A stretch of 32,000 bases of DNA, from positions 821,488-853,487 of the forward strand of contig NZ_CP054306.1 of NCBI RefSeq assembly GCF_018282115.1. The letters are read 5' to 3'. The stretch's first letter is position 1; every line of letters starts with the position of its first letter. The notes under the pieces are model-generated. The model was given only the letters and a program-made list of their open reading frames with translations, was not told the origin of the DNA and made no database searches. Source of the DNA: Synechocystis sp. PCC 7338. Lineage in GTDB: Bacteria; Cyanobacteriota; Cyanobacteriia; Cyanobacteriales; Microcystaceae. Below are positions 1 to 32,000 of this stretch, piece after piece. The translations under genes and the position numbers were made by a program.

Positions 1-141
1 CTTCTTTCCCCCCAGCGGTCACTGTGGGGTTGGTTTCCACTCCAAGCTTTCAGCTATGCTTATTGGAGTAGCGGGAAGAATCTTGATAAACTGGCGGGAA
101 GCTATGCCAATTTGTGTGATTGAGTTTGAGGAAAATTGTTG

Positions 142-1308
142 ATGAAAGCCATGATTTTGGCCGCCGGCAAGGGCACTCGGGTTAGACCAATCACCCACAC
201 CATTCCCAAGCCGATGATCCCCATTCTGCAAAAACCAGTGATGGAATTTTTGCTGGAGTTATTGCGGCAACACGGTTTTGATCAAATCATGGTCAATGTG
301 AGCCATCTGGCGGAGGAGATAGAGAGTTATTTTCGGGATGGCCAGAGGTTCGGCGTACAAATAGCCTATTCTTTTGAAGGAAATATTGTTGATGGCGACC
401 TGGTGGGCAAGGCCCTCGGATCGGCAGGGGGATTAAAAAAAATTCAAGAGTTCAATCCCTTTTTTGATGATACTTTTGTGGTGCTTTGTGGTGATGCACT
501 AATTGATTTAGACCTCACCACTGCGGTCAAGCTCCACCGGGAAAAGGGGGCGATCGCCACGATTGTTACCAAAACGGTGCCGAAGGAATTGGTATCCAGC
601 TATGGGGTGGTGGTCACCGACGACCATGGCAAAATTTTAACTTTCCAAGAAAAGCCAGCGGTGGAAGAGGCCCTGAGCACAGAAATTAACACGGGCATTT
701 ATATTTTTGAGCCGGAAGTGATTGATTACATTCCTTCTGGTCAGGAATACGATCTGGGGGGAGATCTATTTCCCAAGCTGGTGGATAGCGGCCTGCCTTT
801 TTATGCAGTGAATATGGACTTTGAGTGGGTGGACATTGGCAAAGTGCCGGACTATTGGCAGGCCATCCGGGGGGTACTTTCCCGGGAAATTAAAAATGTA
901 CAAATTCCCGGCATTGAAGTTAGACCAGGGGTTTATACCGGCATTAATGTGGCGGCTAACTGGGACAACATCGAAATTGAGGGCCCAGTGTATATCGGTG
1001 GCATGACCCGCATTGAAGATGGGGTAAAAATTATTGGCCCCTCCATGATTGGCCCCAGTTGCCTGATCTGTCGGGGGGCGGTGGTGGACAACAGCGTAAT
1101 TTTTGAGTATTCCCGTTTAGGCCCCGGGGCTCGTTTGGTGGATAAGTTGGTCTTTGGTCGTTACTGCGTGGATAAAACCGGAGCGGCGATCGATGTGCAG
1201 GCAGCAGCTTTGGATTGGCTAATCACCGATGCCCGCCATGCGGCTGTACAATACCGCCAAGAGTATCCGCCCCAAAGAGAAATTTCCAGACTTCTCCAGC
1301 CGGAATAG
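142..1308 (+). CDS. Sugar-phosphate nucleotidyltransferase (mannose-1-phosphate guanylyltransferase-like) with C-terminal hexapeptide-repeat region
   Basis: ORF 136..1308. The N-terminus LAAGKGTRVRPIT fits the GxGTRxxP nucleotidyltransferase signature. The C-terminal third is rich in short I/V-G repeats, as in left-handed beta-helix domains. The TTG at 136 is probably over-extended; the first ATG at 142 follows a GAGG. Confidence 0.85.
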   Translation: MKAMILAAGKGTRVRPITHTIPKPMIPILQKPVMEFLLELLRQHGFDQIMVNVSHLAEEIESYFRDGQRFGVQIAYSFEGNIVDGDLVGKALGSAGGLKKIQEFNPFFDDTFVVLCGDALIDLDLTTAVKLHREKGAIATIVTKTVPKELVSSYGVVVTDDHGKILTFQEKPAVEEALSTEINTGIYIFEPEVIDYIPSGQEYDLGGDLFPKLVDSGLPFYAVNMDFEWVDIGKVPDYWQAIRGVLSREIKNVQIPGIEVRPGVYTGINVAANWDNIEIEGPVYIGGMTRIEDGVKIIGPSMIGPSCLICRGAVVDNSVIFEYSRLGPGARLVDKLVFGRYCVDKTGAAIDVQAAALDWLITDARHAAVQYRQEYPPQREISRLLQPE

Positions 1309-1323
1309 TAGGAGCAATGGACG

Positions 1324-1347
1324 GGGGAAATTGTTTTTCTTTTCCCC
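1324..1347. terminator. Putative bidirectional hairpin terminator between convergent genes
   Basis: GGGGAAA (1324-1330) pairs with TTTCCCC (1341-1347) around a 10-nt T-rich loop, followed by T-rich sequence. It lies in the 83-bp gap between the convergent CDSs ending at 1308 and 1392. Confidence 0.4.
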
Positions 1348-1391
1348 TGGTTCTAATTTTTGATTGAATGGGGGAAACTTGGACAGATAAT

Positions 1392-2093
1392 CTAGTTAGG
1401 CAAGTCCAATTTTTGCAGAGATAGCTGGGCCGCCTGGGACACCTGGGGATGCTCGTCCCTAACCATGAAAGTCAGAGCGGAACGACTCTGGTCACAGGGT
1501 AAATTACCCAGGGCTTCCGCTAATCTTTGGCGAATTAACCAATCTTCGTGGGAAGCAAACACCAAAATTGCCTCCACCGCATCCACCGCGCCAATTTCCC
1601 CCAGGGCAGCGATCGCCGCTTGTTGCACCACTACTTCGGCACTTTTCAACGCTTCTAGCAAGACAGTTTGGGCCCGAAGATCTTTTAAGTTGCCCAGGGC
1701 CACCGCCGCACTGAACCGCACCAACCACTCCGTATCTTCGTAAAAAGCTCGGCAGAGGGGATGGAAAGCCCGTTCGTCTTCTAGGTAACCCAGGGCCCCC
1801 GCCGCATCGGCCCGGATGCCATAATCCTCATCGGTTTCCAACAGCTTAACCAGAATGGGATAGCATTCCTCCGTTTGCTTAATACCCAGGGCAAACACCG
1901 CCATGGAACGCACCTGTAAAGTATCGTCATCCAAAACTTTTTTGATCAGAGGCACCGCTTCCTCGCTGGAATAGGGCCTAAGGGAAGCTAGGGCAATGAG
2001 CCGATCGCGGGAATTGGGGCTGTCGAGTTGGCTGGCAATTTGTTCGAGGGTCAGGGCTGTCATGGCTAGATTTCTGAGAATTTCTTCCATCAT
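1392..2093 (-). CDS. HEAT-repeat protein (phycobilisome-lyase / NblB-like HEAT repeats)
   Basis: 233-aa ORF with five evenly spaced repeats ending in ALG: VRSMAVFALG, IRADAAGALG, VRFSAAVALG, VQQAAIAALG, IRQRLAEALG. This is typical of PBS-lyase HEAT-like repeats. Confidence 0.8.
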   Translation of the reverse strand: MMEEILRNLAMTALTLEQIASQLDSPNSRDRLIALASLRPYSSEEAVPLIKKVLDDDTLQVRSMAVFALGIKQTEECYPILVKLLETDEDYGIRADAAGALGYLEDERAFHPLCRAFYEDTEWLVRFSAAVALGNLKDLRAQTVLLEALKSAEVVVQQAAIAALGEIGAVDAVEAILVFASHEDWLIRQRLAEALGNLPCDQSRSALTFMVRDEHPQVSQAAQLSLQKLDLPN

Positions 2094-2237
2094 TGTAACA
2101 AAACTTTATAAAGTTATCTTGGTGTTCTCCCCCGGTGATCGGTCGGTAAACCCCCCACCGACAAATTTTCCCCAGGCAACATAATCCCGTAAACTTTCTT
2201 AATATAGTTCGTCCCCTGAGGACAGGAGGAAATTGCG

Positions 2238-2537
2238 GTGACCATTACCTTTGTTAAAGAGCAGAAAGATATTATCGTGGCCCAGGGTGCCAACCTACGG
2301 GAAAAAGCCCTGCAGAATGGCGTTGATATTTACACCCTCAAGGGAAAATTGATGAACTGTGGCGGCTACGGCCAATGTGGCACCTGCATAGTGGAAATCA
2401 CAGCAGGCATAGAAAATCTTTCCCCTAAAACCGATTTTGAAAATAAGGTGTTACGCAAAAAGCCCGACAATTTCCGCCTCGCTTGCCAAACCTTGGTCAA
2501 TGGGCCAGTGAGTGTGAACACCAAACCCAAGGGCTAG
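2238..2537 (+). CDS. 2Fe-2S ferredoxin-like protein
   Basis: 99-aa ORF with a GTG start preceded by AGGAGGA. Cysteine pattern [10 protein letters not shown]...LACQ (C-x5-C-x2-C ... C) as in plant-type 2Fe-2S cluster-binding domains. Confidence 0.8.
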
Positions 2538-2629
2538 GGGCGATCGCCGGGGATTCAGGATCAGGATTTGATAAAGCCTTGTCGAGGGTAGCCATATCCC
2601 TTAATCGGGTTCCAAAATTACCCTCAAAT

Positions 2630-3055
2630 CTAATTAATAACCGTCTCTTTCGAATCCCCAGGGTGGAGAGGGCCAGACTTCTGTTCTTCCCCTGCCCCGG
2701 CCGGGGAGGTATTTTGCTTGGCTAGTTCCCGTTCGAGGGTACTGAGTTCAGACTGGAAGCGAATTTGTATTTTGGGGCCCGAACTGGCTAGACGCAGAAC
2801 CATGCCATCCTCTAGGACTAGTTCTTCCACGGTTTCCGCTTCCATATAGGTGCCATTGGCCCCCAAGTTGACGGCGACCCAGCCATTCCCTTCCGGTCGG
2901 AGTTCTAAATGGTGACGGGATACTACAGCACTGTAGAGTACAACATCGTTATCCGCCGCCCTACCCACACGGACGTTTCGTTCCGATTCAAAAGTCCAGC
3001 TTTGGACAGGAACGCTTTTACCCGGCAGGAGGAGGGTGAGGGTGATGGCGGACAT
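2630..3055 (-). CDS. FHA domain-containing protein
   Basis: 141-aa ORF. VRVGRAADNDVVLYSAVVSRHHLEL ... NGTYM matches the FHA core pattern (G-R ... S-R-x-H ... N-G-T). Confidence 0.8.
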   Translation of the reverse strand: MSAITLTLLLPGKSVPVQSWTFESERNVRVGRAADNDVVLYSAVVSRHHLELRPEGNGWVAVNLGANGTYMEAETVEELVLEDGMVLRLASSGPKIQIRFQSELSTLERELAKQNTSPAGAGEEQKSGPLHPGDSKETVIN

Positions 3056-3345
3056 TCAAGTTATGCGTGCATTTGATTAACTGTTTCCCATTGTACGGTC
3101 TGTCCTGCTTTTACACCCAGGCAATCTTGACGGGGATAATCGCCGGAGCATCCCATTAAGACCCCCTCAATGTAGACGGAGGAAGTCAAACTGGGGCCAC
3201 AGCGCAGATTTAGCCAGCGCCATGTTTTGATAATATGGGAAGCCTAACTATCATGCCCAATTACTTCGGCATTGATAACAATTACCGACAAATTAACCCT
3301 AGAAAATTACCTGACTGCATTTAGCGAAGGGGAGGATTGACCGCG

Positions 3346-4500
3346 ATGGACAATAAGCAAATGTTGATGATTCCGGGGCCAACTCCCGTACCAGAAAAAG
3401 TTTTGTTGGCCATGGCAAAACATCCCATTGGCCACCGCAGTGGTGACTTTAGCAAAATCATTGCTGAATTGACGGCAAACCTCAAATGGTTACACCAAAC
3501 TCAAAATGATGTGTTGATGCTGACCACCAGCGGCACTGGTGCTATGGAAGCCGGCATAATTAACTTCCTCAGCCCTGGCGATCGAGTGTTGGTGGGCAAC
3601 AACGGTAAATTTGGCGATCGTTGGGTCAAAGTAGCCAAAACCTTCGGTTTAGCGGTGGAAGAAGTTAAGGCTGAATGGGGCAAACCATTGGATCCCAATG
3701 CTTTTAAAACGCTGTTGGAAGCGGACACTGCCAAGACCATCAAAGCTTTGATCATTACCCATTCCGAAACCTCCACGGGAGTGCTGAATGACTTAGCCAC
3801 CATCAATGCCGCTGCTAAGGTTCATGGTGGAACGTTGATGATTGTGGATGCGGTGACCAGTTTAGGGGCTACTCCAGTGGCGATCGATGAGCTGGGTCTG
3901 GACGTGGTGGCGTCCGGTTCCCAAAAGGGTTATATGATTCCCCCTGGGCTGGGATTTGTTTCTGTGAGCGCCAAAGCTTGGCAGGCTTATGAAACCGCCA
4001 CTATTCCCCGTTTTTATCTGGATTTGAAAAAATATAAAAAATCCACCGATGAAGATAGCTCCCCCTTCACTCCCCCCATCAACCTAATGTATGGATTGCA
4101 GGCATCTCTGCAAATGATGAAAGCGGAGGGCCTGGAGGCTATTTTGGCTCGCCATCAACGGCACACCAATGGGACCCGGGCGGCAATGAAAGCACTCAAT
4201 CTTCCCCTATTTGCCCCCGACAATGCGGCCAGTAATGCCATCACCGCCGTTGCTCCCCTGGGAGTGGAAGCAGAGAAAATTCGCAGTACCATGCGTAAAA
4301 AATTCGATATTGCCATGGCCGGTGGGCAGGATCACCTCAAAGGCAAAATCTTCCGCATTGGACACCTCGGTTTTGTCTGTGACCGGGATATCCTCAGTTG
4401 CATCGGCGCTTTGGAAGCTACTTTAATTGAACTGGGTTATGAGGGTGTGACTCCGGGAGCTGGAGTAGCCGCCGCCGCTGGGGTTTTGGCTAAGGGTTAA
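3346..4500 (+). CDS. Class-V aminotransferase (serine-pyruvate / alanine-glyoxylate aminotransferase family; legacy name 'soluble hydrogenase small subunit')
   Basis: ORF 3337..4500. The N-terminus MLMIPGPTPVP and the PLP-lysine motif SGSQKGYMIPPGLG are class-V hallmarks. The ATG at 3346 sits 9 nt after GGAGGA, so the TTG at 3337 is probably not the start. Confidence 0.9.
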   Translation: MDNKQMLMIPGPTPVPEKVLLAMAKHPIGHRSGDFSKIIAELTANLKWLHQTQNDVLMLTTSGTGAMEAGIINFLSPGDRVLVGNNGKFGDRWVKVAKTFGLAVEEVKAEWGKPLDPNAFKTLLEADTAKTIKALIITHSETSTGVLNDLATINAAAKVHGGTLMIVDAVTSLGATPVAIDELGLDVVASGSQKGYMIPPGLGFVSVSAKAWQAYETATIPRFYLDLKKYKKSTDEDSSPFTPPINLMYGLQASLQMMKAEGLEAILARHQRHTNGTRAAMKALNLPLFAPDNAASNAITAVAPLGVEAEKIRSTMRKKFDIAMAGGQDHLKGKIFRIGHLGFVCDRDILSCIGALEATLIELGYEGVTPGAGVAAAAGVLAKG

Positions 4501-4728
4501 TTACCCGACAAAGTCTTAAACCGGCAATATTAACAATGGCAATCGCCAAATAGCCAAATATCGCCCCAGGGGGGAGTTAAACCAGGGAATGGGCAGTTTC
4601 TGACCTTGGCTTTGACTCCCCTTTGCTTATGCTGGACATCGTTAGTTAACGGAGTTAACAGCTTTGACCCAGCCAGTTTGAAGCAGAACTGATAGGGTGA
4701 AAGAGTTGGACGTAGGGCTCAGATTTTT

Positions 4729-5313
4729 ATGCAGTTATCCATTTGTTTACCGGAGACTCCCCTCACCGTAACCCCAGAGCAATTTCTGGCGATCGCCGTT
4801 GCTAACCCAGATTTACGCTTAGAGAGAACTGAAAACGGAGAATTAATTGTGAACCCACCAACGGGTAGTGAGTCCAGCCGTCGTAATCTGAGTATTACCG
4901 CACAGCTCTGGAATTGGGCTGAAAACCATTCTGAGTTAGGGGTGGCATTTGAGTCTTCCTGTGGTTTTCGTTTACCCAATGGTTCTACCCGTGCCCCTGA
5001 CGCTTCTTGGGTCCGCCGGGAGCGTTGGGAGTCCTTGAGTCCAGCCGAGAAAGAAGGGCTTGCCCCCCTTTGTCCCGATTTTGTAGTCGAATTGCGCTCC
5101 AAAACTGATAGCCTGTCTACCTTGCAAGAAAAAATGCGGGAATATATGGAGAACGGTGCCCGTTTAGGCTGGTTAATCGATCCCCAGAACTGTCAAGTGG
5201 AGATTTATCGTTCCACAGGTAAAACAGTAGAAATCTTGCAACAGCCAGATACTTTGTCGGGAGAAGATATACTGCCTGATTTTCTTCTTTCCTTAAATCG
5301 CATCTGGCCCTAA
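4729..5313 (+). CDS. Uma2-family (DUF820) putative restriction-endonuclease-like protein
   Basis: 194-aa ORF. Has the PD-(D/E)xK-like core CPDFVVELRS and the following YMENGARLGWLIDP, both typical of the cyanobacteria-expanded Uma2 family. Confidence 0.85.
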   Translation: MQLSICLPETPLTVTPEQFLAIAVANPDLRLERTENGELIVNPPTGSESSRRNLSITAQLWNWAENHSELGVAFESSCGFRLPNGSTRAPDASWVRRERWESLSPAEKEGLAPLCPDFVVELRSKTDSLSTLQEKMREYMENGARLGWLIDPQNCQVEIYRSTGKTVEILQQPDTLSGEDILPDFLLSLNRIWP

Positions 5314-5384
5314 CTGCATTGCAGACCACTATTTCCAACTTAACCATTGCTTAATAGAGAGAACCGTGCTAAGCTTCCAACCCT

Positions 5385-5711
5385 ATGCACTACGCCATCC
5401 CCAAAACCTACGCCGAACTAGATGCCCTGCGCCGTTTCCCCGCTAACGAGGAATTGGTGGCGGTAGCGATCGCCGGGGTGATTAACTGGGCCCGGGCCAA
5501 CGAGCAATCTTTGGATGACGTGGTTCAGGAAATTTTGGCGGAGGATGGTTTATTGGATTATGTCCAAAGGAACCGCCTCAGTGAGATGATTGTGCAGGCT
5601 TGGCAGGCGTTACCGCATTGGCCCAATCCTTTGCCCAGTGGAGCACCGTCTGTACCCGGGAACTGGTGGGAGCCTCGCAGTAAAGCCGTAGTAAAGGTTC
5701 CGTCCCACTAA
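5385..5711 (+). CDS. Hypothetical small protein whose 3' end overlaps the convergent phosphohexomutase gene
   Basis: 108-aa ORF. The first ~75 residues look helical and protein-like. The last ~30 residues are P/S/W-rich low complexity and lie antisense to the phosphohexomutase C-terminus. I recognise no family. Confidence 0.4.
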   Translation: MHYAIPKTYAELDALRRFPANEELVAVAIAGVINWARANEQSLDDVVQEILAEDGLLDYVQRNRLSEMIVQAWQALPHWPNPLPSGAPSVPGNWWEPRSKAVVKVPSH

Positions 5712-7050
5712 AGCGAATTAATAACCAACCGCCTCCGGCCATGCGGAATTTGTAGCCGTCGGTGGTAAGCAGATCTGTTACCTTTTCCCCTGCGATTTTC
5801 GTGGGGGGATTTTCGTTTAGAGTTTGTACCAATGCAGTGCGGACATCCATGCTGGCCAAGGGTAAATCGATGCGGTCATATTCACTGACAAAGCCAACTT
5901 TTTCCTGGAGTCGACCATACTGCTCACTGATATCCTGCTGGGATTGCACCACCGTTTCCAACACATATAGGGCGGACAACAATGCATCCCGTTCGGGAAT
6001 ATGGCCGCCGTAACCAATGCCGCCGGATTCTTCCCCACCGATTAGTACGGGGTTAGTTAACATCCGGTCGGCAATGTATTTATAACCGATCGCCGTTTCC
6101 GTGAGGGGAATGGCGTAGAGCTCTGCTAATTTAGGAATTAAATCGGAGCCACTAACGGTTTTAACAATCTCCCCTGTTAAACCTTTTTGGGTAGCCAGAT
6201 GGTAAATAAGAATGGGAATTAAACCCTGGGAACTGAGAAAATTGCCCTGGCCGTCCACTGCGGCAATGCGGTCTGCATCGCCGTCAAAAATTAACCCTAC
6301 TCGCAACTCTGGCCCGCTAGCTTCGGCCACCGTTTTCAGCGCTGCTAATAATTTAGGGACATATTTGGGCAAAGGTTCAGGAGAACCACCACCAAACAAG
6401 GGATCGTGATCGCCGTTGATTTCATCGATGGGGCAACCTAGCAAACGTTGCAAACCACTGGCTGCCGCCCCGTGCATCACATCGGCAAATACCCGGAGTT
6501 TTCCCTGTTGGATCGCAGTTTTAATTGGTTCCACATCCACTTTGGCTTGTAAGCCTTGGCAGTAACTGGGCCAGGGATCAAAATATTTTAAACTTCCCCC
6601 TTCCTCGGGTGGGGGTAAGGGATTTTTCAGTTGAGCTTCAATTTTTGCGGTAATTTCACCGCCGACGGAACCACCAAAAGCCCCTTTCACCTTCAATCCC
6701 AGGTAATTAGCGGGGTTATGGCTGGCAGTTAATACCAATGCACCTAGGGCATTTTCCTGGTGGGCGGCCCAACTAAAGGCCGGCGTGGGAGCATAACATT
6801 CGCTCAGCCAAACTTCAAAGCCCAGTTCTTGCAATGTTTGGGCCACCAGCAGGGCAAACTGTTCCGCCATAAAACGGCGATCGTAACCGACAATAATTCG
6901 ATTTTCCCGACCATTGTCCCCAAATTCTTCTGCCAATACCTGAGCTGAGATTGCCGCCACCTGGGAGGCCCTTTCAAAGGTAAATTCCGCCGCAATTACC
7001 CCCCGCCAGCCGTCGGTGCCAAATTTAATCGGAGCAGGAGTGTAAACCAT
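5578..7050 (-). CDS. Phosphoglucomutase/phosphomannomutase (alpha-D-phosphohexomutase family)
   Basis: 490-aa ORF with GTDGWRG at the N-terminus, catalytic-serine loop TASHNP, Mg-binding loop FDGDADR, sugar loop GGEESGG and C-terminal RFSGTEPLLRLY. Confidence 0.92.
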   Translation of the reverse strand: MVYTPAPIKFGTDGWRGVIAAEFTFERASQVAAISAQVLAEEFGDNGRENRIIVGYDRRFMAEQFALLVAQTLQELGFEVWLSECYAPTPAFSWAAHQENALGALVLTASHNPANYLGLKVKGAFGGSVGGEITAKIEAQLKNPLPPPEEGGSLKYFDPWPSYCQGLQAKVDVEPIKTAIQQGKLRVFADVMHGAAASGLQRLLGCPIDEINGDHDPLFGGGSPEPLPKYVPKLLAALKTVAEASGPELRVGLIFDGDADRIAAVDGQGNFLSSQGLIPILIYHLATQKGLTGEIVKTVSGSDLIPKLAELYAIPLTETAIGYKYIADRMLTNPVLIGGEESGGIGYGGHIPERDALLSALYVLETVVQSQQDISEQYGRLQEKVGFVSEYDRIDLPLASMDVRTALVQTLNENPPTKIAGEKVTDLLTTDGYKFRMAGGGWLLIRFSGTEPLLRLYCEAPTSSRVQTVLHWAKDWANAVTPAKPAQSSH

Positions 7051-7176
7051 GACAAACCTATTATTGTTGGAGCAATTACCCGTCGCTATTTTACCCTAAG
7101 CCTTGGCTTTCCCTTTCCCCTGGGGCCGAATTTTCTACAATGGGAGAGTCATCTACTATCGCCCCGCTGACCACCA

Positions 7177-7992
7177 TTGAGCCGTACTTACCAAACCCTA
7201 GGCATTGTTGTTAAAGGTATGGCCTTTGGGGAATCCGATCGCCTGGTGACCATTTTTTCTCCAGAATATGGACTAATTCGAGCCATTGCGCCGGGGGCCA
7301 GAAAACCAAAATCCAGCCTCAGGGGCCGCACCGAACTATTTGTAATTAATCAGTTCCTGTTATTTGAGGGAAAAAGTTTAGACCGTATCAACCAGGCGGA
7401 AACCCAATATTCCTATCCCGGCCTGGGGAAAAATGTTTGTAATTTGGCGGCGGGGCAGTACTTAATCGAACTAATCCTTGCCCTAGGGACGGAAGCCAGC
7501 GCCCAAGCATCTTTGTACGAACTGTTCACCGAACATTTACGACGGTTGGAAACGGAAGCAACGGCGGAGAATATTTATGGCCATTTGGCCCAGGCGTTGT
7601 TCCATTGCCTTGGAGCGGAGGGCTTTGCGCCCCAATTTCATCACTGTGCCATCACCGCCCAAACCATTCGTCCTAATTTTTACGATCGCCAATGGCGAGT
7701 GGGTTTTAGCCCGGAGTTGGGGGGCGTTGTTGACATCCGCAGTCAGGGCGACATTGGCCGCATTCCCCAAATGCGTCGATTAACAGCTATGGAGCTCAGT
7801 TTGTTGCAACAACTCAACCAGGCGGCCTTGCCCAACCCCCAGCAATACCTACCGGCGATCGCCCAGAAAAATTTTCGGGTCTGGGACTGGGTGAAAGCGG
7901 AAAGCCTGATGCGCCATTATGCCCAGCGTCAACTGGGAAAAGGCTTTCGGGCCGCTGTTTTACTAGATAGCATGTGGGAAGTCGATTTTTAG
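7177..7992 (+). CDS. recO: DNA repair protein RecO
   Basis: 271-aa ORF (TTG start). The N-terminal OB-fold region GIVVKGMAFGESDRLVTIFSPEYGLIRAIAPGARKPKSSLRG, and the overall length, match RecO. Confidence 0.8.
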   Translation: MSRTYQTLGIVVKGMAFGESDRLVTIFSPEYGLIRAIAPGARKPKSSLRGRTELFVINQFLLFEGKSLDRINQAETQYSYPGLGKNVCNLAAGQYLIELILALGTEASAQASLYELFTEHLRRLETEATAENIYGHLAQALFHCLGAEGFAPQFHHCAITAQTIRPNFYDRQWRVGFSPELGGVVDIRSQGDIGRIPQMRRLTAMELSLLQQLNQAALPNPQQYLPAIAQKNFRVWDWVKAESLMRHYAQRQLGKGFRAAVLLDSMWEVDF

Positions 7993-8017
7993 GACACCCT
8001 CCCCCCTTCATGCTCAA

Positions 8018-8236
8018 TTAATCAATGTCAATGCTTTGGGGGCGATTATCCTGGGCTGTTTGATTAATGTCCGCCCCGGAAAAGTCCGTTACCCCTTGCT
8101 TTTGTAACCATTTTTTCAGGGGATCATCGGTCAATTTTAGCCTCAGCACACCGGACACAAACCCCCCAGCAAAGGCGATCGGCTGTTGACAAAATTCACG
8201 GGTCACTGGTTTAAATTCTTCAAGAAACATGGGCAT
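8018..8236 (-). CDS. Small hypothetical protein
   Basis: ORF 8018..8278 begins at a TTG. The first ATG (8236) gives MPMFLEEFKPVTREFCQQPIAFAGGFVSGVLRLKL..., with native-like composition. I recognise no family. Confidence 0.5.
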   Translation of the reverse strand: MPMFLEEFKPVTREFCQQPIAFAGGFVSGVLRLKLTDDPLKKWLQKQGVTDFSGADINQTAQDNRPQSIDID

Positions 8237-8337
8237 TAGCAATAAAATTCGAATGGCGAAAAATTGCGAGACAGGCAATACCCGTCATTATACTCAATTA
8301 ACCTCTGGCTGAGTTTGGACAAGTACAACTAAAATCC

Positions 8338-8365
8338 TTGACAGATGAGGCTTTCACCATGTAAT
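8338..8365 (+). promoter_or_regulatory. Near-consensus sigma70-type promoter (TTGACA-16 nt-TGTAAT)
   Basis: TTGACA at 8338-8343 and TGTAAT at 8360-8365 with a 16-nt spacer, read directly. The predicted start near 8372 opens a ~450-nt ORF-free stretch before the GNAT ATG. Confidence 0.35.
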
Positions 8366-8605
8366 GTCCTGTCTTTTCAGTCGAATATCAACGCTAAAAC
8401 GATTCTCAGGCTGGCCAAAACAGCAATAGCCCTAGGCGAGCAAACTTGGTTGTGCATTCTTGCGTCTCCATTGCCCTCCCCAGTCTAGGAGTTAGTTGAT
8501 TATCATGATTTATTAAGACGCCGCAATAAATGATCTAATTTTACGTTAGCATTCCGTCAAGAATGATAATTTGTGCTGTGGCTTCACCCCTATATTTGAT
8601 ACATG

Positions 8606-8623
8606 TACGTAATTTACGTAATT
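8606..8623. repeat. Perfect tandem duplication of the 9-mer TACGTAATT
   Basis: TACGTAATT at 8606-8614 and again at 8615-8623. A related TTACGTTA lies at 8540-8547. Confidence 0.8.
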
Positions 8624-8821
8624 ATCGCACTTTGCCCAGTAGTCTTCAGTAGAATATCGAACACCGGAGGTTGATGTTTGCCAAGAGTTTTTAAAAGATC
8701 AAGTAATTTATGATATTTTAAAGCGGTTACCTTCTTCTCAGGCTTTTGAATTAAGAGATGTTAAAATTTGAAAAATAAATATCTAATTTGACAATAAAAT
8801 ACCCAGGAAAAACAGAAGCTT

Positions 8822-9289
8822 ATGACTGATAATGACCCGCTTAATCTTCGTCCCACCCAGGTGGAAGATTTGACTAGAATCTTACCCTTGGTTGAAGCAT
8901 TTTATCAACATTTTAGTTATCCATTCAGTCAAACGGAAAAAGCTCAAACTCTACGAGAACTTTGGAACAATCCCGACAGAGGTTGTTTTTGGTTAATTGA
9001 GCAAGACCAAGGCGTTGTCGGTTATGTGTATGTTTCCTTTTATTTCAGCCTCGAATTTGGTGGCAGAACTGCTTTTATTGATGAATTATTTATTTCATCC
9101 GATCGCCGTGGTCAGGGAATTGGTTCACGCATCATTGAACTAGTGGAAGGGGAGTGCCGAAAGCTCAATCTCAAAGCACTACATTTAGAGTCGGAACGCA
9201 GTAATGAAAGGGCCACAGTTTTGTACAAAAGAATGGGTTTTGTCGACTATGATCGTCGTTTACTAACTAAACATTTGAATGATTGTTAA
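8822..9289 (+). CDS. GNAT-family N-acetyltransferase
   Basis: 155-aa ORF. Acetyl-CoA binding motif RRGQGIGSRII (R/Q-x-x-G-x-G/A) followed by the YKRMGF motif. Lower GC and no HIP1 compared with the neighbours. Confidence 0.8.
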   Translation: MTDNDPLNLRPTQVEDLTRILPLVEAFYQHFSYPFSQTEKAQTLRELWNNPDRGCFWLIEQDQGVVGYVYVSFYFSLEFGGRTAFIDELFISSDRRGQGIGSRIIELVEGECRKLNLKALHLESERSNERATVLYKRMGFVDYDRRLLTKHLNDC

Positions 9290-9303
9290 AAGGTAGGGAT
9301 CGA

Positions 9304-10119
9304 TTAGCCGAATCTGCCGGCCACGTAATCCCTGGTTTGGGTTTCCTGGGGACTAGAGAAAATACTCTGGGTGCTATCAAATTCCACCAACTGACCAATG
9401 CGACTTTCGTCAGTGTTAAAAAAAGCCGTGTAATCGGATACCCTCAGAGCCTGTTGCATATTGTGGGTAACAATGGTGATAGTCACCTTTTCCCGCAAAC
9501 TCTTGATCAACTCCTCAATTTTGAGGGTGGAAATGGGATCCAGGGCAGAACAGGGTTCGTCCATTAGTAGTACTTTGGGATTAACTGCCAGGGCCCTGGC
9601 AATACATAGCCGTTGCTGTTGTCCTCCCGACAGACCCAAAGCGGACTTTTTCAAACTATCTTTGACCTCATCCCATAACACAGCCCTAGTGAGGGAGCGT
9701 TCCACAATTTCATCCAGTTCTCCCCGGCTAGCCCGGCAACAGAGCTTCACCCCATAGACAATGTTGTCGTAGATACTAGTGGGAAAAGGATTGGGCCGTT
9801 GAAAGACCATACCAACTTCCCGGCGTAGACTGTTGATATTGACCTTGGGATCGTAAATATTTTGCCCCAAAAACTCCACTGTCCCGGTTACTTTTACTCT
9901 GCCCTCCAGTTCGGCGATGCGGTTAAATGCTTTGAGTAAAGTTGATTTACCACAGCCAGAAGGCCCAATCATGGCGGTGACCCTACCAACGGGGATGGTC
10001 ATGGTTACCCCCTCTAACACTTTTTTGGTACCGTAATAAAATCCCAAACCTTCAACCCTGATGGCGGGCTGTAAACCCTTTTCGATTGAGCTAGGCATTG
10101 AACCGGACAAATTAGTCAT
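9304..10119 (-). CDS. pstB: Phosphate ABC transporter ATP-binding protein PstB
   Basis: 271-aa ORF with Walker [13 protein letters not shown] signature LSGGQQQR, Walker [12 protein letters not shown] and the PstB-typical C-terminus YVAGRFG. Last gene of the pstSCAB order. Confidence 0.93.
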
Positions 10120-10164
10120 AGGTGGTAAACGGAGAAAACTGAAAAATTAACTATTGAGGGCACA

Positions 10165-11037
10165 TTAAAAGCGCCGACGGATCAGCAAGCGGGAAAATAG
10201 GTTAATGATCAAAACCAGCATTAATAGTACAAGGGAAGCGGTCCAGGCAATGGCATTTTGCTCCTCAAAGGGAGAACTGGCGTAGTTATAAATCAGTACA
10301 GGAAGAGACGGGGTGGGGGCCATTAATCCCTCTTGCCAAAACTGACTAAATAGAGCGGTGAACATCAAAGGAGCCGTTTCCCCGGCGGCCCTAGCCACGG
10401 CCAACAGAACCCCAGTGGTAATGGCGGGAATGGCACAGGGAATGACCGTTTTGACTGTGGTTTCCCATTTACTGCCTCCCAGGGCGGCGGAGCCTAGACG
10501 GTATTGTATGGGCACCAACTTGAGGGCTTCTTCTGTGGTCAAGGCAATAATGGGAGTCATAATTACCCCCAAAGCGAGGCCGCCAGCATAGGCCGAAAAT
10601 TGCTTGGTGGTAATAACCAGTACCCCATAGGCGAACACCCCCACAATTACCGAGGGTACACTGCTCAGGATCACGGTGACGAAACGTACCCCATTGGCGA
10701 TCGCCGAACCGGCCGCAAACTCCGCTAAAAATACGCCAGTCATCACCCCTAGGGGAACACTAAAAAGAGCCCCTAAACCCACCATGGTCAGAGTACCCAC
10801 AATGGCATTGGCAAAACCGTTGGGTTCCCCTTCTATCCCCACCGGAGCCGGCAGATGGATAAACACTTCCCAGGAAAGGGTGGGTAAACCACGCTGGATA
10901 ATGGCGGCCAAAATTGCCAACAAAGGCAGAAGGGCTACAAGGGTTAGGGTAAAGGATAACCCCCCCATCACCCAGGCAAAACCATTACGGAACAAGGATA
11001 GGGGAGTAAGCAGACTACTGGGGGCTGCATTTTTCAT
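10165..11037 (-). CDS. pstA: Phosphate ABC transporter permease PstA
   Basis: 290-aa polytopic membrane ORF with an EAA-like loop (EEALKLVPIQYRLGSAALGGSKW), positioned between pstC and pstB. Confidence 0.9.
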   Translation of the reverse strand: MKNAAPSSLLTPLSLFRNGFAWVMGGLSFTLTLVALLPLLAILAAIIQRGLPTLSWEVFIHLPAPVGIEGEPNGFANAIVGTLTMVGLGALFSVPLGVMTGVFLAEFAAGSAIANGVRFVTVILSSVPSVIVGVFAYGVLVITTKQFSAYAGGLALGVIMTPIIALTTEEALKLVPIQYRLGSAALGGSKWETTVKTVIPCAIPAITTGVLLAVARAAGETAPLMFTALFSQFWQEGLMAPTPSLPVLIYNYASSPFEEQNAIAWTASLVLLMLVLIINLFSRLLIRRRF

Positions 11038-11041
11038 TGCC

Positions 11042-12028
11042 TTACTGTCCCTCCCCTTGGCGACGAATAGTTGCCACCATTAATACCGCCAGACTGTTAA
11101 TGCCCAGGGTAATAACAAACAGAATTAAAGCTAAATACATCAAAGCGCCGATGTGGAGCTCGTCCACTGCTTCGGCAAACTGATTAGCCAACACCGAGGG
11201 AATAGTGTACCCCGGTGCCAACAAGGAAGCAGAGATAATATTAGAGTTTCCAATCACCATTGTTACTGCCATGGTTTCTCCCAGGGCCCTACCCAGGGCC
11301 AAAATAGTGGCACCGACAATCCCCGAACTAGCAGAGGGCAAAATAACTAGGCAAATAGTTTCCCACCGAGTTGATCCCAGGGCCATGGACGCACTGCGGA
11401 GGCTGGGGGAAACAGAAAGTAAAATATCCCGACTAATAGAGGCGATGGTGGGAATAATCATCACCGCCAGCACCAATCCCGCCGCCAGCATGCTCGGACC
11501 AAAGGGCTCGGTGCCAAAGATTGGTAGCCAACCTAGGTAGTCAAACAATGCCACTTGTAACGGCATTAGCACAGGGATAAAGACAAAAATTCCCCACAGA
11601 CCAATGATTACACTGGGAATAGAAGCAATCAGTTCCACCAGAAAAGCGATGGGAACCCGCACTGGGGCGGGCAGAAGATTTTCGCTGGTCATCACGGCCA
11701 CCGCCAGCCCTAATGGTAAGGCGAACATCAGGGCAATGAGGGAACTCACCACCGAGCCGAAAATGTAGGGCAAGCCCCCAAATAGTTGCTCGCCGCTGTC
11801 CCACTGTTGACTGAGGATGAATTCCCAACCAAACTTGGCGATCGCCGGTTGGGCATCGGCAAAGACCACCCAGGCAATCCAAGTGAGAATCACCACCACT
11901 CCGAGGGAACAGAGACGGGTCAACTGTTTGAAGCCCCAGTCCAAGCCACTGTTAACGGCATTTCCCTGGGTAATGTTTACCCCTTGGGCCGGGGGAAATT
12001 CCGGACGAGGCGAAAAACCTTCCACCAT
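11042..12028 (-). CDS. pstC: Phosphate ABC transporter permease PstC
   Basis: 328-aa polytopic membrane ORF with the permease loop SPSLRSASMALGSTRWE, immediately downstream of pstS. A 4-nt gap separates it from pstA. Confidence 0.9.
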   Translation of the reverse strand: MVEGFSPRPEFPPAQGVNITQGNAVNSGLDWGFKQLTRLCSLGVVVILTWIAWVVFADAQPAIAKFGWEFILSQQWDSGEQLFGGLPYIFGSVVSSLIALMFALPLGLAVAVMTSENLLPAPVRVPIAFLVELIASIPSVIIGLWGIFVFIPVLMPLQVALFDYLGWLPIFGTEPFGPSMLAAGLVLAVMIIPTIASISRDILLSVSPSLRSASMALGSTRWETICLVILPSASSGIVGATILALGRALGETMAVTMVIGNSNIISASLLAPGYTIPSVLANQFAEAVDELHIGALMYLALILFVITLGINSLAVLMVATIRRQGEGQ

Positions 12029-12061
12029 AACTATTGCTTTAATTTTGAGTACTTTGGCTGA

Positions 12062-13063
12062 CTATTTGATTTTGTCTACCGCGGCGATCGCCCGTTGGGC
12101 CACTGCTGGGGGAATTTTGGTGTATTCCAATTGGGTATTGTGGTTTTGCCCTGTGGTTAAAATCCAGCGCACCAGAGCTTTGATATCCTTGGCGACGGTG
12201 GCATTTTTGTTGTTTTGATACACCAACAACCAAGTCAAACCCACAATGGGATAACCGGAGGCGGGATCATTGATTTCCGCCACAAAGTTGGCGTCAAACT
12301 TAGCTCCACTGATGGCTTTATTGGCCTCTGCTAAGCTTGGTTCCACATACTGGCCAGCTTTATTTTGCACCTTAGCTGTTTGCAAATTTGGCCCTTCATT
12401 GCGACGGGCAAAGGTGTCCTGGACATAGCCGATCGCCCCGGGAGTTTGCTTAACCATGGCCGCCACCCCATCATTTTTCGGCCCCTTGAGCACCTGGAAG
12501 CCCCAGTTGGGATCTTGACTGGCCCCAATCTTGCTCCTAAAAGTACTATTTATGGCACTGAGATGGCTGGTAAAAATATCAGTGGTGCCACTACCATCGG
12601 CCCTTACCACCACTCGAATTGGCATATTGGGTAGCTTGGAATCGATCTGGTTCCAAGTTTTTAATTCCCCAGTAAAAATTTTACCCAGGGCTATCCTGGA
12701 AAGTTGGACTTTTTTACCCGGTAAATTGTAAACCACTGCCACAGATCCACCGGCGGTGGGAACCATTACCACTCCCCGTTTCATCTGTTGACGTTGGGCA
12801 GAGGTTGGTACCGCATCGGTAGCGCCAAAATCCACGGTTTCACCAATGAATTGACGGATACCAGCGCCACTACCAACGGAGTTGTAATTGACAGTGTTGC
12901 CGGTGGCTTTTTTATACTCTGCAAAATAGCGTTGATAGAGTGGTGCAGGAAAACTTGCCCCTGCCCCATTCAGAGTACCGGCGATGGCCTGACCAATGCC
13001 ACCAAAACCAACGATGACGCTAACCACTGAGAAGGTGGCAACTTTTTGAAATGAACTAAGCAT
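12062..13063 (-). CDS. pstS: Periplasmic phosphate-binding protein PstS
   Basis: 333-aa ORF with a signal peptide, then GAGASFPAPLY and GSGAG motifs typical of PstS/PBP2 phosphate-binding proteins. First gene of the operon. Confidence 0.9.
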   Translation of the reverse strand: MLSSFQKVATFSVVSVIVGFGGIGQAIAGTLNGAGASFPAPLYQRYFAEYKKATGNTVNYNSVGSGAGIRQFIGETVDFGATDAVPTSAQRQQMKRGVVMVPTAGGSVAVVYNLPGKKVQLSRIALGKIFTGELKTWNQIDSKLPNMPIRVVVRADGSGTTDIFTSHLSAINSTFRSKIGASQDPNWGFQVLKGPKNDGVAAMVKQTPGAIGYVQDTFARRNEGPNLQTAKVQNKAGQYVEPSLAEANKAISGAKFDANFVAEINDPASGYPIVGLTWLLVYQNNKNATVAKDIKALVRWILTTGQNHNTQLEYTKIPPAVAQRAIAAVDKIK

Positions 13064-13293
13064 AGGAAATTACAATGGGAATATGGTGCAGTTGAAAAAG
13101 TCAGCCCTTCTTTGCTGATGGGGCTTCCATTGGTTTAGCTATCGACCGAAAAACGGCAAAAATCTATGGTTAAACCGGCCGTTTACCGTCAACAAGCCCA
13201 GAAAATTGTCTGGGGATTTCTAGCTAATAATATTAGTGGCATTTTGTTAATTTACAACCCCAAAAATATTTTTATTTTTAATACACAAACCCA

Positions 13294-13324
13294 TTAAAAA
13301 GTCGATTAACTTTCGGTTAAATTT
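13294..13324 (+). promoter_or_regulatory. Second, weaker cluster of TTAA-core repeats (possible Pho boxes facing the MFS gene)
   Basis: ATTAAAAA (13293-13300), ATTAACTT (13305-13312) and GTTAAATT (13316-13323), with TTAA cores spaced 12 and 11 bp apart. The first base is not a pyrimidine, so the match is poorer than in the main array. Confidence 0.3.
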
Positions 13325-13350
13325 CACTCGCTTTAGCTAAAGTCACTAAT

Positions 13351-13391
13351 TTATTAAGCTTGAATTAAGACCATATTAAGACCAGGTTAAA
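13351..13391 (-). promoter_or_regulatory. Pho-box array (SphR/PhoB-type): four 8-bp direct repeats at 11-bp phase, oriented toward pstS
   Basis: Read on the minus strand: TTTAACCT-ggt-CTTAATAT-ggt-CTTAATTC-aag-CTTAATAA. On the plus strand, TTAAG/TTAAA cores start at 13354, 13365, 13376 and 13387. This fits the PyTTAAPyPy(T/A) repeat with 3-bp spacers that I recall for Synechocystis SphR. Confidence 0.65.
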
Positions 13392-13600
13392 ACAGACAAA
13401 ATCATTGTTTAAACACAACCAGTAGGCTTACCGTTTTTCCCGCAAGACACGATCCCGCTCTTGCGACATTTAATTTGTAGATTGGGGCTTTGGCAATGAA
13501 ATTTAAATCCATCAGCAAAATGCTTACTCTCCCAGCCTAGAATACAAGTTGCGTATTCATGCACTAGCCCACGGTCAGAAGGAATTTAGGCTTATGATGA

Positions 13601-14923
13601 ATGGACAACTGTAAAGAAACTTTAAGCAGTTGCAACGTTTTTACTTTCTCCCCAGCAAATTATTCCGTGAGTTCTTTCCAGACCCTGCGCCAACTATCCC
13701 CCTCCACCCAGAAGACCTTTGCCCTGTTGTTTGCCTCAGTGCTGATGTTTTGGCTCAGTCTCACTGCCCTCCTTCCTACCCTGCCCATGTATGCCCAGGA
13801 TGTGGGGGCGACTAAGCAACAAGTGGGTTGGATTATGGGGAGTTTTGCCCTTGGCCTGTTGGGCTCTCGCCTGTGGATTGGCCAGTTGGTCGATCGCCGG
13901 GGGAGAAAAATTGCCATTGTTATTGGTGCATTAGTGGTGGCCCTGGCTCCCTTGGGCTACCTACTCACTGCCACGGTGGGGGCCTTGATGGCAATCCGGG
14001 CTTTCCACGGTATCTGCCTGGCCGCCTATACCACCGGCTATAACGCCCTAGTAGTGGACTTATCCCCGCCCCAGCAACGGGGGGAAATTATTGGCTATAT
14101 GAGTTTGGCGGTGCCCATTGGCATGGGATTTGGACCGGCCATGGGAGCTTACATTTCCCAAACCATCGGCTACGAAGTCCTATTCATCATTTCTTCCCTG
14201 TTGGGCTTTATTTCCTTGGCCTTGGCCTTGCAGGTGCGGGAAAAGCGTTCCCCAGACCAGTCATCAGCAGAGGATGTTTTCGGCGATCGCCCCCGGCCCC
14301 GTTCCATCGTCAAACTACTCACCAGTCGATCCATGGCCGTGCCCACCCTGGTATTACTGCTGATTGGTCTTTTGTTTGGCAACTTAGCTACCTTTTTGCC
14401 CCTCTTTGTGCGGGAAATTGACCTAGCCTCCTATGCCGGAATTTTTTACAGTGTGGCGGCGATCGCCAGCTTTTTGCCCCGCCTCTTCCTTGGTCCCTTA
14501 GCGGACACCTATGGCCGGGGACTATTCATTGCCGGTAGCTTGATCTGCTATTTATTATCCATGGTATGCCTTGCTCAGGCTGATAACTCTTGGGAATTAT
14601 TGACCGCCGCCGCCCTAGAAGGAGCTGGCAGTGGCATTTTACTACCCACCACCATTGCCTTGATTTCCGATCGCTCTTCCTTGGAGGAAAGGGGCCGGGT
14701 TTTCTCCGTTTGCATGAGTGGCTTTGACGGGGGCATTGCCATTGCCGCCCCAATTATGGGAGTGCTGAACGAGATATTTGGTTACCGCCATGTATTTTGG
14801 CTCAGCGGTGGATTGGCCCTAGCCGCCATCATGGTTTTTGGCATCTTTTCCAACCCCACCATCGGCCGTTCTCTCAAGTTTTGCATTGGCCGCAGTCGAG
14901 ACCTCTATGCCACTCCCCAATAG
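13601..14923 (+). CDS. Major facilitator superfamily (MFS) transporter
   Basis: 440-aa ORF with about 12 hydrophobic segments and the MFS loop-2/3 signature GQLVDRRGRK. The start is uncertain, since the N-terminal ~35 aa are hydrophilic. Divergent from pstS. Confidence 0.8.
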   Translation: MDNCKETLSSCNVFTFSPANYSVSSFQTLRQLSPSTQKTFALLFASVLMFWLSLTALLPTLPMYAQDVGATKQQVGWIMGSFALGLLGSRLWIGQLVDRRGRKIAIVIGALVVALAPLGYLLTATVGALMAIRAFHGICLAAYTTGYNALVVDLSPPQQRGEIIGYMSLAVPIGMGFGPAMGAYISQTIGYEVLFIISSLLGFISLALALQVREKRSPDQSSAEDVFGDRPRPRSIVKLLTSRSMAVPTLVLLLIGLLFGNLATFLPLFVREIDLASYAGIFYSVAAIASFLPRLFLGPLADTYGRGLFIAGSLICYLLSMVCLAQADNSWELLTAAALEGAGSGILLPTTIALISDRSSLEERGRVFSVCMSGFDGGIAIAAPIMGVLNEIFGYRHVFWLSGGLALAAIMVFGIFSNPTIGRSLKFCIGRSRDLYATPQ

Positions 14924-15043
14924 ACCCGCTGGGCCTGGGTAATTCCTGTCAACGGCGGAAAATCTTGTTAAGCTAGGAGAAGACTTAGGCGATCATTCCT
15001 AGATTTTTCCTGCCCAGCTCCATGCTGAAAAAACTTTTCTACC

Positions 15044-15385
15044 ATGGCGCTCAGCGGGGTCGCCATCGAACAATTGGGGAAAATTTCAGTGCTGCATCTT
15101 ATCTATATTCTGGCCTTCACGGTGATTGCCTTCCTTGCTGTTAGCAACCTAATTCGGAGCTTAATTTCCGTCAGCATGGGTAGCCAGCGCACCCCGCCCA
15201 ACAGTTTTTCCCGTCGTTTTGGCCAAAGCAGTCACCCAGAATTGTTTGACAATCAGGGTATGCCCATCAGCGAACCCCTATTGGTAATGCGCTCCGTTAA
15301 TGTGGACGATGCCAGGGAAAAGTTAAACGCCATTTTTGATGCGTCCCCCAGCGTTACCGTCCAGGAAGGGGAAGACGAGAAGTAA
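15044..15385 (+). CDS. Small membrane protein (DUF2973-like, from memory)
   Basis: 113-aa ORF with a single TM segment, LHLIYILAFTVIAFLAVSNLIRSLI. An alternative GTG start at 15089, 8 nt after GGGGA, would give MLHLIYILAFT.... Confidence 0.55.
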   Translation: MALSGVAIEQLGKISVLHLIYILAFTVIAFLAVSNLIRSLISVSMGSQRTPPNSFSRRFGQSSHPELFDNQGMPISEPLLVMRSVNVDDAREKLNAIFDASPSVTVQEGEDEK

Positions 15386-15561
15386 TCAGTAGTCCCATCG
15401 AGCATCAGTAGAAATTGGTTTTTCCCTGGGCAAAATGACTATAACCGTGGCTAGGCGATAGCTTTAGGAAGGGCTGGGTCTTGTTCCGTATGAAATGAGA
15501 ATGGTTAAAGGTACACTGTACCCTGAACCCTGTGGCCTTGACGGTCTGAAACCATCGCATT

Positions 15562-16080
15562 ATGGATTTAAAAGCTTTAATTCGGGATATACCAGACTTC
15601 CCCAAGCCAGGCATTATGTTCCGGGATATTACTACCCTGCTCAATAGCCCGGAGGGACTGCGCTACACCATTGACGCCTTGGTGGAAGAATGTCAATCCC
15701 GGGAACTGGTACCGGATCATGTCGTGGGCATGGAATCCAGGGGGTTCTTATTTGGCATGCCCCTTGCCTATCAAATGAATGCCGGTTTTATCCCTGTACG
15801 GAAGCCAGGCAAATTACCAGCTCCAGTCCACCGGGTAGAGTATGAGTTGGAATACGGGAAAGATTCTCTGGAAATTCACCAGGATGCAGTGGATCCCCAC
15901 CACCGGGTCTTGATTGTGGACGACTTAATTGCCACGGGGGGAACCGCCAAGGCCACTGCGGAATTGCTGAGTCAGCTTGGCTGTGAGGTATTGGGCTTTG
16001 CTTTTATCATTGAGCTTGTGGCCCTGAATGGTCGTCAATATTTGCCTGATTTACCAATTATTTCCCTGGTGGAATATTAA
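15562..16080 (+). CDS. apt: Adenine phosphoribosyltransferase
   Basis: 172-aa [21 protein letters not shown] at the N-terminus and the PRPP-binding motif [14 protein letters not shown]. Confidence 0.93.
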
Positions 16081-16244
16081 GGGTTGCAATGGTATTCAAG
16101 CTGGTCTAAGAAAGCGTTTGAAAAGTTGCATTGTCGGTAAAGAATCACCCTTAAACTCAAAAAGGGGGAGTTTTGACCATTTACCCCCTCCCAAGGTGAG
16201 ACAGGTAGAATTAGTGAGCATTTTTAGACTTTTCAAACACACTA

Positions 16245-16940
16245 TCAAAAGGGAATGTCAGGATTGTTATTGTTGTCATCGTCGATCGCCCTAGTGCCAC
16301 CACCACCAGTGGTATCGGGTAGACCTTGGCGGGAGGGCCGGGGAAATTGAATGTTATTGTTGTGGGGACCACTGGGGGGTTTATCCCAGTTAGGTAAATT
16401 CATGGGCTGGGGCACCAGGTCTGGTGCAATGGGGTCTTCGTAGCGCAAAAAGTATCGGGCAGGAAACTGATAAATTTCCCCCGTGGCACAGGTTTTCTCT
16501 CGCAATACAGCCACCGCTTCCGCCATGCCCGCCATATTGAGACTCTCAATGATTACTTCGGTACCGGACGCCTCGGCCTTTGGAGCCGCTTGATGCCCTT
16601 TAATCGTTAGCTGCTCAGCTTGGAGTAATTCCGCAAAAATTTCCCCGGTGATGGCCACTCCAAAGGTGGATTTTTCCCCCACGGCCAAAGATAAGGTTGG
16701 CTTTGCTTCACCATAACTAACCTCTAGTTCAATTCGCTCAAATTCCCCAGGAATAAATAAAATTAGTTGGTCTTTGGTTAACTGATGGGAATAGTTTTGG
16801 TATAGGCCCAGGCAACTAACGGTGTTATTGGCTGAGTCAACCAAAGGCTTAACAATCCAGTTGACCTCCGCCCCCACTGCCCCCCCCTGTCCTAACACCA
16901 CAGTAGCGGCTAAAAAAGCACCAATATCACGGATATTCAT
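16245..16940 (-). CDS. Hypothetical secreted protein with a P/N/G-rich low-complexity C-terminal tail
   Basis: 231-aa ORF. Signal-peptide-like N-terminus (AFLAATVVLGQGGAVGA), a ~150-aa globular part with two Cys, and a tail ...PPSGPHNNNIQFPRPSRQGLPDTTGGGGTRAIDDDNNNNPDIPF. I cannot assign a family with confidence. Confidence 0.5.
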   Translation of the reverse strand: MNIRDIGAFLAATVVLGQGGAVGAEVNWIVKPLVDSANNTVSCLGLYQNYSHQLTKDQLILFIPGEFERIELEVSYGEAKPTLSLAVGEKSTFGVAITGEIFAELLQAEQLTIKGHQAAPKAEASGTEVIIESLNMAGMAEAVAVLREKTCATGEIYQFPARYFLRYEDPIAPDLVPQPMNLPNWDKPPSGPHNNNIQFPRPSRQGLPDTTGGGGTRAIDDDNNNNPDIPF

Positions 16941-17027
16941 GGTTACGAGCCTCTAACAATTACAAACCCCAGGGAACGCTTCCACCATCCCCCACCTTCA
17001 AACCACATTAGTATGGCGGCGGTTAGA

Positions 17028-17690
17028 TTAGCGAAAATTGCCCGTGTCGGAAAGGCGCTGATTGGTGTAGGGCCAAAGAAAAACATTAAAATTTTTGCCG
17101 CCAATTTTTTCCCGATACTTGAACGTATCTTTTTCGTAGAGACTCACCACTGCGTTAAGTTGATTTGCCAAATTAAGACATTGCTTAAATGTGGGGGAAG
17201 TATAACATTGCACATCAATTTGGTTACAACCGTAGCGGGGCACCAGATTCTTTTGGAATGGCTGGATGGAGCAAAAAATAAACTTGCGATACTGATTGGC
17301 TAAATACTCAAAATCCCTGGCGGAATAGTTGGCAAAAAAATGGTCATCCACCTGTAATCCATCGGTGTGACGGGCTTCGTTGATAATTTGCTCAATGGTG
17401 AGGCGGCGGTGTTGGGGGGATTGGATCCAGGCAATGGGAATGAGGTTATGACTGCGGGCTTGTTGACTAATTTCTTCCTGTACATCGTCTGCTACTCCCC
17501 GAAAATCAAGGAATACGAGGCGGTAACCCTGGCTTTGAATATCCCTCATTACCTGATCCAGGGCGTTTTGGGAGGCGTAGAAACGGATTTGGGGCTGGGA
17601 TAACCAAGTCCCGTTGGGCACCCCGGCCAGGGCTATGGTGGGGCAAAGGGCGAGGGCACCGATGAGTAATTTTTGCAGAATTTTTAACAT
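17028..17690 (-). CDS. Hypothetical secreted protein
   Basis: 220-aa ORF with a signal peptide (LLIGALALCPTIALAG). GLQVDDHFF and VFLDFRG resemble strand-end motifs of TIM-barrel glycoside-hydrolase-like proteins, but this is weak. Same strand as, and 87 bp upstream of, 16245..16940. Confidence 0.5.
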   Translation of the reverse strand: MLKILQKLLIGALALCPTIALAGVPNGTWLSQPQIRFYASQNALDQVMRDIQSQGYRLVFLDFRGVADDVQEEISQQARSHNLIPIAWIQSPQHRRLTIEQIINEARHTDGLQVDDHFFANYSARDFEYLANQYRKFIFCSIQPFQKNLVPRYGCNQIDVQCYTSPTFKQCLNLANQLNAVVSLYEKDTFKYREKIGGKNFNVFLWPYTNQRLSDTGNFR

Positions 17691-17942
17691 TTGGTGGAGA
17701 GGAGGGCGAGGGGCAGTAACTTGGGGTCCAAGGGGGAGAAAGGCCGTTGATTGGGGTCAATATTAAGCTAGTTAGCTGAAATTTAATCGGTTTTGCTGTT
17801 CTCAAATTTGGGGAGAGAAAACTATTTGGCGATCGCCGCTTGACCAAGGGAATGATATCTCTCGCCCACTATTAAAGTTAAAATAGGGTTTTCTGTGGAT
17901 TAACCACGGACGATTTTCCCGTCGATTACATAGAGAGAGTTA

Positions 17943-19850
17943 ATGGTAACCACCCCCACCGCTGCCCCCCGTAAACCATCCAAGGTAGAAGGCATCAAGG
18001 AAAGAAGCAATTATTTACGGGAACCCCTGGCCACCGAACTGTTGAATGATGCGAATTATTTTACGGATGATGCTGTCCAAATTTTGAAATTCCACGGTTC
18101 CTACCAGCAGGACAATCGGGACAATCGGGTTAAGGGCCAGGAAAAGGATTATCAGTTTATGCTCCGCACCCGCAATCCGGGGGGATTGATTCCGGCCCAA
18201 CTCTACACCGCCCTGGATGATCTGTCCAAAACCCATGGCAACCAGACTCTCCGGGTGACCACCAGGCAAGGTTTACAAATCCACGGCATTGTCAAAAAAG
18301 ACTTGAAAATGGCGATCGCCACTGTGGTGAATAATTTGGGCTCTACCCTGGGGGCCTGTGGGGATATTAACCGTAATGTGATGGCTCCGGCGGCTCCCTT
18401 CCGAGACAAGCCCGAATATGGCTATGCCTGGGATTATGCCAATAAGGTGGCGGATCTGCTCAGTCCCCAGAGCGGTGCCTATTACGAAATTTGGCTGGAT
18501 GGGGAAAAAGTTATTAGTGGAGAAGAAGCGCCAGAGGTGAAGGCGGCCCGGCAAAAAAATCTCCATGGCACCAACCTAGATGACCCCAAGGAACCCATTT
18601 ACGGGCAACAGTTCATGCCCCGCAAATTTAAAATTAGCGTTACTGTGCCGGGGGACAATTCCATCGACGTTTATACCCACGACATTAGTTTGGTGGTGAT
18701 CACCGATCGCCATGGGGAGCTACGGGGCTTCAATGTGCTGGCTGGGGGGGGGTTGGGCCGTACCCACAATAAAGAGGAAACCTTTGCCCGGGCCGCTGAC
18801 CCCATTGGTTACGTAGGGAAAGACGATGTTTACGATCTGGTCAAAGCTATTGTGGCCACCCAACGGGATTACGGTGATCGCCATAACCGCCGCCATGCCC
18901 GGATGAAATATCTGTTGGCAGACTGGGGAGTAGAAAAATTCCGCAAACAGGTGGAAAAGTATTTAGGCAAACCGTTCCAATCCTTTAAGCCCCTACCGGC
19001 CTGGCGTTACCAAGATTACCTCGGTTGGCATGAACAGGGAGACGGCAAACTCTTTTTCGGTCTCTCGGTGGAAAATGGCCGCATTAAAGATGAAGGGGAC
19101 TTCCAACTGAAAACCGCCCTACGGAAAGTGGTGGATGAGTTCCAACTGCCCCTGCGCCTCACCGCTAACCACAACATCCTGCTCTACGAAATTAATCCCC
19201 AGGATAAAATGGCGATCGAGCAAATTTTTCAACAGCACGGTGTAGTTACCGACCCAGAGGCGATCGACACCCTGGTGCGTTACTCTATGGCTTGCCCGGC
19301 CCTGCCCACCTGTGGCCTAGCAGTCACCGAGTCGGAAAGGATTATGCCCAGCGTCAATGCCCGCCTGCGGGACCTGTTAAACAGTCTGGATTTGCCCGAC
19401 GAGAGCATTGTCACCAGGATGACCGGCTGCCCCAACGGCTGTGCCCGGCCCTACATGGCGGAAATTGGCTTTGTCGGCAGTGCCCCCAACAGTTACCAAG
19501 TGTGGCTGGGGGGGAGTCCTAATCAGGAACATTTGGCCGCTGCCTACACAGAAAAAATGCCCCTGGAACAGCTAGAAAGCTTTTTTGAGCCTCTATTTGT
19601 CTTCTTCAAACAGAGTCGCAAAGCTAAGGAGAGCTTTGGAGACTTTTGCCATCGGGTTGGTTTCACTGCCCTACGGGAATTTAGCCAGAGTTACACTGTG
19701 CCGACCAAGGGCAACAAAAACCGCAAAAATCAACGCCGGGTTAGCCTGTCCGATGAAATGTATGCCCAGCTCAAGGCCCGGTCTGAGCGGGATAACTGCC
19801 CCATGAATCAAATTGTCCAGGAAGCCCTCACCGCTTACCTCGGCACATAG
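17943..19850 (+). CDS. sir: Ferredoxin-sulfite reductase (siroheme/4Fe-4S) with an extra C-terminal RHH-like tail
   Basis: 635-aa ORF. Cluster/siroheme-binding motifs [10 protein letters not shown] and [10 protein letters not shown], a duplicated nitrite/sulfite-reductase ferredoxin-like half-domain architecture, and an N-terminus typical of Fd-SiR ([12 protein letters not shown]). Confidence 0.92.
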
Positions 19851-20030
19851 GGCCCAACTATTATCCTCCTAAGATGCCGTTGGCTAAACTGTCCCAGCTT
19901 CCCAGTTGGGGGCCAATGGGATCGAAATCTCCCCTCCTGGGGCTATGGAGGGGAAAAATTAGGATTTTGCCGACCAGCTTAACCAAACTGAAACTAGCCG
20001 TCCCCCAGTCCCCCTAACCCGTTAATCAAG

Positions 20031-20957
20031 ATGGATTTTGCCGCCGGTTTACCCATTTTCGTTATCACCCTGCGGGAAGCGTTGGAAGCGTCCTTGGTGG
20101 TGGGCATTGTGCTCGCTTGTTTGGCCCAGGCCCAGCAATTACATTTGAAGGGCTGGGTTTATCGGGGCATTAGCGCTGGTGTGGTAGCCAGTGTGCTAGT
20201 CGGTTGCCTGCTCGCAGGGGTGTTGCAGGGAGTGGATCATCTACCGGGGCCCTACACTCCCATCCTCAAAGCTCTTTTGGCCGCTCTGTTGGGAGCGATC
20301 ACCGTGGGTATGTTGAGTTGGATGTTGCTCTGGATGACTAAACAGGCCCGTTCCCTGCGGAGGGAAATCCAAGGACAAATTGACCAAGCCTTGGCCGAGG
20401 AAGGGGGAGGCAGAGCCATTGCCGTGGTGGTGTTCATTGCGGTGGTGCGGGAAGGCTTTGAAATGGTCCTATTCCTTGCGGCCCAACAGAATATGGCTAA
20501 TCCGGCGGCGATCGGAGCGGCGTTGGCCGGCATTGCTACGGCAGTGGGTATGGCCCTATTAATTTTCCGCGTTGGGGTCAAACTTAATCTCAAGCTTTTT
20601 TTTCAAGTGATGGGTACCCTGTTGCTGATTATCATTGGGGGACTCGTGATTGGGGTGCTGAAAAATCTTGATTTGGCCGTCAGCATGATGGGTCTGACTA
20701 ATCTAGGCCTGGGCTATCTCTGTTTTGTCCCCGGCGACTCCTGCCTGTTGGGACCCCAATTATGGAATTTGGCCCCCTGGCTACCGGATAATCAATTTCC
20801 CGGCATTCTGCTCAAAACCCTGACGGGCTACCGAGACCATCTGTATTTACTCCAGGCGATCACCTATGGCATCTTTTTAAGCGTCATTGGCGGCCTTTAT
20901 TTTCGGCGTTTAGCAAACAAGCCAGGCTCCCCCAGCACCGTAGCTCCAAAATCCTAG
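20031..20957 (+). CDS. FTR1-family high-affinity iron permease
   Basis: 308-aa polytopic membrane ORF with two REXXE iron-binding motifs (LREALEAS in TM1, VREGFEMV in TM4), as in Ftr1/EfeU. Confidence 0.85.
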   Translation: MDFAAGLPIFVITLREALEASLVVGIVLACLAQAQQLHLKGWVYRGISAGVVASVLVGCLLAGVLQGVDHLPGPYTPILKALLAALLGAITVGMLSWMLLWMTKQARSLRREIQGQIDQALAEEGGGRAIAVVVFIAVVREGFEMVLFLAAQQNMANPAAIGAALAGIATAVGMALLIFRVGVKLNLKLFFQVMGTLLLIIIGGLVIGVLKNLDLAVSMMGLTNLGLGYLCFVPGDSCLLGPQLWNLAPWLPDNQFPGILLKTLTGYRDHLYLLQAITYGIFLSVIGGLYFRRLANKPGSPSTVAPKS

Positions 20958-21055
20958 GACAAGGTCTTTCGTTGACCCAATCTCTCCTCTCAACCAATCT
21001 TTTCTTAGCATCCGTAAAATGGTAGGGTTTCTTTCCCCCCTTTTCCCGTGCGTAT

Positions 21056-22231
21056 ATGAAACTCATCTGTCGTCAAAGTGATCTCAGCAGTGGTCTATCC
21101 CTAGTCAGTCGGGCTGTTTCCTCCCGGCCCACCCATCCTGTGTTGGGTAATGTGCTCCTCGAAGCCGATGCAGAGAAAAATTATCTACGCTTAACAGCCT
21201 TTGACCTCAGCCTCGGTATCCAGAGTAGTTTTACCGCCGACGTCCAACAGAGTGGCCGCATCACCCTGCCCGCTAAATTACTCAATGACATTGTTTCTCG
21301 CCTACCGGACGGAGATATTACCATGGCGATCGATCCCGATGAAGAGGCTGGGGATAGTTATTTAACCACTATCACCTCAGAGTCGGGGCGGTTCCAAATT
21401 CGAGGTCTAGATGCGGATGATTTTCCTGCCCTGCCCACCGTGGAAGGAGTCAAACCATTAATGTTACCGGTGGCAACCCTCAATGAAGGGTTACGGGGAG
21501 CCTTATTCGCCGCCAGTACTGATGAGACTAAACAGGTGCTGACGGGGGTGCATATCAAAGGTAGTAGCGATAGTTTGGAATTTGCGGCCACCGATGGTCA
21601 CCGGCTCGCTGTGGTGGAGGCTCCCACCCAAATTGAAAACGATGAAGGGGAAGCAGTGGTTACTGGCAGTGACCTGGCGGATTTTGCTGTTACCATTCCG
21701 GCCCGGGCCCTACGGGAATTAGAAAGAATGGTAGCCAGCCAGGGTAATAGTGATTTAGTTTCCCTGGTGGTGAACGATACCCAGGTAATTTTCGAGTTGG
21801 GGGATCAAAGGTTGACTAGCCGCAAATTGGAAGGGGCCTATCCCGCCTATGACCAGCTTATTCCCCGACAGTTTAGCCGCACTGTCACCATGGAACGAAA
21901 ACGGTTAATTACCTCCTTGGAAAGGGTTTCTGTGCTGGCGGATCAGAAAAATAACTTAGTCACCTTCACCCTCCAAAGCCCCGGTAACCAACTCCGGTTG
22001 GCGGTGGAAGCCCAGGACTTGGGCCATGGGGAAGAATCCATGGGGGCAGAAATTATTGGCGAAGGCGGACAAATTGCCTTCAATATCAAATATTTAATGG
22101 ACGGACTGAAGGCATTGCCTAGCAATGATATTCAAATGCAACTCAATGAAGGTAATCAGCCAGTGATTTTTACTCCCCTGGGGGGGCTGAAAATGACCTA
22201 TCTGGTTATGCCGGTGCGGCTAGTGGGCTAG
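21056..22231 (+). CDS. dnaN: DNA polymerase III beta sliding clamp
   Basis: 391-aa [13 protein letters not shown]..., [19 protein letters not shown] and the C-terminus YLVMPVRL match DnaN in length and pattern. Confidence 0.93.
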
Positions 22232-22385
22232 GGTTGGGCAAAATCCTTTAGGGATTGGCCATGGGACTATGGCAAAATATGTGAGGCTCAAACCGCTGAT
22301 GGCCATCCTTTCTGCCGGTTTGTCTGGGGAAACTGTCCCATTCCCTGATGCTTGCTTATTTTTTTGTCTTTTTGGTCGCCTGCCC

Positions 22386-23180
22386 ATGAACGCTGTTGCC
22401 GCTTGTTTTACTGCTCTCCGTCAAAGGGGGGAATGTGCTTTGATTCCTTTCCTCACAGCGGGAGACCCAGATTTAGCCACCACAGCCGAAGCGTTGCGAG
22501 TTTTAGACCGAGCGGGGGCAGATTTAATTGAGTTGGGGGTGCCCTATTCCGACCCCCTGGCCGATGGCCCTGTTATCCAAGCGGCGGCCACCAGGGCTTT
22601 GCAAAAAGGGGTCAAGTTGGATGACGTCCTTGACATTGTCCGGCAGGTTCACGGGGAGATTAAGGCGCCAATTATTTTATTCACCTACTACAATCCCATT
22701 TTTTACCAGGGCATCGAGGTTTTTCTCAATAAGATTAAGGCCGCTGGCGTAAAGGGCTTAGTGGTACCGGATTTGCCCCTAGAGGAGTCCGATCGCCTGT
22801 TGGAGGCCACCGCTGAGCGGGGCTTGGAGTTGATTTTATTGGTGGCTCCCACCAGTTCCCCAGCAAGACAAACGGCGATCGCCAAAAAGTCCCAAGGCTT
22901 TGTTTACCTAGTCAGTGTGACGGGGGTAACGGGGGTGAGAACGGCAGTGGGATCACGGGTGGAAACATTGTTGGCAGGGATGCGCCAAGTAACCGATAAG
23001 CCCATTGGCGTTGGCTTTGGCATTTCCCAACCGGAACAGGCTCGGCAGGTGAAAGCTTGGGGCGCAGACGCGGTAATTGTGGGCAGTGCCATGGTCAAAC
23101 GCTTAGCAGAACAAACCCCAGCAGAAGGATTGCAATCCCTAGAGGATTTTTGTCGCCAGCTCAAGGCTGCTATTAGTTAG
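22386..23180 (+). CDS. trpA: Tryptophan synthase alpha chain
   Basis: ORF 22269..23180. TrpA similarity begins at M40 ([30 protein letters not shown]). Motifs [17 protein letters not shown] and [13 protein letters not shown]. The upstream 39 codons are probably spurious. Confidence 0.9.
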
Positions 23181-23300
23181 AGGCAATTATTCCGGATCAA
23201 GGGCGGAAATCCCCATCCCCCAGGGAAATTAGCCCGTTTGGGTGAAGACAGCCTGGGCAGTTTCCCTTTATCGTGGGGTTAACTGAGCGAGAGGAGAAAG

Positions 23301-23753
23301 ATGATGAAAACGATTAAAAGCCCATTCATTGCCCTTGGTCTGATTTTTGCTAGTCCCCTGATGTGGGGAGGCACGGCGATCGCCGAGAATGCCGATCACG
23401 TACAGCAACTATTGGCAACCAATGCCTGTATGAACTGTGACCTGTCCGGGGCAGACCTGGCCGGTGCCCATCTGATCGGGGCCGATTTACGCAACGCTAA
23501 CCTGGCGGGTACTAACCTCAACGAAGCCAATTTGGAAGGGGCCGATCTAACCGGCGCTAACCTACAGAATGCTGACCTGCGGGGAGCCATGGTCACCAAC
23601 GCTACCCTCAACCAAGCCAATTTGACTAAGGCTGATTTTGCCTTTGCCAAACTCTACGATGTGGACGTGACCGGTGCCACCGTTGATGGCATGAATATCC
23701 AAAATGCCGAAATTTACAACACTGGCATTGGTATTGGAGGCGGCGACGACTAA
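23301..23753 (+). CDS. Pentapeptide-repeat protein with signal peptide
   Basis: 150-aa ORF. A good RBS (GAGAGGAGAAAG), an N-terminal signal sequence, then about 20 consecutive A(D/N)LxG-type pentapeptides (ADLAGAHLIGADLRNANLAGTNLNEANLEGADLTGANLQNADLRGA...). Confidence 0.88.
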   Translation: MMKTIKSPFIALGLIFASPLMWGGTAIAENADHVQQLLATNACMNCDLSGADLAGAHLIGADLRNANLAGTNLNEANLEGADLTGANLQNADLRGAMVTNATLNQANLTKADFAFAKLYDVDVTGATVDGMNIQNAEIYNTGIGIGGGDD

Positions 23754-23804
23754 TTACCTTTACTAAAGTTTAGTCAGAGAATGGCGATCGCCATGGGGCA
23801 AATA

Positions 23805-24176
23805 TTAATGATTCCGTTCCTGTTGCTCCATTTCCATCCTGATCTCCGATTCCAGTTCCTTACCGAGGAAATAGTTCAAGAAGGTTCTGATCACAGCAAT
23901 CAGCCCCAGCTTGCTCAGGCTTTCTAGGGTGGGGGCAATGGTAGTGGAAAGAATGTCTGCTCCCAATTGAAATTCCAGTGCCAAGGCTAACCACAAACCG
24001 AATTGCAGACGAACACTATTAAAGAATTTCGGGGTGCCCATGGTACGGCGATCGGCAGCCCAAACCATGTGCAAAGTTTTAATTAAGCCAAGGATAATAC
24101 AGAGTACGGAAAAACTTTCCAGGAAAAACTTGGTAATGCCGACCAGGTTACCCAGGTAATGATCTAAAACTTCCAT
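23805..24176 (-). CDS. Small integral membrane protein (DUF1622-like, from memory)
   Basis: 123-aa ORF with about 3-4 hydrophobic segments and the central LALEFQLGADILST motif. Confidence 0.6.
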   Translation of the reverse strand: MEVLDHYLGNLVGITKFFLESFSVLCIILGLIKTLHMVWAADRRTMGTPKFFNSVRLQFGLWLALALEFQLGADILSTTIAPTLESLSKLGLIAVIRTFLNYFLGKELESEIRMEMEQQERNH

Positions 24177-24214
24177 AAGTCTGGAACAGTAATTTTATTT
24201 TGTTTCCCCCCAGC

Positions 24215-25396
24215 CTAGTTGTGGTTAAGAAATTGGCCAATTTTTTCGGCCGCTGTGGCTAAAATGGTCGGTTCCTGTACTAAAGCAAAACGCACATAGC
24301 CCTCCCCGCCTTGACCAAAGCCAGATCCTGGGGAAAGGGCGACGCCGGTTTTGGCCACCAGTTTTTGACAAAATTCCAGGGAATTGCCAGACCAACTAGG
24401 GGGTAATGGAGCCCAGACGTACATGGTGGCCGTGGGTAGGGGCACAGCCCAGCCAATTTTAGCTAAAGCGTCAACCAGGGTGGCCCGCCGTTGGGAAAAT
24501 ATAGCCACCGTTTGCTGCACAATGGCCGGCGGACTTTCCAGGGCGGCGATCGCCCCTTGGAGAATGCCTTCGTATTGGTTAAAATCCACCACCGCTTTAA
24601 TTTTTTTCAGGGCGGTAATTAACTGGGCGTTGCCAATGGCAAAACCGATGCGAAATCCTCCCATGTTATAGGATTTGGAAAAGGTGAAGAACTCGATGGT
24701 ACAGGTTTTATGGGGATCGGCGGACAATATGGATGGAGGAAGATCTGCACCATCAAAAACCAGATCCATGTAGGGAAAATCGTGTACTAAAACTAAATCA
24801 TGGTCACGACAAAATTGCACCGCTGTTTGAAAAAATTCCAAGCTGGCGATCGCCGTGGTGGGATTGTGGGGATAGCTGAGTACCATCATTTTGGCTTTGC
24901 TTAAAATCACCTCGGGAATAGCCGCAAAAACCGGTAAAAATTGGTTTTCCGCCCTCAATGGCATCGGGTAAATTTTCCCTCCGGCCAGGTACACGCCCCC
25001 CATGTGGGAAGGATAACCGGGGTCCATTAACAACGCCACGTCACCGGGATTTAAGACCGCCAGGGGTAAATGGGCTGTGCCTTCCTGGGAGCCAATCAGG
25101 GGCAATACTTCCGTTTCCGCATCTATGGCTAAACCAAATCTCTTTTCATACCAAACGGCGATCGCCTTTCTTAAAGGTAAAGTTCCTTGATGCAGAAGAT
25201 AACCATGGGTCTGGGGATCATGCAACGCTTTGGCGATCGTGGCAATAATGGGGGCGGGGGTAGGTAAATCGGAGGAACCAAGGGAAAGATCAATGATGGT
25301 TTGTCCCTGGGCCCTGGCCTGGGCTTTAGCCAGATCCATATCAGCAAAAACGTTGCCACCAAAGGAATTGAGACGATCGGCAAATTGCATAAACAA
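24215..25396 (-). CDS. Class I/II (fold-type I) aminotransferase, aspartate/LL-DAP-aminotransferase-like
   Basis: 393-aa ORF. PLP-lysine motif SFSKSYNMGGFRIG, YPHNPTT upstream of it, and an N-terminus typical of the family. The substrate cannot be assigned from sequence alone. Confidence 0.88.
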   Translation of the reverse strand: MFMQFADRLNSFGGNVFADMDLAKAQARAQGQTIIDLSLGSSDLPTPAPIIATIAKALHDPQTHGYLLHQGTLPLRKAIAVWYEKRFGLAIDAETEVLPLIGSQEGTAHLPLAVLNPGDVALLMDPGYPSHMGGVYLAGGKIYPMPLRAENQFLPVFAAIPEVILSKAKMMVLSYPHNPTTAIASLEFFQTAVQFCRDHDLVLVHDFPYMDLVFDGADLPPSILSADPHKTCTIEFFTFSKSYNMGGFRIGFAIGNAQLITALKKIKAVVDFNQYEGILQGAIAALESPPAIVQQTVAIFSQRRATLVDALAKIGWAVPLPTATMYVWAPLPPSWSGNSLEFCQKLVAKTGVALSPGSGFGQGGEGYVRFALVQEPTILATAAEKIGQFLNHN

Positions 25397-25639
25397 GTGA
25401 TTAGAAATTATCAGGATCGATCCAATCTAGCCCACCAGTTTAAGTAATTAGCAAAAGCTTGCCCCTAACGGTATTGGTAAACTAGGTAATCGGCAAAATA
25501 GTGGTAACCATGACAAAAAAGGATTGGTGTAGTGTGGCTAACGGTTCCTCCTTGCTCGGCAACCCCATAATCGGAGAATGTCTGTTTAAATGGTTACTGG
25601 CGAGTACCTAGATTAAGTTTGTGAAACAACCATAGTGGG

Positions 25640-26200
25640 ATGAATAGTAATTTTTCTCTCAAGTTTTTGGCCGTGCCGGCCTTTGCCCTGTCCATAGCGA
25701 CCATGGGAATTTTTGATTTGCCCAAGGGGTCGGCATTTGAGGCTTATTCCGGCCAGAATCCGCCATCTCCATTGGCTTCCTGTCCCCTGCCAGAAGAGGT
25801 TATTTCCCTAGGGCGATCGCCCCACGGAGAAGTTTTAATGGCTTCAGCGGCCAATGTGCCCATTCCAGCGGAGAACCCCAGTCAATCCCAGGAGTTCGAC
25901 TTCGATTTTAGCTATGCGGAAAGTGATGCGGCCGTTGCCCTATTTGGCTGTGATTGTCCGGCCTGTATCGGTGCCTTGCGACAACTACGGAGTCAGCCCT
26001 ACACTTCCCAAAGGTTAACCAGTAACCGCCCCACTGCCGATAAATCCTTTTTTAGCAAAAACCAGGCTAGGTTTAATGACCCAGTGGAAGGGCATTGCTG
26101 GGCCAATCTTCAAGAATTGGCAACGGAAGAGGATATCCAAGTGGTTCTGCAAACCCTGGAAAATGAAGAGTCTGTGGAAAAGGCAAAGGAAACTTTCTAA
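25640..26200 (+). CDS. Hypothetical secreted protein with CDCPAC motif
   Basis: 186-aa ORF with a signal peptide (FLAVPAFALSIATMG), a P/S-rich linker, and a FGCDCPACIGALRQLR motif. I recognise no family. Confidence 0.45.
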   Translation: MNSNFSLKFLAVPAFALSIATMGIFDLPKGSAFEAYSGQNPPSPLASCPLPEEVISLGRSPHGEVLMASAANVPIPAENPSQSQEFDFDFSYAESDAAVALFGCDCPACIGALRQLRSQPYTSQRLTSNRPTADKSFFSKNQARFNDPVEGHCWANLQELATEEDIQVVLQTLENEESVEKAKETF

Positions 26201-26209
26201 CCCTTGTGC

Positions 26210-27259
26210 CTACGCATCCCCTTTGCCAGTCATATTCTCTGCCCATAGAAGCAATTTCCCGCCACAGCCCCCGGCGGCGAGATGATTCCCTTGGGGTGAC
26301 CAGGCTAGGGTAGAGAATCCGGCGGCTACTCCTTCCAGAACTTGGGCGGCATGGGTAGCTTTTTTCCACAGGCAGACTAAACCATCTTCCGAAGCAGAGG
26401 CCAATAGGTTGGAACGGGGTTTAAAGGCGATCGCCGTTATTGTCCCATTGTGTAAGTCCAAGGGTTGAGCGACCCAATTATCATTTTCTCCCTGAACCCA
26501 GGCCACCATACTCTTACCACTGCTAGAAACCAACAGGGGTGAGCTTTCCGGAGCTTTCATAGACCAGGCCAAATGCCGTACCTTGCCCGGAAATCCTTGC
26601 ATTTGCCAGGGGTCAAGGTTTTCCCATTCCCAAACTAACAATGTTCGGTCATTATTACCGGAAGCCAAATACTGCCCATCGAGGGAGAAAGCGATCACCC
26701 CGCTAGCTCCACTGATATCCCACAGATGTGGATCATCATCCCAGGCTTTTGTCTTCCAAACTTTGAGGCTCTGGTTACCGGCTAGGACTAAAAAGTTGCC
26801 GCTGGGATGCCAGGCCATATCCAACACCGACGATTTTTCAAAGTTAATCGTTGCCACCACGGCCTTGAGGCCCCCATCCCATATTTGGGTGTATTTTCCC
26901 AGGGCAAAGGCCAGTTCTGGACGCTGGGGATGCCACCGCAGGCAATCGACCCAAGTCCGCTTATTTTCCAGTTCGGTTAGTAATACTGCCCCATCCTCCC
27001 CCACCTGCCAAATACGCACTGTGCCATCCTGGCCCCCCGTTGCCAAAAATTGACCATCGGCTGAAAAGGCGATTGCATCCAGCGAAAAACCCTGCTTTTC
27101 CCGCAAAGTTAGTAAATTTTTTTCCTGGAGCGTTAATAGCACTACCTCCCCCGCCGCTGAAGCCACCGCCAGAAAAGATCCATTTGGTGACCAGGCGATC
27201 GCTGTTACATAATCCGACAGAATGGTTTGCCAACGGAGGGTGAGCAGGGATTTAGCCAT
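26210..27259 (-). CDS. WD40-repeat (beta-propeller) protein
   Basis: 349-aa ORF with about 7 repeats ending in W-x motifs (GTVRIWQ, YTQIWD, SLKVWK, RTLLVWEW, KSMVAWV, GLVCLWK, GKLLLWA). Lies 69 nt downstream of the COG0523 gene on the same strand. Confidence 0.85.
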   Translation of the reverse strand: MAKSLLTLRWQTILSDYVTAIAWSPNGSFLAVASAAGEVVLLTLQEKNLLTLREKQGFSLDAIAFSADGQFLATGGQDGTVRIWQVGEDGAVLLTELENKRTWVDCLRWHPQRPELAFALGKYTQIWDGGLKAVVATINFEKSSVLDMAWHPSGNFLVLAGNQSLKVWKTKAWDDDPHLWDISGASGVIAFSLDGQYLASGNNDRTLLVWEWENLDPWQMQGFPGKVRHLAWSMKAPESSPLLVSSSGKSMVAWVQGENDNWVAQPLDLHNGTITAIAFKPRSNLLASASEDGLVCLWKKATHAAQVLEGVAAGFSTLAWSPQGNHLAAGGCGGKLLLWAENMTGKGDA

Positions 27260-27328
27260 GGAACAGAGGAAACTAGTTGGGAAAATTTAACGGCAATGGA
27301 ACGGTTTGATTAGCCAAAAAACCTGGGA

Positions 27329-28300
27329 CTATTGCAGGCATTCCCGAAATCCTTTCTCCAAACCCATGGCTTCCAGATTTCTGCCGATGAAGACCAACTC
27401 ATTTTTACGGGTTTCATTGTCCCGCCAAGGCCGATCCTGACGCCCTTCAAACAACATGTGGACCCCCTGGAAAACAAAGCGGCAGTCTTCCCCGGCGATG
27501 TTGAGGATACCTTTCATACGAAAAATATCGGGGCCATGGTCCCGTAGCAATATCCCCAGCCAGCGGTTCAGTTTAGCTCCGTCTATTTCCCCTGGTTCCA
27601 CTAAAGCAATGGAATGAACGGTTTCGTCATGTTCGTGGGCAGTTTCGTTGAGAAATTCGGGATCAATTTTTAAGGCATTACCCAAATCAAAGGCATTCAC
27701 CCCAAGGATAGAATCCATCTCCACTTGGGCATCACGGGTGCGATAAATTTTGGCGATCGCATTCATTGCCCGGATTTTTTCTTCTAGAGCCTGTAACTCA
27801 ACTTCCGTAACCAGGTCAGTTTTGTTAAGTAAGATGACGTCGGCAAAGGCAATTTGCTCCACAGCTTCTTCTGCTTCCCAGTGTTGGGCAATGTGGGCGG
27901 CGTCCACCACCGTCACCACTGCGTCTAAGCTGGTTTGGGTTTGTACCTCATCATCCACAAAAAAAGTCTGAATTACTGGGGCCGGGTCAGCTAGTCCGGT
28001 GGTTTCAATAACAAGGTGATCGAATTTGTCCCGACGCTTCATCAAGTTGCTAATGATGCGGATCAGATCACCCCGCACAGTACAGCAGATACAGCCGTTA
28101 TTCATCTCGAAGATTTCTTCGTCGGCATCAATGATCAGTTGATTATCTATGCCCACCTCACCAAATTCATTGACAATAACCGCCACTTTTTTACCATGCT
28201 CATGGGTGAGAATGCGATTTAGTAGAGTTGTTTTACCCGCCCCTAGATAGCCTGTAAGCACTGTGACTGGAACCGAACGCAGGGTATCAGCAATAACCAT
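27329..28300 (-). CDS. COG0523 / CobW-family G3E GTPase (putative metallochaperone)
   Basis: 323-aa ORF. P-loop GYLGAGKTTLLN, metal-binding CICCTVRGD (CxCC), Walker B ETTGLADP, NKTD specificity motif, and a CobW C-terminal domain. Confidence 0.9.
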   Translation of the reverse strand: MVIADTLRSVPVTVLTGYLGAGKTTLLNRILTHEHGKKVAVIVNEFGEVGIDNQLIIDADEEIFEMNNGCICCTVRGDLIRIISNLMKRRDKFDHLVIETTGLADPAPVIQTFFVDDEVQTQTSLDAVVTVVDAAHIAQHWEAEEAVEQIAFADVILLNKTDLVTEVELQALEEKIRAMNAIAKIYRTRDAQVEMDSILGVNAFDLGNALKIDPEFLNETAHEHDETVHSIALVEPGEIDGAKLNRWLGILLRDHGPDIFRMKGILNIAGEDCRFVFQGVHMLFEGRQDRPWRDNETRKNELVFIGRNLEAMGLEKGFRECLQ

Positions 28301-28372
28301 AATCAGATTTAGGTGATAGTCAACGACCTTGATCTTAATCCGGATTCACCCGTAAGATGTTCCGTGACTAAT

Positions 28373-28391
28373 TATAACGATAATCATTCCC
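28373..28391. promoter_or_regulatory. Fur-family (Fur/Zur-type) operator candidate in a divergent promoter
   Basis: TATAACGATAATCATTCCC matches the 19-bp Fur consensus GATAATGATAATCATTATC at 15/19 positions, including a 10-nt perfect core GATAATCATT. It lies 73-91 nt upstream of the COG0523 ATG and 8 nt upstream of the flavoprotein ATG. Confidence 0.45.
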
Positions 28392-28398
28392 ATTGCCC

Positions 28399-29619
28399 AT
28401 GGTGCCTGAGCCTAAAATCCTGCCGAAGTTTATTGATTTGGCGATCGCCGGGGCGGGGCCCCAAGCCCTGACCTTAGTGACCCATTTACTGCAAAAAAGA
28501 AAACGCCTGCGGGGAAGATTTGTGGTATTTGATCCCAGTGGTGACTGGCTCCAGCGTTGGCAATACCAATTTGCGGCGGCGGAAATTCCCCATCTACGCT
28601 CCCCGGCGGTGCATCATCCCGACCCCAATCCCCATGCCCTCCGTACCTTTGCAGAACAACGCCCCCAGGAATTATTCCCCCCCTACGATTTACCCGGTAC
28701 AGATCTATTTTGGGAATTTTGCCAAGAGGTTATCGAGCGGTGGCAATTGCGAAATTTGGTTTACCCTGCCCAGATCAGGGACATAGAACCTCTAGAACAT
28801 CAGAATCGACAGCGATTTCGTCTTTGGTTAGCGGATGGTCAATCAATACTGACCCGTAGGGTGGTGTTGGCGATCGCCGGGGGAAAGCCCCAAATTCCGG
28901 CCTGGGTGGATCAGATTTCGTCTTCTTATCCAGTCCATACCCTAGCTCATTCAGAAAAAATTGATCTGAGAAGCATGCATCTAACGGGGGAAAAAATTCT
29001 TATCATCGGTAGTGGCCTGACCAGCGGCCATTTGGCGATCGGAGCCATTAAACGGGGAGCCAAGGTACTGATGATGGCCCGGCGGCAATTTTACGAGAAG
29101 CTTTTTGATGCGGAACCGGGCTGGCTAGGCCCTAAATATTTGAAAGGCTTTTATGCTGAACCGAGTTGGGATAAACGCTGGCAGTTGATTCAATCCGCCC
29201 GTAATGGAGGTTCCCTCACCCCTGCGGTATTAACCCATCTACGTCGTCTGGAAAAAGAAGGGTCACTGACTTTTTATGAAAATTGCGAAGTTAGCCAAGC
29301 CCAATGGCAAGAAAATCATTGGCAGGTGAGTTGCAATTATCCCGGAGCTCATGATTGTCTGGCCCATTTAGCGATTGATCGTATTTGGCTCTGTACGGGG
29401 AGCACGATCGACGTTCGGCAATGGCCCCTGCTGAGGGAAATTCAAACCACCTATCCTGCGCCAATGATCCATGGCCTACCAGTGCTGGATTCTGCCCTAC
29501 GTTGGCCTGGTTGCAATTTACACATCATGGGAGGAGCCGCTTCTCTCCAACTCGGCCCTGTGGCCCGGAACTTGGCTGGGGCTAGGATGGCGGGCGATCG
29601 CCTCGTAGGTTGTTTATAA
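28399..29619 (+). CDS. FAD/NAD(P)-binding oxidoreductase (two dinucleotide-binding motifs)
   Basis: ORF 28393..29619 (TTG); the first ATG is at 28399. N-terminal DLAIAGAGPQALTL (GxGxxA) and a second ILIIGSGLTSGHLA (GxGxxG), plus a late WLCTGS motif. The architecture resembles N-hydroxylating/flavin monooxygenase-like enzymes, but the function is unknown. Confidence 0.7.
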   Translation: MVPEPKILPKFIDLAIAGAGPQALTLVTHLLQKRKRLRGRFVVFDPSGDWLQRWQYQFAAAEIPHLRSPAVHHPDPNPHALRTFAEQRPQELFPPYDLPGTDLFWEFCQEVIERWQLRNLVYPAQIRDIEPLEHQNRQRFRLWLADGQSILTRRVVLAIAGGKPQIPAWVDQISSSYPVHTLAHSEKIDLRSMHLTGEKILIIGSGLTSGHLAIGAIKRGAKVLMMARRQFYEKLFDAEPGWLGPKYLKGFYAEPSWDKRWQLIQSARNGGSLTPAVLTHLRRLEKEGSLTFYENCEVSQAQWQENHWQVSCNYPGAHDCLAHLAIDRIWLCTGSTIDVRQWPLLREIQTTYPAPMIHGLPVLDSALRWPGCNLHIMGGAASLQLGPVARNLAGARMAGDRLVGCL

Positions 29620-29659
29620 AAACCAAAGACCATTGGGAGTCCTTGAAAAAAAGACGATA

Positions 29660-31165
29660 TCAAACGTCATAGCCGAACAGATTAGGATTAACTTCCGTTA
29701 AATTAATATCCCCCAAGCCGTACTCGGCCCAGCGTTGGCTAACCTGCTCCGCCATGGCTTGATCCGATTCCAATACCTCTCCCCATTCGTGATCCGTTTC
29801 CGGGGGAATTTTTGTGGTGGCATCGATGCCCATGCGGCCTCCCAAACCAATCTTTTCACTGGCAAAATCAAGGGTATCAAAGGGGGTTTCCGGCAAAATG
29901 AACACGTCTCTCACCGGGTCAACCTTGGAGCTAATAGCCCAAACCACCTGGCGGGGATCCCGAATATTAATGTTCTTGTCCACCACAATGACAAATTTGG
30001 TGTAGGTAAACTGGGGCAGGGCACTCCAAAAGGCCAGGGCGGCCCGCTTAGCTTGGCCGGGATATGCTTTATCGATGGAGATAATGGCGGCTTTATAGCT
30101 CAACGCCTCCATCGGTAGAAAGAAGTCGGTGATTTCCGAAACCTGTTGCCGCAAAATTGGCGTATAAATCCGGTTCAAGGCGATCGCCATCATCGCTTCT
30201 TCCTTGGGGGGACGGCCGCTGAAGGTGGTTAAATAAACAGGATTTTTGCGGTGGGTTAGGCAATGGAACCGCACTAGGGGAGAATCCTCCACGCCGCCGT
30301 AATAGCCCATGTGATCACCAAAAGGCCCATCCGGTAACATTTCACCGGGGGTAATAGTGCCTTCCAACACAAATTCTGAGTCAGCGGGAACTTCCAAATC
30401 TACGGTTTTACATTTAGCTAATGCCACCCCGGAACCACCGTATAGCCCTGCAAATAACCATTCCGATAAATCCACGGGAATCGGTGTGGCCGCCGCCATA
30501 ATGATTAATGGATCTACCCCCAAGGCGATCGCCACTTCTAGTTTTTGGCCTCGTTCCATCGCTTTCCGTAAATGTCTGGCCCCTCCCCGCACCGATAGCC
30601 AATGGACGGTCATGGTGGTTTTGGATTGCAGTTGCAGACGGTAAACCCCCACATTGGGCGTGCCCGTTTCACAGTCCTTGGTGATCACTAAACCAAGGGT
30701 AATAATTTTGCCCGCATCACCGGGGTAGGGACGAATCAGGGGAATTTGATTTAAATCGAGATCGTCATTCCCAATGACCACTTCCTGGCAGGGGGGAAAG
30801 AAGTTGCGCCCCGGTTTAGCCTTGAGCACATCAAACAAGACTTTGCCAAAATCAATGGCCTGGGAAATTTTCTTAGGCGGCTTAGGCTGTTGCAACAGGG
30901 CTAGCTTTTTGCCCAAATCTTCCAATTCCAGGGGATGATCCATATTCATGGCCCAACAGATGCGCTCCACTGTGCCCATCAAATTCATCGCCACGGGGAA
31001 GGGGGAACCCTTGACATTTTCAAACAATAGCCCTGGACCACCAGCCTGTAGCATGCGGTTAGAGATTTCCGCCACTTCCAAATCGGGATCCACCTCAGCG
31101 GTAATGCGGCGCAACTGCCCCCGTGCTTCCAACAACTGGATGAATCCCCGTAAATCTCTGGCCAT
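29660..31165 (-). CDS. ubiD: UbiD-family (prenylated-FMN dependent) decarboxylase, 4-hydroxy-3-polyprenylbenzoate decarboxylase-like
   Basis: ORF 29660..31279. UbiD similarity starts at MARDLRGFIQLLEARGQLRRI (ATG at 31165). The 38 upstream codons (MIRHFKRKYKNNPRE...) read into low-GC DNA and are probably spurious. Confidence 0.9.
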   Translation of the reverse strand: MARDLRGFIQLLEARGQLRRITAEVDPDLEVAEISNRMLQAGGPGLLFENVKGSPFPVAMNLMGTVERICWAMNMDHPLELEDLGKKLALLQQPKPPKKISQAIDFGKVLFDVLKAKPGRNFFPPCQEVVIGNDDLDLNQIPLIRPYPGDAGKIITLGLVITKDCETGTPNVGVYRLQLQSKTTMTVHWLSVRGGARHLRKAMERGQKLEVAIALGVDPLIIMAAATPIPVDLSEWLFAGLYGGSGVALAKCKTVDLEVPADSEFVLEGTITPGEMLPDGPFGDHMGYYGGVEDSPLVRFHCLTHRKNPVYLTTFSGRPPKEEAMMAIALNRIYTPILRQQVSEITDFFLPMEALSYKAAIISIDKAYPGQAKRAALAFWSALPQFTYTKFVIVVDKNINIRDPRQVVWAISSKVDPVRDVFILPETPFDTLDFASEKIGLGGRMGIDATTKIPPETDHEWGEVLESDQAMAEQVSQRWAEYGLGDINLTEVNPNLFGYDV

Positions 31166-31210
31166 GGCAGTCAAAAAACTATACTTTCCACATTTAATAC
31201 TAACAGACTT

Positions 31211-31233
31211 TAGCTTCGAAAATAAGCTATAAT
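31211..31233 (+). promoter_or_regulatory. Perfect TATAAT -10 box overlapped by the inverted repeat TAGCTT-N7-AAGCTA
   Basis: TAGCTT (31211-31216) and AAGCTA (31224-31229) are exact reverse complements. TATAAT at 31228-31233 lies 35 nt upstream of the ATG at 31268. Confidence 0.35.
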
Positions 31234-31267
31234 CTTCTCGTGGATTATTTTTATATTTTCTTTTAAA

Positions 31268-32000
31268 ATGTCTTATCAATCAAATGATTTGGCTAAGTAC
31301 CTTTCAAATATTTTAATAAACATTATCAGAATTCATCCGGAATACCTGCTCGAAAAATACAGAAAGTATGATTGGGATAGCGAGAAAACATCCCAGATCA
31401 TTACAAAATACTTTTCTTATCATCTTAATAATTTAGTTGATAATGGAGAAAATAGTTTTTTTCTAAATATTAGCTTATCCATTTTTCGTAAATTCCTAGT
31501 GCCATTTAGTTTAAGTGATAAAGATATTGTGGACTTATGCATAAAAAACAAATCAATTGAATATAGCAAACACTTAGATGATAAGTCGACAACTTTAGGA
31601 TTTTCAGTACTTTTAATTGACATAGAAAATATTTATTTAGACGTTGTAGAAGAAGACTTAATTAAAAAACTTAGTAGGCATTCTCTAAAACACTACTTGG
31701 CTTTTGGTAACTGGAAAAAGTTGGGAAATAAAGATGAAGAGTTACACAAAAGAGGATATGAACTATTTCACGTGCCTTCAGGCAAAAATAATGCAGATCA
31801 AAGAATGACAAGTATAGGATCTTTTATTTGCCTAAATTATCCTGATATAAAAGAAATTTTTGTTTGTTCTTCGGATAAAGATCTTGAGACTTTATGCAAC
31901 TTTCTATCTCAGAAAGATATTGTCGTCTATCAAGTTTTTCGACAAACCAACAGTTTGTGTATTAAAAATTCTGAAACAAATGAAGTCTTGTCATATCCCA
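31268..32000 (+). CDS. NYN/LabA-like (PIN-fold) nuclease-domain protein with unknown N-terminal region; 3' end beyond the window
   Basis: Hand translation gives 244 codons from the ATG at 31268 with no stop up to the window edge, in ~29% GC DNA where stops should be frequent. It is absent from the ORF track because it lacks a stop. Motifs in NYN order: LLIDIENIYLD (D-x-E-N), SGKNNADQRM (GKN-x-AD), IFVCSSDKDLETLCNFLSQKDIVVYQV (S-x-D-x-D ... L ... V). Confidence 0.7.
   Translation, partial: MSYQSNDLAKYLSNILINIIRIHPEYLLEKYRKYDWDSEKTSQIITKYFSYHLNNLVDNGENSFFLNISLSIFRKFLVPFSLSDKDIVDLCIKNKSIEYSKHLDDKSTTLGFSVLLIDIENIYLDVVEEDLIKKLSRHSLKHYLAFGNWKKLGNKDEELHKRGYELFHVPSGKNNADQRMTSIGSFICLNYPDIKEIFVCSSDKDLETLCNFLSQKDIVVYQVFRQTNSLCIKNSETNEVLSYP

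Follow-up and report, generated by a model that had tools for sequence, protein, structure and literature searches.

The window considered here is the whole 32,000 nt stretch of Synechocystis sp. PCC 7338 that was analysed (NZ_CP054306.1, positions 821,488 to 853,487). At its right-hand end a decarboxylase gene and a gene cut by the end of the window diverge from a short spacer, with the following features:

29660..31165, minus strand: ubiD/plqD, UbiD-family 4-hydroxy-3-prenylbenzoate decarboxylase, 501 aa (TIGR00148)
31166..31267, no strand: intergenic spacer from which ubiD and the NYN-LOTUS gene diverge, 102 bp, conserved in orthologous loci
31228..31233, plus strand: TATAAT, candidate -10 element of the NYN-LOTUS gene, 35 nt before the ATG
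31268..32000, plus strand: NYN-LOTUS gene, first 244 of ~431 codons, an open frame in a gene cut by the window end
31268..31546, plus strand: N-terminal helical domain, aa 1-93, from the AlphaFold2 model, 'type A' branch of the family only
31601..32000, plus strand: NYN (PIN-like) nuclease domain, aa 112-244, from PF01936, AlphaFold2 and Foldseek
31619..31630, plus strand: DIEN motif, aa 118-121, spaced as MARF1 D178/N181
31781..31798, plus strand: GKNNAD motif, aa 172-177, with D177 starting a helix at the position of MARF1 D246
31868..31882, plus strand: SSDKD motif, aa 201-205, at the end of a beta-strand, the S-x-D corresponding to MARF1 S270/D272

The window UbiD scores 608 bits against TIGR00148, where the cutoff is 245, and is 97% identical to the UbiD of Synechocystis salina. 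In PCC 6803 the plastoquinone-pathway decarboxylase is Sll0936 (PMC12998194). The gene on the other side of the spacer is missing from the open reading frame track, as a preliminary description of this DNA made from the letters alone had noticed. Its frame runs from the ATG at 31268 and is open for 244 codons up to the window end, and the five remaining frames of the tract carry 15–36 stops each. The visible part, 31268–32000, makes up the 5' 57% of one chromosomal gene. Orthologs of 431 aa are present in S. salina (L002:8603-9898) and in Synechocystis sp. CACIAM 05 (L173:8001-9296), and the C-terminal half of the gene is read from these orthologous loci, which are 89% identical to it over the visible part. 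The NCBI label for the Synechocystis orthologs is 'NYN domain-containing protein'.

The family is small, and every named member is cyanobacterial. The 244-aa fragment had no match in a word-indexed protein search, and the family was recovered by profile and exhaustive searches. There was likewise no match to the window end in an exact-DNA search of species-representative genomes, none to the protein among the NCBIfam models, and none to the family in a phage collection. The locus tag slr0937, the number following sll0936, was considered and set aside. Its published product has G292 and is described as SMC-like or unknown; since the ortholog in S. salina carries Y292 and does not match TIGR02168, no locus tag is assigned.

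The assignment of the protein to the NYN/LabA nucleases, proposed in the preliminary description from three motif blocks in order, is borne out. PF01936 matches aa 115-224 with an E-value of 7.4e-8 and 33.5 bits, above the curated cutoff of 24.2, and all 13 aligned family members are above that cutoff. The AlphaFold2 model has a pLDDT of ~85-95 across the domain, and its best Foldseek matches in the PDB are structures of the MARF1 NYN domain (6fdl and 5yaa; E 1.6e-4, probability 1.0, TM 0.66, 130 columns). Superposed on solved NYN domains, the predicted fold is an alpha/beta/alpha sandwich with a parallel sheet. At the level of sequence the NYN identity with MARF1 is only 15–18%, and a PDB sequence search with the family profile returned noise only.

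The blocks DIEN (118-121), GKNNAD (172-177) and SSDKD (201-205) lie in the order that had been described. D118 is present in 266/266 sequences, as is N121, with E120 in 263; D177 is found in 264/267, S201 in 265/266 and D203 in 266/266. D156, near the site, shows little or no variation across 267 sequences. By comparison with the known enzyme, the active site would be formed by D118, N121, D177, S201 and D203, with D156 close by. The NYN site of MARF1 consists of the aspartates D178, D215, D246 and D272 plus an Asn and a Ser, with D215 being essential (PMC6217404). When residues are mapped by secondary-structure position, without residue-level superposition, the cyanobacterial family conserves counterparts of D178/N181, D246 and S270/D272, and the equivalent of D215, where strand beta-2 ends, is an Asn: N148 (Asn in 257 and Asp in 8 of 267 sequences).

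An Asn in 96% of members where MARF1 has its essential D215 would mean that the domain could be a weak or inactive nuclease acting as an RNA binder. Such a catalytically dead scaffold would tether or organise mRNAs or ribosome-associated complexes and not cleave them. It would fit with this that D205, the second Asp of SxDxD, is not conserved, being mostly Ala, Val or Leu across the family. There are also three uncharacterised LabA/NYN proteins in Synechocystis PCC 6803, Slr1870, Slr0650 and Slr0755, of which Slr1870 additionally contains an OST-HTH domain; both Slr0650 and Slr1870 are recovered by co-immunoprecipitation with Rbp3, an RNA-binding protein, and with ribosomes. This fits a role in mRNA metabolism (PMC12232666) and would also suit a scaffold. 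The essential invariance of D118, D156, D177 and D203 across 267 sequences is, however, difficult to account for unless these residues serve catalysis or metal binding. Many PIN-like nucleases function with three acidic residues plus an Asn or Ser, and a dead enzyme is considered unlikely here.

The window ends at codon 244, and the LOTUS domains were therefore read in orthologs and relatives. PF12872 is above its cutoff in four family proteins (P0005, 31.9 bits; P0099, 30.7; P0115, 26.6; P0024, 25.1), and for P0099 and P0024 the OST-HTH stretch corresponds in the alignment to positions 354-425 of the ortholog from S. salina. The C-terminal modules 1 and 2 are homologous to one another, with an hhalign probability of 93.5% and an E-value of 2.3e-7. 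Pfam OST-HTH was not detected directly in the S. salina and P0121 proteins, and the LOTUS assignment in the Synechocystis clade is based on the family alignment and hhalign.

The first ~115 aa, which had been described as resembling nothing familiar, contain a confidently modelled three-helix bundle that is unmatched in the PDB. For aa 1-82 the AlphaFold2 model has a pLDDT of 87 and a pTM of 0.76, with helices at 2-22, 39-58 and 62-76, and the model of all 244 aa adds a fourth helix at 84-93. P24, Y31, W36 and F80 of this domain are invariant in 45 sequences. A Foldseek search of the N-domain against the PDB had a top E-value of 0.92. In the sister branch of the family a zinc ribbon takes the place of the three-helix domain, which probably serves in partner or self-interaction.

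As judged from sequence comparison and modelling, the protein has a MARF1-like layout, with the three-helix N-domain followed by NYN and two LOTUS/OST-HTH domains. What it shares with MARF1 is an NYN nuclease domain with tandem minimal LOTUS/OST-HTH domains after it. Mammalian MARF1 has eight LOTUS domains against two in the cyanobacterial family, which has no RRM. The N-domain, or the zinc ribbon of the sister branch, is the family's own, as are the purely cyanobacterial range of its named members and a fixed ubiD/HPPD neighbourhood. For RNase activity MARF1 depends on its LOTUS domains as well as on the aspartates of the NYN site (PMC6217404), and LOTUS domains, including the bacterial TP0894-LOTUS, bind G-rich and G4 RNA (PMC7498356). 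By analogy, the cyanobacterial protein is most likely a LOTUS-guided, metal-dependent RNase. Its LOTUS domains would bind single-stranded or G-rich RNA and hand it over to the NYN active site, where cleavage would depend on Mg2+ or Mn2+; the feeding of an NYN RNase by LOTUS RNA binding is the predicted scheme that would be common to MARF1 and this family.

The same Pfam family, PF01936 (historically DUF88/LabA), has LabA and LalA of Synechococcus elongatus PCC 7942, from the same phylum, as its founding members. This would be compatible with a quite different role, in which the protein is a clock-output regulator exerting circadian feedback on KaiC/RpaA, not a controller of specific mRNAs; the Rbp3 study also places the Synechocystis NYN proteins in the LabA superfamily (PMC12232666). 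LabA and LalA, compared here by description, have a role in circadian output, and no LOTUS domain is mentioned for them in the text of that study (PMC12232666). LabA, again by description, has no counterpart to the N-domain, the two LOTUS domains or the ubiD/HPPD neighbourhood, and there are no kai or rpaA genes near the NYN-LOTUS loci examined. A clock-output function is thus very unlikely. Slr1870, Slr0650 and Slr0755, among which the present gene may have its counterpart or to which it may add a fourth paralog, are likewise cyanobacterial LabA/NYN proteins, and neither a link to ubiD nor AT-richness is reported for those three.

The composition of the tract is a separate matter. The preliminary description placed an abrupt change at about 31166, and indeed the GC content is 0.499 over 1–31165 and 0.287 over 31166–32000, with a maximum-likelihood change point at 31173. 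Nowhere else in the window does an 835-bp segment fall below 0.378. The hand counts made previously are exact (29/100 at 31621–31720 and 55/100 at 21061–21160), and in the frame from 31268 GC3 is 0.254, against 0.50-0.61 in nine neighbouring genes. In GC and GC3 alike, the composition therefore departs from that of the host. The HIP1 octamer occurs 28 times in the window, for the last time at 30525-30532, and not at all in 31166–32000, as had been noticed. The expectation for 835 bp is 0.75 copies and the probability of finding none is 0.47, so the absence of HIP1, although real, is not significant and is uninformative taken alone.

A drop of 21 GC points located sharply at the start of ubiD, in a tract from which HIP1 is missing, was taken in the preliminary description for a compositionally foreign low-GC island whose NYN gene opens an accessory or defence module reaching past the window; horizontal acquisition and a toxin module belong to the same reading. 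Nucleases of the NYN/PIN kind are known from defence and toxin systems, which lends this some general plausibility. The plasmid search also found one shortened, unannotated copy of the family beside an IS630 transposase on Brasilonema pBOCT2, judged to be a stray fragment and not the origin of the family.

The orthologous loci speak against an island. In S. salina and in the complete chromosome of CACIAM 05 the low-GC trough extends no further than the stop codon of the 431-aa gene, and in a third genome (L092) it is also one gene wide. Beyond the gene, where the rest of a system had been expected, S. salina and CACIAM 05 have the housekeeping genes CbiG/CbiH, DUF4335 and DAHP synthase, and CACIAM 05 continues with DUF3464 and ribosomal protein S15 (rpsO). 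Nor is the segment beside ubiD specific to the strain, a point that had been raised for checking, since S. salina LEGE 00031 and CACIAM 05 both carry the gene at this site, and its position is kept in distant orders. A variable multi-gene defence island around the gene was not seen, the neighbours being the same in two Synechocystis genomes. In the case of the Synechocystis metagenome-assembled genomes L003 and L009, the gene is missing beside ubiD and the entire upstream synteny differs. The comparison with defence models that had been proposed was negative, no PADLOC-DB family being matched at E <= 1 by either the fragment in the window or the ortholog at full length. No tRNA genes were found at the locus, and no repeats that consistently bound the trough or are shared by its flanks. 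Of the three observations set beforehand as counting against an island, two were made: the housekeeping genes downstream are there, and synteny with ubiD extends to distant cyanobacteria, though it is not universal.

Substitution patterns agree with this. A recently imported AT-rich gene would be expected to show amelioration, as an excess of AT-to-GC changes, and this is absent: the Synechocystis gene has 49 GC-to-AT and 51 AT-to-GC substitutions over 213 GC and 519 AT sites. Under genome-like pressure the AT-to-GC share would be 0.71, which is rejected (p = 3.5e-5). Third positions have 22 GC-to-AT and 32 AT-to-GC changes (p = 0.012 against 0.71, indistinguishable from 0.5). The balance of 49:51 implies compositional equilibrium and no recent import. 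The gene is under purifying selection (dN/dS = 0.127), and its dS of 0.44 is comparable to the 0.66 of ubiD. It is also AT-richer than its flanks in 38/39 dereplicated metagenomic clusters. Low GC is thus a long-standing property of the NYN-LOTUS family, at equilibrium in Synechocystis.

The abrupt GC trough and the atypical codon usage (GC3 0.25 against 0.50-0.61) are features that the tract has in common with classical low-GC islands. It differs from them in being one gene wide and conserved in position across species and orders, and the gene differs in its purifying selection, its compositional equilibrium and its lack of mobility hallmarks. The island reading is largely refuted and a foreign module is extremely improbable; this is an old resident cyanobacterial gene, already annotated, and an ordinary one. 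A trough 21 points deep, free of HIP1 and next to a housekeeping gene, resembles textbook foreign DNA and yet is such a resident. That a resident gene can sit at an equilibrium of its own makes GC troughs alone unsafe as evidence for islands. As to the cause of the AT-richness, self-avoidance by an enzyme acting on G-rich RNA was considered, and the strand skew gives it no support (G 0.152, C 0.139).

The association with ubiD was assessed from both sides. In a sample of 69 loci anchored on ubiD, 10 have a family member, all on the strand opposite ubiD and 8 directly adjacent to it. In the sample anchored on the NYN gene, of 39 dereplicated metagenomic relatives (37 clusters informative for ubiD and 32 for HPPD), a divergent ubiD lies within 2.2 kb in 18/37 clusters and HPPD, confirmed with TIGR01263, lies just downstream in 17/32. 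One or both of these neighbours are present in 26/31 clusters. The copies linked to ubiD are spread over nearly every clade of the family tree, and the extended order ubiD <> NYN-LOTUS > SDR > HPPD is recurrent. The ubiD/NYN-LOTUS pairing is therefore ancient and recurrent in many cyanobacterial orders, and it is not universal. Taken together, it is likely that the tract holds a resident single gene for a MARF1-like NYN-LOTUS RNase, an ancient partner of ubiD with low GC at equilibrium and without recent transfer.

The spacer between the two genes is also conserved, with 99/102 positions shared with S. salina and 89/102 with CACIAM 05, most strongly in the ubiD-proximal ~68 nt. The 87% identity with CACIAM 05 tempers the seemingly extreme conservation of 97% with S. 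salina. AAAAAACTAT, CTAACA and AAGCTATAAT of the spacer are found in the relatives L092 and L093 as well, where the protein is 58% identical. The TATAAT that had been noted at 31228 is indeed at that position, within AAGCTATAAT, and is invariant in the four-sequence spacer alignment, which would suggest that it is the -10 element of the NYN-LOTUS gene. It was missed by the consensus scan because it has no -35 match, and the number of sites from the promoter and terminator scan was no higher than in shuffled sequence. Rfam had no match over 30800-32000, the spacer included.

The gene order suggests a tie to prenylquinone metabolism, and the repeated siting between ubiD/plqD and HPPD suggests control at the RNA level of the enzymes for plastoquinone and tocopherol precursors. 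To our knowledge, the regulation of these pathways in cyanobacteria is poorly understood. A bolder joint proposal, which is a long shot as a whole, is that post-transcriptional regulation of the supply of aromatic head groups for prenyl lipids in cyanobacteria is the dedicated task of the NYN-LOTUS protein and that the AT-richness of its gene is selected. If so, the protein's targets would be the transcripts of ubiD/plqD, for plastoquinone, and of HPPD, for homogentisate and tocopherol, genes that would have been its neighbours since early cyanobacterial evolution. The AT-richness may then keep translation of a potentially toxic RNase low or the life of its mRNA short, or may instead put its own transcript outside the substrate range of the enzyme, and a GC trough one gene wide could be a sign of selected composition and not of foreign DNA.

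Bacterial MARF1-like NYN-LOTUS proteins are, as far as we know, essentially unstudied. With its clear architecture, its conserved active site and its orthologs in several genomes of Synechocystis, a genus that includes the standard genetic model PCC 6803, the family offers a testable handle on them. Near-identical orthologs from the same 90% cluster are present in strains LEGE 06083 and FACHB-383.

The composition of the window breaks sharply near the start of ubiD, from a GC of 0.499 in 1-31165 to 0.287 in 31166-32000, with the change point by likelihood at 31173. The lowest 835-bp stretch elsewhere in the window has a GC of 0.378. The abrupt change reported in the preliminary description is therefore confirmed, and its hand counts of 29/100 and 55/100 G+C are exact on recount. 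The features concerned are:

29660-31165, minus strand, ubiD/plqD
31166-31267, spacer between ubiD and the NYN-LOTUS gene
31268-32000, plus strand, NYN-LOTUS gene, cut at the window end (244 of about 431 codons)

The open frame runs on the plus strand from the ATG at 31268 to the window end (244 codons), all other frames being rich in stops, and the motif blocks previously read in it are present as DIEN (aa 118-121), GKNNAD (aa 172-177) and SSDKD (aa 201-205). Its assignment as an NYN protein is correct, with Pfam PF01936 scoring 33.5 bits against a gathering score of 24.2. The HIP1 sequence (GCGATCGC) has 28 copies in window 1-32000, where 0.19 are expected by chance, which identifies the source as a HIP1-rich cyanobacterium. 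That HIP1 is absent from the low-GC tract holds, there being no copy after 30532, but this is a weak point because the expectation for 835 bp is just 0.75 copies, with P(0) = 0.47.

The low-GC tract had been taken for an accessory or defence island, with the rest of the system beyond the window. With UbiD as the anchor, 80 related loci were collected for comparison. In S. salina LEGE 00031, where UbiD is 97% identical to that of the window, the NYN ortholog is likewise divergent from ubiD; its ORF is complete at 431 aa, and it is 89% identical across the 244 residues that the window shows. The low-GC trough is confined to this gene alone, and the genes past it, which encode a CbiG/CbiH fusion, a DUF4335 protein and DAHP synthase, have normal GC. 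Synechocystis sp. CACIAM 05, represented by a complete chromosome, shares the FTR1-dnaN-trpA order of the window and is arranged as in S. salina (FTR1-dnaN-trpA-...-aminotransferase-...-UbiD <> NYN > CbiG/CbiH > DUF4335), with a GC of 0.286 in the NYN gene against 0.502 in the remainder of the locus. Further parts of a system are thus not borne out in either strain, where CbiG/CbiH and DUF4335 follow. No PADLOC defence model matches the NYN-LOTUS protein, no tRNA genes were found at the locus, and no repeats were found that consistently bound the trough. Given the one-gene trough, the normal GC of its neighbours and these negative searches, the island reading is not supported, and the NYN-LOTUS gene is a single resident gene rather than the border of a larger, multi-gene island. 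Orthologs in four Synechocystis genomes are named "NYN domain-containing protein" by NCBI.

Each of the 21 genome copies examined, and 38/39 metagenomic clusters, show the gene with a lower GC than its surroundings, the mean deficit being 5.7 points (sign test p ~1e-10, phylogenetic relatedness ignored). The deficit is extreme in the clade of Synechocystis and P0121, the nearest outgroup protein at 58% identity (GC 0.28-0.29 versus 0.44-0.52); at L092, the locus of a 58%-identical relative, the trough is likewise one gene wide and HIP1-free. Synonymous sites are included, with a GC3 of 0.22-0.25 where the window genes nearby have 0.50-0.61. Compared with S. salina, the window gene has a dN/dS of 0.127, and its dS of 0.44 is comparable with that of ubiD (0.66). 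Substitutions polarised among the window, S. salina and CACIAM 05 comprise 49 GC-to-AT and 51 AT-to-GC changes, at 519 AT and 213 GC sites, which rejects genome-typical mutation pressure (p = 3.5e-5 for all sites, p = 0.012 for third positions) and fits compositional equilibrium. From this balance, the trough is a maintained property of the gene rather than the fading signature of a transfer. Simple avoidance of G-rich RNA recognition was considered as a cause, and is argued against by a sense strand that is not G-depleted. It is plausible that AT-richness throttles expression of a potentially harmful RNase, putatively by way of rare codons or instability of the AU-rich mRNA.

The strain-variable segment lies to the left of ubiD (25397-29663, about 4.3 kb) and contains a 186-aa ORF and genes for a WD40-repeat protein, a CobW-family GTPase and an FAD/NAD-binding oxygenase-like protein, with host-typical GC and HIP1 density. 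CACIAM 05 lacks it and carries a 99-aa SH3_3 gene in its place; at least the ubiD-proximal part is found in S. salina. While the three lineages are about equidistant in ubiD (88.6-89.4% nucleotide identity), the NYN genes of S. salina and CACIAM 05 are 94% identical and either is 88-89% identical to that of the window, which hints that there may have been recombination between Synechocystis lineages across the locus. In a close relative, Synechocystis sp. MAG 27796 (locus L003, 1-1250; UbiD 95% identical), the NYN gene is missing and ubiD has an FtsH-like gene upstream; farther out is a different low-GC stretch (0.33-0.38) with an unidentified ORF.

HMMER, run exhaustively over 1.84 billion representatives, yielded only 203 relatives; with a profile search the count is 667 or more clusters (90% identity), all named ones being cyanobacterial. 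The family has a variable N-terminus, a strongly conserved NYN core and two (sometimes three) C-terminal modules; the two modules are mutually homologous (hhalign probability 93.5%). PF12872 (OST-HTH/LOTUS) scores above its curated cutoff in four members, and in two of them, P0099 and P0024, the part matched is aligned with S. salina residues 354-425. Where the window protein has a helical domain at its N-terminus, a sister branch has a CxxC...CxxC zinc ribbon (weak Pfam scores, InsA- or TFIIB-like). The AlphaFold2 model of the visible 244 aa has a pLDDT of 82 (NYN core about 85-95), and its top PDB matches are the human and mouse MARF1 NYN domains. The N-terminal domain, earlier described as unfamiliar, is confidently predicted on its own as a three-helix bundle (pLDDT 87, pTM 0.76), with no significant match in a PDB search.

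Across 267 family sequences D118, N121, D156, D177, S201 and D203 are essentially invariant. By secondary-structure position, D118, N121, D177, S201 and D203 correspond to MARF1 D178, N181, D246, S270 and D272; the essential D215 of MARF1, however, is replaced by Asn (N148) in 96% of members. From these residues catalysis is likely, though N148 keeps it short of certain. MARF1 is an NYN-plus-LOTUS RNase that requires both its NYN aspartates and its LOTUS domains for activity (PMC6217404), and the bacterial NYN (LK-nuclease/DUF88) plus OST-HTH architecture was described in 2010 (PMC2848206). Two uncharacterised LabA/NYN proteins of Synechocystis PCC 6803, Slr0650 and Slr1870, are recovered together with Rbp3 and ribosomes; Slr1870 additionally carries an OST-HTH domain (PMC12232666). 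The feature is a member of the bacterial MARF1-like NYN-LOTUS proteins, already annotated generically.

Family members often occur as tandem pairs of a helical and a zinc-ribbon copy, the latter being ubiD-adjacent in L021 and L042:

L084, 6001-9087, tandem pair
L021, 5494-10012, tandem pair
L042, 6054-9074, tandem pair

The sole match in the plasmid collection is an unannotated, apparently truncated copy on the 190 kb Brasilonema octagenarum plasmid pBOCT2 (L001, 7929-8609), with just the NYN core (37% identity); an IS630 transposase lies about 630 bp downstream of it.

In the ubiD-anchored sample a family member is within 7 kb at 10/69 informative loci, always on the strand opposite ubiD and in 8 cases directly adjacent, the remaining gene content upstream of ubiD being highly variable. 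Linked copies are found in taxa as distant as Prochloraceae, Oscillatoriaceae, Lyngbya, Phormidium, Floridaenema and Nodularia. Among NYN-anchored loci, those of Allocoleopsis PCC 7113, a JGI contig and P0121 are all adjacent to and divergent from UbiD. A metagenome scan gave 80 loci, dereplicated to 39 clusters, with a divergent UbiD within 2.2 kb in 18/37 informative clusters and HPPD on the same strand, no more than 3 kb downstream, in 17/32, usually with a short-chain dehydrogenase between. These HPPD genes encode bona fide 4-hydroxyphenylpyruvate dioxygenases (TIGR01263, 318-346 bits; cutoff 277). UbiD and/or HPPD is present in 26 of the 31 clusters informative on both sides, and both in 4. 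In the ubiD-anchored set HPPD is close to ubiD only where the NYN gene intervenes. Since the association recurs in both samples, and ubiD-linked copies fall in nearly all clades of a neighbour-joining tree of the NYN core, the arrangement ubiD <> NYN-LOTUS (> SDR > HPPD) looks ancestral to the family.

In several lineages the NYN-LOTUS gene is followed directly by ExbB/ExbD genes:

L083, 8050-9646
L091, 7565-9155
L090, 7869-9199
L149
L150

In Allocoleopsis the NYN gene is followed by exbB, which occupies that slot alone in several Nostocales; in many Nostocales exbB adjoins ubiD directly, as though an NYN gene had been removed from between them, a pattern that fits loss of an ancestral copy. 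The HPPD product, homogentisate, is the tocopherol head-group precursor. UbiD/PlqD decarboxylates the plastoquinone head-group precursor (PMC12998194). Gene order suggests a functional tie of the NYN-LOTUS protein to UbiD/HPPD. A literature search found no paper on the ubiD/HPPD linkage or the composition of this family; the ancient recurrent neighbourhood and the gene-specific AT-rich equilibrium are worth recording, and would be of more interest if a prenylquinone link or selection on composition were shown.

The 102-bp spacer has no match in Rfam and is identical to that of S. salina at 99/102 positions and of CACIAM 05 at 89/102. Its conserved part is the ubiD-proximal 68 nt or so, through the TATAAT at 31228, previously guessed to be a promoter. 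AAGCTATAAT and two further blocks are common to relatives with the 58%-identical protein, which supports the TATAAT as a candidate promoter element.
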